Virus record (IMG/VR): IMGVR_UViG_3300043418_000120 | Location: 96,001-160,000 of that record | DNA from: a virus | Reading direction: 5' to 3' (one strand) | DNA: 64,000 bases | Shown here: piece after piece, positions 1 through 64,000 of the stretch | Position numbering within the stretch: the first letter of the stretch is position 1 | How the letters are laid out: each line of letters opens with the position of its first letter | Notes under the pieces: model-generated | What the model was told of the DNA's origin: nothing | What the model saw: the letters and a program-made list of their open reading frames with translations, nothing else | Databases searched by the model: none | Position numbers and translations under genes: made by a program

Positions 1-823
1 ACTTACAACTTCGTCAGCAGTAAACCCTACACTTACACTTACTACCAACGCCTTCATCATCAAAGGTACTGGTGGTAACTCTACCAACGGCATCATCCGT
101 ATCCAAGGTAACTCGTCTAGCTTGCCAACTCTGTTGTTGAGCAACGGCTCAGGTACTAAGTTTACGCTTGGCGTTGGTGACTTGTCTTCAGTTGGTGGCA
201 CTTCGTTGTCATTGGTTGAAACATGGAACAGCACTACTCAGATCCACACTTCAGTGGACCTACAGATTACTAACACATCATCTAACGCAGCGGCACGTGT
301 CTTGAGCGTTAAGGTCGGCGGAACTCAAGTTGCTTCGATTGACGTTGGTGGTAACATGTGGTGCCAGACACAGTATCCTAAGTTCGCTTCATTGGGCTTC
401 GTTGGTACTTACAACGGTATTACTACTGCGATTAACTCTATCTCTGTTGCTGCTAACACTGACTTGTCTTCAAGCCAATTGTCTAGCACTTCGTTGGTAT
501 ACTTGAACCAGTCAGGCGCTGCTTCTTATAACATCACATTGCCTTCATTGGCTTCTGATGACTCAGCATCTGGTAAGATCTTTACCTTCGTTATCAACCA
601 AACTACCGCCAACTCACAATCGTTGTACGCTATCAACTCTGCTGAACAAGGTACCTTGTTCTTCAAGTATCGTACTGCTGCTGTTGCTGGTAAGTACATG
701 ATGCAATTTGCATGGTTGAAGATTGATGGCACAGGTCGTTGGTATCCAGTAACTGGTTGCCCATACGCAGCTACTACTGTTACAACTCCACCAACACAAG
801 GTATCCAACTACACAACGCCTAA
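1..823 (+). CDS. C-terminal part of tail fibre/virion structural protein (5'-truncated by window)
   Basis: Frame is open from base 2 to the stop at 823; Ser/Thr/Gly-rich beta-type composition. Confidence 0.5.
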   Translation, partial: LTTSSAVNPTLTLTTNAFIIKGTGGNSTNGIIRIQGNSSSLPTLLLSNGSGTKFTLGVGDLSSVGGTSLSLVETWNSTTQIHTSVDLQITNTSSNAAARVLSVKVGGTQVASIDVGGNMWCQTQYPKFASLGFVGTYNGITTAINSISVAANTDLSSSQLSSTSLVYLNQSGAASYNITLPSLASDDSASGKIFTFVINQTTANSQSLYAINSAEQGTLFFKYRTAAVAGKYMMQFAWLKIDGTGRWYPVTGCPYAATTVTTPPTQGIQLHNA

Positions 824-1194
824 TGTTTAAGAGTGAAGCTGAATTTCTACAGTATGCAATGCATAATTATGACAATCCTCAATGTTCTACCGTAACGGAG
901 TTCGAAGAGGATTTGAAAAAATTCTTGTATCTGAAGAAATTATTTACGCGATACAAAAAGAACGATGAGTTGAAGGAGCGATTAATCCTCAACCACCTCA
1001 TCGTTCTCTTCAATCTTTTTGGCGATCATGCAAATGATATGCTGTTCTATAAGATTGACCCAAGCGATTGGGGCGTACTAGCTACATTTTTAGTTTACAT
1101 TGAGCGTTTGCCAGAACAAATTCCAGGTTCGTCAGTTAAGGCTACGGACTTGGTCTTAGATGAACGAGTAATTACAGAGTTAAGGAAAATCTGA
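823..1194 (+). CDS. Conserved T4-like phage hypothetical protein
   Basis: ATG at 823 (MFKSEAEFLQYAMHNYDNPQC...LKERLILNHLIVLFNLFG), coupled to upstream stop. Confidence 0.75.
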   Translation: MFKSEAEFLQYAMHNYDNPQCSTVTEFEEDLKKFLYLKKLFTRYKKNDELKERLILNHLIVLFNLFGDHANDMLFYKIDPSDWGVLATFLVYIERLPEQIPGSSVKATDLVLDERVITELRKI

Positions 1195-1703
1195 TGTCCC
1201 AAATTGTTGACAATCTGATTGCGTTTAAAATACTTCACATGTTGGTAACACCATTTGAAGAGACAGATGCATTCAAACTTGGCGTCATCGATAAGGCTGG
1301 CCATCCGAGAATGAAGATCAAAGATATGAACCAAGACCAGCGTGACGTCTATACGATGCTTCACCGTCTAGTGTTCCGTCTTAAAATGATCATGGCAAAG
1401 ATTCCAATTATCAACACGAAGTTGGGAACACTAGCAGCAGCATACTTTCTAGTGAGAGAATGCTACGACAATAAGCGAACTGCAACAAACCTTGAAGAAG
1501 ACTTTGTTGACTTGTTGCGCAAGATTCAAATGGAAGATGTAACTCTAGTTGATGAGTACATTCTTGCTGAGAGATATTTTACAGAAGACATGCCAGCCAA
1601 CGTAACAGGCGTGGGTGTTAAGACTGACGAGCCGATCATTCGTAAACGTAATGTGAAGCAGATTCAAGCACTGGCTCGAAGAGCTAAACCAGCAGGTATG
1701 TGA
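1194..1703 (+). CDS. Conserved T4-like hypothetical protein
   Basis: ORF coupled to neighbours; LVTPFEETDAFKLGVIDKAG motif familiar from T4-like phages. Confidence 0.7.
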   Translation: MSQIVDNLIAFKILHMLVTPFEETDAFKLGVIDKAGHPRMKIKDMNQDQRDVYTMLHRLVFRLKMIMAKIPIINTKLGTLAAAYFLVRECYDNKRTATNLEEDFVDLLRKIQMEDVTLVDEYILAERYFTEDMPANVTGVGVKTDEPIIRKRNVKQIQALARRAKPAGM

Positions 1704-2293
1704 TGTGGGTTCTTGACTTTTTACCATTCTGGGTGTTCCACCTGATCGTCCTTGCGGGCATCGGTGGAATTATCACATCAATGGCGCTAAAGTTTATCCC
1801 ATTTGTGTCGACCTATAGAATGCCAATTCAAATTGCTGCTATCGCAGCTCTGGTGTTTGGTGTTTACATGGAAGGTGGTATCTCGAACCAAGAGAAGTGG
1901 GAAGCAAAGGTTGCTGAAGCCAAACTCGAGATCGCCAAGAAAGACGCTGAGTCTGCCAATGCCTCTGTCCAAATTGTTACTAAATACATTGACAGAGTAA
2001 CAGTCGTTAAGGAGACAGGTGATGCTATCATCAAAGAAATTCCAAAGTACATTTCGCAAGCTGACGATGCTCAGTGTCGTGTGCCTAATGGTTTCGTCTT
2101 GCTCCACGACAGTGCCAGTCGCAACGAAATTCCCGACACCACCAGAGGCTCTAATGAAGGAGCCTCCGAAGTTAAACTCTCTGAAGTCGCATTAACTGTA
2201 TCAGAAAATTATACACAGTACTACCAAGTGAGCGAACAATTGAAGTCTTTGCAAGACTGGGTGCGTTCTCAGCTAACCATTTACAATAAATAA
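1700..2293 (+). CDS. Membrane-anchored coiled-coil protein, Rz/spanin-like
   Basis: N-terminal TM helices followed by a coiled coil and a CRVPNGFVLLHD segment. Confidence 0.5.
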   Translation: MMWVLDFLPFWVFHLIVLAGIGGIITSMALKFIPFVSTYRMPIQIAAIAALVFGVYMEGGISNQEKWEAKVAEAKLEIAKKDAESANASVQIVTKYIDRVTVVKETGDAIIKEIPKYISQADDAQCRVPNGFVLLHDSASRNEIPDTTRGSNEGASEVKLSEVALTVSENYTQYYQVSEQLKSLQDWVRSQLTIYNK

Positions 2294-2304
2294 GAATAAC
2301 AACT

Positions 2305-2625
2305 ATGGACTTAGAAAGAATCGCTAAATTGGAAGCTCAAGTAGAAGGTATCAAGGAGGATGTTGCGGACGTTAAGTCTGACATCAAAGACCTCCACTCT
2401 CGTATTACAACGGGTAATCGTGAGATTATGGACAAGTTCGAAGAGAAAATCAACGAACTAGCCAAATCTGACAAGGAGCAGCACGAGGCATTGAAGAAGT
2501 CTATGGAGACTGTGCGAGAGCGTGTCGATGTACTTGAACGCTGGCGTTGGATGATTGTCGGTGGAGCCATTGTTATCGGCTACTTAATCGGTCACCTCGA
2601 GTTCTTCAAGAAGATTGCTGGTTAA
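2305..2625 (+). CDS. Coiled-coil protein with C-terminal TM helix (XhlA/holin-like)
   Basis: Heptad repeats then WRWMIVGGAIVIGYLIG. Confidence 0.5.
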   Translation: MDLERIAKLEAQVEGIKEDVADVKSDIKDLHSRITTGNREIMDKFEEKINELAKSDKEQHEALKKSMETVRERVDVLERWRWMIVGGAIVIGYLIGHLEFFKKIAG

Positions 2626-2708
2626 GACTATTCAGAAACCCAACACTGTTATTATACAAGTGTAACGAATTACTGTCAACTATATCTCCGAAAGGCAAGC
2701 ATAAAAAC

Positions 2709-2737
2709 TTGCCTTTTTTCACATCTTAGGGTATACT
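2709..2737 (+). promoter_or_regulatory. sigma70-type promoter
   Basis: TTGCCT-N17-TATACT upstream of primase. Confidence 0.6.
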
Positions 2738-2744
2738 TACTCCT

Positions 2745-3764
2745 ATGTTATACGTTGATCTCAAATTCATATCCCAACTTTCCACTCGGCTTCGAAACTT
2801 CAAGCATACGGGCACATACACCTTCAACTTCTCTTGTCCCTTCTGTGGCGACTCGAAGAAGAACAAGCTAAAGGCGCGTGGCTATGTCTATCAGAAGAAG
2901 ACCGACCTCTTCTACAAGTGCCATAACTGTGGCGTAGGCGCCAACGCTGGTAACCTAATCAAACATGTCGACGATTATCTTTATCGCCAATATGTCCTAG
3001 AGCGTTACCAAGGAGGGGCTGACAAGCACAATTCACATAACAAAGTCTCGTATCCAGAGACAAAACCAGTATTTACAGAGCTAAAAGACTCACTTCTAGA
3101 TGGGCTTCGTAGGATTGATACCTTACCCCTTGACCATCCTGCTAGAAAGTATGTGGAATCGCGTTTAATTCCCAAGGACCAAATGGAGCTACTTTATTAT
3201 TGTCCGAAGTGGAAAAAGTTCGTCAATCAGCATAAATACACTTACACTTCAGAAGAAGAGGGTGAACACCCAAGGCTGGTGATTCCATTCTGCAATGAAC
3301 ATGGTAAAGTGTTTGCGTTTCAGGGCAGAGCCTTCGGCGACGAGGCTCCAAGATATATGACCATCAAGCTAGATGAGATGGAACGAATCTTTGGTCTTGA
3401 GCGTGTTAACTTTTCCCAAAAGGTGTATGCTGTCGAAGGTCCACTGGACAGTCTGTTCTTACCCAATTCAATTGCTGTAGCTGGCTCATCGTTTACTGGA
3501 CCGTATCTCAAAGGTCTTGCCAGCAAGTTGGTGGTTGTGTTTGATAACGAACCGCGCAACAAAGATTTATGTAAGCAGATTGGTAAGTGTATCGAAGAAG
3601 GATATACAGTTTCCTTGATGCCAGAGACAGGATACAAAGATATTAACGACTTGGTGAAAGCTGGGTGGTCAGTTGACAAGATCCTTACCTTGATCGACGA
3701 CAATACGGTGAGTGGTCTTGAAGCGACTGCTCGGTTTAACCAATGGAAGAAAATAGGAGCCTAA
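2745..3764 (+). CDS. gp61: DNA primase (T4 gp61-like)
   Basis: Zn ribbon CPFCGDS...CHNC; TOPRIM VEGPLDS, FDNEPRN, KDIND. Confidence 0.95.
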   Translation: MLYVDLKFISQLSTRLRNFKHTGTYTFNFSCPFCGDSKKNKLKARGYVYQKKTDLFYKCHNCGVGANAGNLIKHVDDYLYRQYVLERYQGGADKHNSHNKVSYPETKPVFTELKDSLLDGLRRIDTLPLDHPARKYVESRLIPKDQMELLYYCPKWKKFVNQHKYTYTSEEEGEHPRLVIPFCNEHGKVFAFQGRAFGDEAPRYMTIKLDEMERIFGLERVNFSQKVYAVEGPLDSLFLPNSIAVAGSSFTGPYLKGLASKLVVVFDNEPRNKDLCKQIGKCIEEGYTVSLMPETGYKDINDLVKAGWSVDKILTLIDDNTVSGLEATARFNQWKKIGA

Positions 3765-3765
3765 T

Positions 3766-3906
3766 ATGAGCGACGGTGGTAAAGGCGACAAGCGTCGACC
3801 AGAAGACCAAAAACAATGGGACAACGGATACGATCGTATCTGGGGTAACAAAAAGAAACAAGATGAACAGAAACCAATTGAAAGCGAACAACAAAATGCA
3901 AGTTAA
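3766..3906 (+). CDS. Small hypothetical protein (MSDGGKGDKRRPED...)
   Basis: 46-aa ORF with AGGAG RBS, absent from the ORF track. Confidence 0.65.
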   Translation: MSDGGKGDKRRPEDQKQWDNGYDRIWGNKKKQDEQKPIESEQQNAS

Positions 3907-4552
3907 ACTAATCTCCTTCTCTCAATCAGCACACGAAGCCGCGCACGACATGACCGAACTTGTTTCGTATTGCGCTCGCGTGAGCAACCCAAGCAACCAA
4001 TCGAATATGGAAACAAGCGAGAAGTTGATCAAGTACTTGATTAAGAATCAACACTGGTCGCCGCTCGAAATGGTAAACGTGTGTCTGGAGATTACAACAA
4101 CTCGTGATATCGCTCGACAGATTTTGCGTCATCGTTCATTCTCATTCCAAGAGTTTAGCCAGCGCTACGCTGATCCAACTAAAGACTTAGATTTCGTGAT
4201 TCGCGAAGCTCGCCTACAAGACACAAAGAACCGCCAGAACAGTATCGAAACTTCTGACGCTGAGCTGAATGTTTGGTGGGACGCCAAGCAGAAATTCATC
4301 ATCGATCACGTTAAGGCTATCTACGCCGAAGCTATCGAGAAGGGTATTGCTAAAGAACAAGCTCGTGCTATTCTGCCAGAAGGTAATACTGTGTCGCGTC
4401 TATACATGAACGGTACTGTTCGTAGCTGGATCCACTATATACAGTTACGCTCAGCGAATGGTACACAAAAAGAACACATGGACATCGCTAGAGTCTGCGC
4501 TCAAGTCATCGCAGAAGTCTTCCCACTGTCTGCGGAGTTCGTACAACAATAA
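3896..4552 (+). CDS. thyX: Flavin-dependent thymidylate synthase
   Basis: RHRSFSFQEFSQRY ThyX motif; start at MQVKLISFS. Confidence 0.95.
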   Translation: MQVKLISFSQSAHEAAHDMTELVSYCARVSNPSNQSNMETSEKLIKYLIKNQHWSPLEMVNVCLEITTTRDIARQILRHRSFSFQEFSQRYADPTKDLDFVIREARLQDTKNRQNSIETSDAELNVWWDAKQKFIIDHVKAIYAEAIEKGIAKEQARAILPEGNTVSRLYMNGTVRSWIHYIQLRSANGTQKEHMDIARVCAQVIAEVFPLSAEFVQQ

Positions 4553-4566
4553 CAGGATAACAATAA

Positions 4567-6351
4567 ATGAACAACATCGTATTAAATTACGAGAGAGATG
4601 CTCTCTTTGACGCATTAGGTATTAAGCGTCTTCAAGAGAGCTATATGAAGGAGGACGAAACGTCCCCTCAACAACGCTTTGCTTACGTCTCTTCAATGTT
4701 CGCGACCGACGACGCTCATGCGCAGCGTCTCTATGAACATAGTAGCAAACATTGGCTCTCTTACTCAACACCGATTCTCTCGTTCGGTCGAAGCAAACGT
4801 GGAATGCCTATCTCTTGTTTCCTCAACTATATCGAGGACACAGCTGAAGGTTTGGTAGAGAACTACAGCGAAACCAGCTGGTTGTCTATGATGGGTGGTG
4901 GTGTTGGTATCGGCTTCGGTATCCGTTCAGCCAGCGACAAGTCAACAGGTGTTATGCCTCACTTGAAGACATATGATGCATCGTCTCTTGCTTACAAGCA
5001 AGGTAGCACTCGTCGCGGTTCTTATGCAGCTTATCTAAGTATTGATCATCCTGATATTATCGCATTCCTTGAGATGCGTAAGCCAACAGGCGATCAGAAC
5101 ATGCGTTGTTTGAATCTACACCACGCTATCAATATTCCTGACACATTCATGGAGTTGGTTGAGAAGTGTATGATTGACCCTGATGCTGATGACAGCTGGA
5201 ATTTGGTTGACCCTGCTTCTCATGAAGTTCGTGAAGTTGTTTCTGCTCGCCACCTATGGCAACAGATTCTTGAACTTCGCATGATGACTGGCGAACCATA
5301 CCTACACTTTGTCACAACAAGTAACAAAATGTTACCTCAGTGGTTGAAAGACTTGGGTCTTGTTGTTCACCAATCTAACCTTTGCTCTGAGATTATTCTA
5401 CCAACAAACGAAAAGCGTACTGCTGTTTGTTGCTTGTCTTCATTGAACTTAGAATACTACGACGAGTGGAAGAACGATCCTACTTTCCTACGCGATGTAG
5501 CGGAAATGCTTGACAACGTTCTTCAGTACTTTATTGACAACGCACCTGACACAATCTCTCGCGCTAAGTTCTCCGCTCTGCGTGAACGAAGCATTGGTGT
5601 TGGAGCTCTCGGCTGGCATGCATTCTTACAAAAGAATAACATCCCATGGGAATCCGCAATGGCTGTGGGTCGTAACAAACAAATTTTTAAACACATCAGA
5701 GAGGGTCTTGATCGTGCGAACATGGAACTTGGATCTCTACGAGGCGAAGCGCCTGATGCAAAAGGTACTGGTTACCGCTTTAGTCATCTTATGGCTATCG
5801 CTCCCAATGCTTCTTCTTCCATTCTCATGGGCAATACTTCTCCTAGCGTTGAACCTTTCCGTGCCAATGCTTATCGCCAAGATACTCTATCAGGCTCTTC
5901 GCTAGCAAAGAACAAGTGGCTTGATGTGATCATCAAAGCCGAAGTTGAAAAACATAAGGATGGTTGGTATGAAGAAACATGGTCAAGTATCATTGCGAAT
6001 GATGGTTCAGTACAACATCTGGAATGGATGGACGACTGGACTAAAGACGTATTCAAAACAAGTATGGAGATCGATCAGCGTTGGGTCGTTCAACACGCAG
6101 CCGACCGCCAAGTGTACATTGATCAAGCCCAATCTATCAATCTATTCTTCCGACCTGATGCGCACATTAAATATATCCACGCAGTACACTTTCAAGCATG
6201 GAAATCTGGCTTGAAGACTTTGTACTACTGCCGTTCTGAGAAGATTGGTAAGGCTGATAAAGTGTCGAAGCGTATTGAACGCGAAGTGATGAAAGAAATT
6301 GACTTGCGTGCTCTCGCTGAGGGTGATGCTTGTATTGCTTGCGAGGGTTGA
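4567..6351 (+). CDS. nrdA: Ribonucleotide reductase class I alpha subunit (no ATP cone)
   Basis: SCF, QSNLCSEI, APNASSS, TLYY, C-terminal CIACEG. Confidence 0.95.
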   Translation: MNNIVLNYERDALFDALGIKRLQESYMKEDETSPQQRFAYVSSMFATDDAHAQRLYEHSSKHWLSYSTPILSFGRSKRGMPISCFLNYIEDTAEGLVENYSETSWLSMMGGGVGIGFGIRSASDKSTGVMPHLKTYDASSLAYKQGSTRRGSYAAYLSIDHPDIIAFLEMRKPTGDQNMRCLNLHHAINIPDTFMELVEKCMIDPDADDSWNLVDPASHEVREVVSARHLWQQILELRMMTGEPYLHFVTTSNKMLPQWLKDLGLVVHQSNLCSEIILPTNEKRTAVCCLSSLNLEYYDEWKNDPTFLRDVAEMLDNVLQYFIDNAPDTISRAKFSALRERSIGVGALGWHAFLQKNNIPWESAMAVGRNKQIFKHIREGLDRANMELGSLRGEAPDAKGTGYRFSHLMAIAPNASSSILMGNTSPSVEPFRANAYRQDTLSGSSLAKNKWLDVIIKAEVEKHKDGWYEETWSSIIANDGSVQHLEWMDDWTKDVFKTSMEIDQRWVVQHAADRQVYIDQAQSINLFFRPDAHIKYIHAVHFQAWKSGLKTLYYCRSEKIGKADKVSKRIEREVMKEIDLRALAEGDACIACEG

Positions 6352-6352
6352 C

Positions 6353-6544
6353 ATGGACGCGTATGATATCTCTGGAAAAATGAAGAGTATCTGGATGGAC
6401 CACTGTGAGAAAAACAGTGGGTCCAACACCCGAATCGGTACGATGGCAGTTGTGATTGACACACCTGAGGGATACCGAGAAGTTGTTGGAGTACGATACA
6501 ACAAAGAAATTAAAGCGATCGAGTTAATCATCGACAAGGAATAA
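6353..6544 (+). CDS. Hypothetical protein between nrdA and nrdB
   Basis: ORF MDAYDISGK... fills the gap. Confidence 0.6.
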   Translation: MDAYDISGKMKSIWMDHCEKNSGSNTRIGTMAVVIDTPEGYREVVGVRYNKEIKAIELIIDKE

Positions 6545-6546
6545 AA

Positions 6547-7545
6547 ATGATAAAAAAAGTAAAATCGAAACTGACCGACGAACGCACCTACTTCAAACCG
6601 TTCAATTACCCATGGGCTTACGAAGCATGGTTGAAGCATGAACAATCGCATTGGCTTCATACTGAAGTGCCATTGGCTGAAGACATCAAAGACTGGAAGA
6701 AGAAACTATCAAATGAAGAAAAGCAATTCCTTACTAACATTTTTAGATTCTTTACTCAAGGTGACATTGATGTTGCTGGTGGTTACGTTAATAATTACCT
6801 GCCCTATTTTCCTCAGCCCGAAATTCGCATGATGTTGTTGGGCTTTGCTGCTCGCGAGGCTCTTCATATTGCTGCTTACTCTCACTTGATTGAGTCCTTG
6901 GGTATGCCCGAGTCGACTTACTCAGAATTCCTAGAGTACGCTGAGATGAAAGAGAAGCATGATTACGTGCTTGATATTTCTAGCAACAACACTACGAAGG
7001 AAAACACTGCCAAGCATATCGCTGTATTCTCAGCGTTCACTGAAGGTATGCAGTTGTTCTCTTCATTCATCATGTTGTTGAATTTCCCACGCCACGGTAA
7101 GATGAAGGGTATGGGACAAATCGTTACTTGGTCGATCGTTGATGAAACCCAACACACTGAGAACATGATTCGTCTGTTCAAAGAATACATTCGTGAGAAT
7201 CCAGAAATCTGGAACGACGAGTTGAAGGGTGAGCTATATACTATCGCCGAGAACATGGTCAGACTAGAAGATAAATTCATTGACCTGTCGTTCGGTATGG
7301 GTGAGATGGACGAATTGACTGCTGCTGATGTTAAACAATACATTCGCTACATTGCTGATCGTCGTCTTATCTCTCTGGGTTTGAAGGGCATCTTCAAAGT
7401 TAAAAAGAATCCATTACCATGGGTTGAAGAAATGATCAACGCACCTACTCACACGAACTTCTTTGAAAATCGTGCGACTGATTATGCCAAGGGTGCGTTG
7501 TCTGGAACATGGGATGACGTATGGGGAAAGCATCATGGCAACTAA
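6547..7545 (+). CDS. nrdB: Ribonucleotide reductase beta subunit
   Basis: FFTQGDIDV, REALHIAAYS, FTEGMQLFSSF, DETQH, NFFE. Confidence 0.95.
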   Translation: MIKKVKSKLTDERTYFKPFNYPWAYEAWLKHEQSHWLHTEVPLAEDIKDWKKKLSNEEKQFLTNIFRFFTQGDIDVAGGYVNNYLPYFPQPEIRMMLLGFAAREALHIAAYSHLIESLGMPESTYSEFLEYAEMKEKHDYVLDISSNNTTKENTAKHIAVFSAFTEGMQLFSSFIMLLNFPRHGKMKGMGQIVTWSIVDETQHTENMIRLFKEYIRENPEIWNDELKGELYTIAENMVRLEDKFIDLSFGMGEMDELTAADVKQYIRYIADRRLISLGLKGIFKVKKNPLPWVEEMINAPTHTNFFENRATDYAKGALSGTWDDVWGKHHGN

Positions 7546-7687
7546 ACATTTCGACTGTGACGCCTGTGGCGCTCACGGAAAGATTACCTTCAAAGAGGGT
7601 GAATACACAACAAGCGATGTTGTCTACTGCCCTTTCTGTAGTGCCGATATTTATGAAGAAGAGTTAGAGGACGAAGAACTTGAGTGA
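7535..7687 (+). CDS. Small Zn-ribbon protein
   Basis: CDAC...CPFC with acidic tail. Confidence 0.7.
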   Translation: MATKHFDCDACGAHGKITFKEGEYTTSDVVYCPFCSADIYEEELEDEELE

Positions 7688-8135
7688 CACTTGGATCGTT
7701 GACAAAGTTGATCGGAATGGCGAGAAAGTATCTCTCGTCTATTCTAACAGTATCGGTGGTGGACCTGTAGTTCCGTTCTTTCTTAAGAACTACGCCGAGC
7801 TGATGGAAAACGGTCATGCTCACAATTTCATTATGGGCACTAACAAGAGCAAGGCTATCTATGCTGTCATTGATGGTAAGGTCGCTGGGCATATCATTTT
7901 TGATATTCTTGACGATGCTATCAAGACAGCTTGGATTGTCTTCAGCTGCGTTGACAAAGATTATCGTCATCGTGGTCTATATACTATGATGCACGAGGAG
8001 CTAGAGAACCAAGCTAAGAAGATGGGTTCTTCTAAAATTGCTAGCCACGTGCATGTAAACAATAACACAAGACAGGCAAGCTGCATTTCCGTTGGCATGA
8101 TGCCAGTCTTTTATAGAATGGAGAAAGAGTTATAA
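7680..8135 (+). CDS. GNAT-family acetyltransferase
   Basis: Motif A VDKDYRHRGLY; motif B VHVNN. Confidence 0.75.
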   Translation: MSDTWIVDKVDRNGEKVSLVYSNSIGGGPVVPFFLKNYAELMENGHAHNFIMGTNKSKAIYAVIDGKVAGHIIFDILDDAIKTAWIVFSCVDKDYRHRGLYTMMHEELENQAKKMGSSKIASHVHVNNNTRQASCISVGMMPVFYRMEKEL

Positions 8136-9232
8136 TGATTCCAAAGTATGAATACACCGAGAACAATCATTTCAAATGGGGCTTCGGTGATGAATGGTAT
8201 AATGAACCCGATCGCCTAAAACAATACAAACTCTCCCTCGGGCATGTTACCCGCAAGGTGGGGACATTTCGTGAAGAGTGTATTCACGCAGCTAAACTAA
8301 TCGGCGAGAAGGCAACCAAGCCTATCCTAGTTGGTCTCAGTGGTGGTAATGACAGCCAAGTTGTTTGTCTTGCGTTGAGAGAAGCTGGTGTTCCATTCAG
8401 CGTCATTATCGTTAAGACATTTGATGAGTTCTGGAATCCCGTCAACGAAGAGGACAACCAAGTCGCCTATGAGTTCTGTAAGAAGTATGATATTGAGTAC
8501 ATCGATTACAGTATCAACTTAGATTACTACTACCGCGACGAAGCACTTGACTACGCGGACAAGTATGGATTCTCTCAACATCACACTATCGTTCAATGTG
8601 CTGTTATGGATTATGTTTGTGATCGTTACTACTACATCATGGCTGGTGGCGACATCGTGTTCTCACCATATGTGAATATCATTACTCCAGAACTCGATCA
8701 ACCAAAGTTGCCAGGAACAGTTATTCCTGATAGAATCACAAAGTCTGTCTGGTGGCAAACACCACAACCAATCATGCAGTTGATGGTTGATAAAGGCTAT
8801 GAAGGTACAAGCAAGTTTTATCTGTACACACCAGAGTTGATTGCTTCTTACTTACAGCATCCAGTTACTACTCAGTATCTAGAGAATGAGGATGTGATTC
8901 TTCAAGCGTTCACTCGATGGTTCCCTCGACCAAAAGATATGTGGTGGCGTTGTTTCCACATGTTGTACAAGCCTATGATGATCAAGCAGGAATTCCCTGA
9001 GGTGATTCAATCTCTAAAGAGAACTGGCTTCGAGAAGATCGAAACATTGAAGGCTCCGCAAGGTCCAAGAACAGTGGTTGGTGAGTATATTAAGTTACTT
9101 CGCGATGCAGCTAAAGGTAAGTGTGGTGGTCAAGTTATCGCAACGCCAATTGCTGATTTGATTAGATACATCAACACACCACATACTGAAGAAGATTGTT
9201 TGAAATCTACACCATTGAATTTTAATGTATGA
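8135..9232 (+). CDS. PP-loop (adenine nucleotide alpha-hydrolase) protein
   Basis: ILVGLSGGNDS PP-loop; later MAGGD. Confidence 0.65.
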   Translation: MIPKYEYTENNHFKWGFGDEWYNEPDRLKQYKLSLGHVTRKVGTFREECIHAAKLIGEKATKPILVGLSGGNDSQVVCLALREAGVPFSVIIVKTFDEFWNPVNEEDNQVAYEFCKKYDIEYIDYSINLDYYYRDEALDYADKYGFSQHHTIVQCAVMDYVCDRYYYIMAGGDIVFSPYVNIITPELDQPKLPGTVIPDRITKSVWWQTPQPIMQLMVDKGYEGTSKFYLYTPELIASYLQHPVTTQYLENEDVILQAFTRWFPRPKDMWWRCFHMLYKPMMIKQEFPEVIQSLKRTGFEKIETLKAPQGPRTVVGEYIKLLRDAAKGKCGGQVIATPIADLIRYINTPHTEEDCLKSTPLNFNV

Positions 9233-10278
9233 AGCAATACGTATGGTTGAACTGGTCTAACATAGACTACAAGAAACATCCATATCGTAATAGTTACAAA
9301 AGTCTACAGGGTTCTTTCGAGTTCCCTGTAGATCGCTTTGGGATTACGAAAGGTGCTCTTGAGATTCCTTGTGTAAACATGGTGAAGGATCCTGTATACA
9401 ACTTGAACAATATCACCAAAGACTTCAAGGACAGATACTATGATGCCTTCGCTATCGCAGCTGACAACGTATACTCTACAGTTGGATGCCGTACTATTCA
9501 TGTTCTATACAGCGGTGGTATTGACAGCATCTGTGTGTTGGCTGCTCTTCAGCGCCATAAGGATTACGATCGTCTCGTTGCTGAGGGTCGTTTCAAAATC
9601 TCGATGACGACTGCTAGTATCGAGGAATGCCCAAGCATCTTCTACAATAGAATCCTTGGTAATGTGCCAATTCAGGTTCTTAACTACACAACTCTAATGT
9701 GCGACAAGGATGCCTTGTTAGTTACTGGTGATATGGGCGACCACATCATTGGATCAAGCGACATCCTGGGGATTGTTGGGTATTCTGACTATGATAGTTC
9801 TCAGCCTTGGAACACTCTTATCCCGCACATCGTCAAAGAACCAAGCAGTAATCTGTACATGGATATGCTGATGATTGCTAAGAAGAACGCACCGTTTGAT
9901 ATTGTATCTGCCAATCAACTTATCTGGTGGGCGAATCAGTGTTATGCTTTTCAAGACGACTTGGTCAAGCCATGGTATTGGTCACGTTACCAAGATTATG
10001 CTGAACTTGCTACTCAAAGAAAGGTGTTCCGCTTCTTCTACGATGATGCGTTTGTTTCATTCACGCATGAGTATATGTCAACAAACCCAAAGTACAAGAA
10101 CTACCATGAGTGTAAGGAATGGGCAAGAAGTTACGCAGTTAATCACTTCAAGATAGATTCTATTCTCAGTAAAGAGAAGGTGTTCAGCCAACGCCTAACC
10201 TTGAGACTGGCAGAGAAGTCACAAATTTACATGGATGATGGACTTATCCGTGGTGGGAATTATAATGAAACCGTATAG
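9229..10278 (+). CDS. PP-loop / asparagine-synthase-like protein
   Basis: VLYSGGIDS and LVTGDMGDHIIG (AsnB-like TGxGxD) motifs. Confidence 0.65.
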   Translation: MKQYVWLNWSNIDYKKHPYRNSYKSLQGSFEFPVDRFGITKGALEIPCVNMVKDPVYNLNNITKDFKDRYYDAFAIAADNVYSTVGCRTIHVLYSGGIDSICVLAALQRHKDYDRLVAEGRFKISMTTASIEECPSIFYNRILGNVPIQVLNYTTLMCDKDALLVTGDMGDHIIGSSDILGIVGYSDYDSSQPWNTLIPHIVKEPSSNLYMDMLMIAKKNAPFDIVSANQLIWWANQCYAFQDDLVKPWYWSRYQDYAELATQRKVFRFFYDDAFVSFTHEYMSTNPKYKNYHECKEWARSYAVNHFKIDSILSKEKVFSQRLTLRLAEKSQIYMDDGLIRGGNYNETV

Positions 10279-10873
10279 TTTTAGATGCCTTGTAGATCAA
10301 GTAACAGGACAGATTGTTTGGATGACATTCAATGAATCCGCTGAGGTGCCAATCATTGACCCAACACTAAACTACTATCGCTACAATGGATCAACGAACA
10401 TTAGCGTGTGGAGTGCTTATGCGACTTACGAACTGTTTCTCGACGAAGACGGTAAGACCTTAGTCGTTAAACCTCGTGGTGAGATTGACACACGCATACA
10501 GACTATCAGAGCAAAGTATGTTACAATTGATCTAATCAACGCAATCATCAAGGTTCATTACGAGAGACAGGGATTCCCAGAAGGATCTATCTATCGTAGA
10601 ATTGACACCTCAAGCAAATGGGTTGGTGTTCTTGCTGAGATGCATTCTTGCTCAACTGAGGATGCTGCTACTTTGCTTGACTTTAAGATCTCTGAGTTTA
10701 AGAACACGGAGTTTATGTTAGAGTCGCGCAAGATGATGATGGTTCAGAAGTTGAAAGAAGCTGAGTGTTTCGCGGATGTTGCTGGCGTTTATGCCAAATA
10801 TACATCGTTGTTCTTCAATATAAATAGGAAGGATCTGATGGCGATTGATTCCATCAGAGGCGAACTATTATGA
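10265..10873 (+). CDS. Hypothetical protein
   Basis: ORF overlapping previous gene by 14 nt. Confidence 0.65.
   Translation: MKPYSFRCLVDQVTGQIVWMTFNESAEVPIIDPTLNYYRYNGSTNISVWSAYATYELFLDEDGKTLVVKPRGEIDTRIQTIRAKYVTIDLINAIIKVHYERQGFPEGSIYRRIDTSSKWVGVLAEMHSCSTEDAATLLDFKISEFKNTEFMLESRKMMMVQKLKEAECFADVAGVYAKYTSLFFNINRKDLMAIDSIRGELL
10819..10826 (+). promoter_or_regulatory. T4-type late promoter
   Basis: TATAAATA. Confidence 0.55.
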
Positions 10874-10880
10874 GGATACT

Positions 10881-11027
10881 ATGGCAGAAAACACAAGCGA
10901 ATTACAGGGGACTGATTGGTTCTCTAGATTGAAGAACCCACAGGGTGGTGGTATGGATACCGCTACTGCCGAAGGTGCGCCAAAACCACCAGCGGAGACC
11001 CCAGCAAATGTGGCTCCACAACAATGA
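10881..11027 (+). CDS. 48-aa peptide (MAENTSELQGTDWFSRLKNPQGGG...)
   Basis: GAGGA RBS 5-6 nt upstream; late promoter upstream. Confidence 0.5.
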   Translation: MAENTSELQGTDWFSRLKNPQGGGMDTATAEGAPKPPAETPANVAPQQ

Positions 11028-11397
11028 ACCTTTCGAAGATGCTGGCAAATGGTATGGCTTCATCTACGAAATTACGAATAATCTGACTGGTAAGAAATAC
11101 ATCGGTCGAAAATACTTCACTGAAGCCAAGACTCGTCAAGTCAAAGGCAAGAAGAAACGAACTCGCGTAGAGAGTAATTGGCGTGACTACTGGGGTTCAA
11201 GCAAGTCGCTTACTGAAGACATAGAGAAACATGGTGTTGAGAACTTCTCGAAGAAGATCCTGATGCTATGTGAGACTCGTGGCAATACCAACTATTGGGA
11301 AGCAAAATTCCAATTTGACAATAATGTTCTTTTGAGCGATAATTACTATAATGAATGGATTATGGTTAAAACTCACAGGAAACACATAAAGAAATGA
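11008..11397 (+). CDS. Stand-alone GIY-YIG-like nuclease domain protein
   Basis: GFIYEITNNLTGKKYIGRK...WRDYWGSS. Confidence 0.8.
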   Translation: MWLHNNEPFEDAGKWYGFIYEITNNLTGKKYIGRKYFTEAKTRQVKGKKKRTRVESNWRDYWGSSKSLTEDIEKHGVENFSKKILMLCETRGNTNYWEAKFQFDNNVLLSDNYYNEWIMVKTHRKHIKK

Positions 11398-12605
11398 CAT
11401 ACCTACTATACTCTTGCGGATTCATGTTATCCGCAGTAGCAGCGTATTACTCCGTAATGGGTCTCATTGCTATCTTCTCGACAGCAATCATTCCTATCGC
11501 GATCATGGGTTCGGTTCTGGAAATCAGCAAGCTGGTATCAGCAAGTTGGCTTTACAGAAACTGGAACACAGCACCTAAGATGTTGAAGTACTACTTCACC
11601 GTTGCGGTAACAGTATTGATGCTACTAACATCAATGGGTATCTTCGGATACCTGTCGAAAGCGCACTTGGACCAAGCAGTTCCTACGGGAGATGTTGCGT
11701 CTCAGGTCGCAATTCTCGACGAGAAAATAAAAACAGAAAAGGAAAATATTGATGCAGCTCGTAAAGCACTTACTCAACTGGATTCGCAAGTCGACCAAAC
11801 CATCTCAAGAACCACAGAAGCCAGCGGAGCCGATCGCGCCGTTGCCATCCGTAGAGGACAAGCCAAAGAAAGAGCAAGTCTCCAAGCCGAAATCGCAACC
11901 TCGCAAGCCAAAATCGGCAAGCTCAGAGAAGAACGCGCCCCAATCGCCAGCGAGCTCCGCAAAGTCGAAGCCGAAGTCGGTCCGATCAAATACATCGCAG
12001 CCTTAATTTACGGCGACACCCTTGACGATACGTTACTCGAAAGTGCAGTTCGTATCGTCATCTTGTTGATCATCTTCGTGTTTGATCCACTTGCGGTTCT
12101 GTTGTTAATCGCAGCAAGTCGTGAGTCAATGCTAAAGCATAAGATTGAGGAAGTTGAACCAGAGCCAATCTATGTTGCTGATGTAACAATGCCAGAACCC
12201 GATTATCCTCATGTCTATCCAGACATGAGTGTCTGGAAGGATGTTGTCGAACAGCTAAGTAAAGAACGTGAAGAACCAGAAGTCGAAGTTGAAGCTGCGC
12301 CTATCATTGAGCCACCAATTGAGCAGGTCTTCTTTGAAGCTGCGAAAGAACAGGCTAAAGAGTTAGACGAGACTGCTACCATTGACTGGGAGATTGCTCA
12401 GCCACCAAAAGAAACTCCCGATGAGTTTACTAAGGTTGTTCAAGAGTATTTCCACCCAGAAGACGAAGCTAAGGAAACGATGCTTTATGTGAACGAAGAA
12501 CCTGAACCATCTTTTGTGTTGAACCCTGACTTCAATCAGAAGGATCCGTTCATGGAGAAGCCAAGACCGAAGGTCATGCCCGACTCGAGAACTGAGAATC
12601 GTTAA
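11394..12605 (+). CDS. Multi-TM membrane protein with coiled coil and acidic Pro-rich tail
   Basis: TM segments, LITSMGIFGYLSKAH-like motif, EVGPIKYIA, FVFDPLAV. Confidence 0.75.
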   Translation: MTYLLYSCGFMLSAVAAYYSVMGLIAIFSTAIIPIAIMGSVLEISKLVSASWLYRNWNTAPKMLKYYFTVAVTVLMLLTSMGIFGYLSKAHLDQAVPTGDVASQVAILDEKIKTEKENIDAARKALTQLDSQVDQTISRTTEASGADRAVAIRRGQAKERASLQAEIATSQAKIGKLREERAPIASELRKVEAEVGPIKYIAALIYGDTLDDTLLESAVRIVILLIIFVFDPLAVLLLIAASRESMLKHKIEEVEPEPIYVADVTMPEPDYPHVYPDMSVWKDVVEQLSKEREEPEVEVEAAPIIEPPIEQVFFEAAKEQAKELDETATIDWEIAQPPKETPDEFTKVVQEYFHPEDEAKETMLYVNEEPEPSFVLNPDFNQKDPFMEKPRPKVMPDSRTENR

Positions 12606-12610
12606 GAAAT

Positions 12611-12631
12611 AACCCTACTTCGTGTAGGGTT
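12611..12631. promoter_or_regulatory. Palindromic operator-like site / terminator hairpin
   Basis: AACCCTAC-TTCGT-GTAGGGTT followed by a T run and a -35 box. Confidence 0.55.
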
Positions 12632-12645
12632 TTTCGTTTTAAGGC

Positions 12646-12674
12646 TTGACATTTATTCAAGTATCAGGTATAAT
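12646..12674 (+). promoter_or_regulatory. sigma70-type early promoter
   Basis: TTGACA-N17-TATAAT. Confidence 0.85.
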
Positions 12675-12696
12675 TGGTGCTTAAATGGAGAAAATA

Positions 12697-13626
12697 ATGA
12701 AAATCGGCGTATGTTCTGACCTACACTTGGAGTTCGCAGACTTGTTTCTGACGAACGACGAAGGCGTCGACGTGCTTGTTTTGTCTGGCGACATTCTTGT
12801 TGAGTGCGACTTAGACATGCGCGATCGTCGCCAGAGCGAACTAGGTTTTGCTCGCCATCGGTCTGAGCGATTCCATGACTTCTTCAGCCGTGTTTGTTTT
12901 CAATTCCCTCAGGTAATCTATGTCATGGGTAACCATGAACATTATCATGGCGACTTCGCTAAGACTTATTTGGAATTGAAGCGCAAATTGGCCGAGCACG
13001 ATAACCTTCACATCCTCGATAAAGAGTGCGTGAAGCTCGGCGATGTTACATTTATCGGAGGCACCCTTTGGACTGACATGAACAAGGAAGATCCTCTTAC
13101 CATGTTTCATATCAAGAAGATGATGAACGATTTTCGCTGTGTCATCAACAGCAATCAGATAGTCAACTATCGTGCCGAAGTTCTTGTTGATAAACCAACA
13201 GGTATGAGTGATGAAGAATTCATGGCACTACCCGCTGAGAAGCGAACCAAGATGGTGTTCAAAGAACGTGTTGCCACATTCAGCCCCACCGATGCTGTTG
13301 AAGACCATCGTAAGATGCTAGGTTACGTCGACAGTGTTATTGCTGGTAACCATGATACTAAGTATGTTGTCTGTGGCCACCATACTCCAAGTCATCAAAG
13401 TATGCATGATAAGTATCGCGGCGACGACTTGATGAACGGTGGTTACCACAGCGACTTGTCTGAGTTTATCTTGGATCGTCCGCAAATCAAATTATGGACA
13501 CATGGCCATACGCATGAAGTTTTTGACTACATGATCGGCGACACTCGCATCGTTTGTAATCCACGTGGTTATCATGGCTACGAAGAAGTTGCTGATAATT
13601 TTAAATTGAAGGTGGTTGAAGTATGA
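12697..13626 (+). CDS. Calcineurin-like metallophosphoesterase
   Basis: SDLH, GD, GNHEHY, GHH, HGHTH. Confidence 0.9.
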   Translation: MKIGVCSDLHLEFADLFLTNDEGVDVLVLSGDILVECDLDMRDRRQSELGFARHRSERFHDFFSRVCFQFPQVIYVMGNHEHYHGDFAKTYLELKRKLAEHDNLHILDKECVKLGDVTFIGGTLWTDMNKEDPLTMFHIKKMMNDFRCVINSNQIVNYRAEVLVDKPTGMSDEEFMALPAEKRTKMVFKERVATFSPTDAVEDHRKMLGYVDSVIAGNHDTKYVVCGHHTPSHQSMHDKYRGDDLMNGGYHSDLSEFILDRPQIKLWTHGHTHEVFDYMIGDTRIVCNPRGYHGYEEVADNFKLKVVEV

Positions 13627-13955
13627 GTATGTATACACCAAACAAATGGATGGTGATCAAAATCAATAGCAAGAACCCACACTACCGTGTGTTCGCATCG
13701 TGGAGTGGTGGTTACCTTGGTGGTGATTCTTGGAAGTTGAATTCTGGAATTACCAAAGCTACTCTTGTTGATGGATTCTATCACTTCGAAGGAAGTTCTG
13801 GTTCTGTTTACAAGTGCCGCGAGGGTATGTACGGTGGCACAGGGTTTTCATATGGTGTTCTTAATGGTATGATCAAAGACGCTAAAGCGACCAGCGATGT
13901 TGATATCGATGTGCTACCAGCAGAAACAAATTTTCTAGAGTTAAACTATGAATGA
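13623..13955 (+). CDS. Conserved phage hypothetical protein
   Basis: YRVFASWSGGYLGGDSWKLNSGI motif. Confidence 0.75.
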   Translation: MSMYTPNKWMVIKINSKNPHYRVFASWSGGYLGGDSWKLNSGITKATLVDGFYHFEGSSGSVYKCREGMYGGTGFSYGVLNGMIKDAKATSDVDIDVLPAETNFLELNYE

Positions 13956-14235
13956 CATCTTACTAAACACATGGGGATGGATTAAAGATGACTACCGAAC
14001 TCACCCTGTTCGATTTTGTATTGAGCTTCTTGCTTGGGCTATCTCTATTGGCTGCTCTCTCACGATGGCAGTCACAGTCCCCAATCCTCCTCTTATCGTA
14101 TTATATCCTATCTGGATTAGTGGGTGCTCTCTTTACGCTTGGGCTGCTTATAGCAGGAAATCGTTTGGGATGCTTGCTAACTACATCTTGTTAACAACGA
14201 TCGACACCGTCGGTCTATTCAGAATGCTATTCTAA
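13948..14235 (+). CDS. Small membrane protein
   Basis: Three hydrophobic segments. Confidence 0.7.
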   Translation: MNDILLNTWGWIKDDYRTHPVRFCIELLAWAISIGCSLTMAVTVPNPPLIVLYPIWISGCSLYAWAAYSRKSFGMLANYILLTTIDTVGLFRMLF

Positions 14236-14245
14236 GGAGAATCAA

Positions 14246-14482
14246 ATGGCAAAACCAAAACAAAAACGCCCCGAAGGTAACTGGACACCAACAGTTCTGA
14301 AGGCTGACAAAAACTTTCGCATGTCGAAGCAGACAAAGCGCCTGTTGGCTCTGATGTCATTCCCATCTGCTGAGCTGCGTAACAGCTATCGCCGTGCGAT
14401 GATCAACGCTCAGTTGGCTTCGGAAGCTGCAGCTCGTGCACCTTTGGGTGGCAAGAAAGATCGAGAAGATGTATCCGCATGA
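14246..14482 (+). CDS. Hypothetical basic protein
   Basis: AAGGAG RBS; FRMSKQTKRLLA. Confidence 0.7.
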   Translation: MAKPKQKRPEGNWTPTVLKADKNFRMSKQTKRLLALMSFPSAELRNSYRRAMINAQLASEAAARAPLGGKKDREDVSA

Positions 14483-14654
14483 GATAGATCATGCCTCGTC
14501 GAAAGTTCTTGAAATCGTAGGACTTGACAAAAATACCTTCGACGAGGTAAAATATAAACAGTTGCGAAGTTTCCTAGAGGCTCTCGCAGCTGTTCACTAT
14601 TCAAAAGGACATGATGATGGCTACTCGCTCTCCGCTGGTTATTCCCGCAAGTAA
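14469..14654 (+). CDS. Hypothetical protein
   Basis: ORF MYPHEIDH... overlapping neighbours. Confidence 0.5.
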   Translation: MYPHEIDHASSKVLEIVGLDKNTFDEVKYKQLRSFLEALAAVHYSKGHDDGYSLSAGYSRK

Positions 14655-14763
14655 ACCAAGAAATTGGATTGCTAAGGATTTGCGCACACCCAAGTATCGT
14701 GCACGTATCGAAGAGTGTAAGAAGAAATACACACGCAAGGAGAAGCATCGTGACGCCTATTAA
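14617..14763 (+). CDS. ArfA-like small basic protein
   Basis: 48 aa, RNWIAKDLRTPKYRARIEECKKKYTRKEKH; absent from the ORF track; AAGGA RBS. Confidence 0.6.
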   Translation: MATRSPLVIPASKPRNWIAKDLRTPKYRARIEECKKKYTRKEKHRDAY

Positions 14764-15043
14764 ACAACATGAAATCCATGAGCATCTAGAGATTGATCAT
14801 GGTAGCATTACAACTTATGTGAACGTCTTTGGCGAAGACGACTATACACACATGATCATCGGTCGTACTGACAATGAAGGATTGCACATCCATAATAAGA
14901 TGGAGTTCTTCTTCGAAGATGAGCAACTCGATGAGCTTCTTTACTTCTTCACGGAATTGTCAAAGAAGGTTCGCGCAAAGCGTACTCAAGACCAATTAAC
15001 TGATGTTGTAAAACAATGGGTGGCCACTGATGGAAATGATTGA
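14750..15043 (+). CDS. Hypothetical protein (GTG start)
   Basis: AAGGAG RBS before GTG. Confidence 0.6.
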   Translation: MTPIKQHEIHEHLEIDHGSITTYVNVFGEDDYTHMIIGRTDNEGLHIHNKMEFFFEDEQLDELLYFFTELSKKVRAKRTQDQLTDVVKQWVATDGND

Positions 15044-15371
15044 AATTCTATTTTTAGTCTTGATCGCGTTCAATGTGTATTGGGCATGGGTCAATATTCG
15101 CGCAGCCATGGCTCAGAGAGCAGCACGTCAAGAGATTATGGAGAATATTCAAGAAGCCTACGAACGCTTCAAGAATATCATCATCATGCGCGTAGAGAAG
15201 CATGACGACATGCTCTATGTCTACAATCAACATACCAATGAGTTCATCTGCCAAGGCAAAACCCTTGAGGAAGTGAACGAGAACTTTGGTATCAAATATC
15301 CCAATCGTCAAGCCTTGGTCGACGAGGGATCGGAACTGTTATTTAAGGAGAAGATGAATGTCGCAAAATGA
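15030..15371 (+). CDS. Hypothetical protein with N-terminal TM helix
   Basis: Hydrophobic N-terminus; FICQGKTLEE motif. Confidence 0.7.
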   Translation: MEMIEILFLVLIAFNVYWAWVNIRAAMAQRAARQEIMENIQEAYERFKNIIIMRVEKHDDMLYVYNQHTNEFICQGKTLEEVNENFGIKYPNRQALVDEGSELLFKEKMNVAK

Positions 15372-15810
15372 GATCGTTGATATTGACTTTGATGAGGTTT
15401 TGTCAAAGCAAGAAGAGCAACGTATTAAGGATGAGCTGAACCATCCGAACTTTAAAAATTGGTTCAAGGGTTTGCTTCATGAATGTGAAGTCAATCTGAT
15501 TTTCTACAAGAAGTCTGGTGAAGAACGACACATGCGTTGTACTCTTCAGGAGTCAGAAATCCCTGCTGACAAGCAACCAAAGGGGACTGGTAAAACTACC
15601 AGTGGCGATACTGTGTCTGTGTTTGACACTGAGATCCAAGATTGGAGATCTTTCCGCTTCGACTCGATCAAAGAATTCGAGTACGACTTGCCTGAAGACT
15701 CTGAGTATCCTCCACATCCAGAGCCAGTGTTCTTAGACGCTGCTGGTGTTGAGTACGTTTCGGCTGCTGAGTTGTCCGAAGAAATCAAGAACGCAATTGT
15801 TGGGGAATAA
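15358..15810 (+). CDS. WYL_2 / Sm-like SH3 barrel protein
   Basis: FYKKSGEERHMRCTL...VFDTEIQDWRSFRFDSI. Confidence 0.75.
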   Translation: MSQNEIVDIDFDEVLSKQEEQRIKDELNHPNFKNWFKGLLHECEVNLIFYKKSGEERHMRCTLQESEIPADKQPKGTGKTTSGDTVSVFDTEIQDWRSFRFDSIKEFEYDLPEDSEYPPHPEPVFLDAAGVEYVSAAELSEEIKNAIVGE

Positions 15811-15811
15811 T

Positions 15812-16045
15812 ATGACTGAGAATAACACCATATCAACTATCGCAGGTATCGTAGCGGTTGCTCTGATTGGAAGCCTCACATATTTCCATGTTGTTGAAAG
15901 TAATAACAACAAAGAAATCATTACTCGCGCAATTGAGCGCGGTCTTGATCCAATCAGCGCAGCGTGCGCATCAAAGATTGGAACTCAAAGTTCAGCCGAA
16001 ATTCGTGCTACGTGCGAAAAGATGGCTATCATCAAAGGAAAATAA
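15812..16045 (+). CDS. Hypothetical membrane-anchored protein
   Basis: TM helix then AIERGLDPISAACA. Confidence 0.65.
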   Translation: MTENNTISTIAGIVAVALIGSLTYFHVVESNNNKEIITRAIERGLDPISAACASKIGTQSSAEIRATCEKMAIIKGK

Positions 16046-16398
16046 TGAAGACTGTAAAAATTAAAGTCAAGGATCTCTTGGCTCACTTGAAGAAGAACCG
16101 TGCTAATCATAAAACACAGTACGAAGAACTGATGACAGATTATCGTACTGCTGTTATTGATGGGTTCAAAGCAAAGCTGAAGGCTGCGCAAAAGAACGAA
16201 GACGTTGACCACACAATTCGTGTTGTTCGCCCAGACGACTTTACATCATCATACGATCAAGCTATCGCGATGTTAGAGTGGACAACTGACACTGAAGTCG
16301 AACTTGATCAACATGAGTTCACACAATACGTCCAAGATAACTGGACATGGAAAGTTGGCTTCGCAGCTACTCAACGTGCCTACGGCAAAGGAATGTAA
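16045..16398 (+). CDS. Hypothetical protein
   Basis: MKTVKIKVKDLL...YVQDNWTWK; AAGGA RBS. Confidence 0.7.
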   Translation: MKTVKIKVKDLLAHLKKNRANHKTQYEELMTDYRTAVIDGFKAKLKAAQKNEDVDHTIRVVRPDDFTSSYDQAIAMLEWTTDTEVELDQHEFTQYVQDNWTWKVGFAATQRAYGKGM

Positions 16399-16400
16399 TC

Positions 16401-16580
16401 ATGCAATACGTCTTAATCCTCGTCCTCGCGATCGTCCTGATCATCTGCGGTCCATTGGCTACCATCTGGGCATTGAACACTTTGTTCCCAGTTTTGGCCA
16501 TCCCGTTCACGGTTGACACATGGCTGGCAGCTTTCTTGCTTGGTGGAGCCTTGACTGGCGCGACTTTCAGCAAGAAATAA
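16401..16580 (+). CDS. Small membrane protein
   Basis: GPLATIWALNTLFP...TWLAAFLL. Confidence 0.65.
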   Translation: MQYVLILVLAIVLIICGPLATIWALNTLFPVLAIPFTVDTWLAAFLLGGALTGATFSKK

Positions 16581-16585
16581 AACGC

Positions 16586-16614
16586 TTGACAAATAAACTC
16601 TTTTCAGGTATAAT
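16586..16614 (+). promoter_or_regulatory. sigma70-type promoter
   Basis: TTGACA-N17-TATAAT. Confidence 0.85.
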
Positions 16615-16636
16615 ATATACTTGAAAGGAGTCTACT

Positions 16637-17737
16637 ATGACTATGAACGCAGCTGAAAAGCGCCAGAAAATTATTGACCGCGCAAGCGGCAAGACTGATG
16701 AACCTATTATCAGTTCGGAAGCCAATTCACGTTATCAGGTACAACTGATGAGTGCGCTGAATTGGTATGCCAAAGAAGCCGATTCCAAACAGCGAAAGGC
16801 TTGGGCTCTCTCTTACTTCAAGAAACAGAAGAATCAAGAGTTGGTCGATCATCTATCAGAAATTGGTGACTGGGAATTCCATTCGTTGGGTGTCCTTTGT
16901 CGTCTCAAATCTCGTGGCTCGTTCTTGTCTGAACAGCATGAGAAGTACATTGACTCACGCGCAACAGAACTGTTGAAGATGCCATTGCCTAAGAAAGTTG
17001 TTGTGGCTGCAGCCCCTGTTCCGACAGGTCCATCCATTCAAGAACGCATCCTCGAAAAGTCTAAAGAGATTGCTGGTGACATCGATGGTCAGATTGATGA
17101 GTTTATTGCGACAGGTTGTCCAGCAAACTACAAGATGTCATTCAACGGTATGACTGCGCCGATCGCGAAGTATGTGTCCTCGTACATCAAGCCAACCCTG
17201 ACTGAAGTTCAGGAAGCCATTGATGGTGAAGACGAGCAGTTGGTTGAGGGCTACTCAAACTTTACAAAGCCACAGTTGAAGCGATTCGCTAACCTGTTGC
17301 AGTCGATTGTTGAGAAGTCTGAACAAGCCAAGAAGATTATCCGTAAGCCTACAGTTCGCAAGGCAAAGCCAGCTGGTGTTATCGTTGCTAAGATGAAGTT
17401 CAAAGCAGAAGATACCGAGCTTGGTTTGAAGTCAATCTCAGCCCCTTCGATTGTTGGTGCTGACGAGTTGTGGGTCTACAACACAAAGTATCGTAAGCTG
17501 ATGGTGTATCGTGCTGCCTCTGGTTTGTCTCTGACAGTCAAGGGTACTTCGATCCTGAACTACGATACAACTAATTCGGTCTCTAAGACCCTACGTAAAC
17601 CGAAGGAACAGTTGACTCCGATGCTTGCTATGACCAAGCGTCCGCTGTCTGCAGCTTTCAAAGCTGTGAAGTGTAAAGAGGCAACTCCCAATGGTCGCAT
17701 TAATGAAGAGTGCATTTTGTTTAAGGTATTCCAATGA
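16637..17737 (+). CDS. Conserved T4-like hypothetical protein upstream of rnh
   Basis: AAGGAG RBS; LWVYNTKYRKL...SKTLRKP...NGRIN. Confidence 0.8.
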   Translation: MTMNAAEKRQKIIDRASGKTDEPIISSEANSRYQVQLMSALNWYAKEADSKQRKAWALSYFKKQKNQELVDHLSEIGDWEFHSLGVLCRLKSRGSFLSEQHEKYIDSRATELLKMPLPKKVVVAAAPVPTGPSIQERILEKSKEIAGDIDGQIDEFIATGCPANYKMSFNGMTAPIAKYVSSYIKPTLTEVQEAIDGEDEQLVEGYSNFTKPQLKRFANLLQSIVEKSEQAKKIIRKPTVRKAKPAGVIVAKMKFKAEDTELGLKSISAPSIVGADELWVYNTKYRKLMVYRAASGLSLTVKGTSILNYDTTNSVSKTLRKPKEQLTPMLAMTKRPLSAAFKAVKCKEATPNGRINEECILFKVFQ

Positions 17738-18627
17738 TTTTACTTGATTACAGCCAAGTGGCACTCGCAGCTATCCTGACATTTCAACGCGACTTGAAGG
17801 GCGATGACCAAGAGAAGATTATCAACTTGATTCGACATGTAACCTTGTCGTCAATTAAAACATACAAGAAGAAGTACGGAAAAGAATATGGCCAAATTGT
17901 TATATGTTGTGATGGTCGCAAGTATTGGCGTCGGGACATTTTCGAGCATTACAAAGCCAACCGTAAGAAATCTCGAGACGCCAGCGATCTACCGTGGAAA
18001 CTGATCTTCGATACGTTGTCTGCCATGCGCGACGACATCGCTAAGAATTTTCCTTACCGTGTTATTCATCTGGAGAACGCAGAAGCTGATGACATCATTG
18101 CGGTGATGGCTAAGTGGACGCAGACTAACGATCTCGTTGAGCAAGGTTTGTTCACTGAGCCACAGAAGGTTATGATTCTTTCATCTGACCACGACTTTAT
18201 CCAACTGCAGAAGTGGGACAACGTCAACCAGTATTCTCCAAATACTAAGAAGTTGATCAAAGCCAACGCAAAGGAATTGCGTGAGAAACGCATCACTCAC
18301 ATTGTTAAGGCAAGTGATGATGGTATTCCAAACATTCTGAGCGCCGATGACGTGTTTGTCAAGGGCGAACGTCAGAAGACTGTGAGCGCCAAGCGTCTTG
18401 AGGAATTCCTTGAGAAAGGTATTGACGCATGCCGAAACGATGAAGAGATTCGTAACTGGCATCGTAACGAACGCTTGATTGATTTTGAATTCATCCCCAA
18501 AGAGATTCAAGATTCAATTGTGCAGACTTATCTAAATAATCCACCGACAGGTGATAAGATGACAGCCATGAAATATCTCATGGAACATCGTTGCCGTTTA
18601 CTACTCGAAGAAATTGAGGACTTTTAA
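17734..18627 (+). CDS. rnh: T4-type RNase H (5'-3' exonuclease)
   Basis: YWRRDIFEHYKANRKK, EADDIIA, SSDHDFIQL, DGIPNILS. Confidence 0.92.
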   Translation: MILLDYSQVALAAILTFQRDLKGDDQEKIINLIRHVTLSSIKTYKKKYGKEYGQIVICCDGRKYWRRDIFEHYKANRKKSRDASDLPWKLIFDTLSAMRDDIAKNFPYRVIHLENAEADDIIAVMAKWTQTNDLVEQGLFTEPQKVMILSSDHDFIQLQKWDNVNQYSPNTKKLIKANAKELREKRITHIVKASDDGIPNILSADDVFVKGERQKTVSAKRLEEFLEKGIDACRNDEEIRNWHRNERLIDFEFIPKEIQDSIVQTYLNNPPTGDKMTAMKYLMEHRCRLLLEEIEDF

Positions 18628-19118
18628 TGAACCGTAATTTGAACTACATGCCAGAGATCCTAGACGCATTGACTAAGGATCCAAAGAAAGCAGCTGCATA
18701 CAAAGAGGACTTTGCTTTTAAGACCATCTTGAAGTGTGCTTTTGACAAAGACTATGCCTTTGCCTTGCCTGATGGAGCGCCACCATTTAAACCAGCTGAG
18801 CAGCCTTTGGGTATGACAACAGCTAACCTGCGTAGCGAAGCTCGTCGTTTCTACATCTTTACAAAGTTCAGTGATGTGCAGCAACGCCTTCGTCGTGAAC
18901 AATTGTTTGTTCAGATTCTTGAATCGATCCACCCTTCAGAAGCCAAAATCTTAATCGCTGTGAAGGATCAACAACTTGATGCTTTGTATCCAAAGATTAC
19001 GGCTGAATTCGTCAAGGCCAATTTCCCTGACGTATTGCCAGAAGGAACGGTGGTCGCCGAACCAGCAAAAAAAGCGCCAGTGAAGAAAGTAGCGAAGAGT
19101 GCAACAAAAGTGGATTGA
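18627..19118 (+). CDS. Conserved T4-like hypothetical protein
   Basis: LPDGAPPF...RREQLFVQILESIHPSEA. Confidence 0.75.
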   Translation: MNRNLNYMPEILDALTKDPKKAAAYKEDFAFKTILKCAFDKDYAFALPDGAPPFKPAEQPLGMTTANLRSEARRFYIFTKFSDVQQRLRREQLFVQILESIHPSEAKILIAVKDQQLDALYPKITAEFVKANFPDVLPEGTVVAEPAKKAPVKKVAKSATKVD

Positions 19119-19533
19119 TGCGTATTTGGACATGGCTGAGAGGTTCGCCCAACTCAGCTATGCCAAGCGACTCCAAGTCGGAGCAATTGTGGTCAAAGAA
19201 CATCGAGTTATCTCGATTGGGTATAACGGAACGCCCGAAGGCTGGGACAATGCCTGCGAATTCCAATACACTAACCCACAATCTAAAATCACTACTACGC
19301 ATACGAAAGACGAGGTGATTCATGCGGAAGCGAATGCGATTACGAAGCTCGCTCGCGATGGTCAGTCTGGTCGTGCTGCTGATTTATTCTGTACTCATGC
19401 TCCTTGCATTCAGTGTGCCAAGTTAATTCATGGCGCTGGAATTAAGAAGGTTTACTACAGGCACCAGTATCGCGATGACGCTGGTATAAAATTCCTTACA
19501 AAGGGCGGTGTAGAGGTCGTACAAAGTGCTTGA
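19099..19533 (+). CDS. cd: dCMP deaminase
   Basis: GYNG, HAEANA, PCIQC. Confidence 0.92.
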   Translation: MQQKWIDAYLDMAERFAQLSYAKRLQVGAIVVKEHRVISIGYNGTPEGWDNACEFQYTNPQSKITTTHTKDEVIHAEANAITKLARDGQSGRAADLFCTHAPCIQCAKLIHGAGIKKVYYRHQYRDDAGIKFLTKGGVEVVQSA

Positions 19534-19558
19534 CATTTAATCCAAATTAGGGTATAAT
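19530..19558 (+). promoter_or_regulatory. sigma70-type promoter
   Basis: TTGACA-N17-TATAAT. Confidence 0.85.
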
Positions 19559-19564
19559 TACATT

Positions 19565-20848
19565 ATGAAAACAGTGAACTCCATCCTTGAAGAAGTAGGC
19601 GCCAACGCCTCCCGCAACTTTAAAATCGAAAAGCTGACTGAACATGCGGGGAACGAAGTTCTTCGCAATGTTGTTTTTCTAGCCAACGATCCTTTCACAC
19701 AATTTTACATTCGTAAGATTCCCGAGTACACTCCCAACACTGGCGAAGGCATTTCGCTCAAGTTCGCACTCGATTCCCTCTTTGACCTTTCCTCTCGTCT
19801 TGTTACAGGCAACGCCGCTATCGCACATCTCAAAGGTATTCTTGAGGCTTTGACTTCAGAAGATGCCAAAGTGATTGAGAAGGTTATTCAGAAAGACCTG
19901 CGTGCTGGATTCACTTCTGGCACGGCAAATAAGATTTGGCCAGGACTTGTGCCTGAGTATCCTGTGATGCTGTGTTCGCCGTTCGAACAGAAGCTGGTTG
20001 ACAAAATTAAATTTCCAGCATACGCGCAGTTGAAAATGGATGGTATGCGTTTCAACGCTATCGTTCGTGAAGGTAAGTGCGAATTCCGCAGCCGTAACGG
20101 TAAAGAAATCCTGTTGCTTGGTAACTTGGAACAAGAGTTTATTAAGTTGGCTGGTGACAGCGACATGGTCTTTGATGGTGAGTTACTTGTCAAGATCGAC
20201 GGTAAGATCGCCGATCGTCAAACAGGTAACGGCATTTTGAACAAAGCAAACAAGGGCACTATCTCTGCTGCTGACGCTGCGAAGGTTTGCGCTACTGTTT
20301 GGGACTTGATTCCTTACGTTCAGTTTATCAGTGGCCACTGCCCAACGCCTTACCGTGCTCGCTATGCGACTCTGTTAATGATGCCAATGCCAGAGAAGAT
20401 CGCGTTGGTTGAAAGCACAGTTGTTGAAGACTTAGAATCTGCTCGTGCTATCTTCGAGAAGTATCTCGAAGCTGGTCAAGAAGGTATCATCCTGAAAGAC
20501 CCAACAGGAATCTGGGAAGACAAACGCTCCAAGGGTCAAATCAAGTTCAAAGGCGAACTCGAATGCGACCTGAAGATTGTAGGTATCGAAGAAGGTACAG
20601 GTAAGTATGCTGGTATGCTCGGCGCTTTGATTCTCGAATCGGACGATGGAGTTATTAAGGTTCGTGCTGGCTCTGGCTTCTCCGATGAACAGCGTAAGCA
20701 AGGTAAGGAAGTTATCGGCAAGATCGCTGCTATTAAGTACAACATGCGAAGTGTTGATAAACAAGGTAAACAAAGCCTGTTCTTGCCAATCGTACTCGAG
20801 ATCCGAGACGACAAGGACGAGGCTGATTCTAGCGAGAACATTAAATGA
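19565..20848 (+). CDS. gp30: ATP-dependent DNA ligase (gp30)
   Basis: KMDGMR, FDGEL, EGIILK, LFLP...IRDDK. Confidence 0.95.
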   Translation: MKTVNSILEEVGANASRNFKIEKLTEHAGNEVLRNVVFLANDPFTQFYIRKIPEYTPNTGEGISLKFALDSLFDLSSRLVTGNAAIAHLKGILEALTSEDAKVIEKVIQKDLRAGFTSGTANKIWPGLVPEYPVMLCSPFEQKLVDKIKFPAYAQLKMDGMRFNAIVREGKCEFRSRNGKEILLLGNLEQEFIKLAGDSDMVFDGELLVKIDGKIADRQTGNGILNKANKGTISAADAAKVCATVWDLIPYVQFISGHCPTPYRARYATLLMMPMPEKIALVESTVVEDLESARAIFEKYLEAGQEGIILKDPTGIWEDKRSKGQIKFKGELECDLKIVGIEEGTGKYAGMLGALILESDDGVIKVRAGSGFSDEQRKQGKEVIGKIAAIKYNMRSVDKQGKQSLFLPIVLEIRDDKDEADSSENIK

Positions 20849-21198
20849 AAGTTGTAATCAACCGTTGTTTCGGTGGCTTTGGCCTTTCCCATGAGGCGAT
20901 TATGAAGTATGCTGCCCTTGCGCAGATTGACATGATTGCTGTTGAGAAAGACCCAACCAGCACGATGATGCCGTATGAGTATTACGTTGGTAAGGTTTCC
21001 GATGAGACCTACTGGAGCGAATATGAACTCTCACGTACTGACCCGAGTCTGATCAAAGTTGTTGAGCAAATGGGCGAAGCTGCTAATGGATGGGCTGCAG
21101 AGTTGACAGTTGTAGAAATTCCTGACGATATCCTGTGGCATTTGAGCGAATATGATGGTATCGAGCATATTGCCGAAGACCATCGAACTTGGAGATAA
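20845..21198 (+). CDS. Conserved phage hypothetical protein
   Basis: MKVVINRCFGGFGLS...EYDGIEHIAEDHRTW. Confidence 0.8.
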   Translation: MKVVINRCFGGFGLSHEAIMKYAALAQIDMIAVEKDPTSTMMPYEYYVGKVSDETYWSEYELSRTDPSLIKVVEQMGEAANGWAAELTVVEIPDDILWHLSEYDGIEHIAEDHRTWR

Positions 21199-21199
21199 G

Positions 21200-21421
21200 A
21201 TGAACGAAAACGACGAAGTTGAATTTGAGAAACTGTATACCACTATCCGTGGTCAGTTTGATGAGCTTGCCTATAAAGAAGGCATCAATCCTATGCATAT
21301 CTTTGGTGTGTATCTAGGCATCATGGCTCAAGAGTTTAAAGAACACGCTTCTAAGGAAGACTTCGACAAATTCTTGACGCAAATGCTTGATGTTGAATGG
21401 ACAGAAAGAACGGTGATGTGA
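21200..21421 (+). CDS. Hypothetical protein
   Basis: GGAG RBS; ORF. Confidence 0.6.
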   Translation: MNENDEVEFEKLYTTIRGQFDELAYKEGINPMHIFGVYLGIMAQEFKEHASKEDFDKFLTQMLDVEWTERTVM

Positions 21422-21813
21422 TGGACGAGTTGCAAGAATACGATGAATTTGAGAAGCGCATGACTGAGAAGTATCCACAAATGTTCAGTGGATACTACGG
21501 TGGTTTTGCCTGCGGCAAAGGCTGGTGGCCAATCATTGAAGTGCTTTGTGCAAATATCCAGTCTCATATTGACTGGCGCAATAAGAAAGACCAAGTTGTA
21601 GAACAGGTTGTTGTTGCCCAAGTTAAAGAGAAGTTCGGTGGACTTCGTTTCTATTATGATGGTGGCGATGATCACGTTCATGGTATGGTTCGAATGGCAG
21701 AAGCATGGGCTGATCGCAGCTGCGAAACCTGTGGTAATATTGGTACTCGTCGTGGTGGCGGATGGATCCGCACCCTTTGTGACGAACACGCGAAGGATAT
21801 TCCAAGTGTCTAA
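21421..21813 (+). CDS. Conserved phage protein with Zn ribbon
   Basis: QVKEKFGGLRFY...CETCG...WIRTLCDEH. Confidence 0.8.
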   Translation: MDELQEYDEFEKRMTEKYPQMFSGYYGGFACGKGWWPIIEVLCANIQSHIDWRNKKDQVVEQVVVAQVKEKFGGLRFYYDGGDDHVHGMVRMAEAWADRSCETCGNIGTRRGGGWIRTLCDEHAKDIPSV

Positions 21814-22096
21814 AACAGTATGGGTTCTTGTTGAGACGGTATCTTCATTCCGTCATCGTTACATGGTGGAAGCGCCAGAAGGATGGCCAGAGTTCGCTCT
21901 GGATGATGTTGCTATGGAGACTGCTAAAGAGTTTTCCCAAAAGCACATCGGCGAACTCATCACATCGCATCGTGTTGTTACTGAGCAAGAAGCATTGGCT
22001 CTCTGCGATATTGACAATGATTATTTTATTGGAAGAACTGCTGAACAAAAGATTAAGGCGTTCTTCACAAAAGAAGGAGAGACAAGAGATGTCTAA
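21806..22096 (+). CDS. Hypothetical protein
   Basis: GTG start after AAGGA; EFSQKHIGE motif. Confidence 0.65.
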   Translation: MSKTVWVLVETVSSFRHRYMVEAPEGWPEFALDDVAMETAKEFSQKHIGELITSHRVVTEQEALALCDIDNDYFIGRTAEQKIKAFFTKEGETRDV

Positions 22097-22466
22097 AGTA
22101 TTCGATAATGTATCAACATTCCTGAAAGCCTGTGGTCAAGAGTACCCTGATGCTCCAACTGCTGAAGTCACTGACTTGGCAAACTTGTACAAGAAATTGA
22201 TCAAGGAAGAAACAGAGGAATTCTGGGAAGCTGTTGAAGCAAATGATGACAAAGAACAACTCGACGCATGCTTTGACATGATGTGGGTTATCGTTGGTTA
22301 CATGCATTCGCGTGGTTGGGATTGTTCGGCTGCATGGGACGAAGGCGCAAAGTCAAACTTGGCAAAGATTGACGCTACCACAGGCAAGGTTATCCGCCGC
22401 GAAGATGGCAAAATCATGAAACCAGAAGGTTGGCAGAAGCCTGACTTCAGCAAATTTATTGCTTGA
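22089..22466 (+). CDS. MazG-like all-alpha NTP pyrophosphohydrolase
   Basis: LIKEETEE...DACFD...SNLAK...REDGKIMKP. Confidence 0.8.
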   Translation: MSKVFDNVSTFLKACGQEYPDAPTAEVTDLANLYKKLIKEETEEFWEAVEANDDKEQLDACFDMMWVIVGYMHSRGWDCSAAWDEGAKSNLAKIDATTGKVIRREDGKIMKPEGWQKPDFSKFIA

Positions 22467-22491
22467 CATTAATGCTGCTTCGAGGTATAAT
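22463..22491 (+). promoter_or_regulatory. sigma70-type promoter
   Basis: TTGACA-N17-TATAAT. Confidence 0.85.
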
Positions 22492-22497
22492 AGAGGT

Positions 22498-23010
22498 ATG
22501 ATAACACTTTACTTAGATATGGATGGAGTCCTCGCCGATTTCCATAAGGCTTACTATCGCGATCGAGTTCGCGACGGTTCATGGGATCGCGTGCGTTTCC
22601 GTGAAATGGTAATGCAAGGTAAGATTTTTGAAGACCTCGACAAGATGCCTCAAGCAGAATCGCTTCTGAATTTTGCGGTCGAACTTCAGCAAGACTTTGG
22701 TATTGACGTTGAGATTCTTACTTCGGTTGGAACCTTTGATGTCGACCAAGGCGCTGAAGCCAAGATCCAAAAACAGAAGTGGTTGATGAAGAACGGAATT
22801 GGTTGGAAAGCCAACTTCGTTCGCACCAAGCATGAGAAGGCTCAGTATGCCACGCCGAAAACTATTCTTGTTGATGATTCGATTGGTTGTATCACTCCCT
22901 TTACCACAGCTGGTGGTCATGGTATTCTTCATGATGACGAACGTCACGGCGATACCATCTTCACGTTACATCGCACTGTCCACGCAATTCGAGCATTCAA
23001 GTTACTATGA
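22498..23010 (+). CDS. HAD-family 5'(3')-deoxyribonucleotidase-like
   Basis: LDMDGVLADF, ILTS, ILVDD. Confidence 0.85.
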   Translation: MITLYLDMDGVLADFHKAYYRDRVRDGSWDRVRFREMVMQGKIFEDLDKMPQAESLLNFAVELQQDFGIDVEILTSVGTFDVDQGAEAKIQKQKWLMKNGIGWKANFVRTKHEKAQYATPKTILVDDSIGCITPFTTAGGHGILHDDERHGDTIFTLHRTVHAIRAFKLL

Positions 23011-23543
23011 ATATCTTTTATCTTCACGCTAACCCAAAAATTTGCGCTCAACAACACGTAGACAAACACTGCGTAAAAATGATTCTCGAGTATGCTCAAC
23101 TATTATCTACTGCACACCGTTTCCTTGATGGTACTGAGTCTATTGTTATGTCAGAGTCTGGACGAAAGAAAAAGACCTGGACTTTACCTGACTTTCGCGA
23201 TTCTGTACTTTACTCTGCTACTCACATCAATCACCCTAGTGCTATTTGGGCCAGACGAGGTCGCGAAAACTATATGCACCTCTACAACATGTTCATCGAG
23301 TTGTGCGCAGAATACACCCATCGATACCACAAGATCCATAAATGCGAGTCGATGAAAGATACGCTCGCTCTCGTGCCGAATAATATTGGTAAAGAGTTCT
23401 TCACACAACCAACACCAGCCATGCCTGACTACTGTAAGGTGCCTGGAGATTCTATCGCTTCTTACAGAAATTACTATATACAAGAGAAGTCTAGAATGGC
23501 TGTTTGGAAAACAAGACCCACACCTGATTGGTATATCACATGA
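23007..23543 (+). CDS. Pyrimidine dimer DNA glycosylase (DenV-like family)
   Basis: MNIFYL...DKHCVKMILEYAQLLSTAH...THINHPS. Confidence 0.75.
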   Translation: MNIFYLHANPKICAQQHVDKHCVKMILEYAQLLSTAHRFLDGTESIVMSESGRKKKTWTLPDFRDSVLYSATHINHPSAIWARRGRENYMHLYNMFIELCAEYTHRYHKIHKCESMKDTLALVPNNIGKEFFTQPTPAMPDYCKVPGDSIASYRNYYIQEKSRMAVWKTRPTPDWYIT

Positions 23544-24205
23544 TTATTGGACCATCATACATTAACAAGCATGATACAATGTACCCAAGTTCTGCCTACC
23601 TCTTTGATAGAAAAGAGATTGGAGACCTTGGGTCTTTTCACACTAATGCTATCTCAAACACGTACGGATATGTGTTTGATGGCGAGCTAACCTTACCGAA
23701 CAACAAGATTGTTTCGGCTGGTGAATACTTTTCTCTTTGGTCATTGTACGCAGAGCAAATTAGCTACACTGGCAAGGTCGCGATCTTTGATCGAATCGGT
23801 TTCAAAGGTCAGAACGTAATTGGTGGGCCACTAGAAGACAAAGGACGCTTGTCATACATTGATGGCTGTTCAGATTCATTGCTAATCTATCCTCCACGCA
23901 TGGGCGACCCTTCGCTCAACATGCTACATTTTCCACCAAACACTAAGCAATCATTCCACACTCACCCAAGCATTCGCTTTGGTATTGTTGTCAGTGGTTT
24001 TGGTTATGCTGCATTGATGGATGGTGAGGAAGAACAAAGCATTCGTCTCGAGCCAGGAATGTTATTCTGTATTGAAGAGCAAGAGAAGCATCGTTTCGTA
24101 ACAGACACAAAAGAGATGGTGGTGTTAGCGTATCACCCAGATGGCGATTGGGGTCCAACTGATCACAATCATACTATGCTAAACCGCACTTACCTGACTA
24201 AATAA
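23540..24205 (+). CDS. Cupin-domain protein
   Basis: HTHPSIRFGIVVSGFG...HRF. Confidence 0.75.
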   Translation: MIIGPSYINKHDTMYPSSAYLFDRKEIGDLGSFHTNAISNTYGYVFDGELTLPNNKIVSAGEYFSLWSLYAEQISYTGKVAIFDRIGFKGQNVIGGPLEDKGRLSYIDGCSDSLLIYPPRMGDPSLNMLHFPPNTKQSFHTHPSIRFGIVVSGFGYAALMDGEEEQSIRLEPGMLFCIEEQEKHRFVTDTKEMVVLAYHPDGDWGPTDHNHTMLNRTYLTK

Positions 24206-24209
24206 AAAT

Positions 24210-24437
24210 ATGCCTACCTATACTTTTAGAGACAAAAACACTGGTGAAACTTATGACAAGTTCATGAGTATGAGCGCACGTGAAGAATTCTTACTAGAGA
24301 ACCCCAACATAGAAACAGTGATCGGAGCAGTAGCAACGATTCGCGACACGCCAAAGTTGGATGGCGGTTTTAGGGAAGTCCTACAAAAGATTCATGAACG
24401 TACAGGTGGCAGCAACCTGAAAGACAGGATCCGATAA
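24210..24437 (+). CDS. Small FmdB-like conserved phage protein
   Basis: MPTYTFRDKNTGE...GFREVLQKI. Confidence 0.75.
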   Translation: MPTYTFRDKNTGETYDKFMSMSAREEFLLENPNIETVIGAVATIRDTPKLDGGFREVLQKIHERTGGSNLKDRIR

Positions 24438-24456
24438 CAACTAAACTGGAGTACGC

Positions 24457-25218
24457 ATGGCAAGAAAAGCACCAACAACAGAAAGTGCCGTGAACGAGGG
24501 AAAATTAGAGAAGCGATTACATGTGAACAATTCGCTGAAAGTAAGAATAGACGATCTAAAGACGTTTGATCCATTAACCCAAAATCAAAAATTATTTTTT
24601 GATGCGTACAAAAGAGGAGACTACTTCGTAGCACTACATGGCGTAGCTGGTACTGGTAAAACTTTTTGTGCTTTGTATAAAGCCATTGAAGAAGTGCTCG
24701 ATAAGAGCAATCCCTTCAACAAAATTATTGTGGTAAGATCGGCGGTTCAATCCAGAGAGGTTGGCCACTTGCCAGGTGATGTGAATGAGAAGATGGAAAT
24801 CTATCAACAACCATATCGCCAAATCTGCGAAACCTTGTTTGGTCGTAAAGACGCTTGGGATCGCTTAGAAGAACAACATCATATCGAGTTCATTTCTACA
24901 TCGTTCATTCGTGGTATGTCATTTGATGACGCTATCATTATTGTCGATGAGATGCAGAACTTGACCTTTGAAGAAATCGATACCGTTATGACTCGTGTCG
25001 GATATCGATCTAAAATTATTTGGTGTGGCGACTATCGTCAAACCGATTTGAACAAGAAGAAGAACGACGTCACTGGAATTTTAAAATTCTTTGACATCGC
25101 TCAACACATGAGCGCATTCACTCGTATTGAATTTACGGTTGACGACATTGTTCGTTCATCCCTCGTGAAAGAGTATATTATGGCAAAGATAAGATACGAC
25201 GATTACGAAGGACGATAA
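24457..25218 (+). CDS. phoH: PhoH-like ATPase
   Basis: GVAGTGKT, RGMSF, DEMQN, GDYRQTD. Confidence 0.92.
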   Translation: MARKAPTTESAVNEGKLEKRLHVNNSLKVRIDDLKTFDPLTQNQKLFFDAYKRGDYFVALHGVAGTGKTFCALYKAIEEVLDKSNPFNKIIVVRSAVQSREVGHLPGDVNEKMEIYQQPYRQICETLFGRKDAWDRLEEQHHIEFISTSFIRGMSFDDAIIIVDEMQNLTFEEIDTVMTRVGYRSKIIWCGDYRQTDLNKKKNDVTGILKFFDIAQHMSAFTRIEFTVDDIVRSSLVKEYIMAKIRYDDYEGR

Positions 25219-25845
25219 ATGTCTATTACCCTAGAGCTACTACAAAACATTGCTCCACAAACAAAAGTATCGAAGCTAGAAGGTTTCGTTGAAGGACTAC
25301 AAGAAGCATGTGACAAATTTGAGATTAACACTCCAAGTCGTCTAGCATGTTTCCTTGCTCAAGTCGGTCACGAATCTGGCGGCTTTAATGCTGTTAAGGA
25401 AAACCTAAACTACAGCGCGGCTGGTCTTACTGGAACTTTCCATAAGTATTTCCCTACGCTTGAGTCTGCTCATGCTTATGAGCGTAACCCAGAAATGATC
25501 GCCAACCATGTCTATGCTAATCGCATGGGTAATGGTGATGAGCATTCTGGTGATGGATTCAAGTACCGTGGTCGTGGGTTGATTCAATTGACTGGTCATG
25601 ACAATTACCATGCCTTCGCTGAAGACTTGGGTCTTGAGATTGACGAAGCGATTGAATACCTTGAGACTTACGAAGGCGCTGCTATGTCCGCTGCTTGGTT
25701 CTGGTGGAAGAATAACCTGAACGATTGGGCAGATAAAGAAGACATGGTAACACTTACTAAGAAAATCAACGGTGGTACTATTGGTCTTGAAGACCGCATC
25801 CACCACTTCGCTTCTGCGAAACAAGCATTAGAAAACTTAGCATAA
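25219..25845 (+). CDS. GH19 endolysin/chitinase-like
   Basis: FLAQVGHESG, YRGRGLIQLTG, INGG. Confidence 0.9.
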   Translation: MSITLELLQNIAPQTKVSKLEGFVEGLQEACDKFEINTPSRLACFLAQVGHESGGFNAVKENLNYSAAGLTGTFHKYFPTLESAHAYERNPEMIANHVYANRMGNGDEHSGDGFKYRGRGLIQLTGHDNYHAFAEDLGLEIDEAIEYLETYEGAAMSAAWFWWKNNLNDWADKEDMVTLTKKINGGTIGLEDRIHHFASAKQALENLA

Positions 25846-26490
25846 ATGTTCCAACATATACATCATGAACTCGTTAGTCTACCGCGAATTGATACACCAG
25901 AGGGAAGGTATTACCAGACACCAGACGGTAAAGCCTATCCCTCGGTAACAACTATCACTGGACAACTCGGCAAGGAAGCCATCATTGCGTGGCGTAAGAA
26001 GGTTGGTAATGAAGAAGCCAATCGTATTTCCTCAAGAGCTGCTGCTCGTGGAACTCGAATCCACAAACTATGCGAAGACGTTCTTAATAACAAGACCGTC
26101 GACGCTGGTTTCTTCGATGCTCCACTTTGGGTAGATATGCGTCCACTTCTCAACGACATTACAGAAGTACATGCTCTTGAGAAGCCCCTTTACTCGCATC
26201 ACCTAAGAACTGCTGGCACCGTAGATTGCGTTGCTAAGTATCGAGGGAAGATGTCCATTGTTGACTTTAAGACTTCGAAGCGTTTGAAGACTAGAGAAGA
26301 CATTAGCAACTACTTCATGCAATGCGCAGCTTATGCTGTTGCGTTTGAAGAAAGAACTGGCATTGCCGTATCTCAGTTAGTCATTCTCATGGGAGTTGAC
26401 GATGAAGCGCCGCTCGTGTTTATTGAGAAGCGTGATGACTGGATCGGTCAATTTTTACAACTCCGTGATTTATTTGAAAGAAACAAATGA
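25846..26490 (+). CDS. PD-(D/E)XK exonuclease
   Basis: YPSVTT, RGTRIH, AGTVD, VDFKTS, QCAAY. Confidence 0.85.
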   Translation: MFQHIHHELVSLPRIDTPEGRYYQTPDGKAYPSVTTITGQLGKEAIIAWRKKVGNEEANRISSRAAARGTRIHKLCEDVLNNKTVDAGFFDAPLWVDMRPLLNDITEVHALEKPLYSHHLRTAGTVDCVAKYRGKMSIVDFKTSKRLKTREDISNYFMQCAAYAVAFEERTGIAVSQLVILMGVDDEAPLVFIEKRDDWIGQFLQLRDLFERNK

Positions 26491-26735
26491 AAGTATTGAA
26501 ATTCCAAGCAAGCTGGTGTGGTCCATGCCAAGCATTGAGTATGACTCTTAATGAGTTGACAGAGCAAGCCATTCTTATCGAACCAGTTGATATTGACGAG
26601 AACATGGAGATGGCTCGTAAGTATGGTGTTCGAAGCGTCCCAACCCTTGTGCTGGTGGATGATGCAGGCACCGAAGTTCGACGTTCTGTGGGAGCCGTTA
26701 CACTAGAGGCTTACAAGGCTTGGCTGGCTGAATAA
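26487..26735 (+). CDS. trx: Thioredoxin
   Basis: WCGPC, VPT. Confidence 0.9.
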   Translation: MKVLKFQASWCGPCQALSMTLNELTEQAILIEPVDIDENMEMARKYGVRSVPTLVLVDDAGTEVRRSVGAVTLEAYKAWLAE

Positions 26736-26742
26736 ATAGTCC

Positions 26743-26771
26743 TTGACATTAATACCGAATACGGGTATAAT
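26743..26771 (+). promoter_or_regulatory. sigma70-type promoter
   Basis: TTGACA-N17-TATAAT. Confidence 0.85.
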
Positions 26772-26795
26772 AGTGTCATGAATAGGAGAAAAGTG

Positions 26796-27098
26796 ATGAA
26801 GAAGTTTCTAGTTTTACTGTTGGTTGGTTTGAGTTTTGCGGCTCAGGCTCAGCATTATCATGGTGATCATTTTCATCGCGGAGCCTACTACAACTGGGCT
26901 GCTCCAGCAATCATTGGTGGTGTTATTGGATACAGTATGGCTCAGCGCCCTACTACTGTAGTTGTCCAACAGCCACCAGTCTACGTTCAACAACAGCCAG
27001 TCTATGTTGATCGTCCAGGTATTCCTTACGGATACCGTTATGAGAATGTATTGGATGCGAACTGTGGCTGCTACCGAGTAGTCCTAGTTCCAAACTAA
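26796..27098 (+). CDS. Secreted/membrane Pro-rich hypothetical protein
   Basis: Signal peptide, APAIIGGVIGY, QQPPVYVQ. Confidence 0.7.
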   Translation: MKKFLVLLLVGLSFAAQAQHYHGDHFHRGAYYNWAAPAIIGGVIGYSMAQRPTTVVVQQPPVYVQQQPVYVDRPGIPYGYRYENVLDANCGCYRVVLVPN

Positions 27099-27403
27099 TT
27101 GTTGTAATCCCTTCAAAGCGAAGGACTTCTGGACGCGGGTTCGACTCCCGCCATCTCCACCACAAGCGCATTGGCGTAGTATGAGTACTCTAAAACTCGA
27201 CTGCGAAAATCTTAGTTCTAGTGTGCTTTTGATGGGGATGCCATGGTTTCGACAGGGGTAGATAGTAGAGACGGCAACACGGTAGGCGATGACCGTTAAT
27301 CAAGCAAATCAAAATAAATGCAAACGAAAGTTCATTTTTGATGGCAGCCTAATCGGCACCATCTGAGTTTCGGTGGGTGTACTTGGAAACAGAAACACCT
27401 ACC
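27099..27403 (+). ncRNA. ssrA: Circularly permuted two-piece tmRNA
   Basis: T arm plus CATCTCC-A-CCA (ends 27162) precedes the 5' strand GGGGATG (27234-27240), with a G3.U70 pair; tag ORF 27320-27352 ANESSFLMAA*; outer ends approximate. Confidence 0.9.
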
Positions 27404-27405
27404 AT

Positions 27406-27413
27406 TATAAATA
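27406..27413 (+). promoter_or_regulatory. T4-type late promoter
   Basis: TATAAATA. Confidence 0.7.
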
Positions 27414-27463
27414 ATTACTTACATCATGAACACACAACTTGATTTACACACACAGGAGTTTAC

Positions 27464-27739
27464 ATGTCAAACATGTCACCGTTCGAAATTCGCCTCGAAC
27501 TATTAAAAATGGCGAAGGAGATGCTCGTCGAGGATTACTACACCAAGAAAGAGCAAATCACAAACAGCTGGGCAACCGCAGTTGACTCAGCAAAGCAGAC
27601 TGGTGCTACGCCACCTGATCATCCAGCGATGCCTGCTTATCCAAGCGAAGCCGAGATTATTGCTAAGGCAACTACTCTCAACGGGTTCGTCTCTCAAATC
27701 CCCACAGCTACACTAGAAAAGACTAAGAAGTCCACCTGA
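27464..27739 (+). CDS. Conserved T4-like hypothetical protein
   Basis: AGGAG RBS; PFEIRLELLKMAKEML...EIIAKATTLNGFVS. Confidence 0.8.
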   Translation: MSNMSPFEIRLELLKMAKEMLVEDYYTKKEQITNSWATAVDSAKQTGATPPDHPAMPAYPSEAEIIAKATTLNGFVSQIPTATLEKTKKST

Positions 27740-27792
27740 TACGGGATCGGCGTGTGCCACAGCACACGCCTTAACTAATTAAGGAGATTGTT

Positions 27793-28326
27793 TTGAAATA
27801 TCTAATTTCAATTCTCATTACCATATCATTGTTTGTTATGTTGCTCTTCTCGACAATTCCGTCAAGAGATATATCAACTGGTATCGTAAGTGTACCTTAC
27901 CAAAATTTGACTGCTTCTGAAAAGAAAGAAGTCGACTGTCTCGCAGATAACATCTGGTATGAGGCTCGTTCCGAACCTAAAGATGGCCAAGTGGCTGTCG
28001 GTCTTGTCACTCTCAACAGAGTCAAGTCTAAGGTGTTCAACAGTAGTGTTTGCGGTGTCGTACATCAAAAAACAAAAACTACTTGTCAATTCACATGGCT
28101 ATGCGAAGGTAAGAAAACTATCACCGCAAAGCAACGTGAACTGTATGAAGATGTCCGTGACATCGCTCTTTATGTATACTTCAATCATGCTGTGATTGAG
28201 GATCTTACTGGAGGGGCTATATACTATCATGCCGATTACGTGTCTCCTGGCTGGAAAAAGCTGAAGAAGACTACGAAGATCGGTCGCCATATCTTTTACA
28301 CCGACCCGAAAGTGACTAACCTATGA
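27793..28326 (+). CDS. SleB-like cell wall hydrolase
   Basis: CLADNIWYEARSE, CQFTW, YYHADYVSP, IGRHIFY. Confidence 0.88.
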   Translation: MKYLISILITISLFVMLLFSTIPSRDISTGIVSVPYQNLTASEKKEVDCLADNIWYEARSEPKDGQVAVGLVTLNRVKSKVFNSSVCGVVHQKTKTTCQFTWLCEGKKTITAKQRELYEDVRDIALYVYFNHAVIEDLTGGAIYYHADYVSPGWKKLKKTTKIGRHIFYTDPKVTNL

Positions 28327-28883
28327 TGGAAAAACTCAATATCAACCTGAACGCAGGTGGTGATACCAAACAAAACTTCTTGTTGGTAATGGACGAAATT
28401 TCTTTGTCCTCTTGTAAGCAGATGGTCGAATGGATCTTTGCGTGTAACTTCAGCGAAGAGCAGTTTGATATTCTGAACCTTGTTATCTGTAGTCCAGGTG
28501 GCGATCTGAACGCAGCGTTTGCTGTTATCGACACCATGAAGGGCAGCTCTATTCCAATCCGAACTATCGGTCTTGGTCAAATTGCTTCTGCTGGTCTATC
28601 AATCTTCATGGCTGGTACAGCTGGTCAACGTATCCTGACACCAAACACTTCTATCCTCTCGCACCAATACTCATGGGGATCGTTTGGTAAGGAGCATGAA
28701 CTTATTGCTCAGGTGAAAGAATTTGACTTGACTACGAAACGCCTGATCGCGCACTACAAGAAGTGCACTGGTCTTGAAGAAGACGTTATCCGTGAGAAAC
28801 TGTTGCCACCACAGGACGTTTGGCTAAGTGCTGCTGAAGCAAAGAAGCTGGGTGTTTGTGACGTTGTGAAGGACTTATACTAA
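28323..28883 (+). CDS. clpP: ClpP-like serine protease
   Basis: SPGG, IASAG (Ser), SHQ (His), QDVW (Asp), AEAKKLG. Confidence 0.88.
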   Translation: MMEKLNINLNAGGDTKQNFLLVMDEISLSSCKQMVEWIFACNFSEEQFDILNLVICSPGGDLNAAFAVIDTMKGSSIPIRTIGLGQIASAGLSIFMAGTAGQRILTPNTSILSHQYSWGSFGKEHELIAQVKEFDLTTKRLIAHYKKCTGLEEDVIREKLLPPQDVWLSAAEAKKLGVCDVVKDLY

Positions 28884-29056
28884 TGAAATGGCTCAAGTAC
28901 TCTGGCATCTTCATCACCATTGTTGTCAATCCATTCCATTGGCGACTTGGTCTTGACTATGGTAAAGATGAACTGTGTGGACCAAACAGCTGGACAGGCA
29001 AGTTAAACTTACTGTTCCTTGGTATTCATGTAGTATGGGATGATGGCGACTGGTAA
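28883..29056 (+). CDS. Small hypothetical protein
   Basis: 57 aa MKWLKYSGI...DDGDW, coupled start. Confidence 0.6.
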   Translation: MKWLKYSGIFITIVVNPFHWRLGLDYGKDELCGPNSWTGKLNLLFLGIHVVWDDGDW

Positions 29057-29067
29057 GCCACCCAAAA

Positions 29068-29091
29068 GAAAAGCCCCTTTCGGGGCTTTTT
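29068..29091. terminator. Bidirectional intrinsic terminator
   Basis: AAAAGCCCC-TTTC-GGGGCTTTTT between convergent genes. Confidence 0.85.
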
Positions 29092-29096
29092 GTCAT

Positions 29097-29627
29097 TTAG
29101 AACCACAACCAAATACCTTGGGTCATCAGTAGTAGGGCTAGTCCACCCACACCCCAAGATCCCCAGTACATTCGCATATCAACTGCGATGATCGATGCAG
29201 ACAACAGCACGATCGCAAGCTGGAACAACATACCAGAGAACGTCAGCCATGGGCTGTGTAGCTTGGCTTCATTACGGGCATCTTTAAGAGCTTGAGCTTT
29301 TGCCAACAATTCTTTCTTACCTTCTTTAGTCTTTGGGTCAGACTCATAACGATCGATCTTCTTTTGTAGCTCTGCTTTACGCTTTGGGTCTTTGGCTTCT
29401 TCGAGCTGTCCCTCAGCAATAGACTGCTTGATAGACTTAGCTTGGAAGAAGCTGTATGTGTCAGACGCTTCGATCAAGTTCGTCATCGCTTGACCACTGA
29501 ACGAGTTAGCATAGTAGGTGTTAAGTGCTAGGAACAGCGCCATCACAACAATCACTAGACCAGCGCGGTCTTTGATAGCAGCTTCGCGTTCGCTGCGTGT
29601 AGGGGTCTTTTTAATTTCTTCTGTCAT
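29097..29627 (-). CDS. DUF4337-like membrane protein
   Basis: FFQAKSIKQ, LFQLAIVLLSASI. Confidence 0.7.
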   Translation of the reverse strand: MTEEIKKTPTRSEREAAIKDRAGLVIVVMALFLALNTYYANSFSGQAMTNLIEASDTYSFFQAKSIKQSIAEGQLEEAKDPKRKAELQKKIDRYESDPKTKEGKKELLAKAQALKDARNEAKLHSPWLTFSGMLFQLAIVLLSASIIAVDMRMYWGSWGVGGLALLLMTQGIWLWF

Positions 29628-29628
29628 A

Positions 29629-29802
29629 TCATTCCTTCGGTTTCTTAAACCAGTATGTTGTTTGTAGTACACGCATCACTGCGTCGCCTGTTGTGTTGTT
29701 TAGGCGAGCTGCCCACTCAACGAAATAGCACCAATCGCGTTCTGCGTCTTCTTGACCAGAAGCCCATGCTTGGTACATATGTTGTAAGTGACGTGAATCC
29801 AT
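29629..29802 (-). CDS. Small hypothetical protein
   Basis: 57 aa MDSRHLQHMY...; GAGG RBS. Confidence 0.55.
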   Translation of the reverse strand: MDSRHLQHMYQAWASGQEDAERDWCYFVEWAARLNNTTGDAVMRVLQTTYWFKKPKE

Positions 29803-29817
29803 GTCAACCTCTCGTAT

Positions 29818-29967
29818 TTATTTGATGAACATCAAGACTTTGGCTGTCACAACTGCGACCCCAACGACCAACATCATGAACACTGCCGCTACTGTTATAA
29901 CGAAGATGGCAGCAAGCCCAACACCATAGCTCAACAGCGTATTCCATTTATTCTTTAGTTCTTGCAT
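29818..29967 (-). CDS. Small membrane protein
   Basis: 49 aa hydrophobic MQELKNKWNTLL... Confidence 0.5.
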   Translation of the reverse strand: MQELKNKWNTLLSYGVGLAAIFVITVAAVFMMLVVGVAVVTAKVLMFIK

Positions 29968-29968
29968 G

Positions 29969-30751
29969 TTAGCGCCCTGTCCAAACTTTCGGTGCAGCCT
30001 CTAATCTGCGTTGTTCTTCTGTCTTTGGAATCCACTCTGTTCCAAGCTGTGGATACTTTCTGATACGATCCTCAATAACGAAAGCAATCATTATACCCAC
30101 GGCTGCACATACAACCACTGCAGCGATCCCAATGATCATTTCTGCCCACATTTTCTCTATTCTTTTTCGTCTTCTGATGGCTGCGGAGCGATCATTTCGC
30201 ATCTGTTTTGCAATCAGGACACGCTGGGTAGCGCCCATCTGTTTCATCATCGCTTCTACTTCAGTGTAGAGAGCGCCAAGTTCTGGGGGAGATTGGTACA
30301 CCATCAGCTCGCGAAGGTCAACTGACATCTGTTCTAGCTGCTTACGCATCAGTACGCGCTGAAGAGCACGTTTACCAAGAGAGGCGTCACCAGTGTATAC
30401 TTCGTTTTCGGCGCGTCGCTCTTCTTCTTCCATGATGGCTAGGCACTTATAGAAGTTGTCGTAGTAAGCTCCAAGGTGTTCGCCGATCTCACGGTAGATA
30501 CCCTCGTGTTCGCCAGAGTTGGCCTTCTTGTTTAGCTCAATGACTTCGTTCTTTTGACGAATGTATTGATTCTTCTGCTCTACGGTAGCAGGTTTTTCTG
30601 GTGGGTGGAGCTTGTGGAACTGATCATCAAGGTCTTTGAGAACGTCTTTGACTTCTCCAGCAGCACTCTTGATGTCTTTGTATAGCTTACACCCTGCCTT
30701 GACGGCAGAGACTGCGCCGTTCGCCAGCGCAAAGAGCGTTAATGGATCCAT
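29969..30751 (-). CDS. Hypothetical coiled-coil membrane protein
   Basis: MDPLTLFALANG..., C-terminal TM helix. Confidence 0.7.
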   Translation of the reverse strand: MDPLTLFALANGAVSAVKAGCKLYKDIKSAAGEVKDVLKDLDDQFHKLHPPEKPATVEQKNQYIRQKNEVIELNKKANSGEHEGIYREIGEHLGAYYDNFYKCLAIMEEEERRAENEVYTGDASLGKRALQRVLMRKQLEQMSVDLRELMVYQSPPELGALYTEVEAMMKQMGATQRVLIAKQMRNDRSAAIRRRKRIEKMWAEMIIGIAAVVVCAAVGIMIAFVIEDRIRKYPQLGTEWIPKTEEQRRLEAAPKVWTGR

Positions 30752-30808
30752 TTTCTTCTTATTGTTATCAGGAATCTCGAACATATTTAGGATTGTTCGG
30801 ACTTTGAC

Positions 30809-30926
30809 TTGACATTAATCCAGTGTAGTTGTATAATAACAGTGTTGGGTTTGATGTTAGGACTAAGTATAACCTTGGAGTCAGTAGGGTTATCTGCTTG
30901 ACATTAAACATGAACTGAGGTATAAT
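30809..30926 (+). promoter_or_regulatory. Two tandem sigma70 promoters (30809-30837, 30898-30926)
   Basis: TTGACA-N17-TATAAT twice; degenerate palindrome at 30871-30891. Confidence 0.8.
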
Positions 30927-30932
30927 TGATCC

Positions 30933-31229
30933 ATGATGAATGAAAGACAAACAGAGGTGATGCGAATCGCCCAAGAAGAGTCAGCTGAAATCATCCAAGC
31001 AATCAGTAAGGTTCTGCGTTTCGGTAAAGACAACTGTCATCCAGACAGCACTCAAACGAACGCTGAGCATCTAGCTGAAGAAGTTGGTGACATGCTGTGT
31101 ATGATCGAACTACTGATCGAAACAAAGGTTGTTAGTGAGAGTCAGGTACAGAAGGCTGCGAGGTTGAAGCGCAATAAACTTCGGAAATGGTCAAAAATAT
31201 TTTCCGAAAAAGATGAAAATTGTGCTTGA
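30933..31229 (+). CDS. MazG-like nucleotide pyrophosphohydrolase
   Basis: EESAEIIQAISK...EEVGD. Confidence 0.8.
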   Translation: MMNERQTEVMRIAQEESAEIIQAISKVLRFGKDNCHPDSTQTNAEHLAEEVGDMLCMIELLIETKVVSESQVQKAARLKRNKLRKWSKIFSEKDENCA

Positions 31230-31254
31230 CTGTTATAAATAAAAGAGGTATAAT
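31226..31254 (+). promoter_or_regulatory. sigma70 promoter with embedded late promoter
   Basis: TTGACT-N17-TATAAT with TATAAATA at 31234-31241. Confidence 0.8.
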
Positions 31255-31289
31255 AGATACCTCTAAACGAATTAAGGATTTAATCTTCA

Positions 31290-31409
31290 ATGTTACTCTG
31301 TCAAAGTTATCACCAGCCGATGAAAGCCACTTTGTGGTCTGGAGATACACGCACAGCAGTATCATTCGGCTCAAATCCAGAGATTAGTGTAGGGGTGTTA
31401 GAGGTATAA
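31290..31409 (+). CDS. Putative attenuator leader peptide (39 aa)
   Basis: AAGGA RBS; MLLCQSYHQPMKATLWSGDTRTAVSFGSNPEISVGVLEV; terminator follows. Confidence 0.55.
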   Translation: MLLCQSYHQPMKATLWSGDTRTAVSFGSNPEISVGVLEV

Positions 31410-31434
31410 GAAGTCCAAACTTCAAACCAAAGCG

Positions 31435-31465
31435 CCCCAAGAGATGAAAGTCCTTGGGGTTTTTT
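31435..31465 (+). terminator. Intrinsic terminator (attenuator)
   Basis: CCCCAAG...CTTGGGG-TTTTTT. Confidence 0.8.
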
Positions 31466-31481
31466 GTTTTGTAGCTTGAAT

Positions 31482-31750
31482 AACCTTACAGTTCGTAAGG
31501 TTATCGCTTGACAATAAATTGAATGTCAGGTATAATTGATGTTCTGATGTTGATAAGGTGCTAAAGTTAAAGACCCTACGGTTCGTAAGGTTACTAAAAT
31601 TAGTGCTTGACTTAATTGATGACTTCAGTTATAATTGAGGTTCTGATGTGATGTGCTAAGATTGAAGTGCGAAAATTGCTGAATTGCTATGAACTTCGAA
31701 AATAGTGCTTGACATTATAACAGAAATAAGGTATAATTCTTAGTTCTGAT
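31482..31750 (+). repeat. Three ~100-bp tandem promoter units (31508-31536, 31607-31635, 31709-31737)
   Basis: TTGAC-N-N17-TATAAT each followed by GTTCTGATGT; palindromes before the first two. Confidence 0.8.
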
Positions 31751-31765
31751 GTTCTTTAAAAATTT
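31750..31765 (+). promoter_or_regulatory. rrn-type boxA antitermination site
   Basis: TGTTCTTTAAAAATTT, ~10 nt before the first tRNA. Confidence 0.6.
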
Positions 31766-31775
31766 ATCGCCATGT

Positions 31776-31850
31776 GCACGATTCGTCTATCGGTTAGGAC
31801 GCTGCCCTTTCAAGGCGGAAAGACGAGTTCGATTCTCGTATCGTGTACCA
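31776..31850 (+). tRNA. tRNA-Glu(TTC)
   Basis: Cloverleaf, loop CTTTCAA, CCA. Confidence 0.9.
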
Positions 31851-32082
31851 TATTAAAGCGTATTGGGTTACCAATACCAGTAGGTGGCTATGATGGTTCG
31901 AAGATGCTCGACGGAGCACGCTGTCATAGTTACAAGAAAGACGGAAACGCCCTTGCGGTGGAAACAGTAGTCGCGCTGGATTAGGTTGGCTTGTAATGTG
32001 TTTGATGACCAGTCGCTAGACGTTAGCGTGGTAAGCCTACGGTGTAGGTTGTTGTCATTCATCCCAGTATGTTTTAATATGG
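31848..32082 (+). ncRNA. Unknown structured RNA closed by a 20-bp stem
   Basis: CCATATTAAAGCGTATTGGG pairs with CCCAGTATGTTTTAATATGG. Confidence 0.55.
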
Positions 32083-32087
32083 TAAAT

Positions 32088-32163
32088 GCGGGTAAGGTGT
32101 TTATGGATACACACGAGTCTTCCAAACTTGAGTAGACCAGATCGTTACTGGCTACCCGCTCCA
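32088..32163 (+). tRNA. tRNA-Gly(TCC)
   Basis: Loop CTTCCAA; T loop ATCGTTA. Confidence 0.85.
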
Positions 32164-32173
32164 TGTTTTGTAT

Positions 32174-32248
32174 ACCCGATTAGCTCAGAGGTAGAGCACT
32201 CGCTTGATAAGCGATAGGTGAGTGGATCGTTACCACTATCGGGTACCA
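32174..32248 (+). tRNA. tRNA-Ile(GAT)
   Basis: Loop TTGATAA. Confidence 0.88.
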
Positions 32249-32253
32249 TGTTT

Positions 32254-32316
32254 TAGGATAGGTTCTGCAAATAACACTGCTAACTTTGGATGTCTAGCGA
32301 CAAAAACTATCCTGTT
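32254..32316 (+). ncRNA. CWGCAA-scaffold RNA copy 1
   Basis: AGGATAG-GTTCTGCAA...CTATCCT-GTT. Confidence 0.7.
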
Positions 32317-32322
32317 GATTTT

Positions 32323-32407
32323 GGAAGTGTAGGAAAATTGGTAACCCCAGGAGACTGTAAATCTTCCGCCTCTGGCATTGTTGGTTCAAGTCCAACCTCT
32401 TCCACCA
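32323..32407 (+). tRNA. tRNA-Tyr(GTA)
   Basis: Loop CTGTAAA, long variable arm. Confidence 0.88.
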
Positions 32408-32540
32408 ATTTCGCTGTCGAGAGGCAGTGATACGTTCCCAACATTAGGGTTGGGCGTGTTAAAGTTCGGGTCTTCACCAGAAGGTCTTTTCGGTTGCCAC
32501 GATAGAGCAACGGCTAAAGTTCGTAATGCCACAAATTCAT

Positions 32541-32616
32541 GCTTCGTTAGCTCAATTGGGAGAGCACTGCACTGTCACTGCAGAGGTAAGGGGATCGAAA
32601 CCCCTACGAGGCGCCA
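32541..32616 (+). tRNA. tRNA-Asp(GTC)
   Basis: Loop CTGTCAC. Confidence 0.9.
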
Positions 32617-32620
32617 ATTT

Positions 32621-32691
32621 TAGGATGAGTTCTGCAACAAAAATAGAACACCAAACTTTTAATTTGACATGTTCGTCAAAATCATCCTGTT
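32621..32691 (+). ncRNA. CWGCAA-scaffold RNA copy 2 (Lys-UUU anticodon loop)
   Basis: AGGATGA-GTTCTGCAA...CAAA-CTTTTAA-TTTG...TCATCCT-GTT. Confidence 0.7.
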
Positions 32692-32697
32692 GTATTT

Positions 32698-32772
32698 GGG
32701 GGCAGTAGAGGGCTACGGGTAACCCTTGCAAGGTTGCTGTCTAGATCGGTTCGATACCGACGGTCTCCACCA
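32698..32772 (+). tRNA. tRNA-Ala(TGC), atypical D arm
   Basis: Loop CTTGCAA; G3.U70; ACCA. Confidence 0.7.
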
Positions 32773-32859
32773 AGAGCAAATAGAAGTCTTGTTTTGATGC
32801 ATGGCTTCTCAATGTTTGTTAGTTTCAATGGGTGTTATAGAAACTACCACTAATTTTAT

Positions 32860-32934
32860 GCCTTGTTAGCTCAGTGGTAGAGCTCCCTCCTTACAAGTGG
32901 GATGTCGGCGGTTCGAACCCGTCACAAGGTACCA
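32860..32934 (+). tRNA. tRNA-Val(TAC)
   Basis: Loop CTTACAA. Confidence 0.88.
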
Positions 32935-32939
32935 AACAT

Positions 32940-33031
32940 GGAAAGTAATGCAGCTGGGATGGTCCGGCGACCAGCCTTGAAAACTGGGTTCTCAGAAATG
33001 GGATGGGGTTCGACTCCTCTGCTTTCCGCCA
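32940..33031 (+). tRNA. tRNA-Ser(TGA), 8/4 fold
   Basis: Loop CTTGAAA; 8-bp acceptor stem, 4-bp T stem; G73. Confidence 0.8.
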
Positions 33032-33036
33032 AAATT

Positions 33037-33111
33037 GCGTTGTAAACTTTGACGATGAAGTCTCGGCTCTTAACCGATGGGAAGATAGTTTGAATCTATC
33101 ACGACGCACCA
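33037..33111 (+). tRNA. tRNA-Lys(CTT), divergent
   Basis: Loop CTCTTAA; T loop TTTGAAT. Confidence 0.7.
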
Positions 33112-33173
33112 AAGCCTCGCCATGACACTCGGCGTATAATGAGATAAGTGATGTGTTCCGAAGATTACTTTGG

Positions 33174-33248
33174 GGTGGGTATAGTGTAGTGGTAGCACCC
33201 AACTCTGTGAAAGTTGTAGTATGGGATCGTTACCCATTATTCACCCCA
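33174..33248 (+). tRNA. tRNA-His(GTG)
   Basis: Loop CTGTGAA; G-1:C73. Confidence 0.85.
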
Positions 33249-33260
33249 AAGTAATTTTGT

Positions 33261-33336
33261 GCCTCTGTAGTTCAACGGATTAGAATACGGTGCTACGAAC
33301 GCTGAGACGGGAGTTCGATTCTCTCCAGAGGTACCA
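33261..33336 (+). tRNA. tRNA-Arg(ACG)
   Basis: Loop CTACGAA. Confidence 0.9.
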
Positions 33337-33347
33337 AAAAGATTTTC

Positions 33348-33421
33348 GCCCTATTAGTATAATGGCATTACACCTGTTTTGTAATCAGGTTACGGCAGTT
33401 CGATTCTGTCATGGGGCACCA
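33348..33421 (+). tRNA. tRNA-Thr(TGT)
   Basis: Loop TTTGTAA. Confidence 0.85.
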
Positions 33422-33430
33422 GTTGACCAT

Positions 33431-33551
33431 TAGGTTCATTTCAGCAATCAAAAATAATCTTTCTGTAAAAAAGAGGGTCTGGGTTCGAATCCCAGCGGTG
33501 AGTTGGTCTTCACTGTGGTGTAATGGTAGCACGAAAAAAGTTGAACCTGTT
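33431..33551 (+). ncRNA. CWGCAA-scaffold RNA copy 3 (fully permuted tRNA with GUA anticodon)
   Basis: AGGTTCA-TTTCAGCAA, anticodon arm, T arm, closed acceptor stem, D arm, TGAACCT-GTT. Confidence 0.8.
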
Positions 33552-33557
33552 TAACAT

Positions 33558-33632
33558 ATCGCATTCGACTTCAGGTGAGGTCATCAGCCTTTCAAGCTGA
33601 CTAGACGGGATCGTTACCCGTATGCGATACCA
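33558..33632 (+). tRNA. tRNA-Glu(TTC) copy 2
   Basis: Loop CTTTCAA; T loop ATCGTTA. Confidence 0.85.
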
Positions 33633-33640
33633 AGAATTAT

Positions 33641-33719
33641 TCCGTAGAATCCAAGCAAGGTGCAAGGACGTGACTGTTAATCACTGATTAGACTGGTTCG
33701 ATCCCAGTGTACGGAGCCA
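33641..33719 (+). tRNA. tRNA-Asn(GTT), atypical D arm
   Basis: Loop CTGTTAA; GCCA. Confidence 0.75.
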
Positions 33720-33872
33720 GTATTAGTCGGAGTAATTAACCGAAAAGTAAATAGTAGACGATCTCGCCATCTCGGTCGTCTTTGCAGTGTATACTGCGTC
33801 AGCTTGGTTGCACAAGTTGAGAAACACTGGGGTAAGAGTCCCAATTGATCGATGTGCACTAATTGTTTTCGT

Positions 33873-33948
33873 GGGGGTATAGCTCATCTGGTAGAGCAGG
33901 TGCTTTGCAAGCATCAGGTGGCGGGTTCGAGTCCTGTTGCCTCCACCA
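33873..33948 (+). tRNA. tRNA-Ala(TGC)
   Basis: Canonical; loop TTTGCAA. Confidence 0.92.
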
Positions 33949-33957
33949 AGTTTTTAT

Positions 33958-34031
33958 CTGGGTATAAGATAGTGGTAGTCTCCGAGCCTTGGATGCTTGA
34001 AGCGGGAGTTCGATTCTCCATTCCCAGACCA
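33958..34031 (+). tRNA. tRNA-Pro(TGG), divergent
   Basis: Loop CTTGGAT. Confidence 0.75.
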
Positions 34032-34040
34032 ATTTTTTGT

Positions 34041-34118
34041 TGGGGTATCGCCTAGTCTGGCCTAAGGCAACGGTCTTTGAAATCGTCATCATCAGTTCGA
34101 ATCTGATTACCCCTGCCA
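34041..34118 (+). tRNA. tRNA-Gln(TTG)
   Basis: Loop CTTTGAA. Confidence 0.88.
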
Positions 34119-34181
34119 GTTTTTAAGGAAATTCAAAATGAAAGTATTAAAACGAAAACCCCGAAAGTGTCGAAAGCGCAT

Positions 34182-34258
34182 GGGTCTATAGTTTAACGGC
34201 AAAAACATCTGGCTTTTAACCAGTAAGACTCTCGGTTCGAATCCGAGTAGACCCACCA
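34182..34258 (+). tRNA. tRNA-Lys(TTT)
   Basis: Loop CTTTTAA. Confidence 0.88.
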
Positions 34259-34359
34259 TATAAAAACATACTTGCTGAAGTTGGTTCAGTTAGACAGGGA
34301 GATCCAATTGCCTATGTCGTTGAGTGTGTTTTTATATGGTATATAAGTATATACTACAT

Positions 34360-34434
34360 TCCAGTGTAGCACAGCGGTAGTGCAGTTGACTGTTAATCAA
34401 TTGGTCGTTGGTTCGATCCCAGCCACTGGAGCCA
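34360..34434 (+). tRNA. tRNA-Asn(GTT) copy 2
   Basis: Canonical; loop CTGTTAA. Confidence 0.92.
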
Positions 34435-34443
34435 AATTTTTAT

Positions 34444-34517
34444 AGCGGGTAGGGTGGTCACCACTCCAGTCTCATAAGCTCGGAGCATCGGCAGTTCGAA
34501 TCTGTCACCCGCATCCA
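34444..34517 (+). tRNA. tRNA(CAT), atypical, 1-72 mismatch (initiator-like)
   Basis: Loop CTCATAA; A1/A72; reduced D arm. Confidence 0.65.
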
Positions 34518-34521
34518 TTTT

Positions 34522-34580
34522 TAGGATCCGTCCAGCAAATTACCTAATTCAACTTGTAATTGAAAAATAAGGATCCTGTT
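34522..34580 (+). ncRNA. CWGCAA-scaffold RNA copy 4 (Thr-UGU anticodon arm)
   Basis: AGGATCC-GTCCAGCAA...TTCAA-CTTGTAA-TTGAA...GGATCCT-GTT. Confidence 0.75.
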
Positions 34581-34587
34581 GATATTT

Positions 34588-34663
34588 GCCCTTATAGCTC
34601 ATCTGGTAGAGCAACCGCCTTGTAAGCGGTAGGTGGTCAGTTCGAGTCCGACTGAGGGCACCA
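34588..34663 (+). tRNA. tRNA-Thr(TGT) copy 2
   Basis: Loop CTTGTAA. Confidence 0.92.
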
Positions 34664-34671
34664 TTTATAAT

Positions 34672-34748
34672 CGGAATGTAGCGCAGTCTGGTAGCGCACC
34701 TCGTTTGGGACGAGGGGGTCCAAGGTTCGAATCCTTGTATTCCGACCA
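34672..34748 (+). tRNA. tRNA-Pro(TGG) copy 2
   Basis: Canonical; loop TTTGGGA. Confidence 0.93.
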
Positions 34749-34765
34749 ACACTTTGAAAGATAAC

Positions 34766-35029
34766 ATGACAACAATTAACCCTATTAAGAACAACTTGTA
34801 CATTGCTCAGAACAAGAAAGAAGATACCACTGAGATGGGCATCATTATTTCTAATGGTCTTGGTAACACTGCCTCTGCGTATGTGTTGGCTATTGGTCCT
34901 GACATTACAGAATGTAAAGTAGGTGATACAGTTTATGTTGACTGGTCAAAGAGTTACCCAGTAACTATTGACGGTGCGCAGCGTGCGATGATCAAGATTG
35001 ATCATGTGATTGCTGTCGTTGAAGAATAA
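34766..35029 (+). CDS. groES: GroES-like co-chaperonin
   Basis: INPIKNNLYI, TEMGIII mobile loop, VLAIGP...KVGDTV. Confidence 0.8.
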   Translation: MTTINPIKNNLYIAQNKKEDTTEMGIIISNGLGNTASAYVLAIGPDITECKVGDTVYVDWSKSYPVTIDGAQRAMIKIDHVIAVVEE

Positions 35030-35030
35030 T

Positions 35031-35106
35031 CTCGCCATGGTCTAACGGATAAGGCAACGGTCTTCTACACCGTCCGATGGGAGTTCGAATCTCTCTGGCG
35101 AGGCCA
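35031..35106 (+). tRNA. tRNA-Arg(TCT)
   Basis: Loop CTTCTAC. Confidence 0.88.
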
Positions 35107-35113
35107 AAGATTT

Positions 35114-35219
35114 TAGGTTAGGTTCTGCAAACAAAATTAGCTGGTTCGATTCCAGCATTATCCACCCAGTCGAAAGACACTCGGATGATGTGCCACGGTG
35201 GCAATCAAACTAACCTGTT
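35114..35219 (+). ncRNA. CWGCAA-scaffold RNA copy 5 (T arm-acceptor-D-like arm)
   Basis: AGGTTAG-GTTCTGCAA; GCTGG-TTCGATT-CCAGC; ATTATCC/GGATGAT; CTAACCT-GTT. Confidence 0.78.
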
Positions 35220-35228
35220 GTATTATAA

Positions 35229-35305
35229 GCGGATGTGATGGAATTGGTATACGTGTTGGTCTTAGAAGCCAAATTTTGTGAGTTCGAGTCTCACCATCCG
35301 CACCA
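35229..35305 (+). tRNA. tRNA-Leu(TAG), short variable loop
   Basis: Loop CTTAGAA. Confidence 0.85.
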
Positions 35306-35316
35306 ATTTTTTTTAT

Positions 35317-35392
35317 GCCTGGATAGCTCAGTTGGTAGAGCGGCAGATTGAAAATCTGCGCGTCGGCGGTTCGATCCCGTCTCTAGGCACCA
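35317..35392 (+). tRNA. tRNA-Phe(GAA)
   Basis: Loop TTGAAAA. Confidence 0.92.
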
Positions 35393-35398
35393 GTTTAT

Positions 35399-35475
35399 TA
35401 CGGAGTAGTTCCAATTGGCAGAACGGCGGATTCCAAATCCGTTAGTTGGGGGTTCGAGTCCCTCCTCCGTAGCCA
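35399..35475 (+). tRNA. tRNA-Trp(CCA)
   Basis: Loop TTCCAAA. Confidence 0.88.
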
Positions 35476-35481
35476 GATTAT

Positions 35482-35557
35482 GGTGATGTAGCTCAGTTGG
35501 CAGAGCAGCTCCTTCATACGGAGACGGTCGGGAGCTCGGATCTCTCCATCACCACCA
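35482..35557 (+). tRNA. tRNA-Met(CAT)
   Basis: Loop TTCATAC; unusual T loop CTCGGAT. Confidence 0.75.
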
Positions 35558-35717
35558 AGTTTTGAGATAGACGTTTGGATGAGTCCCTTATGTGCTAGTG
35601 CCCTATTCTTGAGCATGACACACCAGTAGCGGCATAAGGTTGTTAAACTCTCCTATACGAGACAAGCCCAGCGAGTCCTTGAGAAAGATAGTTGGAACTC
35701 TCAAAAACCTATAATAT

Positions 35718-35791
35718 GCGTGTGTAGTTTAATGGTAAAATCAGACGTTGCCAACGTTTAGTTGAGAGTTCGATTCTCTCCACCCGCACCA
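35718..35791 (+). tRNA. tRNA-Gly(GCC)
   Basis: Loop TTGCCAA. Confidence 0.85.
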
Positions 35792-35802
35792 AACATAGTC
35801 AT

Positions 35803-43585: not shown

Positions 43586-44075
43586 TGCTGACATCAGCCC
43601 AACTGATGTATTGAAGAGTATCCATATACCACACATTTGTTTTCTATCAGCAAATGCTTATGGTCTCAAGGGTAAGTTGCCTGGAGGTAAGCATACGTGG
43701 ATGTCTGTATTCAACGGTGGCTTCTGGACAACCTATGAGGTAACAGATATGGAAACTCTTAATGTACAGGGTGGATATCCATGGCATGGTAAGGTAGACA
43801 AACAATCTAGACAGATAATTGTCTCTGATCGCGACCCATCCCAGAAGTGGTTTGGTTCTGAGCCACGACTTGACTACATCGGTAAGTATGCATCCCAAAG
43901 TGTACTGACAAAAGCGATGAACGAATATCCAAAGAATGGCAACTTCAATCTATTGACAAATAACTGTAGCACATTCGTGAGCTACATGGCATGGAAACTT
44001 GGTGAAGATTATCGTGCGCCATACGTTGGGTTTAAGAACAAGAAGTATTGGGAAAAACTTCTTGACAATCAGTAA
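43551..44075 (+). CDS. Permuted papain-like (NlpC/P60, PPPDE-like) protein
   Basis: HTW...FNLLTNNCSTF. Confidence 0.6.
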   Translation: MTTTTKYPKWYDADISPTDVLKSIHIPHICFLSANAYGLKGKLPGGKHTWMSVFNGGFWTTYEVTDMETLNVQGGYPWHGKVDKQSRQIIVSDRDPSQKWFGSEPRLDYIGKYASQSVLTKAMNEYPKNGNFNLLTNNCSTFVSYMAWKLGEDYRAPYVGFKNKKYWEKLLDNQ

Positions 44076-44090
44076 GTAATCAGGTATAAT
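44062..44090 (+). promoter_or_regulatory. sigma70-type promoter
   Basis: TTGACA-N17-TATAAT. Confidence 0.85.
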
Positions 44091-44114
44091 ATACCTACCT
44101 TGAAGGAAAACATT

Positions 44115-44264
44115 ATGGAAATTACAATCACTAAAGTAGTAAACGGTTATATCGTTAAGTATGAACAAGAATCTGAAGACGGATTTCATGACGAGACTCA
44201 TGTGTTCCCGAAATATTTTCAAGTCGTTAAGTTCTTGAAAGAGCACTTGGATACACCCGCATGA
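44115..44264 (+). CDS. Small hypothetical protein
   Basis: AAGGA RBS; MEITITKVVNGYIV... Confidence 0.65.
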   Translation: MEITITKVVNGYIVKYEQESEDGFHDETHVFPKYFQVVKFLKEHLDTPA

Positions 44265-44536
44265 ACCTTGAGCAAGCCAAACGAGAATTCGCAAACTTTG
44301 TGAATCTTACCGATCCCTCCGCGAACATCTCTGATATTCACCACGCCTTTATCCTTGAAAAGATGAAGATGGATCTTTTCTTCTCCAAATTTCTCGACGA
44401 GACTGAAGAAGAAATGAACCAATCTGAAAATTATGACAGCCCAGCGTGGAAAACTTACCGAACGAAATTAAAAGAATATGATGATGTCTCCCGATTTATC
44501 ACTCACTCAAAATACTATCTTACTAAACATGTTTGA
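44261..44536 (+). CDS. Hypothetical protein
   Basis: ATGA overlap. Confidence 0.7.
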   Translation: MNLEQAKREFANFVNLTDPSANISDIHHAFILEKMKMDLFFSKFLDETEEEMNQSENYDSPAWKTYRTKLKEYDDVSRFITHSKYYLTKHV

Positions 44537-44750
44537 TACTCCAAAACAATTCTCACTACATATTGAGAAGATGGTTAAGGATAGACGTATTTCTCATATG
44601 GACGCTGTCCTAGAATATTGTAAAGAGAACTATCTAGAACCTGAAGACGTTAAGAAGCTGATCAACAAATCGCTCAAAGATAAGATTAAAGTAAATGCTA
44701 CAGACCTCAACTATTTCCCAAAGCCAGCCTCCCTCGATATCGATGTCTAA
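44529..44750 (+). CDS. gp33: Late transcription coactivator gp33
   Basis: FSLHIEKMV...HMDAVLEYC...LINKSLKDKI. Confidence 0.85.
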   Translation: MFDTPKQFSLHIEKMVKDRRISHMDAVLEYCKENYLEPEDVKKLINKSLKDKIKVNATDLNYFPKPASLDIDV

Positions 44751-45357
44751 CCTGAAAGCGATTAATGCTTACCGTATGTATCTTGCTGTCAAGATGCATT
44801 TTATGACGGATAAGTATGACATCACTGTTCAGAAAGACCATATCCGCGTTTCGCAAAAGAAGTTCGCCGAGCGCAATCAGTTTGGATTATACGAGAAGCT
44901 GGCTGACAAATTTGACACCAAACAAGAATTGGCTCAGTATCTAGTATCAAACTTTGCGTATGGCGCATGGGGAAACACTGATATTGTCTACGGATCGGCT
45001 GAGAATGATCAGCTACACTTAGAGTGGGTTCGTAGAAAGCAATCAATCACCCAAATCTTTAAGACCGACTTGAGTCACATTCGTCTACACTATGAGACCA
45101 ACGGCTTGAATTTCAAAGATGATGTTGGTGTGAAGTTCCCCAATATCGCTGCCCTGTTCCACATGTTCTTGGGTGGTCACATTACCCTTGAGACTGTTGT
45201 TATCCTTGACAGTTTCCATCCATTCTTGGATTCTTGGAAACAAAGTATGGGTTCATTGTTCGCTGATGAGATTCGTAGAATCGTTAAGGCGAAACCCTTT
45301 ATCAAGTTCGATAAAGCAAAGATGGAAAAAGCATTCATGGAGTTTAGTGAAGAGTAA
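44743..45357 (+). CDS. gp59: Helicase loader gp59
   Basis: YRMYLAVKMHF...KYD; ITLETVVILD; synteny gp33-gp59-gp32. Confidence 0.85.
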   Translation: MSNLKAINAYRMYLAVKMHFMTDKYDITVQKDHIRVSQKKFAERNQFGLYEKLADKFDTKQELAQYLVSNFAYGAWGNTDIVYGSAENDQLHLEWVRRKQSITQIFKTDLSHIRLHYETNGLNFKDDVGVKFPNIAALFHMFLGGHITLETVVILDSFHPFLDSWKQSMGSLFADEIRRIVKAKPFIKFDKAKMEKAFMEFSEE

Positions 45358-45360
45358 GAT

Positions 45361-45543
45361 ATGGGACGCACCTACCACAAAGAGAAGTCTTTCGATGAGC
45401 GCAAAAGCAACAAGGGTAAACGCTCAGTTGCTGCTGAACAAGAAAGAAAGTTTAACAAGAACCATCGTTTCATCGACGACGTAACCTACGAAGATGATGA
45501 CGATATTGAGGAAGAAGATGAGTTTCAATCTGATCAACCGTAG
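45361..45543 (+). CDS. Small basic/acidic hypothetical protein
   Basis: MGRTYHKEK...DDDDIEEED. Confidence 0.6.
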   Translation: MGRTYHKEKSFDERKSNKGKRSVAAEQERKFNKNHRFIDDVTYEDDDDIEEEDEFQSDQP

Positions 45544-46324
45544 TAAGCATTTTGATGCTATCTCAATTAACAAGAAGCTAGAAGTAGAAACTGTATTCGA
45601 CAAGGACAGTGGTCTTCGTTACTTCATCATTCGCGATATCTTTGACAACCCTGACCAATTGGTTGAGTTATTGTCACAGCATCCAGCATATGGTGGTGAC
45701 GTAGAAGTTACTACACCTGGACACCGTCAACTGTTGAGCTCGCTAGAGTTGCCTACTCTGACCAAACTGTATTCGCAGTTGTTCAAAGAGTTTACTACAG
45801 TTGAAACGAAGTTCTCCAGCTGGTATTACTCTGGTAACATTTACCAAGACGGTATGATGTCAAGCAACGCCAATCATATGCCTCGCTTTGAGCCATACCC
45901 ATTCTCTACACAGCTCTGCCTGACACGCGACACTAACATGGGACTGACCTTCTTTAAGGCAAAGCTCGATGGTGTCCTCCATGCTCGTTACAACGAAGCT
46001 GTGAAGGATTGCGATGAGGCAGTCTTCAAGCGTTTGTTCCCAGTTTACTCTGGACGAACCGAAGAAGAAGTTGCTAAGTGGAAGAACTTCGAAGGTAATG
46101 ATGACTGGACGCCTTACGTAAAGGAAGACTTCAAGTTTAATACCGCTGTAATTTATGATCCACTGTATTTCCATCAGATTCATTTTGCTGGAAACAAGAT
46201 CGAGAGTCCTCAGTACTCTTTGGTTGGAATGTTAGATGGTCCAATTGTTCAAGATCCCTTCTGGTATAAAGAACAAGAGCCTGAAAATATTTCCCAAAAA
46301 ACTGATGTATCAGACTTCATCTGA
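45518..46324 (+). CDS. 2OG-Fe(II) oxygenase-like fold, degenerate
   Basis: IIRDIFDNPD, PGHR, KFNTAVIYDPLYFH; PHxD replaced by PRFE. Confidence 0.55.
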   Translation: MSFNLINRSKHFDAISINKKLEVETVFDKDSGLRYFIIRDIFDNPDQLVELLSQHPAYGGDVEVTTPGHRQLLSSLELPTLTKLYSQLFKEFTTVETKFSSWYYSGNIYQDGMMSSNANHMPRFEPYPFSTQLCLTRDTNMGLTFFKAKLDGVLHARYNEAVKDCDEAVFKRLFPVYSGRTEEEVAKWKNFEGNDDWTPYVKEDFKFNTAVIYDPLYFHQIHFAGNKIESPQYSLVGMLDGPIVQDPFWYKEQEPENISQKTDVSDFI

Positions 46325-46332
46325 TATAAATA
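46325..46332 (+). promoter_or_regulatory. T4-type late promoter
   Basis: TATAAATA before gp32. Confidence 0.65.
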
Positions 46333-46399
46333 AATGTATATCATGATCATCGTGACATACGACATTTTTAATACACTTTAATACGACAAAGGAAATCAT

Positions 46400-47332
46400 A
46401 TGGATATCAACACACTACGCAAATCTCGCAACCAAGACTTCTCAAAGATCCTTGGCGAGTTCGACAAAATTGCTAAGCCCACTGAAGGTGGCGGCAAATC
46501 TTACGAAGACAATCGTTTCTGGAAACTTTCTCCAGACAAAGCAGGTAATGCGACAGCAACGATTCGTTTCCTCCCACGAGTAGAAGGCGATGAGTTCCCA
46601 TGGGCTCGCGTATTCAACCACAGTTTCCAAGGTCCAACAGGTAAATGGTACATCGAGAACAGTCTGACGACTCTCGGTGAGAACGACCCTGTCGGCGAAT
46701 TGAATTCACGTTTGTGGAATTCAGGTTCAGAAGCCAACAAGGAAATTGCTCGTAAGCAAAAGCGTAAGCTGTCTTACATTGCGAACATCTATATCGTTAA
46801 CGATCCTACCAAGCCAGAGAACAACGGCACTGTGAAGTTGTTCAAGTTCGGTAAGAAGATCTTTGACAAGATTATGGATAAGGCTAACCCAACGTTCGAG
46901 GATGAGAAGCCAGTTCTCGTGTTCGACTTGTGGGAAGGTGCTGACTTCAAACTTCGTATGCGCAAGGTTGATGGTTACTCAAACTATGACCAATCGCAGT
47001 TCAACGATCAAACTGAGATCGCTCCAACTGATGAAGAAAAATTGGAAATTGTGTCAAAGCAATTCCCATTGTCTGAATTCTTGGACCGTAAGAACTTCAA
47101 GTCTTACGATGAATTGAAGAAGAAGTTGGAATTGGTATTGAGCGGCGAATCTGCTCCTACTAAGTCTGCCGCTCAAATGGCAGAAGAGGAAGACCGTCCT
47201 GCGGCTCCAGCTCCACGAGTTGGCGCTTCTCGTGACGCCTTCACTCCTACTCGTAGCACACCAGCTCCAGTAGCTGCGTCTGCTGATGAAGATGACGATT
47301 TGTCATATTTCCAAAAGCTGGCTAGCGAGTAA
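46400..47332 (+). CDS. gp32: Single-stranded DNA-binding protein gp32
   Basis: DNRFWK, IRFLP, WYIENSLTT, FGKKIFDKI, acidic tail SYFQKLA. Confidence 0.95.
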   Translation: MDINTLRKSRNQDFSKILGEFDKIAKPTEGGGKSYEDNRFWKLSPDKAGNATATIRFLPRVEGDEFPWARVFNHSFQGPTGKWYIENSLTTLGENDPVGELNSRLWNSGSEANKEIARKQKRKLSYIANIYIVNDPTKPENNGTVKLFKFGKKIFDKIMDKANPTFEDEKPVLVFDLWEGADFKLRMRKVDGYSNYDQSQFNDQTEIAPTDEEKLEIVSKQFPLSEFLDRKNFKSYDELKKKLELVLSGESAPTKSAAQMAEEEDRPAAPAPRVGASRDAFTPTRSTPAPVAASADEDDDLSYFQKLASE

Positions 47333-47359
47333 AAGAAAGGCTCCTTCGGGAGCCTTTTT
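47333..47359. terminator. Bidirectional terminator
   Basis: AAAGGCTCC-TTCG-GGAGCCTTTTT. Confidence 0.88.
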
Positions 47360-47961
47360 CATTTCCAGTGTGGACCGCTGAAGTTAAAATCTAAGTGGTA
47401 TTTGTACCCAGAGAGAACTGGGTTGATCTGAGCATAGCGGAAAGCTGGGTATACATACAGTAAGCCCTTTGATCGTAGCTCGGTTGGATTTGGCAAGTCT
47501 TTCATTGTGCCAAAGTATAACAAAATGTCACCACCCTCATAGTCCTTCGGATCGGAGAGAACTAGAGACGCGCAGAGTTTGTACTGCATGTGGTTAGAGA
47601 TCCAATTAACACGTTGCTGTTTGGACCAATGTGCCTTTTCGGCACCATCGTATTCTGTAATCCATGTTGTCTTGTTCTTCTCTTGGTAGAAGTGCGCAAA
47701 GTTAATGTCAAAGAGGAACATGTCCTCGTTTGCTCTTCTGACTACATCAACTACGCGATTGACAATGGGAGTGAACTTATCTTCTGATGGATTGATGAAG
47801 AGAACCTTACTTGTGCGTAAGGTGAAGTCAACCTTAGAGTTTGGAGGATAACCAACCGCTGGTCGAATTGCTTCGCCTGAGTTGGTCTTGAAGTGATCAA
47901 TCAACATCAAACATTCATCGTCGCTCAGAAACTTGTTCTGATAATAAATTTCACCTAACAT
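47359..47961 (-). CDS. P4H-like 2OG-Fe(II) oxygenase fold, Fe ligands missing
   Basis: RTSKV, KLCASLVLSDPKDYEGG, YPAF, GPHWK. Confidence 0.65.
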   Translation of the reverse strand: MLGEIYYQNKFLSDDECLMLIDHFKTNSGEAIRPAVGYPPNSKVDFTLRTSKVLFINPSEDKFTPIVNRVVDVVRRANEDMFLFDINFAHFYQEKNKTTWITEYDGAEKAHWSKQQRVNWISNHMQYKLCASLVLSDPKDYEGGDILLYFGTMKDLPNPTELRSKGLLYVYPAFRYAQINPVLSGYKYHLDFNFSGPHWK

Positions 47962-47968
47962 AATTCCC

Positions 47969-49612
47969 TTATCTTGTTACTGGGTAGAATCTTCTATCTA
48001 GATACTTATCAAGAGTTGTTTCACGGTTCACTGGATCTTTCGTAGTCTTCTTCTCGGCAGGAGCTGAGCCACCAGATACGTTTGTCACTGGAGCATTAAC
48101 AATGGTATTGCTTGCTGGTGTGGGTTGAACCGCTGCTTCTTTCATTGAAGTAACCTGTGTGTTGGTTTGGTTCAATACTTGACCAGTAGACACAGGGGCA
48201 ACTGTAGCTGCCGTAGCTGACTGAGCAATCTTCTGAGCAGCAGCAGTTGGCGCCATTGATGCCTTCTGAACAGCTGCTTTATGAGCAGTCGCATCATCAG
48301 CACCAGAGTCTTTCTGCTTCATGTATTCTTGTTGGTAGGCTGGCGACTGAGTAACCGCATCAACATTCGTAGTTGTCTTTTGGTTGTTGTTTGTTGTGCT
48401 AGTAGAAGTATTACCAGCTGCAGTAGCTGGAGCAGCTGCGGCACCTGGACCTGACAATGCTTGATAACCTTGAACAGCACCGCCACCAACTGCTTGACCA
48501 GCCTTCTTACCACCCCAGTAACCTACAGCACCACCAATCAAACCACCAATGGCAGTTCCTACAACTGGAACGACAGAACCAATTGCTGCCCCAGCAGCAG
48601 CACCAGCGAGAGCACCACCAGCGCCTCCAACTCCACCGCCCACTGCCTCGCCTTTCTTAACCTGACCTTCTTCTTTAGTAATCTCGCCAGATTTGACTTT
48701 GTCATCAGCTTCTTTGTAATCACTGTATCCCTCGTATGCGGCAGTACCAACTGCTAGAACACCACCACCGATCTTAGCAAACTTACCCAGCTTGCCAGCA
48801 GCAGAAGCAAGTTTACCTGCCTTACCTGCTGCCTTACCTTTACCGTTACCAGCTAGATCGCCAGCCATCTCAGCAGCTGAACTTAGCAGCCCACCACCTC
48901 CACCACCTTCGCCTGACTTCTCGACCAAAGTCTCAAGGGCTTCGACCATCTTGTCAGTACGCTCGGTTTGTTTCTTAAAGAAGTCGTCAGAGATTGTGTA
49001 GAGAGCAGTAAGATCGCTCTCTTGTTTCTTCGTAACTTCCATCTGTTCTTTAGACATCTCAGCTGCTTCGATCTTGGCTTCGCCAGATTCAACTTGCTGG
49101 ATAGACTGGTCCTTGGCTTCAGTTTCTTTCTTGCGTGGATCTAGCTTCTCAAGTTCTGCGCCAAGTGCTTTCTGGCGGTCTAAGTTCTCTTGATCAACCT
49201 TATACCCAGCCTCAGTAACTTTCTTCTCTTGAGTTTGAAGCTCAGCCATCTCTTTCTGTTTAGACTGGATTTGCTCAAAGAGATCCTCACCAACTTGACG
49301 TGATGTGTCAAGTGATAGATTCTTACCTGCCGTGGAATGATTCTGGAAATTCTGAACGAACGCCTCTTTGTCTTGGTGACGTTGTTCCTTTGCTTCTGCT
49401 TTCTTTTTGTATGCCTCAGCTACACCAGTAAGACCAAGCCCCTCGAAGAAAGAAGCGCCACCTGCACCAGCGCCCATCTTCCCACCAGTAACGGCTGGTC
49501 TAATCTTGTTCTCGTAAGATGTTTTCAATGTGTTGGCCAAGTCGCCTGCGAACTGTTTAAGTTTCAGGTTACCTGGATTCATCTCTTCGATTTTATCTAG
49601 TACTAGTCTCAT
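47969..49612 (-). CDS. Tape-measure/baseplate hub-like protein
   Basis: Coiled coil plus glycine-zipper segment, NTIVNAP tail; follows gp26/gp51. Confidence 0.55.
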   Translation of the reverse strand: MRLVLDKIEEMNPGNLKLKQFAGDLANTLKTSYENKIRPAVTGGKMGAGAGGASFFEGLGLTGVAEAYKKKAEAKEQRHQDKEAFVQNFQNHSTAGKNLSLDTSRQVGEDLFEQIQSKQKEMAELQTQEKKVTEAGYKVDQENLDRQKALGAELEKLDPRKKETEAKDQSIQQVESGEAKIEAAEMSKEQMEVTKKQESDLTALYTISDDFFKKQTERTDKMVEALETLVEKSGEGGGGGGLLSSAAEMAGDLAGNGKGKAAGKAGKLASAAGKLGKFAKIGGGVLAVGTAAYEGYSDYKEADDKVKSGEITKEEGQVKKGEAVGGGVGGAGGALAGAAAGAAIGSVVPVVGTAIGGLIGGAVGYWGGKKAGQAVGGGAVQGYQALSGPGAAAAPATAAGNTSTSTTNNNQKTTTNVDAVTQSPAYQQEYMKQKDSGADDATAHKAAVQKASMAPTAAAQKIAQSATAATVAPVSTGQVLNQTNTQVTSMKEAAVQPTPASNTIVNAPVTNVSGGSAPAEKKTTKDPVNRETTLDKYLDRRFYPVTR

Positions 49613-49797
49613 TTCTTATTCTTCTCTCTTAATCGTTCTTTTTCTTCTTCTAAGTGATTCAAAAGCATAGTGACGTAGATTTCTCTTTCGAAGGGCACCA
49701 TATTCTCTAGATCCTCAAGCGAGTACTTATGGTGCTGTAACAAACCAAAATTTATTTGATAATGGTTGAACAAGCTGTCATGACTAAGGCAAATTAG
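49609..49797 (-). CDS. gp51: Baseplate hub assembly protein gp51-like (no ATG; -1 frame of gp26)
   Basis: LICLSHDSLFNHYQINFGLLQHHKYSLEDLENMVPFEREIYVTML. Confidence 0.8.
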   Translation of the reverse strand, partial: LICLSHDSLFNHYQINFGLLQHHKYSLEDLENMVPFEREIYVTMLLNHLEEEKERLREKNKK

Positions 49798-50501
49798 AAA
49801 AAACTTTCGATACCTTCTACAGTGTAGGTGTTATGAGCGCCACACTTTGGACAGTCATACTCAACTACTTGCTGTAGTTTAGGGGTTGACTCAAAGAATT
49901 TCTTCAGCTTCTTAGTAGGAGCAGTCGGTAGGTCTTCAAGGAATTTGATAAGGTCTTCTTCCTTTTGTTCTTTGGCTGGGTAAACTGACTCAGCGTCATA
50001 GATGTAATCTACATGGTGAGCAATCATGCGCAGGATAGCATCGGCATCATTCAGGTCCAGTTTCTGGATCTCTTTCAGCATGTCAACGGTAGCGTACTTC
50101 ATGACAACACCAACGTCCTCAAACAAATCAATCTTGTTTGAGTGGTCATCTTCTTTGACCAGCTTCGGCTCAATCTTGAAGCCGATCTTTGTTTTCTCAC
50201 CACAGGCTTTGTCGCGGCATGTAAATAGCAAGTCGACGTTCTCGCCGACAGACTTTGCGCGTAGCTGGGTAAAGATGTATTCGATGTCAAAGATTGGCAG
50301 TTCGTCAACCTTTGTGTCGCCAAGGATACAGTTAGAGATAACTGCCTTCAATGTGTCTAGCATTGTTACCTCGTCTTCGCTCTGCTGAGCAAGGAGAAGG
50401 TTCTTTTCATCCTTAACGAGGAATGGGCGATACTTAACTTCCTTGCCAGTTGATGGCAGTTTAAGTGTATAGATGGGGTGTTTGTATTGTGGCAAAGACA
50501 T
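49794..50501 (-). CDS. gp26: Baseplate hub subunit gp26
   Basis: LPSTGKEVKYRPFLVKDEK, FDIEYIFTQLRAKSVGE, CPKCG...EGIESFF. Confidence 0.9.
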   Translation of the reverse strand: MSLPQYKHPIYTLKLPSTGKEVKYRPFLVKDEKNLLLAQQSEDEVTMLDTLKAVISNCILGDTKVDELPIFDIEYIFTQLRAKSVGENVDLLFTCRDKACGEKTKIGFKIEPKLVKEDDHSNKIDLFEDVGVVMKYATVDMLKEIQKLDLNDADAILRMIAHHVDYIYDAESVYPAKEQKEEDLIKFLEDLPTAPTKKLKKFFESTPKLQQVVEYDCPKCGAHNTYTVEGIESFF

Positions 50502-50503
50502 AA

Positions 50504-50923
50504 TTATTCCTTATTCATTTTAGAAATCATTTTATTCAAATCAGCAGTGCTACCCACAAAGATAGCATTGTTATTCGTGACTTTCTTGTTACCTTCGGCA
50601 GAGCCTTTAGGATTATCAAGTTGTTGTTTCTGTTTGTGCAGATCCATCATTTGCTGGTTCACGTCAGCCATTTGTTTGATGAGAGTGCCTACAACTTCAA
50701 ATGCTCTTGGGTGTTCAGATTGCTTAGCAACCTCAAGCGCGCCCATCAATGCATCTTCGCCTTGCATAAGCAGAAGCTGTAGATTCTTTCTCGCTTGCTC
50801 GAAGTCAGAATCAACTGACTCCTGAGCAACTTCGTCTTTAATAACGAGTTCACGTGTTACCCCTTTCGGGGCATCATTAACCTCGATATCGAAAATTTCA
50901 CTAAGGTTTGTATCAGTCTTCAA
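50504..50923 (-). CDS. gp16: Terminase small subunit gp16-like
   Basis: HPRAFEV...NNAIFVGSTADL. Confidence 0.8.
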   Translation of the reverse strand: MKTDTNLSEIFDIEVNDAPKGVTRELVIKDEVAQESVDSDFEQARKNLQLLLMQGEDALMGALEVAKQSEHPRAFEVVGTLIKQMADVNQQMMDLHKQKQQLDNPKGSAEGNKKVTNNNAIFVGSTADLNKMISKMNKE

Positions 50924-51317
50924 TTTTAGCTCTTCCTTTGCTTAATGCAGGTGTAACACTTGAAACAACAGGTGTTACTGGCATTGGCACAGCTGGGATA
51001 GGTGTAGGCGCAACAGGAGCAATTACTGGAGGAGTTGCGTTAGCAGCTGTACCAGCAAGTTTCTCTTGAGTGCGACCGAACGCAGCGATACCAAGAACAG
51101 CGCCCATCGCTACGTGGAATAAACCAGCGCCTTGCAATGTTAGCGGTTGCCATTGGGTTAGGGTTTGGTGCGTTACTGTTTGCAGAATACTCCAAAGAAT
51201 TGGGAACACACCCATATCTAGCGTACAGATAAGCATGTACATCCAGCCCATAGCTGGACGCCATTTCTTCTGCATCCAATCTTCATCTTTCTTTTCTACT
51301 TGTTGTTCATCAGCCAT
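50913..51317 (-). CDS. Holin-like membrane protein
   Basis: KWRPAMGWMY...GLFHVAMGAVLGIAAFGRTQEK. Confidence 0.65.
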   Translation of the reverse strand: MADEQQVEKKDEDWMQKKWRPAMGWMYMLICTLDMGVFPILWSILQTVTHQTLTQWQPLTLQGAGLFHVAMGAVLGIAAFGRTQEKLAGTAANATPPVIAPVAPTPIPAVPMPVTPVVSSVTPALSKGRAKIED

Positions 51318-51336
51318 GGTAGTTCCTTTGTTATTT

Positions 51337-52005
51337 TTATTGTGGAGCTTCATCACTTGCTTGGTTAGGCACATCAAGAACGTTCTGACCACTCAAGCGA
51401 GGATTTAGGTTGGCACTCGACACACCAGAACCAATACTATTTGTTGGAACTGGTGATGCGCGTGGCGCCTCTTGCTTATCAATGGTCAACTGTCTCCAGT
51501 ACTTGTACTCAATGGACACAGACAATTTTGTAACATCTTTAGAACCAGAGCTGAAGTTAATGGCAGCTACTGATTTTGGGAATGCCTCGTACAACTTCAT
51601 AGCGTACTTCGGCGATTCGTTTTCTGAGAAATCCAGTTGTTGGATTTCAATTCTACCAATGTAGTCTTGGTAGTATCCAATCATACGAGAGACTGGATTG
51701 ACAATTCTAGCTTGCCACTCATCAAAGAACATCTTAATTTCCATCTCTTGATCAAGAATGAACTCGAGATTGACTGGCTCGAACGAACGGTTATAAACAA
51801 CCTCTCGCTGTTCACCAAAGGTGTTTGTTGGATTCGATAGCAGGTTCATACCTGGCATAGATACCGAGTCGCAATAGAATGTCAGTTTGTCATCAGGCGC
51901 ATCTGAGATTAGAGACGCAGGTGGTGTGATGATTACTAAGTAACGATTGCTTCTTGCTAAGCCTTCGCCCTTTACTAACGCAATGAATTCGTTGATCGAT
52001 GCCAT
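51337..52005 (-). CDS. gp54: Baseplate tail-tube initiator gp54-like
   Basis: GLARSNRY, CDSVSMPG, LYEAFPKSV, YKYW. Confidence 0.75.
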   Translation of the reverse strand: MASINEFIALVKGEGLARSNRYLVIITPPASLISDAPDDKLTFYCDSVSMPGMNLLSNPTNTFGEQREVVYNRSFEPVNLEFILDQEMEIKMFFDEWQARIVNPVSRMIGYYQDYIGRIEIQQLDFSENESPKYAMKLYEAFPKSVAAINFSSGSKDVTKLSVSIEYKYWRQLTIDKQEAPRASPVPTNSIGSGVSSANLNPRLSGQNVLDVPNQASDEAPQ

Positions 52006-52598
52006 TAAAATGCCTTTCTTGAATCTCGCCAGACTTGTTCTTTGTTTGCTTTCGCGAAGCGTTCAACTGGTAACATCATTGCAGTTACCCAATGTTCTGG
52101 TTCAATTTTAGCGAAGCGACTTTTTACATGATCATTCAAGTACATCTTAACGCAGGGCTGTGCCCATCCAAACTTGGCACTACCAGCAATCAACTGATAC
52201 TTGAATTTCAGTCGAGTGCTTTCGCTAATGCCTTTGGTGTTGGAGAATACCATCAATCTGTCCAGCAGCTTTACGCGAAGCAATGGTGGAAGATAGTGGA
52301 AGTTCAATCCATAGAAGCCACCCTTGACCTTACGGAATGGGATGACTAGAGGAAAACGGTCAAAGTATGGGAGTGTGTCCTTATGCTTTGGGTCATAGTA
52401 AAACAGGTACATATCTCCAGGCATCAGCGTACTGACGAAGTTAGCTGAGTTCAGCAACTTGTTTGGTGTAACTGCTGATAGTCCTCTAACCTGAGCAGAG
52501 AACCACGACTGCGACTTCTTGGCAGCTGTGATGTCATAGGCTCTTGCGGCGAAGACGTCTTCTAAAGATTTTGCGGAGATGATTTTATTTTCGTTCAT
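52005..52598 (-). CDS. gp2: DNA end protector gp2
   Basis: YDPKHKDTLPYFDRFPLV, GLNFHYLPP. Confidence 0.9.
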   Translation of the reverse strand: MNENKIISAKSLEDVFAARAYDITAAKKSQSWFSAQVRGLSAVTPNKLLNSANFVSTLMPGDMYLFYYDPKHKDTLPYFDRFPLVIPFRKVKGGFYGLNFHYLPPLLRVKLLDRLMVFSNTKGISESTRLKFKYQLIAGSAKFGWAQPCVKMYLNDHVKSRFAKIEPEHWVTAMMLPVERFAKANKEQVWRDSRKAF

Positions 52599-52603
52599 AG
52601 AAC

Positions 52604-53062
52604 CTATTTATTCTTATACCAGCTGGCGGTAATCCCCAGATGCTTCTCGGTCAGGATAATAAATTCCCAACCACGATCCTTTGCATAAGCATCTGCAGCT
52701 TTCCATTTTGCTTCATTCTTACCCCAAGTCATAACTTCATTGAGGTAACGCTTGGTCAAACGCTTCTTTACAGCTGGTGGTCTTGTCTGAGCTTCTGGCT
52801 TAATCTCGATGAGGTATGTCTTCAGCTGCCCACTCTTGGTTCTTATCTGAATCTGGAAATCCACAAAGTAACGGTGGACTCTGTTGTCTACTGGTGAAAC
52901 ATAGGGTACAACTGTCTCCTCCGAGCGCCATTTAAGGACACTTGGCTTCTCGTCAGCCCAGTTCATAAAGCGTAGCTCCCAACTCGAACGGTAAATGATG
53001 TTCGTCGGATCTCCACTATATTTCTCTGGATTCTTCGGTTTGAACTTTCCCTTGTAGAACAT
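52604..53062 (-). CDS. gp4: Head completion nuclease gp4
   Basis: KYSGDPTNIIYRSSWE, HRYFVDF, EIKP. Confidence 0.92.
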   Translation of the reverse strand: MFYKGKFKPKNPEKYSGDPTNIIYRSSWELRFMNWADEKPSVLKWRSEETVVPYVSPVDNRVHRYFVDFQIQIRTKSGQLKTYLIEIKPEAQTRPPAVKKRLTKRYLNEVMTWGKNEAKWKAADAYAKDRGWEFIILTEKHLGITASWYKNK

Positions 53063-53107
53063 GAATAAATATAACTAAATAACAACCATCTTCTATTTAG
53101 GACAGAT

Positions 53108-54364
53108 ATGGCAGATACAAACGGCAGTGCGAATACGTCGAAGCAAGCGAACTCGCCCCAAACAGCTGGGATTAAGAGAGAGAAACGTCTCGACTTCAGC
53201 AAATACAACATCGAGAACCTTCATTACCCAATCGACCTGTTTAGCAGCCAGCCGAGCGCATCTGGACGCGCAAGTAGCAGTGAATCGTTCAACCAACAAT
53301 ACCTGAACTACGTGGTGTTTTACATCAACGTATCCGATCAGTCGCGTGTGTTTACTGAAGGTAAGGCTGAGATTGTTGGTGATGTGGATAAGTCCAGCCA
53401 GAACACCATCCAAGGTAAGCAAGCCTCTCTTGGTTCTGCTACAGGCGCAGCTGCTACAGGTGGCGCAGCGGTTGGTGCTGTAGTTGGTGCTGGTCAAGGT
53501 GTCGCTAACGGAGCTGGTGGTCTTGGTAAAGAAGGTGGCGCAGCGACATTCGTCAAAGGTACACTCGGTTCTTCTGCCGCTGGTGCGGTAAAGGGTGGTG
53601 CCGTTTCTGGTGCTGCTGTTGGTGCTGGTGGTAAGTCTCTTGAACTTGCTACTGGTGGTGACCTCAAGGCTACTAACAAAATCAAACGACTGAAGAGCGC
53701 GATTGCTATGCACGTACCAAACGAAGTGTCTGTTGGATATCGTGCTACTTATGGCGAAGAAGAACTTGGCGCTATCTTTGGTGCCGCTGGCGAAGCTGCT
53801 ACTAACAAGAACGTCAATGCCGCTACTGCTGGTGGACAAGGCGCCATCATGAAAGGTATGGAAGTAAACCCTGCTCGTGCTCTTCTGTCTGCTATGTACA
53901 AAGCTGCGCCAAACCCACGTAAGGAACAGTTGTTCAAGTCGATGGAGTTCCGTCGCTTCTCGTTCAACTATCAGTTCGCTCCTCGCTCTCCTCGTGAAGC
54001 GCAAAACGTCAAGCGCATCATTAACACTTTCAAATTCCACATGCATCCTGAGTTTCAGAACAACGTAAACAAGATGCTGTATTTATTCCCATCAGAATTC
54101 GATATCGTTTACTACTTCGGCGACAAAGAACATCCTCACTTGAACCGTATCTCAACTTGTGTGTTGACCGACCTTCAAGTAAACTATGCACCTAACGGAC
54201 AGTTGGCTACATTCGCTGACGGTTTCCCTACTCAGATTAACGTGCAAATGTCATTCCTTGAAATGGAAACAATGTCCAAAGAACGTTTCTTGGGAGAATC
54301 GCCAGATGGTTCTGTGTCGTTCAAGAACCAAGATTACAACGATCCTAACCTACCAGCGTTCTAA
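53108..54364 (+). CDS. gp48: Baseplate tail-tube cap gp48
   Basis: NPRKEQLFKSMEFRRFSFNYQFAPRSPREA, CVLTDLQVNYAPNG. Confidence 0.88.
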   Translation: MADTNGSANTSKQANSPQTAGIKREKRLDFSKYNIENLHYPIDLFSSQPSASGRASSSESFNQQYLNYVVFYINVSDQSRVFTEGKAEIVGDVDKSSQNTIQGKQASLGSATGAAATGGAAVGAVVGAGQGVANGAGGLGKEGGAATFVKGTLGSSAAGAVKGGAVSGAAVGAGGKSLELATGGDLKATNKIKRLKSAIAMHVPNEVSVGYRATYGEEELGAIFGAAGEAATNKNVNAATAGGQGAIMKGMEVNPARALLSAMYKAAPNPRKEQLFKSMEFRRFSFNYQFAPRSPREAQNVKRIINTFKFHMHPEFQNNVNKMLYLFPSEFDIVYYFGDKEHPHLNRISTCVLTDLQVNYAPNGQLATFADGFPTQINVQMSFLEMETMSKERFLGESPDGSVSFKNQDYNDPNLPAF

Positions 54365-54366
54365 TC

Positions 54367-54885
54367 ATGTCATACTTCACAAACCTACCAAAGACTGTTA
54401 TCGACTTCTCCAAATACGGAGAAGAGCCAAGACTATACTTGGTTACAGACATCATCACCAACGTTCGTGTCAAGATGGAACTGTTAAAGAACATCGTGTA
54501 CTATGAAGAGTACGATATTCGCGACGGTGATACACCAGAAATTATTTCTGAGCTGTTCTATAACACGCCACAATATCACTGGATTGTTATGCTCATCAAT
54601 GAGCGTTTCGATTACATCAACGATTTCCCAATGGCGCAGTCTGCTCTTGAATCTTACATTCAAGCCAAGTACGGCGACAACCTTTACGATATCCACCACT
54701 ACGAAACTGTCGATGGATATGTTGTCAACTCAGACTACGTAAACCCACAGGGTCAAGCCGATGCTACACCAATGACTAACTATGATTACGAAGTCGCTGT
54801 TAATGAATCAAAGCGCAGCATCAAAATGATTCCACCAAATATCCTTGGCGAAGTGCTAAGCCAATTCAGAGAGATTCTTAAGTGA
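54367..54885 (+). CDS. gp53: Baseplate wedge gp53 (LysM-like)
   Basis: GDTPEIIS...YHWIVMLIN, IHHYE, NESKRSI. Confidence 0.9.
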   Translation: MSYFTNLPKTVIDFSKYGEEPRLYLVTDIITNVRVKMELLKNIVYYEEYDIRDGDTPEIISELFYNTPQYHWIVMLINERFDYINDFPMAQSALESYIQAKYGDNLYDIHHYETVDGYVVNSDYVNPQGQADATPMTNYDYEVAVNESKRSIKMIPPNILGEVLSQFREILK

Positions 54886-56180
54886 CTACAACAGCCGATC
54901 AAGCAATTAAGTTTGCTGGTGATTACCAACTCATTGACGTGAAGTTGGGTTCAGCCAGAGGACTAATCTTCGACGTCTTTAACTTTGTTACTGACATCGC
55001 TATCTACGAGAACATCTTTTCGCCAACCATGTCTGGTTACATCGAACTTAACGATGCGCAAGACTTGGTGAATTTGATGCCAATGATCGGCGAGGAGAAA
55101 TTGTTGATCACTTTCAAGTCACCATCTATGACTGACTCTGACGGTTTGTTCGAGCAAGCGTTCTACGTTTACAAGATGACCGACCGCGAGTACACTGCCG
55201 AGCGCGCAGTTTCTTACAAGCTACACTTCGTTTCCTTCGAAACTATCCGAGACTTGAACTCTAAATTGAGCAAAGGTTTCTCTGGCACAATCAGTGATGT
55301 TGTTGCTAAGATTCTGCAGAATGACCTGAAGACAGAGAAGCCAGTGAACGTAGAGTCGACAAAGAACACAACAATGTATGTGTCCAACTACTGGTCGCCA
55401 TTCACCAACGTGAACTACTTGGCCAAGCGTTCAATCTCAAACGTAAACGACTCAGCTAACTACGTGTTCTTCGAGAACAACCGTGGGTTCAACTATACAT
55501 CAATCGATGGCTTGCTTGAGAAGACAGCTGTGTCTCGTTACATCTATGACAATAACACACGTAAGCCATCCTCTGGTGGCGGCGGTGCTGGTCGTACTAT
55601 TGCCAAAGACCTAGAGCGCATTAACACCTACAGAATCGACACTGCTTATGATTACATCAAACGCATTCAATCTGGTATGTACGCTTCTCGTTTGATTACT
55701 CATGAGCTTGTGACCAAGACTTACAATGTACAGACTATGTTGTACCAAGATGAGTTCAAGAAACATAACCACTTGAACCCACACCCAATGTCAACTCTTG
55801 GCTTACCTGCTAAGACATTCGCCACACTTGATGTGCAACCAAGAGCTCTTGAAACATACAACAACTTCAAGACCGATGGTATGAAGAACTGGCGCTTGAA
55901 GAACGCAATGCAAATGAGTGAGATTAGCGCATACGCAATGGACATTACTGTTCCTGGACGTACTGATATTTGTGTTGGCGACGTTGTTGAAGTGTTCATC
56001 TATCGTCCAACACCAATCAGTCAGAAAGACCAAGAAGAAGATATCATCGACAAGACATTCTCAGGTCGCTACTTGATCACTGCTCTTTGCCATAGTCTAA
56101 ATAGAGAAAAGCATGAGATGCATATGACACTCGTAAAAGATTCACTGATTATCGATCTAGCAAAAGAAGGCACCAAATAA
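54882..56180 (+). CDS. Baseplate hub protein (gp27-like)
   Basis: IYENIFSPTMSG, GEEKL, VPGR...VGD, SGRYLITALCH; directly before gp5. Confidence 0.65.
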   Translation: MTTTADQAIKFAGDYQLIDVKLGSARGLIFDVFNFVTDIAIYENIFSPTMSGYIELNDAQDLVNLMPMIGEEKLLITFKSPSMTDSDGLFEQAFYVYKMTDREYTAERAVSYKLHFVSFETIRDLNSKLSKGFSGTISDVVAKILQNDLKTEKPVNVESTKNTTMYVSNYWSPFTNVNYLAKRSISNVNDSANYVFFENNRGFNYTSIDGLLEKTAVSRYIYDNNTRKPSSGGGGAGRTIAKDLERINTYRIDTAYDYIKRIQSGMYASRLITHELVTKTYNVQTMLYQDEFKKHNHLNPHPMSTLGLPAKTFATLDVQPRALETYNNFKTDGMKNWRLKNAMQMSEISAYAMDITVPGRTDICVGDVVEVFIYRPTPISQKDQEEDIIDKTFSGRYLITALCHSLNREKHEMHMTLVKDSLIIDLAKEGTK

Positions 56181-59093
56181 ATGAACGGAATTTTCTATAC
56201 GGGTGTAGTTGAGAACCGTGGCGACCCAATGCGCTTGGGTCGTTGTCAAGTACGTATCGTTGGCCTGCACTCAGAAAACAAAACAGAACTACCAACGGAT
56301 ATGCTACCATGGGCATATCCAATGCAGCCAGTCACATCTGCTGCTATGAACGGTATCGGCTACAGCCCTGTTGGTCCAGTTGAAGGGACATGGGTTGTAA
56401 TCTTCTTCCGCGATGAAGAATGCCAACAACCAATTATGATTGGTACGTTCGGTGGTATCCCACAAGCTAAAGGTATTGACTCAAACTACGTCAATGATGG
56501 CAGTGATTATCTGATTAAGACCGACGGTGGTCTTACTGAAGCTGCTCAAGCAACACCAACAGACAAGTCAGGAACAAACACAACAGCTCCTGTTCAAGAA
56601 GACGCAGCAACTGCCACTGAGCAGCATCTTGGCCCACTATCCGAAGAAGAATTCGAGAAGTACAAGATTAACATGGCTAGACTTGAGACTACATCGGAGC
56701 CAGGAGGCGTCTTAGAATTTAGTATTAAGGGTGTCGTTGGTGGCCAGAACTATGGTGTTGTGAACGCTGAAGGTAACGTTGGTAAGTATCAACTAAATGG
56801 TATCGCGCTAAACAGCACTGGTTATGTGTCGAACGTTCTTAACGCTAATGGCGAATCAACAGCGCCATCAAACTACAAACTAGCTGACGATGCCGTATGG
56901 CTAGGAAAGAACGGAGTTAACTCTGTTACCTTGTTCTTGACAACAGCTGAATCGCAAGAACAAGCAATGTACGATTACACATTGTTCAACTACATGGCGC
57001 TGATGCGTCTTGGTGTAATTGATAGTGGCACTGATCACAAAACAATCCTTGGCTATCTTGCTGCTTCGCATCCTGATGGTCCAAACCGTGCGTTGGCTCT
57101 GAAACAAGGTCGCGATATTCAAGACGGTTACGGCAATACAACAACTGACTTGTACAAAGTAGGTTACTCTGCGATTGACGGCGATCAACCTAAGACACTA
57201 CCACAAAACGTTCCACCTGGAGTTGATAACTCAACAGTTCCTCTTGGTGAGAAACGCCCAGATGGTTCGATTAGCGATGGCACAAAACAAGATGGTGGTA
57301 TCGTGTTTGGTTTCTCAGATCCAAACAAGAAATATCCACTGGCTCAGTTTATGAATGAACCAGACACCAACCGTCTTGCTCGCAACGAACAGATCGAGAA
57401 GACATCGGTTGGTTTGAAAGACGCGACTCGTGCTCAGAAGATTCCAGTTGCTGTAACAGGCGCTACTTGGAACCAGCCAGAATCTCCATACAACACACAG
57501 TATCCATTCAACCACGTTTACCAATCAGAGTCTGGTCACTTACAAGAATTTGACGACACGCCAGAGAATGAGCGTGTGCACTTGTATCACACCAAAGGCA
57601 CGTTCATTGAGATGGACGCCAACGGCACACAGGTTAACAAGATCGTTGGCGATGGGTATCAGATTATCGACAGAAACGGTTACGTCTATGTCAAAGGCGC
57701 TCTAAGCCTGACGGTTGATGGTGAGACGAATGTCTTGATGCGCTCTAACGCGAACATCGAAGTTATCGGCGATGCAAAGGTTTACGTTCGAAACAATGTA
57801 GATATGCGCGTATCTGGTAAGATGGATCTATCTGTTCTTGAGGATTTGAATATTGAGTGTAAGAATCTACACATCAATACCCGCGAGAATGGTTACATCA
57901 ACTCCAATCAAAACTTGTATGTTACAACAATTGCAGATATGCACCACTACTCGAAAGCGAGTATGTTCCATACTGCTGATGGCAACATCGCAACATATGC
58001 GAAGGCTAACTTGTTCTTACGCAGCGACTTCTCTACCAACGTATTGTCGAAGTCTAACCTAAACTTGACATCCGATGGTGGTGTTATGAGTTTGTTCGGT
58101 AATGGTAACATCAACGTTCAAACAACTGCGACCTTAAACATGCGTGGGTCACAAGTCGCTCAACGTTCTAGTGGTCGTTTTGATGTAATTAGTACTGGTG
58201 GTACACTAACGCTGACTGGTGGACCATCGCTTGCTATGCAAGGCGCAGGTGGCACACCACCACCAAGTAACGTTGTTAATGCTGAAGCTGCCGAGGCTGC
58301 GACACCGCAAGATGCGGTCGATCTTGAGGATCCACCAGAACGTCTAACACCCATCAACTCGTTCTTCCCACACTTGACAACACCACCTCGCCTAATCTCT
58401 GGTGGCTCTCAGTTTGAATCACCAGACGAAGGCGATCCTTCGAAGTTCAACCAAGCACGTGCGGAGCAAGGCGTGGAAACAAGTAAACAATCACAACCAG
58501 TGGACGTTGCTCTACCAGCAATCAAACCACCACCAGCTGGAACAGCTATCTCTTGTGAAGCATTCAAGAGCATGACCGAGTTCCCACTGTCGACTAAATT
58601 ATCAGCGAACTTCTATCTTGGCGACTTTATCCCAGGTGGTGGTTCAGGTTATATTTGCGTTGCGTCTTCGCCACACAAGTTGATGGATCAAGCTGGCTTG
58701 ACAAAGGCTCAGATTGTATGTAACTTGAAGAACTTGGCAGAGAACGTTCTAGAGAAATTGATTACGATTGTACCAAAATCAGAAATCATTATCACTTCTG
58801 GCTATCGTCAGAAGGGTTTGGTTGGTGTAGAAAGCCCAACGTCTCAACATCCTTTGGGTATGGCATGTGACGTTGTGTTGAAGAAAACGCCACGCGATCG
58901 TAAGAAACACTTCGACTTGATCCAACAGATTGCTTCTGCAGTTCCACATGATCAATTGATTCTGGAATACGAAGGCGCAGCTACAGTATGGATCCACATG
59001 TCGTTCAATGCTTCAGCAAGTAAGCAACGCAACATGAACTTTACAATGAACAACCACAGAAAGGTCGCCGACGGTTATCAATTGTTGGTGTAA
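56181..59093 (+). CDS. gp5: Baseplate hub/spike gp5 with lysozyme-like insert and C-terminal M15 peptidase
   Basis: GVVENRGDPMRLGRCQVR OB fold; YPFNHV..SESGH..EFDDTP; beta-helix; ITSGYR, SQH...D, WIH. Confidence 0.9.
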   Translation: MNGIFYTGVVENRGDPMRLGRCQVRIVGLHSENKTELPTDMLPWAYPMQPVTSAAMNGIGYSPVGPVEGTWVVIFFRDEECQQPIMIGTFGGIPQAKGIDSNYVNDGSDYLIKTDGGLTEAAQATPTDKSGTNTTAPVQEDAATATEQHLGPLSEEEFEKYKINMARLETTSEPGGVLEFSIKGVVGGQNYGVVNAEGNVGKYQLNGIALNSTGYVSNVLNANGESTAPSNYKLADDAVWLGKNGVNSVTLFLTTAESQEQAMYDYTLFNYMALMRLGVIDSGTDHKTILGYLAASHPDGPNRALALKQGRDIQDGYGNTTTDLYKVGYSAIDGDQPKTLPQNVPPGVDNSTVPLGEKRPDGSISDGTKQDGGIVFGFSDPNKKYPLAQFMNEPDTNRLARNEQIEKTSVGLKDATRAQKIPVAVTGATWNQPESPYNTQYPFNHVYQSESGHLQEFDDTPENERVHLYHTKGTFIEMDANGTQVNKIVGDGYQIIDRNGYVYVKGALSLTVDGETNVLMRSNANIEVIGDAKVYVRNNVDMRVSGKMDLSVLEDLNIECKNLHINTRENGYINSNQNLYVTTIADMHHYSKASMFHTADGNIATYAKANLFLRSDFSTNVLSKSNLNLTSDGGVMSLFGNGNINVQTTATLNMRGSQVAQRSSGRFDVISTGGTLTLTGGPSLAMQGAGGTPPPSNVVNAEAAEAATPQDAVDLEDPPERLTPINSFFPHLTTPPRLISGGSQFESPDEGDPSKFNQARAEQGVETSKQSQPVDVALPAIKPPPAGTAISCEAFKSMTEFPLSTKLSANFYLGDFIPGGGSGYICVASSPHKLMDQAGLTKAQIVCNLKNLAENVLEKLITIVPKSEIIITSGYRQKGLVGVESPTSQHPLGMACDVVLKKTPRDRKKHFDLIQQIASAVPHDQLILEYEGAATVWIHMSFNASASKQRNMNFTMNNHRKVADGYQLLV

Positions 59094-59096
59094 AAT

Positions 59097-59369
59097 ATGG
59101 CAGCAATCGCATTAACAGCAGGCATTAGTACAGCGGGTGGCGGTGCGTTATTCGCATCACCAAATACTGACGTCACCATCGGTGGGTATCCGATCGCAGT
59201 TGTTGGGACAAAGGTCGCCAGTCATGGCACTGCGCCGCACACCACATCTACATGCACTCAAGGCAGTTCTACTGTAACAATTGGCGGGCGTGGTATTGTT
59301 CGAGCGGGCGACCTAACAACATGTGGACATCCAGTTGTTGGTGGATCGTCAGATGTGTCAATTCCATAA
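59097..59369 (+). CDS. PAAR spike-tip protein (gp5.4-like)
   Basis: GSSTVTIGG..IVRAGDLTTCGH. Confidence 0.85.
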   Translation: MAAIALTAGISTAGGGALFASPNTDVTIGGYPIAVVGTKVASHGTAPHTTSTCTQGSSTVTIGGRGIVRAGDLTTCGHPVVGGSSDVSIP

Positions 59370-59710
59370 TGCCAGTAGAGTCTCTAAGTAAACTAAAGCT
59401 AGAAAAGATCCAGCGTTACACCACACGTGATTTGTTCGACTTGGTCTTCACAGACTACAAGGACTATCCTAGCGAACTGGCAAAGATCCCCAACTTGGAA
59501 ACATATGCCAAGCGACAGATTGCTCAGATTATCAATGCGATCGGTCTCCAACCAGTGTCGACTCTACAAGAATTCTTCTTGGTTGTGAACGAAGTAGCTC
59601 AGGAAATAACTACAACTGGTGGCGTCACAACAGAACAAATCAACACATTCATCGACTCGGCAGGTACAGCTGCGGCTGATACTGGTGTTAGTTTTGGTGG
59701 CGGTGGATAA
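59369..59710 (+). CDS. Hypothetical protein
   Basis: Coupled ATG, MPVESLSKL... Confidence 0.6.
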   Translation: MPVESLSKLKLEKIQRYTTRDLFDLVFTDYKDYPSELAKIPNLETYAKRQIAQIINAIGLQPVSTLQEFFLVVNEVAQEITTTGGVTTEQINTFIDSAGTAAADTGVSFGGGG

Positions 59711-59727
59711 ACCGAATAAATAAAGAT

Positions 59728-60129
59728 ATGGCTACAATTACAAGAACAACCCAAATTTTTAGAGACCTCGATCTCGCATTCGCAGCTCACCCAAACACTA
59801 AAGACGTGGTGAGAAAACGTGATGGCGACGCAATCAAACAGTCTGTCCGCAACCTAATCCTAACAAATTACTTTGAGCGTCCATTCCATAGCGAGATTGG
59901 CTCTCCAGTAAGATCGTTGCTATTTGAACTAGCAACCCCAATGACAATCCACAGCATGAAGCGTGGTATCATTGACGTTATCGAAAACTTTGAGCCGAGA
60001 GTTAGACTAGATGATGTGATTATTATCATGAATGAGGATGACAATTCTTGTAATATCACAATTCAATACACAGTTATTGGCTTACAAACAACCCAACAAC
60101 TAGACATCACTCTAGAGAGAACAAGATAA
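59728..60129 (+). CDS. gp25: Baseplate wedge gp25
   Basis: AIKQSVRNLILTNYFERPF, FEPRV. Confidence 0.92.
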   Translation: MATITRTTQIFRDLDLAFAAHPNTKDVVRKRDGDAIKQSVRNLILTNYFERPFHSEIGSPVRSLLFELATPMTIHSMKRGIIDVIENFEPRVRLDDVIIIMNEDDNSCNITIQYTVIGLQTTQQLDITLERTR

Positions 60130-60130
60130 A

Positions 60131-61903
60131 ATGGCTGATTCAAGTAAACTACGCGTAACCGAACTAGACTTCGACCAGATCAAAAGCAACCTGAAGACAT
60201 ACCTTCAGTCGCAAGCTGAATTCACTGACTACGACTTCGAAGGTTCAGCCCTTGCTGTTCTTCTAGATACACTGTCATACAACACCCACTACAACGCTAT
60301 CTACGCAAACCTAGTGGCGAACGAAATGTTCCTGGACAGCGCAAGCAAGCGCTCTTCAGTTGTGTCATTGGCTAAACACTTCGGCTATACTTCTCGCTCA
60401 ACGATTTCTCCAAGAGCCAAAGTCAATCTGACAGTTACAACTACTGGCGCACCACAATCGTTGATGCTGCCAAAGTACACTACATTCACAACATCAATCG
60501 ATGGCGTTGACTACACATTCTATAACCTAGCCAACATCACAACAATTCCTTCCTCAACAAACGTATTCAACTTCACTGATGTTGAGATTGTTGAGGGTAC
60601 ACCGCTGGTGTATTCTTACACAGTTCAGGCTGGGCAATCTAAGTTCATGATCCCTAACGCGAACGTGGATACTTCAACACTGACAGTTGAAGTTCAGAAC
60701 AGTGGTACTGATGCTACTCGTACGACATTCAAGTTGGCTGGCGCTGGCGACTTCACGACTGTATCTGGAACCGATCCAGTATATTTCCTTGAAGAAACAC
60801 GCGATGGTTTCTATCAGCTAGTCTTCGGCGATGGTAACATTGGTAAGAAGGTTATCGATGGTAACATCGTACAGATTACATATCTGATGAGCCATGGTAC
60901 TGCTGCTAACAATGCAACGACATTTACTCTTGGCGCTATCTCTACATTTACAGTAACGAACTTCTCTATGACATTGGCAGAGAAGGCGAACGGTGGACGT
61001 GATCAAGAATCGGTAGACTCAATTCGTTACAACGCTTCTAAGTTCTTTGTGACTCAGAACCGTGCCGTGACTGCTGAAGACTACAAGAACATCATCGTTA
61101 AAGAGAACCCAGACATTGATGCGGTAAGTGCATGGGGTGGCGACACAGCTACACCACCAGTATATGGTAAGGTGTTTATCTGCGCGAAACCAAAGAACGG
61201 CGTCGTTCTAACTGATGATGCGAAGAATAAATTGACAACAATTCTTGGTCGCAAGAACGTTGTTGGTATCACACCAGAGTTTGTTGATCCTGAGTACCTG
61301 TACTTGATGATCGCAGCTAACTTCTATTTCGACCCATCGAAAACAAACACACAGAAGTCGACTCTTGAGGCAAACGTGCTGGCAACAATCCAGCAGTTCA
61401 AGGAGACTGAACTAAACAACTTCGATTCTATCTTCCGTAAGAGTCGCCTGTCCCGTCAGATTGATTATACAGACAAATCAATCCTAAACAACAACTTGAT
61501 TGTTTCGATGTACAAGTTTTTGAATGTTAACTCAGAATCTAATCTGAACTACACAATCAACTTCATGAACCCAATCGAGCGCATTCGAAGCACAGAGTTC
61601 CGTCTATCAAACGACTCAACTGTGTACTATCTTGATGATGATGGTGATGGTAATATCCGTCGCTTCCACATCAACCATACACAGAAGGTCATCGACTCAC
61701 CAGCTTTTGGTGTTGTAGATTACTCGTCTGGTAGAATTCTGTTGCCATCAGTTGCCTTCTCTATGCTGACAAACAATTGTAAGATTATTGCTGACCCAGT
61801 AACACCTGACGTTATTGCGGTACAGAACCAAATTATCACGCTGGTCGATGCAGACACAAGCGTAACAGGAATTGTAGATACAAGAAAACCATTGGTAAAA
61901 TAA
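60131..61903 (+). CDS. gp6: Baseplate wedge gp6
   Basis: LDFDQIK, DYDFEGS, FGDG, QNRAVTAEDY, YGKVFI. Confidence 0.93.
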   Translation: MADSSKLRVTELDFDQIKSNLKTYLQSQAEFTDYDFEGSALAVLLDTLSYNTHYNAIYANLVANEMFLDSASKRSSVVSLAKHFGYTSRSTISPRAKVNLTVTTTGAPQSLMLPKYTTFTTSIDGVDYTFYNLANITTIPSSTNVFNFTDVEIVEGTPLVYSYTVQAGQSKFMIPNANVDTSTLTVEVQNSGTDATRTTFKLAGAGDFTTVSGTDPVYFLEETRDGFYQLVFGDGNIGKKVIDGNIVQITYLMSHGTAANNATTFTLGAISTFTVTNFSMTLAEKANGGRDQESVDSIRYNASKFFVTQNRAVTAEDYKNIIVKENPDIDAVSAWGGDTATPPVYGKVFICAKPKNGVVLTDDAKNKLTTILGRKNVVGITPEFVDPEYLYLMIAANFYFDPSKTNTQKSTLEANVLATIQQFKETELNNFDSIFRKSRLSRQIDYTDKSILNNNLIVSMYKFLNVNSESNLNYTINFMNPIERIRSTEFRLSNDSTVYYLDDDGDGNIRRFHINHTQKVIDSPAFGVVDYSSGRILLPSVAFSMLTNNCKIIADPVTPDVIAVQNQIITLVDADTSVTGIVDTRKPLVK

Positions 61904-64000
61904 ATGAAAGCAAATCCATCAATTGTTGTCAATAGCCAAGTCCCAGAGTTTATTCGCTCGGACTATGCTAAGTTTATCACATTCCTACAGAAGTACTACC
62001 AATACTTGGAGTCTTCTGGTAATGCGCTAGACGTTATCCGCAATCTAGACACATTCAATGACATCGATGAACAGACTGACCAAGAGATTCTAAGCGTATT
62101 CTACAGCTTGTTCTTGCCAGACTTCCCGCAAGTTGTATCTGTTGACAAACGATTCGTCCTTAAGAACATCGCTGAGTTCTACAACTCAAAGGGTTCTATT
62201 GATTCTATCAAAGCGTTCTTCCGTATTATCTACGGCGAAGAAGTGCAGGTGTATCTACCAAAGGTGGACATCCTAAAGCTAGACGCTGGTGTTTGGAACA
62301 AGGTCTTCAAGATCAAAATCCACAACCTAAGTGCTGGCGAGATCAAACAACTCAACGGCTCAGAAGTATACCAAGTAGACCCAATCAATGGTAACAAGAC
62401 AGTCAAGGCGCGTGTCGTTGACTACACACCAGAGACTGGCACACTGTTCCTGTCGGCAGACAACGTTGTTCTGAACTTCAACAACGCATATCCTGTTTAC
62501 GCAACGAACAGCGAAGGTATTGCCGTTACGTTCTATCTTGAAACACAACTAGCATCAGCATCAGTTACCACTACTGGCCAAAACTATTCTGCTGGTGAAG
62601 CAGCAATTACTCTTGCTGCTGACACCAATGGTGAGAACATTGTTATTGATGGCATCAAGAATGGTGTCATCACTGAGATTAAAGTACTTGATGGTGGTAA
62701 AGACTATTCAATCTACGACACAATCAGCTTCGGTGTAGGACGCGAAGGTGAGATCCCAGCTACAGCTAGAATTGCTATCACAGACAACGATGAACTTACA
62801 TCAGAGACTGACGCTTTCCAGTGGCTAGAACCAGAAGACCGTCTGACATATGATGATGGCTTTGACATCCGTCAAGAGATGGGTGTGTTTGGTAACGAAA
62901 TCTCTTCACCAAACATCAAGTTGAGCGACGAGTCTACAACAAATATGAACTCAGGTTCTATTTCTTCTGGCGAGTTTGGTATCGCAAGTGAGAACCAAAC
63001 TAACGACACAATCACATACTCTCGCGCCAGCTATACATACAACCAAGGCTTGTTCCGTCCAATCGTTCCACGTGTTGGCGCAGTATCAAACTACTCGATC
63101 AACTATGCTCGTGGCGAAAACGTATCGGTTCTTTTGAACGACGAAGAACTATGGATCGGCTCTATCGCCTGCGAAGAAGGCACACCAGCAAATCCTGGCA
63201 CTGTGATCATTCAGTTCGACACTGACGAAGATTACAACAACATGACTGGCTACGAGTTAACCGACCGAACAAGCAACAAGGCAACAGCTCCAACTGTTGG
63301 TGTTGTTAACACCAAGTCAAGCGACGAACGTGTTCTAGATTCCAAGATTGGTGGTCTATCTCTACAACAACAGATTGGTATGTATGACTATGGTCAACAA
63401 ACCCTTTCTCCTCTGTACCCATTCTGCGAGAACAACGCATCAACAAGCACAACTGGTCCAGCAATCTACATCCGCGAATCAAGTCAGCTATGTGGCCACG
63501 ACTTGAACTCTTCACGACCATGGGAATATCGTTTCAAGTTCAAGAAGAACAGCACAGTCAAGGCCAAGATCTATATCATGCCAGTGCAGTATGACCTACG
63601 AAGCACTAAGATCCTTGGCGAAGACGGTGTTGATATCATCGCCGAGTCTGATGACACTAACCTGTTGATTCAAGAAGTGTACGATGGCACAATCAACCGT
63701 GTTGAGTTTGACCCAACAACTGTATTTGCCAATACAATCACATCTCCAGCACATGGCTTCTCAGAAGGCGAAATCATTCGCTTCGAAGAACCTACATACT
63801 CACCAGACTTGACACCATTCCAACTACCACAATACAAAGTTGGTGGTTTGTCTGATCAGAAACTGTATTTCTGTCACGTTGTTAATGATGATCAATTCAA
63901 ACTAATGCCCTACGGCAGCAACAGCGAAGCGTTGAACTATGGTTTGTTTGAGTCGCTAACACCAGCTGCATACCCAGACTATCCTGGTCATTTCCACTCA
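61904..64000 (+). CDS. gp7: Baseplate wedge initiator gp7-like (runs off window)
   Basis: MKANPSIVVNSQVPEFIRSDYAKFITFLQKYYQYLE...FYNSKGS...FFRIIYGE; no stop seen. Confidence 0.8.
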   Translation, partial: MKANPSIVVNSQVPEFIRSDYAKFITFLQKYYQYLESSGNALDVIRNLDTFNDIDEQTDQEILSVFYSLFLPDFPQVVSVDKRFVLKNIAEFYNSKGSIDSIKAFFRIIYGEEVQVYLPKVDILKLDAGVWNKVFKIKIHNLSAGEIKQLNGSEVYQVDPINGNKTVKARVVDYTPETGTLFLSADNVVLNFNNAYPVYATNSEGIAVTFYLETQLASASVTTTGQNYSAGEAAITLAADTNGENIVIDGIKNGVITEIKVLDGGKDYSIYDTISFGVGREGEIPATARIAITDNDELTSETDAFQWLEPEDRLTYDDGFDIRQEMGVFGNEISSPNIKLSDESTTNMNSGSISSGEFGIASENQTNDTITYSRASYTYNQGLFRPIVPRVGAVSNYSINYARGENVSVLLNDEELWIGSIACEEGTPANPGTVIIQFDTDEDYNNMTGYELTDRTSNKATAPTVGVVNTKSSDERVLDSKIGGLSLQQQIGMYDYGQQTLSPLYPFCENNASTSTTGPAIYIRESSQLCGHDLNSSRPWEYRFKFKKNSTVKAKIYIMPVQYDLRSTKILGEDGVDIIAESDDTNLLIQEVYDGTINRVEFDPTTVFANTITSPAHGFSEGEIIRFEEPTYSPDLTPFQLPQYKVGGLSDQKLYFCHVVNDDQFKLMPYGSNSEALNYGLFESLTPAAYPDYPGHFHS

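Follow-up and report, generated by a model that had tools for sequence, protein, structure and literature searches.

A conserved leader containing all 20 amino acids at the head of a phage tRNA array: a candidate translation-coupled attenuator

Could a short open reading frame (ORF) that contains all 20 amino acids, placed between a promoter and an intrinsic terminator in front of a phage tRNA array, report on the supply of charged tRNA and adjust tRNA transcription to it? Leader-peptide attenuation is known for amino-acid and synthetase operons, whose leaders are enriched in one or a few amino acids. To our knowledge, little has been described of how phages control large tRNA sets. The present study addressed this question in a window of 64,000 nucleotides, which comprises bases 96001-160000 of the 173,880-bp record of an uncultured virus, rated complete. 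A first-pass annotation of the window had described a promoter, an AAGGA ribosome-binding site and a 39-aa ORF, followed by a terminator of the form CCCCAAG...CTTGGGG-T6, three further promoters and a tRNA set covering all 20 amino acids. All of these elements were recovered where they had been placed, including the terminator arms (31435-31441 and 31453-31459), the T6 tract (31460-31465) and consensus promoter matches beginning at 31508, 31607 and 31709. The features of the unit are as follows.

30933-31229, + strand: gene for a MazG-like nucleoside triphosphate pyrophosphohydrolase (98 aa), a conserved neighbour to the left of the leader
31226-31254, + strand: promoter P1, TTGACT-17-TATAAT, a consensus match that is conserved in all homologues
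31244-31264, + strand: inverted repeat AGAGGTAT-N5-ATACCTCT over the -10 box and the predicted transcription start
31260-31396, + strand: rod-like leader fold, predicted by folding and covariation
31275-31279, + strand: Shine-Dalgarno-like AAGGA, 10 nt before the ATG
31290-31409, + strand: leader ORF, 39 codons plus TAA, with all 20 amino acids present
31392-31438, + strand: antiterminator with helices A, B and C, predicted by folding (-18.9 kcal/mol)
31428-31466, + strand: intrinsic terminator, predicted by folding (-19.3 kcal/mol)
31508-31536, 31607-31635 and 31709-31737, + strand: three consensus promoters between the terminator and the first tRNA
31776-38091, + strand: tRNA array of 29 genes that serve all 20 amino acids, opening with tRNA-Glu(UUC)

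P1 overlaps the upstream gene, its -35 box sharing nucleotides with the MazG-like stop codon. The + strand of the genome carries about 35 near-identical promoters, P1 among them, which follow the type TTGAC-N17/18-RGGTATAAT; both P1 and the terminator are of the E. coli type. The predicted P1 transcript starts near 31260 (CCUC...) and is about 205 nt long. The inverted repeat over the -10 box is the single such palindrome in the genome and was kept in the 13 homologues compared for it. It may serve as an operator; a sharing of such an operator with other promoters was considered, and no second copy of the palindrome occurs in the genome. In RNA, the palindrome was predicted to fold into the hairpin AGAGGUAU-N5-AUACCUCU (-9.8 kcal/mol), which could hide the 5' CCUC in transcripts arriving from upstream MazG promoters. 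The Shine-Dalgarno (SD) spacing is 12-13 nt in the relatives, and 10-13 nt lies at the long edge for this phage. The leader peptide is MLLCQSYHQPMKATLWSGDTRTAVSFGSNPEISVGVLEV; its 20th kind of amino acid (Ile) is first met at codon 32, in agreement with the earlier statement that all 20 kinds occur within the first 32 codons. Downstream, GTTCTGATGT comes after each of the three promoters that follow the terminator. The leader unit is single-copy in this genome, and all 29 tRNAs of the genome sit in the array.

Within the window, all 20 amino acids were present in 0.3% of the stop-free 39-codon stretches (six frames) and in 0.04% of the 32-codon stretches. Among the 492 window ORFs of at least 39 aa, two contained all 20 amino acids. 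A single window therefore proves little, and the case rests on homologues. The leader region gave zero matches in a blastn search against 50,697 phage records (GenBank phages), and no Rfam covariance model, T-box included, matched at E <= 1 within 31226-31470. Homologues were obtained by terminator-sequence scans of viral and metagenome collections and by three peptide profile searches. The yield was at least 16 additional distinct peptides from related uncultured phages on contigs of up to 170 kb, and for 13 of these peptides DNA was available. With the window, the set comprised 17 distinct peptides and 14 distinct DNA copies; P0004 and P0011 were available as protein only. For the pattern AAACCAAARNNCCCCAAG, the best 80 of 97 stretches were considered and 77 new loci were screened with model R1, among which only L043 and L053 were true homologues. 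Two loci matching the pattern AATCCAGAGAT...CAAACCAAAG (L014 and L015) were chance matches inside unrelated genes. Two further hits of the profile search (P0010 and P0012) were WD40-like repeat proteins and were dropped as spurious.

The genomic context of the homologues was uniform. The leader unit always lay directly 3' of the MazG-like gene, and tRNA-Glu(UUC) came next after the leader in all homologues with downstream DNA. The homologue arrays held 25-28 tRNAs with the leader at their head. Of the four homologue arrays examined, three covered all 20 amino acids and the remaining one yielded 19 kinds. The complete leader (20/20 kinds) mirrored a complete array (20/20) in the window and in G001, G002 and G004; a counter-example was L016, whose leader lacks Asp, yet tRNA-Asp is encoded downstream. 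In the distant MazG-like relatives L002-L009, no leader was found, and the tRNAs were either absent nearby or placed directly after the gene, which confines the unit to one clade. The leader codons readable by phage anticodons amounted to 33 of 39, compared with a genome baseline of 79%, and this difference was not significant (p = 0.24).

The reading that we prefer, and to which we give an even chance of being correct, is a translation-coupled attenuator in which transcription terminates only when a ribosome completes the all-amino-acid ORF early enough. P1 would start a transcript that carries the 39-codon leader ORF at the head of the tRNA array. The GGGGUG(UU) in the last ORF codons would act as the 5' arm of an antiterminator, whose 3' arm would consist of the 5' flank and the 5' arm of the intrinsic terminator. 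If a ribosome reached the last 8-9 codons or the stop codon in time, it would mask the first of these arms, the terminator would form and a short leader RNA would be released, folding into a rod that would hide its own SD and AUG. If the ribosome were late for want of charged tRNA, or were never loaded, the antiterminator would form first and the polymerase would read on towards the tRNA genes. With every amino acid in its ORF, such a device would report the general supply of charged tRNA or the overall competence of translation, and not the supply of a single amino acid. What we infer here is how the events are timed, which way the device responds, and how large that response is next to the output of the downstream promoters.

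To evaluate the leader ORF, we compared its frame among the DNA homologues. Frame 0 was stop-free in all 13 of them and the other two frames held 1-6 stops; with the window included, the leader frame was open in all 14 distinct DNA copies. The leader alignment requires no fewer than 148 nucleotide substitution events; since 5.5% of single changes made at random produce a stop, about eight stops would be expected without selection, and none was seen. At least five indel events were detected, all of them multiples of 3 and one of them a six-codon insertion. Six of the DNA homologues came via called proteins, and that subset is therefore biased towards open frames; the seven that were found by DNA pattern alone gave the same open-frame picture. 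The mode of evolution was compared with that of the MazG-like gene in the same genomes. The pN/pS was 0.72 for the leader ORF versus 0.25 for the MazG-like gene, and the variability at codon positions 1, 2 and 3 was 0.197, 0.193 and 0.208 for the leader versus 0.117, 0.090 and 0.273 for its neighbour. The synonymous divergence (pS) of the leader was 0.39, below the 0.61 of the MazG-like gene, which points to constraint at the RNA level. As judged from the aligned sequences, the leader frame is under selection, yet it is not evolving like a protein, and most of its residues are free to change. That the leader ORF is translated is an inference.

The composition of the leader peptide was retained in the relatives. 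All 20 amino acids were present in 14 of the 16 peptides of the tested set and in 15 of 17 when the later-found L043 was included; the retention of amino-acid diversity in diverged leaders had been named earlier as a check. The two incomplete peptides were L016, without Ala, Asp and His, and P0006, without Val. By independent draws, a 39-mer would be complete in 0.4% of cases with the family composition and in 2.9% with a uniform composition. The residues that occur once changed their position between copies (Y, F, P, D and A; K in P0011). Where the other copies read FGY, the window reads FGS, and its Y is found at residue 7 instead; P0006 has TIGY for SFGY, with F placed in QSF. In P0008, NLEI replaces NPEI, with P instead in RTPS and the sole A in YAN, and in P0013, GESRT replaces GDTRT, with D instead in INDSS. 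The C-terminal half of P0011 and P0013 was replaced, with a 6-residue insertion, and both peptides were still complete. A retained composition with residues at shifting positions is an unusual evolutionary signature.

To assess this retention against the phylogeny, we used a tree-aware null for the 16 peptides, in which the substitutions were fixed to their branch (FastTree) and column and only their outcomes were redrawn. With BLOSUM62 outcomes, at least 14 complete peptides were obtained in 0 of 5000 runs. With outcomes limited to residues seen in the same column, the most conservative version, the probability of at least 14 complete peptides was 0.0003-0.0013 over five rootings; the test rests on a short alignment and a noisy tree. 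The result was stable under every rooting, and thus the completeness of the leader itself is probably under selection.

The terminator and the structure competing with it were analyzed by folding and alignment. The terminator stem has the form CCCCAAG-A-GAU-GAAA-GUC-CUUGGGG followed by U6 (31435-31465), and A-U pairs extend it. Its core was nearly invariant, its loop was always of the GNRA type (GAAA, GAGA or GUGA), and its inner stem varied with compensation among the homologues (GAU:GUC versus GAU:AUC). The first-pass annotation had proposed that GGGGTGTT near the ORF end (31392-31399) can pair with AGCGCCCC (31431-31438), and the two are indeed complementary, with six Watson-Crick and two G-U pairs. 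This pairing (GGGGUGUU with AGCGCCCC) is helix A of the antiterminator; in the homologues, it joins GGGGUAC at the ORF end with GUACCCC, which spans the 5' flank and the 5' arm of the terminator. Helix B pairs GGU (31403-31405) with ACC (31426-31428), the latter being part of CAAACCAAAG, which adjoins the terminator and was invariant across the homologues. Helix C pairs GAAGU (31410-31414) with ACUUC (31419-31423) and forms a short hairpin, located at the stop codon or immediately 3' of it, which occurred in four different compensated sequences. When the 3' arm of the terminator was omitted, folding returned the same three-helix antiterminator in 13 of 13 homologues. In the window, the two structures were nearly iso-energetic at the folding energies given above, each far below shuffled sequences.

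Because helices B and C were misregistered for the window and L026 in the plain MAFFT alignment (A6), the sequences were realigned with a covariance model. In the resulting alignment, which leans towards structure, 93.7% of the antiterminator cells were paired, compared with 18-53% for slid partners; in the MAFFT alignment, the fraction was 89.4%. Four antiterminator pairs showed compensatory double changes, and the covariation score was reached by 0 of 500 shuffles. Helix A alone is exclusive to the antiterminator, and helices B and C can coexist with the terminator. Within helix A, a double-compensatory change was seen once (A-U to G-C, in the window), and several U-A pairs were replaced by U-G. 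In addition, every homologue has a GGGG that precedes the stop codon by 7-9 nt, and this GGGG occurs in three codon phases. Both the ORF and the antiterminator, whose loss from homologous leaders had been named earlier as a possible refutation, were kept in the DNA homologues examined. Of the geometry of ribosome-mediated attenuation that had been ascribed to the unit, the conserved antiterminator on the 5' arm of the terminator held, whereas region 1 was not located in the ORF. Collectively, the open frame, the retention of all 20 amino acids and the conserved antiterminator with its compensatory changes support the core of the attenuator reading.

A second structure, a long rod in which the 5' leader, the SD and the AUG pair with the 3' half of the ORF, is an addition to the earlier description of this locus. 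It runs from the 5' end to the stop codon, and the same fold emerged for 12 of 13 homologues. At the ORF end, the Ile-Arg-Gly-Gly codons (GGGG) are paired to the 5' CCUC and the bases beside it; the SD region pairs with AAUCC of the Asn-Pro codons, and the AUG region with the Phe-Gly codons. Further along, CAUCUCC pairs with GGAGAUA, and an apex hairpin (GCCAC/GUGGU) surrounds the Trp codon at 31326-31338. In the MAFFT alignment, 71% of the rod cells were paired, compared with 32-47% for slid partners; the rod structure was derived from one member, which inflates the paired fraction. Compensatory double changes were found in 13 rod pairs, and the covariation score was again reached by 0 of 500 shuffles. 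The rod accounts for both the invariant nucleotide blocks of the leader and its flat profile across codon positions. By sequestering the translation start, the rod would probably silence the released leader RNA. The pairing of SD and AUG in the rod, together with the long SD spacing, counts against the attenuator reading.

A stand-alone small RNA gene, possibly of dual function, is the main rival, which we rank below the attenuator and regard as rather unlikely. In such a gene, the terminated transcript of about 205 nt would itself be the product, the rod and the single-stranded CAAACCAAAG would act in trans, through pairing with RNA or binding of protein, and the adjacency to tRNA genes would reflect co-expression instead of control; the ORF might be translated in addition, or might not. 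The unit does start at a consensus promoter of its own and end at a strong terminator, and in most relatives the tRNAs are served by a separate promoter; the highly structured and covarying rod, the nucleotide-level constraint (pN/pS 0.72) and the invariance of CAAACCAAAG would suit an RNA product as well. In addition, a trans function of a released attenuator RNA has been reported for rnTrpL (PMC6614838). Such a gene leaves unexplained, however, the open frame, the indels in multiples of 3 and the retention of all 20 amino acids at shifting positions, as well as the nearly iso-energetic antiterminator on the 5' arm of the terminator and the lack of a separate promoter for the first tRNAs in two of the relatives. 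A function of the released RNA is also compatible with attenuation and does not exclude it.

We consider it improbable that the unit is an ordinary small-protein gene with a functional 39-aa product and a normal terminator, the antiterminator and the complete composition being by-products. The ORF is present in 17 distinct sequences with conserved positions for C, W, D-x-R-T, F-G-Y and N-P-E-I, and gene callers annotated the peptide as a hypothetical protein in several metagenomes. However, the conserved Cys, Trp, D-T-R-T, N-P and E-I coincide with rod-paired nucleotides (in the L013 fold), and the high pN/pS and equal codon-position variability are unlike those of the neighbouring gene. Single residues reappear elsewhere rather than staying in place, and P0011 and P0013 kept a complete composition with half of the peptide replaced. 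Furthermore, the peptide matched no Pfam or PHROG family at E <= 0.1.

To examine how the position of a ribosome would affect the two structures, we folded transcripts cut before the 3' arm of the terminator, with a 27-nt footprint kept unpaired at each A-site codon. The antiterminator was the minimum-energy form without a ribosome and for A-site codons 2 to about 31, in 13 of 13 homologues. In this thermodynamic modelling, it was lost only with a ribosome on the last 8-9 codons, stop included. These constraint folds agree with the proposal that the ribosome position on the ORF would decide the structure. Under the assumption of a 9-nt leading edge, the sensing zone holds 15-20 kinds of amino acids. 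Codons for Glu, and in some copies those for Ile, Val or Asp, are confined to the part of the ORF in which a stalled ribosome would cover the antiterminator arm, so that the earlier claim of a response to stalling at any codon was too strong. Each amino acid occurs 1-5 times in the leader and never in tandem runs. Single codons imply a low sensitivity to mild or partial starvation, and would give a response when a tRNA is lost drastically.

The consequence of read-through depends on the promoters that follow the terminator. At least one such promoter was found in 12 of the 14 distinct DNA copies, and the relatives have 0, 1 or 2. In L016 and L019, tRNA-Glu and tRNA-Cys follow 51 nt after the terminator with no consensus promoter between, and read-through would be needed there. 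In the phage under study, the three promoters downstream of the terminator mean that read-through can only add to tRNA transcription.

Within the attenuator reading, a more specific proposal is that the leader performs a pan-amino-acid test of translation, which would sense starvation or an attack on tRNA (by anticodon nucleases or other tRNA-depleting defences) and answer by read-through into the phage's own complete tRNA set, amino acids lost at one site being replaced elsewhere in the peptide. We put this forward tentatively, as something short of an even chance. The same architecture might instead read only the coupling of ribosome and polymerase, that is, translation capacity or ribosome availability, with no sensing role for the complete composition. 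The absence of tandem regulatory codons would fit this version, as would the antiterminator being the default without a ribosome in the constraint folds, since any loss of translation would then give read-through. This version offers no explanation for the retention of all 20 amino acids, which the statistics support, and we judge it less probable still than a protein gene. Finally, a chance ORF with a chance composition in a non-coding spacer, for which the two complete ORFs among 492 in the window could be cited, is very unlikely on the comparative data, given the open frame, in-frame indels, kept composition and covarying structures in 17 distinct homologues.

If the proposal is correct, the known logic of attenuation would have been put to a different use, namely to gauge decoding capacity in general and to link that measure to the supply of decoders. 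A phage so equipped could sense tRNA loss, which bears on the arms race over tRNA-cleaving defences. The retention of composition at shifting positions is, in addition, a signature that can be searched for elsewhere. In the full-text literature, as far as its incomplete coverage extends, we found no paper on an all-amino-acid leader or on an attenuator in front of phage tRNA arrays.

Several known systems provide a comparison. T-box riboswitches have no ORF and act by direct binding of one specific uncharged tRNA. Like them, the present unit would couple tRNA charging to read-through of a terminator by means of an antiterminator; unlike them, it would sense through the ribosome, and its sequence gave no Rfam T-box match. 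A second comparison is with Sinorhizobium meliloti, whose rnTrpL is reported to be a small RNA that derives from an attenuator and acts in trans (PMC6614838). By analogy, the terminated leader transcript with its small ORF could be a functional RNA here as well; there is no sequence relationship to rnTrpL.

The closest resemblance is to the leader-peptide attenuators of amino-acid operons, such as trpL, hisL, leuL, thrL and pheL and the multivalent leader of ilvGMEDA. As in the trp, his, leu, thr and ilv attenuators, a short leader ORF is followed by an intrinsic terminator, and the antiterminator shares the 5' arm of the terminator and has its own 5' arm inside the ORF end. In the model, a ribosome at the stop codon would mask this arm and a delayed ribosome would free it, as in those attenuators (see also PMC1183508 and PMC3082878). 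Unlike in the trp type, the partner of the antiterminator arm (the 5' terminal CCUC) lies upstream of the SD, so that region 1 is not in the ORF, and extra promoters follow the terminator in most copies, with dependence on read-through only in L016 and L019. The genes downstream are phage tRNA genes, not the biosynthetic or synthetase genes of the amino-acid-operon attenuators. In place of the single-codon runs of the amino-acid-operon leaders, the phage leader contains, and its relatives have retained, all 20 amino acids.

The region between the leader unit's intrinsic terminator and the 29-gene tRNA array, together with the array itself, contained the following features:

31470-31760, three promoters 3' of the terminator, each followed by GTTCTGATGT
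31851-32087, spacer of ~230 nt between tRNA-Glu and the next tRNA
35804-35822, terminator-like hairpin immediately 3' of tRNA-Gly(GCC)
35859-36359, 166-aa ORF after this hairpin and before the last five tRNAs

It was observed that GTTCTGATGT lay 3' of all three promoters, and that two of the three had a hairpin on their 5' side, with the pattern CCTTAC-NGTTC-GTAAGG and without a T-run. The same promoter module occurred at 0-2 copies in the terminator-tRNA spacer of relatives, and this variable copy number indicated that the spacer grows and shrinks via duplication.

In the spacer following tRNA-Glu, no credible ORF and no match in Rfam were found. Similar sequence was present at the same site in seven loci from related uncultured phages (L011, L013, L018, L020, L022, L023, and L026), and among the relatives compared, the stem arms differed between phages yet matched each other. 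The spacer looks like a structured RNA of no recognised family. Further along the array, the terminator-like hairpin ended a first block of 24 tRNAs, and the 166-aa ORF had its own, weaker promoter at 35824.

On the upstream side of the array, at a distance of ~4 kb, a tmRNA was detected, accompanied by a ClpP-like gene:

27038-27443, phage-encoded tmRNA, called as beta-type and also as permuted, with the tag ANESSFLMAA (ARAGORN)
28323-28883, ClpP-like gene

The MazG-like gene, the left neighbour of the leader unit, was preceded by two promoters. One of them, at 30898-30926, had its -10 box only 7 nt 5' of the MazG-like ATG (30933), so its transcripts would be leaderless or nearly leaderless. 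Transcripts from the second promoter, at 30809, would carry a leader, and the GAGG within the -10 region could function as their SD. In a more distant phage group (L004-L007), the relative of the MazG-like gene was located within the tRNA array, with tRNA-Ala ~10 nt 3' of its stop codon and without a leader unit. This arrangement argued that the MazG-tRNA linkage is older than the leader unit.

What the first reader, a model, noticed from the sequence alone, without database searches (positions are those of the whole stretch)
32621..34580. Scaffold RNAs display isolated anticodon stem-loops (Lys-UUU, Thr-UGU, Tyr-GUA, possibly Pro-UGG): possible decoys for anticodon nucleases
Seen: copy 2 has CAAA-CTTTTAA-TTTG, with the same loop as tRNA-Lys(TTT) at 34182. 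Copy 4 has TTCAA-CTTGTAA-TTGAA, with the same loop as the adjacent tRNA-Thr at 34588. Copy 3 has CTGTAAA, as in tRNA-Tyr at 32323. Copy 1 has a weaker TTTGGAT loop. Established: host defences such as PrrC and PARIS cut tRNA-Lys anticodon loops, and retron-associated PtuAB targets tRNA-Tyr. Inference: a modular panel of anticodon baits that titrate or trap tRNA-targeting defence nucleases or modifying enzymes.
Basis: inference. Interest (0 to 1): 0.8.

Follow-up and report, generated by a model that had tools for sequence, protein, structure and literature searches.

The report
Phage Y-like RNAs displaying anticodon arms
A large phage carries, between its tRNA genes, small RNAs that share one "handle" with the RNAs next to its Ro60-like protein gene. 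Several of them display a bare, authentic-looking tRNA anticodon hairpin (lysine, threonine, tyrosine), probably as bait for host proteins that read or cut tRNA anticodons, though this is untested.

Summary
Copies 2, 4 and 3 carry CAAA-CUUUUAA-UUUG, UUCAA-CUUGUAA-UUGAA and UCUUU-CUGUAAA-AAAGA. Each 7-nt loop is identical to that of the phage's own tRNA-Lys, tRNA-Thr or tRNA-Tyr.

In 80 related viral contigs the same handle (7-bp covarying end helix, GUUCAGCAA, 3' GUUG) occurs 215 times on the gene strand and 9 times on the other. Of 82 distinct short cargos, 37 have a CU-NNN-AA loop as their best hairpin; shuffles give 0.2. Stems are 5 bp in 46 of 53. The triplet changes while the loop frame stays fixed, and A34 never occurs.

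Copy 1 (Pro-like) fails: its relatives have loops of 6-9 nt.

The linked DUF2828 protein folds like Ro60, so these are Y-RNA-like partners of the tRNA-mimicking YrlA kind, with a handle resembling Dictyostelium Class I RNAs.

The decoy idea is untested. However, UGU, UUU and GUU make up 35 of the 53 displays, and these are the three main targets of the PARIS nuclease AriB.

This scan has noted the same system on other DNA (more than 40 genomes). I found no published description.

The parts
32251..32322 (+). Copy 1. Handle: AGGATAG 32255-32261, GTTCTGCAA 32262-32270, CTATCCT 32307-32313, GTTG tail. Cargo: bulged hairpin GCTAAC-TTTGGAT-GTCTAGC at 32279-32298. It fills the gap between tRNA-Ile and tRNA-Tyr.
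   Evidence: The loop is 6-9 nt long in 9 distinct relatives, so it is not a canonical anticodon arm.
32618..32697 (+). Copy 2. Handle: AGGATGA/TCATCCT plus GTTCTGCAA. Cargo: CAAA-CTTTTAA-TTTG at 32652-32666 (Lys UUU loop) on an outer helix GAACA/TGTTC. It lies between tRNA-Asp and an atypical tRNA-Ala.
   Evidence: Orthologues show CUUUUAA, CUCUUAA (Lys CUU) and CAAU-CUGUUAA-AUUG (Asn, with a compensated stem).
33428..33557 (+). Copy 3. Handle: AGGTTCA/TGAACCT plus TTTCAGCAA. Cargo: a complete circularly permuted tRNA mimic. Its parts in order are an anticodon arm at 33458-33474 (CUGUAAA, Tyr), a T arm at 33479-33495, a sealed acceptor helix and a D arm.
   Evidence: The orthologue in L014 has CUUAGAA (Leu UAG) in the same frame.
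34519..34587 (+). Copy 4. Handle: AGGATCC/GGATCCT plus GTCCAGCAA. Cargo: a bare anticodon arm TTCAA-CTTGTAA-TTGAA at 34548-34564 (Thr UGU). It lies between tRNA-Met and tRNA-Thr.
   Evidence: UGU is invariant in 6 of 6 distinct members of this family and in 14 of 15 of a second family. Rfam RF01414 scores 23.5 bits over the full model.
35111..35228 (+). Copy 5. Same handle, with YrlA-like cargo (T arm, closed helix, D-like hairpin). It has no anticodon arm.
37263..37496 (+). Copy 6. Same handle. Cargo: T arm, a long extended acceptor helix with an insert, and a D arm.
40639..40815 (+). Copy 8. Same handle (AGGATAG/CTATCCT, GTTCAGCAA, GTTG) behind its own promoter, directly 5' of the Ro-like gene. 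A divergent copy 7 lies at about 40300-40585 behind a second promoter.
   Evidence: This adjacency is what links the RNA family to the protein.
40854..42293 (+). Ro60-like protein of 479 aa (Pfam DUF2828 + DUF7788, PHROG 850). It has a helical ring and a vWA domain with an intact MIDAS motif (D281-x-S283-x-S285).
   Evidence: The 13 best PDB matches are all Ro60/TROVE, matched over the full length.

Best explanation
The elements are small non-coding RNAs of a Y-RNA-like family.

The handle. It consists of a 7-bp helix joining the 5' and 3' ends, the unpaired motif GUUCAGCAA just inside it, and a 3' GUUG tail. It is probably the docking site for the phage's Ro60-like DUF2828/vWA protein.

Biogenesis. 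Most copies sit in a fixed register between tRNA genes: the upstream tRNA ends 5-6 nt before the handle and the next tRNA starts 9-11 nt after it. Ordinary tRNA processing (3' trimming upstream, RNase P downstream) would therefore release them as RNAs of about 60-130 nt.

The cargo. It is tRNA-derived. In copies 2 and 4 it is reduced to a bare anticodon arm (Lys UUU, Thr UGU). In copy 3 it is a whole permuted tRNA mimic with a Tyr GUA arm.

Function. The arms are kept authentic by selection and serve as bait for proteins that recognise anticodon arms. The most likely targets are tRNA-cleaving defence nucleases of the PARIS/AriB, PrrC/RloC or PtuAB kind. The RNP would bind and titrate them, sparing host and phage tRNAs.

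Shown: the sequences, the handle, its covariation, the anticodon-arm geometry, triplet turnover within a fixed frame, and the Ro60 fold of the protein.

Inferred: protein-RNA binding, release by tRNA processing, and the bait function.

My odds: Ro-like partner RNAs that mimic anticodon arms, about 0.85. Bait for anticodon-reading proteins, about 0.6. Specifically nuclease decoys, about 0.35.
For: Handle:
- The pattern scan finds exactly 7 copies on the + strand of the window and none on the - strand, and no further AGG-type copy in the 173,880-bp genome.
- In 80 related contigs, 215 of 769 motif hits on the gene strand have a 7-bp partner followed by GT. The figure is 9 of 798 on the opposite strand and 10 of 769 when the 5' stem letters are shuffled.
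- There are 43 distinct stem pairs, with the changes in the arms compensated.

Link to the protein:
- A copy lies directly 5' of the gene here and in many relatives.
- The protein model's 13 best PDB hits are all Ro60/TROVE, E 6e-8 to 4e-5, matched over the full length.
- It belongs to the same family as mycobacteriophage 'Ro-like RNA binding protein'.
- Rfam YrlA scores 37.5 bits on a handle element in L040.

Anticodon arms:
- 37 of 82 distinct short cargos have a CU-NNN-AA loop as their best hairpin, against 0.2 in shuffles.
- Stems are 5 bp in 46 of 53. Position 34 is never A although the cargo is 50% A. Position 37 is A in 52 of 53.
- Every clearly displayed triplet is an anticodon that these phages also use on tRNA genes.
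- UGU is invariant in two scaffold families, while other families switch among GUU, GGA, GAA, GCA, GUC and UUU.
- The stems are A/U-only and mostly not copies of the phage tRNA stems.

Fixed register between tRNAs.

Nuclease link:
- UGU, UUU and GUU account for 35 of 53 displays against 9.5% of tRNA genes.
[quoted passage not shown] That motif is present in 36 of 53 displays.
- Hughes et al. 2020 proposed that YrlA's tRNA-like domain could be a competitive inhibitor of an anticodon nuclease (PMC7790460).
- Phage tRNAs are a proven route around PARIS and retron Ec78 (PMC12409363; PMC11555353).
Against:
- AriB also needs U16 in the D loop and other distal contacts. A bare arm may bind weakly.
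- The host and its defences are unknown.
- A decoy must compete with thousands of cellular tRNAs.
- The phage already carries tRNA genes for the same anticodons, which is the established escape route.
- Ser GGA, Phe GAA and Cys GCA displays have no known nuclease.
- The displays are related by descent, so the counts overstate independence.
- In a Felix O1-type phage with the same protein and a related handle, I saw no clean anticodon arm in the short elements.
- Copies 1-6 lie 3-8 kb from the protein gene. Their link to it rests on the shared handle alone.
Confidence: 0.38

Rival explanations
1. Bait or tether for tRNA housekeeping proteins. The arms bind host anticodon-loop modification enzymes (t6A37 or i6A37 machinery) or anticodon-reading aminoacyl-tRNA synthetases. 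This either sequesters them or brings them to the Ro-like particle to favour phage tRNAs.
For: - 50 of 53 displays have U36 or A36 followed by A37. Those are the contexts that receive t6A or i6A in bacteria (established knowledge; counts).
- In Salmonella, YrlA is a substrate of tRNA modification enzymes (PMC4201824).
Against: - A t6A or i6A bait needs only the 36-37 context, not a particular triplet. Yet UGU is invariant in two families.
- Other t6A anticodons common on the phages' tRNA genes are never displayed in the short class: GAU (39 genes), GCU (41) and GGU (35).
- SerRS does not read the anticodon, yet Ser GGA is displayed 7 times.
Confidence: 0.2
2. tRNA quality control or decay particle. 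As in Ro60-Y RNA-PNPase, the handle RNA gates or tethers the ring protein. The tRNA-like cargo, including the bare arms, regulates access of damaged or misfolded tRNAs to the ring or recruits an exonuclease or ligase. It does not act as bait for defence enzymes.
For: - The protein has the Ro60 fold.
- Known Y RNAs tether Rsr to PNPase, and phage phiLo Ro60 with Yrl RNAs binds host PNPase (PMC12135203).
- The elements sit in a tRNA array next to a phosphoesterase and a phosphatase-like gene.
- The genome has an Rnl2-type RNA ligase.
Against: - This does not explain why anticodon identity is conserved in some families and swapped within a fixed loop frame in others.
- The genome has no RtcB or Rnl1.
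- PNPase tethering in known Y RNAs does not involve anticodon-like loops.
Confidence: 0.2
3. RNA-RNA or ribosome contacts. The U-turn loop presents three to five bases for fast pairing, as in antisense YUNR loops. Alternatively the arm enters an empty ribosomal A site at hungry Lys, Thr or Asn codons, to sense or relieve stalling.
For: - The loop has the U-turn signature.
- Isolated anticodon arms bind ribosomal sites in a codon-dependent way (established knowledge).
- The phage also encodes a tmRNA at 27038-27443.
Against: - No complementary target was sought or found.
- The constant flanks C32, U33, A37 and A38 point to tRNA mimicry rather than tailored antisense pairing.
- Three base pairs give little specificity without a ribosome.
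Confidence: 0.07
4. The elements are inert leftovers or processing spacers: fragments of decayed tRNA genes retained between tRNAs, or hairpins that only guide RNase cleavage of the array transcript.
For: - They lie in a fixed register between tRNAs.
- Cargo types form a series from a whole tRNA mimic down to a bare arm.
Against: - The handle and the 5-bp/7-nt geometry are conserved across contigs whose Ro-like proteins are only 57-88% identical.
- Stems show compensatory changes.
- A34 is avoided.
- Promoter-driven copies sit in front of the protein gene, outside the array.
Confidence: 0.05

Closest known systems
Bacterial and phage Y RNAs bound by Ro60/Rsr, especially YrlA (Rfam RF02553; Chen et al. 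2014, PMC4201824) and Thermus phage phiLo Ro60 with Yrl1/Yrl2 (PMC12135203)
   Same: - A ring protein with the Ro60 fold plus a vWA domain is encoded next to small RNAs.
- The RNAs' 5' and 3' ends form a helix carrying a conserved motif.
- The other module mimics tRNA (T arm, sealed acceptor helix, D arm in copies 3, 5 and 6).
- There are several RNA genes per locus.
   Different: - The protein belongs to Pfam DUF2828/DUF7788, not TROVE. PDB sequence search found no Ro60 match; only the fold matches.
- The handle motif (GUUCAGCAA, GUUG tail) differs from the Y RNA site. The window's copies give no YrlA hit even at E<=10.
- YrlA has no anticodon arm, whereas here the arm is the only cargo in copies 2 and 4.
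- Most copies are embedded in a tRNA array.
Class I RNAs of dictyostelid social amoebae (Rfam RF01414; Kjellin et al. 2021, PMC7919456)
   Same: - RNAs of about 55-65 nt with a short covarying 5'/3' stem.
- A conserved unpaired motif ending in CAGCAA directly after the 5' arm.
- A variable interior.
- Conserved termini: AAG...CUGU there, (U)AGG...CCU-GUUG here.
- Many copies per genome.
- RF01414 matches its full model on short elements: 23.5 bits on copy 4, and 35.8, 35.1 and 23.3 bits in relatives.
   Different: - All scores are below the gathering score of 41.5.
- Class I RNAs are eukaryotic, have their own DUSE promoter, and are reported as unique to Dictyostelia with an RRM protein partner.
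- No anticodon-like cargo is described for them.
- Homology versus convergence is open. I could not check whether dictyostelids encode a DUF2828 protein.
Phage tRNAs that evade tRNA-targeting defences (T5 tRNA-Lys/Thr/Asn against PARIS, PMC12409363 and PMC11464382; T5 tRNA-Tyr against retron Ec78 PtuAB, PMC11555353)
   Same: Phage-encoded RNAs with the anticodons Lys UUU, Thr UGU, Asn GUU and Tyr GUA, lying in a phage tRNA array.
   Different: Those are functional, nuclease-resistant tRNAs that replace the cleaved ones. The elements here cannot be charged: they have no free acceptor end or CCA. They could only act by binding.
Anticodon-arm mimics in mRNA leaders, such as the E. coli thrS operator bound by ThrRS (established knowledge, not tested here)
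   Same: An isolated hairpin that copies an anticodon arm in order to bind a protein that normally reads tRNA.
   Different: That is a cis-acting translational operator for one synthetase. It is not a trans-acting RNA panel on a shared protein-binding handle.

Membership tests
Ro60 / Y RNA ribonucleoprotein | Protein with the Ro60 architecture (helical-repeat ring plus vWA/MIDAS domain) | tested here: met
   The AlphaFold model has mean pLDDT 73.8. The 13 best Foldseek PDB hits are all Ro60/TROVE (9kop, 1yvr, 2nvo, 9l5y and others), with more than 500 aligned columns and TM about 0.5. The MIDAS residues D281, S283 and S285 are invariant in 24 homologues.
Ro60 / Y RNA ribonucleoprotein | Sequence membership of the protein in the TROVE family | tested here: not met
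   Pfam gives DUF2828 + DUF7788 only. A PDB sequence search finds no Ro60. The resemblance is in fold, with remote homology to mycobacteriophage 'Ro-like' proteins.
Ro60 / Y RNA ribonucleoprotein | [quoted passage not shown] | tested here: met
   Copies 7 and 8 lie directly 5' of the gene. The end helix has 43 distinct stem pairs with compensated arm changes, and the CAGCAA motif is near-invariant. The handle motif is not the known Y RNA site.
Ro60 / Y RNA ribonucleoprotein | Physical binding of the RNA to the protein | not testable with these tools
   This needs immunoprecipitation or gel-shift experiments.
YrlA (Rfam RF02553) | tRNA-like domain with T arm, closed acceptor helix and D arm, scoring at or above the Rfam gathering score of 69 bits | tested here: not met
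   Copies 3, 5 and 6 have the arms by inspection and folding. No window copy is hit at E<=10. The best relative scores 37.5 bits. Copies 2 and 4 have no such domain at all.
Dictyostelium Class I RNA (Rfam RF01414) | Short terminal stem, 11-nt motif ending in CAGCAA, CUG(U) end, about 60 nt, score at or above the gathering score of 41.5 bits | tested here: inconclusive
   The architecture and motif are shared. The full model matches at 23.5 bits (copy 4) and at 35.8, 35.1 and 23.3 bits in relatives, all below the gathering score.
tRNA anticodon arm (mimic) | 5-bp stem, 7-nt loop, U33, purine 37, and a triplet that is a real anticodon | tested here: met
   Met for copy 4 (5 bp) and copy 3 (5 bp). 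Copy 2 has 4 bp plus an outer helix. Their loops are identical to the phage's Thr, Tyr and Lys tRNA loops. Not met for copy 1: bulged stem, and a loop of 6-9 nt in relatives.
Decoy or inhibitor of anticodon nucleases | Binds the nuclease and reduces cleavage of its tRNA target | not testable with these tools
   The only evidence is circumstantial: the displayed set overlaps the AriB target set and carries the U36AAU39 motif.

The most novel reading that the evidence does not exclude
Phages, and by earlier notes of this scan giant viruses and some bacteria, use a Ro60-like ring protein loaded with a swappable panel of bare anticodon arms as an RNA sponge. The sponge would neutralise tRNA-cleaving immune nucleases such as PARIS AriB, with the displayed triplets tracking the nucleases of the local host. 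The same handle would be the ancestor or relative of the orphan Class I RNAs of Dictyostelium, which would then be Y-like partners of a DUF2828 protein.
Probability: 0.25. Interest if true: 0.9.

Novelty: new variant of a known kind. Interest (0 to 1): 0.78.

Why it matters
tRNA cleavage has recently emerged as a common bacterial defence (PARIS, retron Ec78 PtuAB, PrrC, OLD, Schlafen-type and CRISPR-linked nucleases). The known phage answer is to carry resistant tRNAs.

A second answer, RNA decoys that copy only the anticodon arm and ride on a Ro60-like protein, would be a new class of anti-defence. It would also give a concrete, testable role to tRNA mimicry by Y RNAs, which has been unexplained since 2014.

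The design is simple enough to test directly, because constant handles carry swappable triplets. It could serve as a tool for inhibiting or identifying anticodon-reading enzymes.

The resemblance of the handle to Dictyostelium Class I RNAs could give that orphan RNA class a candidate protein partner.

Tried and rejected
- Rfam at gathering thresholds finds only tRNAs and the tmRNA. At E<=10 the YrlA hits in the window fall on tRNA pairs, not on the elements.
- MFE folding of single copies did not recover the A/U-rich arms of copies 2 and 4. I relied on comparative evidence instead.
- Sequence search of the protein against the PDB gave nothing useful. Only the fold search did.
- The idea that each display sits beside its cognate tRNA is rejected: 6 of 57.
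- The idea that the arms are recent copies of the phage's tRNA genes is mostly rejected. Stem identity is 4-8 of 10, and stems are A/U-only against 60% GC in the tRNAs. Two types are near copies at 15 of 17.
- The neighbouring radical SAM protein (38769-40256) was considered as an anticodon-modifying enzyme (Elp3 or MiaB type). It matches B12-binding radical SAM methyltransferase-like families instead.
- The genome has no RtcB or T4 Rnl1.
- Clustering the short elements by linker similarity failed because the linkers are low-complexity and A-rich. I replaced it with signature-based families.
- A check of public sequencing runs for expression was not available for this window.
- Literature searches for DUF2828, for YrlA with phage, and for anticodon nuclease with decoy and phage found no description of these RNAs.
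- Searches for a Dictyostelium DUF2828/TROVE link were uninformative.
Full report
**What is there.**
The window comes from a 173,880-bp viral record that CheckV rates complete. It carries a tmRNA and a tRNA array at 31776-38091.

A repeated element occurs seven times on the + strand, at 32255, 32622, 33432, 34523, 35115, 37267 and 40643. It does not occur on the - strand, and no further AGG-type copy lies elsewhere in the genome. A divergent eighth copy lies near 40307.

Each copy has a 7-bp helix joining its two ends. The arm sequences differ between copies but stay complementary: AGGATAG/CTATCCT, AGGATGA/TCATCCT, AGGTTCA/TGAACCT, AGGATCC/GGATCCT. The 5' arm is followed by (G)TTC(A/T)GCAA and an A-rich linker. 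The 3' arm is followed by GTTG.

**The stated hairpins.**
- Copy 2 has CAAA-CTTTTAA-TTTG at 32652-32666.
- Copy 4 has TTCAA-CTTGTAA-TTGAA at 34548-34564.
- Copy 3 has TCTTT-CTGTAAA-AAAGA at 33458-33474.
- Copy 1 has TTTGGAT at 32285-32291 in a bulged stem.

In copy 3 the arm is followed by a T arm, a sealed acceptor helix and a D arm. The cargo is therefore a complete, circularly permuted tRNA mimic that cannot be charged.

**Is it more than chance?**
The Ro-like protein retrieved 80 related viral contigs at 57-88% identity. A fixed pattern was scanned across them: 7-nt arm, motif, complementary arm, then GT.

| Scan | Motif hits | With a 7-bp partner followed by GT |
|---|---|---|
| Gene strand | 769 | 215 |
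| Opposite strand | 798 | 9 |
| Gene strand, 5' arm letters shuffled | 769 | 10 |

 There are 43 distinct arm pairs.

The 102 elements of 70 nt or less give 82 distinct sequences. Results for their best hairpin:

| Best hairpin | Observed (of 82) | Mean of 300 dinucleotide shuffles |
|---|---|---|
| 7-nt loop | 43 | 7.0 |
| YU-NNN-RN loop | 38 | 0.48 |
| CU-NNN-AA loop | 37 | 0.20 |

For the 53 distinct short elements that carry such an arm:
- The stem is 5 bp in 46 and 4 bp in 7.
- Position 37 is A in 52.
- Position 34 is U (33), G (19) or C (1). It is never A, although the cargo is 50% A.

CU-NNN-AA is also the commonest loop frame of the phages' real tRNAs, at 648 of 1290.

**The triplets.**
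Counts among the 53 are UGU 20, UUU 8, GUU 7, GGA 7, UCU 3, GAA 3, UGG 2, and CUU, GUC and GCA once each. UAU and CAU occur in loops with an unpaired 31-39 position. GUA, UAG, UAU, UCU, GCA and AAU occur on larger tRNA-like cargos. The clearly displayed triplets are all anticodons that these phages also use on tRNA genes.

Scaffold families, defined by their linkers, behave differently:
- The copy 4 family has UGU in 6 of 6 distinct members, and a second family in 14 of 15.
- The copy 2 family shows UUU, CUU and GUU. The GUU member has a compensated stem (CAAU/AUUG).
- One family switches among GUU, GGA, UAU, GAA, GUC, GCA and UUU.
- The only orthologue of copy 3 that I found (L014) reads CUUAGAA, not CUGUAAA.
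- The copy 1 family keeps its bulged stem, but its loop is 6, 7, 8 or 9 nt long. The Pro reading is therefore not supported.

So the loop frame is fixed and the triplet is either conserved or exchanged. That is the pattern expected if anticodon identity matters. It is not the pattern expected of decaying tRNA fragments.

**Placement.**
Where a tRNA flanks an element, the upstream tRNA ends 5-6 nt before the handle in 65 of 77 cases. The downstream tRNA starts 9-11 nt after it in 58 of 68 cases. This suggests release by ordinary tRNA end processing, which is an inference.

The displayed anticodon does not track the neighbouring tRNA: 6 of 57. The arms are mostly not copies of the phage tRNA arms. 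Their stems are A/U-only, against 60% GC in the tRNAs.

**The protein link.**
Copy 8, behind its own promoter, ends 38 nt before the start of ORF 40854-42293. The same arrangement recurs in relatives. For example, L040 has a promoter, a YrlA-like handle RNA, a Ser-GGA arm RNA and then the gene.

The protein is Pfam DUF2828 + DUF7788 and PHROG 850 'RNA-binding protein'. It occurs in 711 phage records, including the mycobacteriophage 'Ro-like RNA binding protein'.

Its AlphaFold model matches Ro60/TROVE structures and nothing else over the full length: phage phiLo 9kop, Xenopus 1yvr and Deinococcus 2nvo. The MIDAS motif of the vWA domain is invariant.

Ro60 orthologues work with Y RNAs. The bacterial YrlA class carries a tRNA-like domain of unknown purpose (PMC4201824). 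Rfam's YrlA model scores 37.5 bits on a handle element in L040. In a P100-like Listeria phage, three very highly transcribed non-coding regions lie within 2 kb of the Rsr-like gene (PMC12282133). I take that gene to be a homologue on the basis of the P100-type tblastn hits, which is an inference.

**Resemblance to Class I RNAs.**
Rfam RF01414 (Dictyostelium Class I RNA) matches its whole model on copy 4 at 23.5 bits. It also matches short elements in relatives at 35.8, 35.1 and 23.3 bits, against a gathering score of 41.5.

Class I RNAs are described as about 60 nt, with a covarying terminal stem, an 11-nt motif CCUUACAGCAA next to the 5' arm, a variable interior and conserved AAG/CUGU termini (PMC7919456). 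The phage handle has the same plan. Whether this is homology or convergence remains open.

**How it most likely works.**
I read the elements as Y-like partner RNAs of the Ro-like protein whose effector module is a tRNA mimic. In copies 2 and 4 that module is reduced to the anticodon arm.

Such an arm can only act by being bound. The candidate binders are tRNA-cleaving defence nucleases, anticodon-loop modification enzymes, synthetases and the ribosome.

The nuclease reading is favoured by one coincidence. UGU, UUU and GUU make up 35 of 53 displays but only 123 of 1290 tRNA genes. [quoted passage not shown] That motif is present in 36 of the 53 displays. tRNA-Tyr is the target of retron Ec78 PtuAB (PMC11555353). 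A competitive-inhibitor role for YrlA has been suggested before (PMC7790460).

Points against the nuclease reading:
- AriB also needs D-loop contacts.
- The host is unknown.
- Ser, Phe and Cys displays have no known nuclease.
- The displays are related by descent.

A t6A or i6A enzyme bait would explain the U36/A36 bias, seen in 50 of 53. It would not explain why particular triplets are kept while other common t6A anticodons (GAU, GCU, GGU) are never displayed.

**Standing.**
This scan has noted the same handle-plus-DUF2828 system, and anticodon-arm cargo on it, in more than 40 other genomes. I found no publication describing it.

I rate it a new variant of the Ro60/Y RNA kind. The structural claim is solid. 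The decoy function is an attractive hypothesis that can be tested directly.

Noticed in passing
window 27038-27443: The phage encodes a tmRNA. Rfam scores it as permuted tmRNA (146 bits) and beta-proteobacterial tmRNA (140 bits). ARAGORN gives the tag peptide ANESSFLMAA.
   Followed up: no
window 32698-32772, 32945-33031, 33641-33719: Three atypical tRNA genes (Ala UGC, Ser UGA, Asn GUU) are missed by ARAGORN at default settings and found at a relaxed threshold. A further tRNA-like stretch at about 33033-33112 has a CUCUUAA (Lys CUU) loop and is not called.
   Followed up: partly
window 34524-34578; L067:900-956; L076:1818-1871; L040:904-959: Rfam's Dictyostelium Class I RNA model (RF01414) matches the short handle RNAs over its full length at 23-36 bits. 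The shared features are the terminal stem, the CAGCAA motif and the CUG end. This hints that an RNA class reported as unique to social amoebae has viral relatives.
   Followed up: partly
window 31224, 31506, 31605, 31707, 35822, 40262, 40590: A repeated promoter-like unit, GCTTGAC-N17-TATAAT, occurs at these positions. Three tandem copies head the tRNA array, and one copy precedes each of the two handle RNAs in front of the Ro-like gene.
   Followed up: no
window 34754-35029, 35859-36359, 36307-36936: Protein genes are embedded in the tRNA array: a Cpn10/GroES-like ORF, a dual-specificity-phosphatase-like ORF and a calcineurin-like phosphoesterase (PHROG 547). The last two could act on RNA ends.
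   Followed up: no
window 38105-38596, 38769-40256, 42788-43585: The Ro-like gene is flanked by an RNase H-like (PF04308) ORF, a 495-aa B12-binding radical SAM protein with no PHROG match, and a PhyH-type dioxygenase. Their relation to the RNAs is unknown.
   Followed up: partly
L082 (Escherichia phage VpaE1) 10719-11495: In this Felix O1-type phage the Ro-like gene heads the tRNA array. Four unannotated handle RNAs (AGACCnn-UUACAGCAA...nnGGUCU-GG) fill gaps between annotated tRNAs. One is a permuted tRNA mimic with a CGGUAAA loop.
   Followed up: partly
L014:2331-2446 versus window 33432-33548: The orthologue of the permuted tRNA mimic differs in the anticodon triplet (UAG instead of GUA) and in compensated acceptor-helix pairs. 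The T and D arms are almost unchanged.
   Followed up: no

What the first reader, a model, noticed from the sequence alone, without database searches (positions are those of the whole stretch)
33431..33551. Complete circularly permuted tRNA (GUA anticodon) with sealed acceptor end inside scaffold copy 3
Seen in this order: anticodon arm TCTTT-CTGTAAA-AAAGA (33458-33474), T arm CTGGG-TTCGAAT-CCCAG, acceptor 3' strand CGGTGAG, short loop, acceptor 5' strand TTCACTG, D arm TGGTGTAATGGTAGCAC. All four arms are present, but the chain opens between the D and anticodon arms and there is no CCA, so it cannot be charged as encoded. Unlike YrlA, it keeps an anticodon arm. Inference: a non-chargeable tRNA-Tyr mimic (decoy), or a precursor needing ligation and re-cutting.
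Basis: partly seen in the sequence, partly recalled or inferred. Interest (0 to 1): 0.8.

Follow-up and report, generated by a model that had tools for sequence, protein, structure and literature searches.

The report
Phage tRNA mimic on Ro-like handle
This 121-base phage RNA is a complete tRNA shape in rearranged order with a sealed acceptor end, mounted on a conserved handle that travels with a Ro60-like protein gene, so it is most likely a non-chargeable tRNA look-alike shown on a phage ribonucleoprotein, not a working tyrosine tRNA.

Summary
Window 33431-33551 contains an anticodon-type arm, a 4-nt variable loop, a T arm, a capped 7-bp acceptor stem and a D arm, all enclosed by an 8-bp terminal helix. 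ARAGORN calls the un-permuted order tRNA-Tyr(GTA). All five helices covary across 41 distinct relatives, and the tRNA tertiary nucleotides are kept.

The Tyr reading fails. In 26 orthologues the loop frame CU-NNN-AA is fixed, but the triplet varies (GTA, GAA, GGA, TAG, GTC and others).

"Unlike YrlA" also fails. The same cargo, hairpin included, sits on the YrlA handle (GNCGAA) next to TROVE/Ro genes in other phages. Here the handle is UUUCAGCAA. That handle type co-occurs with a DUF2828 gene in 14 of 14 genomes. In this window the gene is at 40854-42293, and its model has a Ro60 fold.

The RNA is therefore a YrlA-type tRNA mimic on a different docking handle. The handle has the same design as the Dictyostelium Class I RNAs.

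Maturation into a real tRNA is unlikely. There is no CCA, although 29 of 29 neighbouring tRNAs encode one. The cap is conserved, and the phage has no splicing endonuclease.

A decoy or sensor role against anticodon nucleases is plausible but unproven.

This scan had already found the handle/DUF2828 system on other genomes.

The parts
33431..33438 (+). Terminal (closing) helix, 5' strand TAGGTTCA
   Evidence: Pairs with 33542-33549. All 8 pairs show double changes across 41 relatives and 97.6% of cells are paired.
33439..33447 (+). Handle motif TTTCAGCAA (family consensus nTYCWGCAA or TTACAGCAA)
   Evidence: C, A, G, C, A, A are invariant in alignment A1. The motif is shared by 8 copies in the window and by at least 120 viral contigs. 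It aligns to the 11-nt motif of Rfam RF01414.
33448..33457 (+). A-rich 5' linker TCAAAAATAA
   Evidence: It is A-rich in all copies and cannot pair with the A-rich 3' linker.
33458..33474 (+). Anticodon-type arm: 5-bp stem TCTTT/AAAGA and 7-nt loop CTGTAAA
   Evidence: The Rfam tRNA model places it as the anticodon arm. All 5 pairs show double changes across the family. In orthologues the loop frame CT-NNN-AA is fixed and the triplet varies.
33475..33478 (+). Variable loop GGGT (tRNA positions 44, 45, 46, 48)
   Evidence: The last base covaries with D-loop position 15: A:T 23, T:A 9, G:C 4, and 5 mismatches.
33479..33495 (+). T arm CTGGG-TTCGAAT-CCCAG
   Evidence: 99% of cells are paired, 4 of 5 pairs show double changes, and the loop GTTCGA..C is invariant.
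33496..33515 (+). Sealed acceptor arm: CGGTGAG, cap TTGGTC, TTCACTG (7 bp)
   Evidence: The 7-bp stem covaries in orthologues, for example CGCGGAG/TTCCGTG and CACTAGG/TCTAGTG. The cap TTGGTC is the same in most of the orthologues. No CCA is present.
33516..33533 (+). Positions 8-9 (TG), D arm GTGT-AATGGTA-GCAC, and G26
   Evidence: U8 is present in 40 of 41 sequences and A14 in 41 of 41, G18/G19 are kept, and the D stem is 100% paired.
33534..33541 (+). A-rich 3' linker AAAAAAGT
   Evidence: Conserved A-rich stretch.
33542..33551 (+). Terminal helix 3' strand TGAACCTG plus conserved TT tail (family ...CCTGTT)
   Evidence: The 3' CUGU matches the Class I RNA 3' end described in PMC7919456.
32253..32318 (+). 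Handle copy 1 (short cargo)
32620..32695 (+). Handle copy 2; cargo includes CAAA-CTTTTAA-TTTG (Lys-UUU-type loop)
34522..34584 (+). Handle copy 4; cargo can form TTCAA-CTTGTAA-TTGAA (Thr-UGU-type loop)
   Evidence: The RNAfold minimum-energy structure prefers a different hairpin.
35113..35222 (+). Handle copy 5: T arm, acceptor stem with a spacer, D-like hairpin, no anticodon-type arm
   Evidence: Orthologues encode N-CCA after the acceptor 3' strand.
37265..37491 (+). Handle copy 6: T arm, extended acceptor helix with an insert of about 100 nt, canonical D arm
40303..40812 (+). Handle copies 7 and 8, each behind its own consensus promoter, directly upstream of the DUF2828 gene
40854..42293 (+). 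DUF2828 + DUF7788 protein (479 aa) with a Ro60-like ring plus vWA fold; the presumed partner of the handle
   Evidence: Pfam E-values are 3.9e-22 and 5.1e-47. The AlphaFold2 model has pLDDT 93.8. The top 12 listed Foldseek PDB entries are Ro60, Rsr or TROVE proteins over the full length. The MIDAS DxSxS motif is invariant.
31226..31737 (+). Four tandem consensus sigma-70-type promoters ahead of the tRNA and handle-RNA array
   Evidence: A terminator-like site lies at 35804-35822.

Best explanation
The element is a stable small RNA of about 120 nt. It would be released from the polycistronic tRNA transcript when the flanking tRNAs are processed. It has two modules.

The first module is a docking handle. 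It consists of the 8-bp terminal helix, the single-stranded UUUCAGCAA motif, A-rich linkers and a 3' CUGUU. I infer that this handle binds the phage's Ro60-like DUF2828 protein, in the way a Y RNA stem binds Ro60.

The second module is the cargo, a complete L-shaped tRNA body in permuted order. The handle enters between position 26 and the anticodon-type stem, and the acceptor end is closed by a conserved UUGGUC cap. The cargo is homologous to the tRNA-like domain of YrlA-type Y RNAs, but it sits on a different handle for a different Ro paralogue.

Because it is sealed and has no CCA, it cannot be charged. It presents an anticodon arm, elbow and D/T core to factors that recognise tRNA.

The most likely role is in the phage-host conflict over tRNAs. 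The RNA could act as a decoy, sponge or sensor for anticodon-directed nucleases or other tRNA-binding defence proteins, with the exposed triplet free to change. This role is inferred, not shown.

Shown: the anatomy, conservation and covariation, the homology to YrlA cargo, the pairing of handle type with protein type, and the Ro60 fold of DUF2828. Inferred: transcription and processing, physical binding, and the decoy role.

My confidence that this is a Y-RNA-like handle carrying a tRNA mimic is about 0.8. My confidence in the decoy or sensor role is about 0.35.
For: Anatomy and tRNA-likeness.

Covariation appears in all five helices across 41 distinct relatives. The Levitt 15:48 pair covaries in three pair types, and U8, A14 and the T-loop bases are invariant.

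The handle is repeated 8 times in the window with compensatory stems. It occurs in at least 120 viral contigs.

Handle type tracks protein type. All 14 CAGCAA-handle genomes tested encode DUF2828: the window, 4 GenBank phages of Enterococcus, Bacillus, Vibrio and Synechococcus, and 9 large IMG/VR contigs. TROVE was looked for in five of these 14 (the window and the 4 GenBank phages) and found in none. The same cargo on a GNCGAA handle is found in 4 of 4 cases with a TROVE gene and without DUF2828.

DUF2828 has a Ro60 fold. The model has pLDDT 93.8, the top 12 listed PDB entries are Ro60, Rsr or TROVE proteins with TM-scores 0.47-0.63 over about 540 columns, and the MIDAS motif is invariant.

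Two handle RNAs with their own promoters lie directly upstream of the DUF2828 gene.

Not meant to be charged: all 29 neighbouring tRNAs encode CCA and this RNA does not. The cap is conserved.

For the conflict role: the triplet is the most variable unpaired site in an otherwise fixed loop. Short family members carry bare anticodon-type hairpins. Of 59 seven-nt loops, U33 is present in 53 and A37 in 53. The commonest loops are Thr-UGU, Lys-UUU and Asn-GUU types. These are the three tRNAs cut by the PARIS nuclease AriB (PMC12409363).

A Ro60-like protein of the Felix O1-like phage Bas63 counters the Ppl defence (preprint 10.1101/2024.10.10.617714).
Against: There is no expression, end-mapping or binding data for this RNA or this protein.

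Co-occurrence of handle and DUF2828 comes from related or hand-picked genomes and does not prove contact. The gene lies 7.3 kb away from this copy.

The hairpin can fold in a shifted 6-bp register that destroys the anticodon-like loop, and RNAfold prefers that register.

In a second subfamily the equivalent hairpin has a 5-6-nt loop and looks more like a variable arm, so 'anticodon arm' does not hold for the whole family.

The variable triplet may simply be unconstrained rather than under diversifying selection.

The match to the PARIS target set rests on counts of related sequences in an A/T-rich context.

Bas63 gp130 acted against Ppl when expressed alone, without phage RNAs, and Ppl is not known to cut tRNA. 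I did not verify that gp130 is a DUF2828 protein.

Rfam YrlA (RF02553) does not match this RNA even at E=10.
Confidence: 0.6

Rival explanations
1. Two-piece CCA-bearing tRNA-like RNA. RNase P would cut 5' of the acceptor 5' strand at 33509. The cap would be trimmed and host CCA-adding enzyme would add CCA. The two fragments would stay together through the acceptor stem, the tertiary contacts and the terminal helix. This is the pattern shown for Mycobacterium smegmatis YrlA and is analogous to the phage's own permuted tmRNA.
For: The acceptor stem is kept at exactly 7 bp in orthologues. Chen et al. regard a 7-bp stem as the determinant of RNase P cleavage, and M. smegmatis YrlA is cleaved and gains CCA in vivo (PMC4201824). 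The copy-5 subfamily encodes N-CCA, a spacer and then the acceptor 5' strand, which is a clear two-piece design. The phage carries a permuted tmRNA.
Against: The 6-nt cap UUGGUC contains no CC and is conserved as a sequence from freshwater T4-like phages to Enterococcus and Vibrio phages (UUGGUA[C/U]). That argues for a functional closed cap. Other subfamilies close the stem with tetraloops. The phage has no CCA-adding enzyme, and every true tRNA encodes its own CCA.
Confidence: 0.12
2. RNA quality-control tether rather than decoy. As in Rsr/YrlA/PNPase particles, the tRNA-shaped cargo would recruit a host or phage tRNA-binding enzyme, such as an exoribonuclease, a repair enzyme or a modification enzyme, to the Ro-like ring. 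The particle would then degrade or repair damaged tRNAs and rRNAs during infection. Alternatively, the anticodon-type loop could capture tRNAs with complementary anticodons by loop-loop pairing.
For: This is the established role of bacterial Y RNAs (PMC4201824; 10.1101/312249). The elbow nucleotides are the most conserved part. The array and its surroundings hold phosphatase, metallophosphoesterase, RNase H-like and radical SAM genes, and the genome has an Rnl2-type RNA ligase.
Against: No effector has been identified. This model does not explain why the minimal cargo of the family is a bare anticodon-type hairpin, or why the triplet varies. No RtcB is present.
Confidence: 0.25
3. True permuted pre-tRNA-Tyr. 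It would mature by circularisation or ligation at the 26/27 junction, removal of the handle, and opening of the acceptor end, as in the permuted tRNA genes of Cyanidioschyzon merolae.
For: The un-permuted order is accepted as tRNA-Tyr by ARAGORN. The loop is identical to that of the phage's own tRNA-Tyr. An Rnl2-type ligase is encoded.
Against: The phage has no tRNA splicing endonuclease, and the ends form an 8-bp helix with 19-nt and 9-nt single strands rather than a bulge-helix-bulge. The supposed intervening sequence is the most conserved part and is shared with 60-nt RNAs that contain no tRNA body. There is no CCA. The triplet changes among close orthologues. The body is class I, whereas bacterial tRNA-Tyr and the phage's own copy are class II.
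Confidence: 0.03
4. Inert by-product of recombination between tandem tRNA genes, that is, the 3' half of one gene joined to the 5' half of the next.
For: A dimeric-tRNA origin is the published model for YrlA (Sim and Wolin 2018, cited in 10.1101/312249). The element lies inside a dense tRNA array.
Against: There is conservation with compensatory changes in every helix across phages of Gram-positive, Gram-negative and cyanobacterial hosts. The handle and cap are invariant.
Confidence: 0.02

Closest known systems
YrlA-type bacterial and phage Y RNAs bound by Ro60/Rsr (Rfam RF02553; Chen et al. 2014, PMC4201824; Wang et al. 2018, 10.1101/312249)
   Same: Both have a terminal helix with a protein-binding motif on the 5' strand. 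Both continue with an optional stem-loop, a T arm, a closed acceptor-like stem and a D arm. The tRNA tertiary nucleotides and the Levitt pair are conserved in both. Neither has a free CCA. The cargo here is directly homologous. The same hairpin stem and T arm occur on GNCGAA handles beside TROVE genes.
   Different: The handle motif is UUUCAGCAA, not GNCGAAN0-1G. No TROVE gene is present, and the co-occurring protein is DUF2828, a Ro60-fold paralogue. Single-stranded A-rich linkers replace the kinked 'anticodon stem' of Salmonella YrlA. The extra stem-loop here has the exact geometry of an anticodon arm (5 bp, a 7-nt CU-NNN-AA loop, then a 4-nt variable loop). Rfam RF02553 does not match it.
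Dictyostelium Class I RNAs (Rfam RF01414; Kjellin et al. 2021, PMC7919456)
   Same: Both have a short terminal stem with compensatory changes, a conserved single-stranded motif next to its 5' strand (CCUUACAGCAA against n-UUUCAGCAA or UUACAGCAA), a 3' CUGU, and an A/U-rich variable interior. The short family members are about 60 nt long.
   Different: This copy is 121 nt long and carries a whole tRNA body. It scores 19.2 bits against a gathering score of 41.5. The source is a phage, not an amoeba. Class I RNAs were reported as unique to dictyostelids, and their known direct binder is the RRM protein Rnp1A.
Circularly permuted tRNA genes of Cyanidioschyzon merolae, some green algae and Thermofilum (from general knowledge; mentioned in 10.1101/312249)
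   Same: The 3' part of the tRNA is encoded upstream of the 5' part.
   Different: Those genes are cut at bulge-helix-bulge motifs by the splicing endonuclease and become ordinary chargeable tRNAs. Here there is no such enzyme or motif, the junction lies at 26/27, and the acceptor end is capped.
Two-piece (permuted) tmRNA, also encoded in this window at 27038-27443
   Same: It is a permuted tRNA-like RNA of phage or bacterial origin. It is the same design as the copy-5 subfamily, which has an encoded CCA and a spacer.
   Different: tmRNA has a CCA end, is charged with alanine, and lacks an anticodon arm. This RNA is sealed and keeps an anticodon-type arm.
Phage-encoded tRNAs that neutralise anticodon nucleases (T5 tRNA-Lys, Thr and Asn against PARIS AriB; PMC11464382, PMC12409363)
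   Same: These are phage RNAs in tRNA arrays that present the anticodon loops of nuclease targets.
   Different: Those are functional, chargeable, cleavage-resistant tRNAs that replace the host's. This RNA cannot take part in translation as encoded.
Bas63 gp130, a Ro60-like protein that counters the Ppl defence (preprint 10.1101/2024.10.10.617714)
   Same: It is a Ro60-fold phage protein encoded directly upstream of a tRNA array, and the authors suggested that some of the 'tRNAs' are Y RNAs.
   Different: No RNA partner was identified there. I did not test whether gp130 belongs to DUF2828. Homologues of the window's protein do occur in Felixounavirus records.

Membership tests
YrlA-type Y RNA (RF02553; Chen et al. 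2014) | T arm lies 5' of the D arm, with a closed acceptor-like stem between them | tested here: met
YrlA-type Y RNA (RF02553; Chen et al. 2014) | Conserved tRNA tertiary nucleotides and a covarying Levitt 15:48 pair | tested here: met
   U8 is present in 40 of 41 sequences and A14 in 41 of 41. The 15:48 pair is A:T 23, T:A 9, G:C 4.
YrlA-type Y RNA (RF02553; Chen et al. 2014) | GNCGAAN0-1G Rsr-binding motif near the 5' end | tested here: not met
   The 5' strand carries UUUCAGCAA instead. Sister RNAs with the same cargo do carry GCCGAACG.
YrlA-type Y RNA (RF02553; Chen et al. 2014) | Encoded near a Ro60/TROVE (PF05731) gene | tested here: not met
   No TROVE gene is found in the 173,880-bp genome, which is 100% complete by CheckV. 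A DUF2828 protein with a Ro60 fold is encoded 7.3 kb downstream.
YrlA-type Y RNA (RF02553; Chen et al. 2014) | Reaches the Rfam gathering score (69 bits) | tested here: not met
   No RF02553 match up to E=10 on 33425-33556.
YrlA-type Y RNA (RF02553; Chen et al. 2014) | Physically bound by a Ro-family protein | not testable with these tools
   This needs immunoprecipitation or gel shift. Only co-occurrence is shown here: 14 of 14 for the CAGCAA handle and 4 of 4 for the GNCGAA handle.
Dictyostelium Class I RNA (RF01414) | Short terminal stem with compensatory changes, and a 3' CUGU | tested here: met
   PMC7919456.
Dictyostelium Class I RNA (RF01414) | 11-nt motif CCUUACAGCAA next to the 5' strand, with U3, C6, C9, A10 and A11 near-invariant | tested here: met
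   UUUCAGCAA matches 8 of the last 9 positions and all five near-invariant positions.
Dictyostelium Class I RNA (RF01414) | Length 42-65 nt and the Rfam gathering score (41.5 bits) | tested here: not met
   The RNA is 121 nt long and scores 19.2 bits. Copy 4 scores 23.5 bits.
Permuted tRNA gene (C. merolae type) | 3' half lies upstream of the 5' half, and the un-permuted sequence is a valid tRNA | tested here: met
Permuted tRNA gene (C. merolae type) | Bulge-helix-bulge junction and a tRNA splicing endonuclease to process it | tested here: not met
   PF01974 is absent from the phage genome. The ends form an 8-bp helix with long single strands. The host genome is unknown.
Functional bacterial-type tRNA-Tyr | Long variable arm (class II), a free 3' CCA, and a conserved GUA anticodon | tested here: not met
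   The variable loop is 4 nt, there is no CCA, and the triplet is GTA in only 5 of 26 orthologues.

The most novel reading that the evidence does not exclude
The handle RNAs form a programmable display system. The DUF2828 Ro-like ring would hold a panel of anticodon-loop mimics, either bare stem-loops or the whole sealed tRNA body of copy 3. Their exposed triplets would evolve quickly to match the tRNAs attacked by host anticodon nucleases such as PARIS AriB, PrrC and retron-linked nucleases. The particle would then sponge, sense or neutralise those nucleases. The same handle-protein pair would also explain the orphan Class I RNAs of Dictyostelium as Y-type RNAs of a Ro paralogue.
Probability: 0.25. 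Interest if true: 0.85.

Novelty: new variant of a known kind. Interest (0 to 1): 0.62.

Why it matters
YrlA showed that Ro60 partners can be tRNA mimics, but what the tRNA-shaped part is for has stayed unknown. This RNA adds three things.

First, the same tRNA-shaped cargo has been moved between two different docking handles. The handle type predicts which Ro-family protein the phage encodes. This is a natural swap experiment and makes the handle-protein code directly testable.

Second, the 'fourth stem-loop' is a geometrically exact anticodon arm. Only its three anticodon-position bases change between close relatives. That points the search for the unknown effector towards factors that read anticodon loops.

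Third, it ties a full tRNA mimic to an RNA family whose handle matches the Dictyostelium Class I RNAs. Those RNAs have been thought unique to social amoebae, and no function is known for them.

Practically, such elements are missed or mis-called by tRNA finders, and the gaps they occupy are annotated with spurious small ORFs.

Tried and rejected
- Rfam at gathering thresholds finds nothing here. At E up to 10 the only hits are sub-threshold matches to tRNA, mascRNA and Dicty Class I. The RF02553 hits in the window merely straddle adjacent tRNA pairs.
- ARAGORN does not call the element in its native order.
- TROVE, RtcB, Rnl1, tRNA splicing endonuclease and CCA-adding enzyme are all absent from the phage genome. 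The Rnl1 control found nothing in any control genome, so that negative is weak.
- T4 rnaC and rnaD, the classic stable RNAs of the T4 tRNA cluster, were read and do not carry this handle. T4 also lacks DUF2828.
- Single-sequence AlphaFold2 of the DUF2828 protein gave a useless model with pLDDT 41.7. I discarded it and replaced it with a model built from a 126-sequence alignment.
- The sequence-profile search of PDB gave only weak Ro60 hits, E=0.012. These are supportive only together with the fold search.
- I tried to learn whether the uncharacterised Class I RNA pull-down protein DDB_G0281243 is a DUF2828 protein. The library holds no further information and no eukaryotic genome is on hand. 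This stays unresolved.
- blastn of copy 5 against GenBank phages gave only chance-level hits.
- The reading of the hairpin as chance in A/T-rich DNA was rejected on covariation and orthologue conservation.
Full report
**Setting.** The window is bases 96001-160000 of a 173,880-bp IMG/VR phage genome that CheckV rates 100% complete. Its closest GenBank relative for the protein discussed below is the T4-like Synechococcus phage BUCT-ZZ01, at 48% identity. Window positions 31776-38091 hold a dense plus-strand array of 29 tRNA genes called by ARAGORN. All 29 encode their own CCA. The array lies behind four tandem consensus promoters and is followed by a terminator-like site at 35804. A permuted tmRNA lies at 27038-27443. 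The finding occupies the 136-nt gap between tRNA-Thr, which ends at 33421, and a tRNA-Glu that starts at 33558.

I joined 33509-33533 (acceptor 5' strand, D arm, G26) to 33458-33502 (hairpin, GGGT, T arm, acceptor 3' strand) in a script. ARAGORN calls the result a 71-nt tRNA-Tyr(gta) in four junction variants. On the native order, the Rfam tRNA model aligns 33438-33495 to model positions 9-63, with the hairpin as the anticodon arm, a 4-nt variable loop and the T arm. RNAfold recovers all five helices. One caveat applies here. Its minimum-energy structure uses a 6-bp hairpin register shifted by one base, at -30.5 kcal/mol against -27.0 for the cloverleaf register.

**The element is one of eight copies of a modular RNA.** Repeat finding and reading of the inter-tRNA gaps show that the element is enclosed by a terminal helix. 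On the 5' side the helix is followed by nTYCWGCAA and an A-rich linker. On the 3' side it is preceded by an A-rich linker and followed by GUU. The stem sequences differ between copies in a fully compensatory way.
- Copies 1, 2 and 4 carry only a small hairpin.
- Copy 3 is this finding.
- Copy 5 carries a T arm, an acceptor stem and a D-like hairpin.
- Copy 6 carries a T arm, an extended acceptor helix with a large insert, and a D arm.
- Copies 7 and 8 have their own promoters at 40264 and 40594.

**Comparative support.** blastn of the 136-nt gap finds the same permuted order in phages of Enterococcus, Bacillus, Vibrio, Synechococcus and Streptomyces. I built a covariance model from 14 such sequences with the five-helix structure.
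- The model finds 244 handle RNAs at E<=0.01 in about 1 Mb of fetched loci.
- It finds 45 full-length relatives that carry a tRNA body.
- On the 41 distinct sequences, 92.7% of cells pair. Column shuffles give 63% and slid partners give 38-46%.
- 25 of 28 pairs show changes on both sides, including 5 of 5 in the anticodon-type helix. The alignment was fitted to the model, which favours the structure, but the margin is large.
- The tRNA tertiary set is kept. U8 is present in 40 of 41 sequences, A14 in 41 of 41, and G19 and the T-loop bases GTTCGA..C are invariant.
- The base just before the T stem covaries with D-loop position 15 as A:T (23), T:A (9) and G:C (4), with 5 mismatches.

The 4 nt after the hairpin therefore behave as variable-loop positions 44-48. 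This puts the hairpin where the anticodon stem ends.

**The tyrosine identity is not conserved.** A second collection scan with the hairpin-T-arm frame gave 26 distinct orthologues.
- The stem (xCTTT/AAAGA), loop positions 32-33 (CT) and 37-38 (AA), the variable loop, the T arm, the D arm and the cap TTGGTC are essentially fixed.
- The 7-bp acceptor stem covaries.
- The three anticodon-position bases vary: GTA 5, GAA 5, GGA 4, TAG 3, GTC 3, GCG 2, and GCA, GCT, ATG and ACG once each.
- Per-column entropy shows the middle base of the triplet using all four nucleotides. This makes it the most variable unpaired position.

The body is also class I, whereas the phage's own tRNA-Tyr is an 85-nt class II tRNA. 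'tRNA-Tyr mimic' therefore describes this copy only. The family feature is an anticodon-loop frame with a free triplet.

**The cargo is YrlA cargo on a different handle.** Chen et al. 2014 define YrlA by four features (PMC4201824):
- a 5' GNCGAAN0-1G Rsr-binding motif;
- an often-present fourth stem-loop ('V') upstream of the T arm;
- the T arm, a closed acceptor-like stem and the D arm;
- a location next to a Ro60/TROVE gene.

Three of my 26 orthologues (L137, L144, L151) carry the same hairpin stem and T arm as copy 3, but their 5' strand reads GCCGAACG rather than CAGCAA. All three contigs encode a TROVE protein within about 1-10 kb and no DUF2828. Streptomyces phage TunaTartare shows the same pattern. 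Its RNA has GGTCGGATG and the loop CTGTGAA, and lies 0.7 kb upstream of an annotated Ro-like protein.

In contrast, every CAGCAA-handle genome I tested encodes a DUF2828 protein of about 480 aa: the window, 4 GenBank phages and 9 large IMG/VR contigs. TROVE was looked for in five of them (the window and the 4 GenBank phages) and found in none. T4, which lacks the handle, lacks DUF2828. The handle type therefore predicts the protein type, 14 of 14 and 4 of 4. The statement 'unlike YrlA, it keeps an anticodon arm' is therefore wrong. The hairpin is the element Chen et al. called V, and in this subfamily it has anticodon-arm geometry.

**The partner protein has a Ro60 fold.** Window ORF 40854-42293 matches DUF2828 and DUF7788.
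- With a 126-sequence alignment, in which the vWA MIDAS residues DxSxS, T and D are invariant, AlphaFold2 gives pLDDT 93.8 and pTM 0.92.
- The top 12 listed Foldseek entries against PDB are Xenopus and human Ro60, Deinococcus Rsr, Thermus phage phiLo Ro60 and a TROVE domain. They align over about 510-570 columns with TM-scores of 0.47-0.63. Below them there is a sharp drop to vWA-only hits.
- A sequence profile also ranks Ro60 and TROVE chains first, though weakly at E=0.012.
- Homologues occur in 711 GenBank phage records of many host phyla. Some are already annotated as 'Ro-like RNA binding protein'.

**Relation to Class I RNAs.** Rfam's Dictyostelium Class I RNA model (RF01414) gives sub-threshold matches to copies 3 and 4, at 19.2 and 23.5 bits against a gathering score of 41.5. 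The matches align the stem, the ..UUACAGCAA motif, the A-rich interior and the 3' CUG. Kjellin et al. 2021 describe the same design: a 6-bp covarying terminal stem, an 11-nt single-stranded motif with U3, C6, C9, A10 and A11 near-invariant, a 3' CUGU and a length of about 60 nt. They report the class as unique to dictyostelids (PMC7919456). I could not test whether dictyostelids have a DUF2828 protein, or whether the uncharacterised pull-down protein DDB_G0281243 is one.

**What it probably does.** Three points are shown: the RNA cannot be charged as encoded, it keeps a full tRNA surface, and it belongs to a handle family tied to a Ro-fold protein. From these I infer a particle in which the ring holds the handle and displays the tRNA mimic.

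Several observations point to anticodon-reading factors.
- The minimal cargo in the family is a bare hairpin. Of 114 distinct short members, 59 have a 7-nt loop, with U33 in 53 and A37 in 53.
- The commonest loops are CTTGTAA (14), CTTTTAA (9) and CTGTTAA (7). These are Thr-UGU, Lys-UUU and Asn-GUU types, the three tRNAs cleaved by the PARIS nuclease AriB (PMC12409363).
- In this window, the loops of copies 2, 3 and 4 are identical to those of the phage's own tRNA-Lys, tRNA-Tyr and one tRNA-Thr.
- A Ro60-like protein of phage Bas63 counters the Ppl defence.

These are correlations among related A/T-rich sequences, so I put the decoy or sensor role at about 0.35. A Y-RNA-style tether for RNA quality control or repair is the main functional alternative.

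**Rivals on identity.**
- A two-piece form made by RNase P and CCA addition is possible, because the acceptor stem is held at 7 bp and M. smegmatis YrlA is processed in that way. The cap is conserved as a sequence, contains no CC, and is replaced by tetraloops in other subfamilies. I give this 0.12.
- Maturation into a real tRNA by cutting and ligation has little support: no endonuclease, no bulge-helix-bulge, a conserved 'intron' and a changing triplet. I give this 0.03.
- Recombination debris is excluded by the covariation.

**Novelty.** tRNA-mimicking Y RNAs with the T arm before the D arm and a sealed acceptor end have been known since 2014. This is therefore a new variant, not a new kind. 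The new points are the different handle and Ro paralogue, the handle swap on homologous cargo, the anticodon-arm geometry and the hypervariable triplet.

Earlier stages of this scan have already reported the handle/DUF2828 system and its likeness to Class I RNAs on other genomes and on this window. I re-tested those claims here and did not rely on the notes.

Noticed in passing
window 35113-35222; L014, L106, L098, L030, L052, L004: In orthologues of handle copy 5, the acceptor 3' strand is followed by N-CCA, then a 7-20-nt spacer, then the acceptor 5' strand. This is a permuted two-piece design that would give a free CCA end after RNase P cleavage. The window's own copy reads ACCC instead of NCCA. 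There is no anticodon-type arm, and a GCCA-CGG-TGGC hairpin stands in place of the D arm.
   Followed up: partly
window 27038-27443: A permuted (two-piece) tmRNA with tag peptide ANESSFLMAA. It matches the Rfam tmRNA_permuted and beta_tmRNA models well above threshold.
   Followed up: no
window 32698-32772, 32940-33027, 33033-33111, 33641-33719: Four further tRNA-like genes with T arms and encoded CCA that ARAGORN and the Rfam tRNA model miss. They have odd D arms. One is Ser- or Sec-like at 33 bits, and one has an Asn GTT-type loop.
   Followed up: no
window 32088-32163, 32174-32248, 33175-33248, 33558-33632: Four tRNAs (Gly-UCC, Ile-GAU, His-GUG, Glu-UUC) have the T loop ATCGTTA instead of TTCGAAT. 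This would swap the reverse-Hoogsteen pair T54:A58 to A54:U58. It is a possible way to escape T-loop-directed enzymes.
   Followed up: no
window 35558-35717; L091 around 5050-5110: A 160-nt spacer in the array contains a block (GAGATAGACGTTTGGAT..AGTCCCTT.TG.GCTAG) that is conserved in another phage contig next to a handle RNA. It is probably another unannotated structured RNA. The gaps 31851-32087 and 32408-32540 also look structured.
   Followed up: no
window 35859-36936, 38105-40256: Protein genes embedded in or beside the tRNA array: a DSP/PTP-type phosphatase, a calcineurin-like metallophosphoesterase, an RNase H-like PF04308 protein and a 495-aa radical SAM protein. An Rnl2-type RNA ligase lies elsewhere in the genome at C1:44694-45188. 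Together they suggest an RNA repair or modification island.
   Followed up: no
L137, L144, L151; L122:419-534 and L125:1084-1212: Canonical YrlA-type RNAs (GCCGAACG handle) that carry an anticodon-type arm with the loop CUGUCAA sit next to TROVE genes in IMG/VR contigs. TunaTartare and PBC2 each hold a second Y-like RNA. Bacillus phage PBC2 annotates one of these regions as a tRNA pseudogene.
   Followed up: partly
L121 1526-1756, L124 1501-1602: GenBank records annotate short 'hypothetical protein' ORFs on the opposite strand across the handle RNAs. These are probably spurious gene calls over unannotated RNA genes.
   Followed up: no
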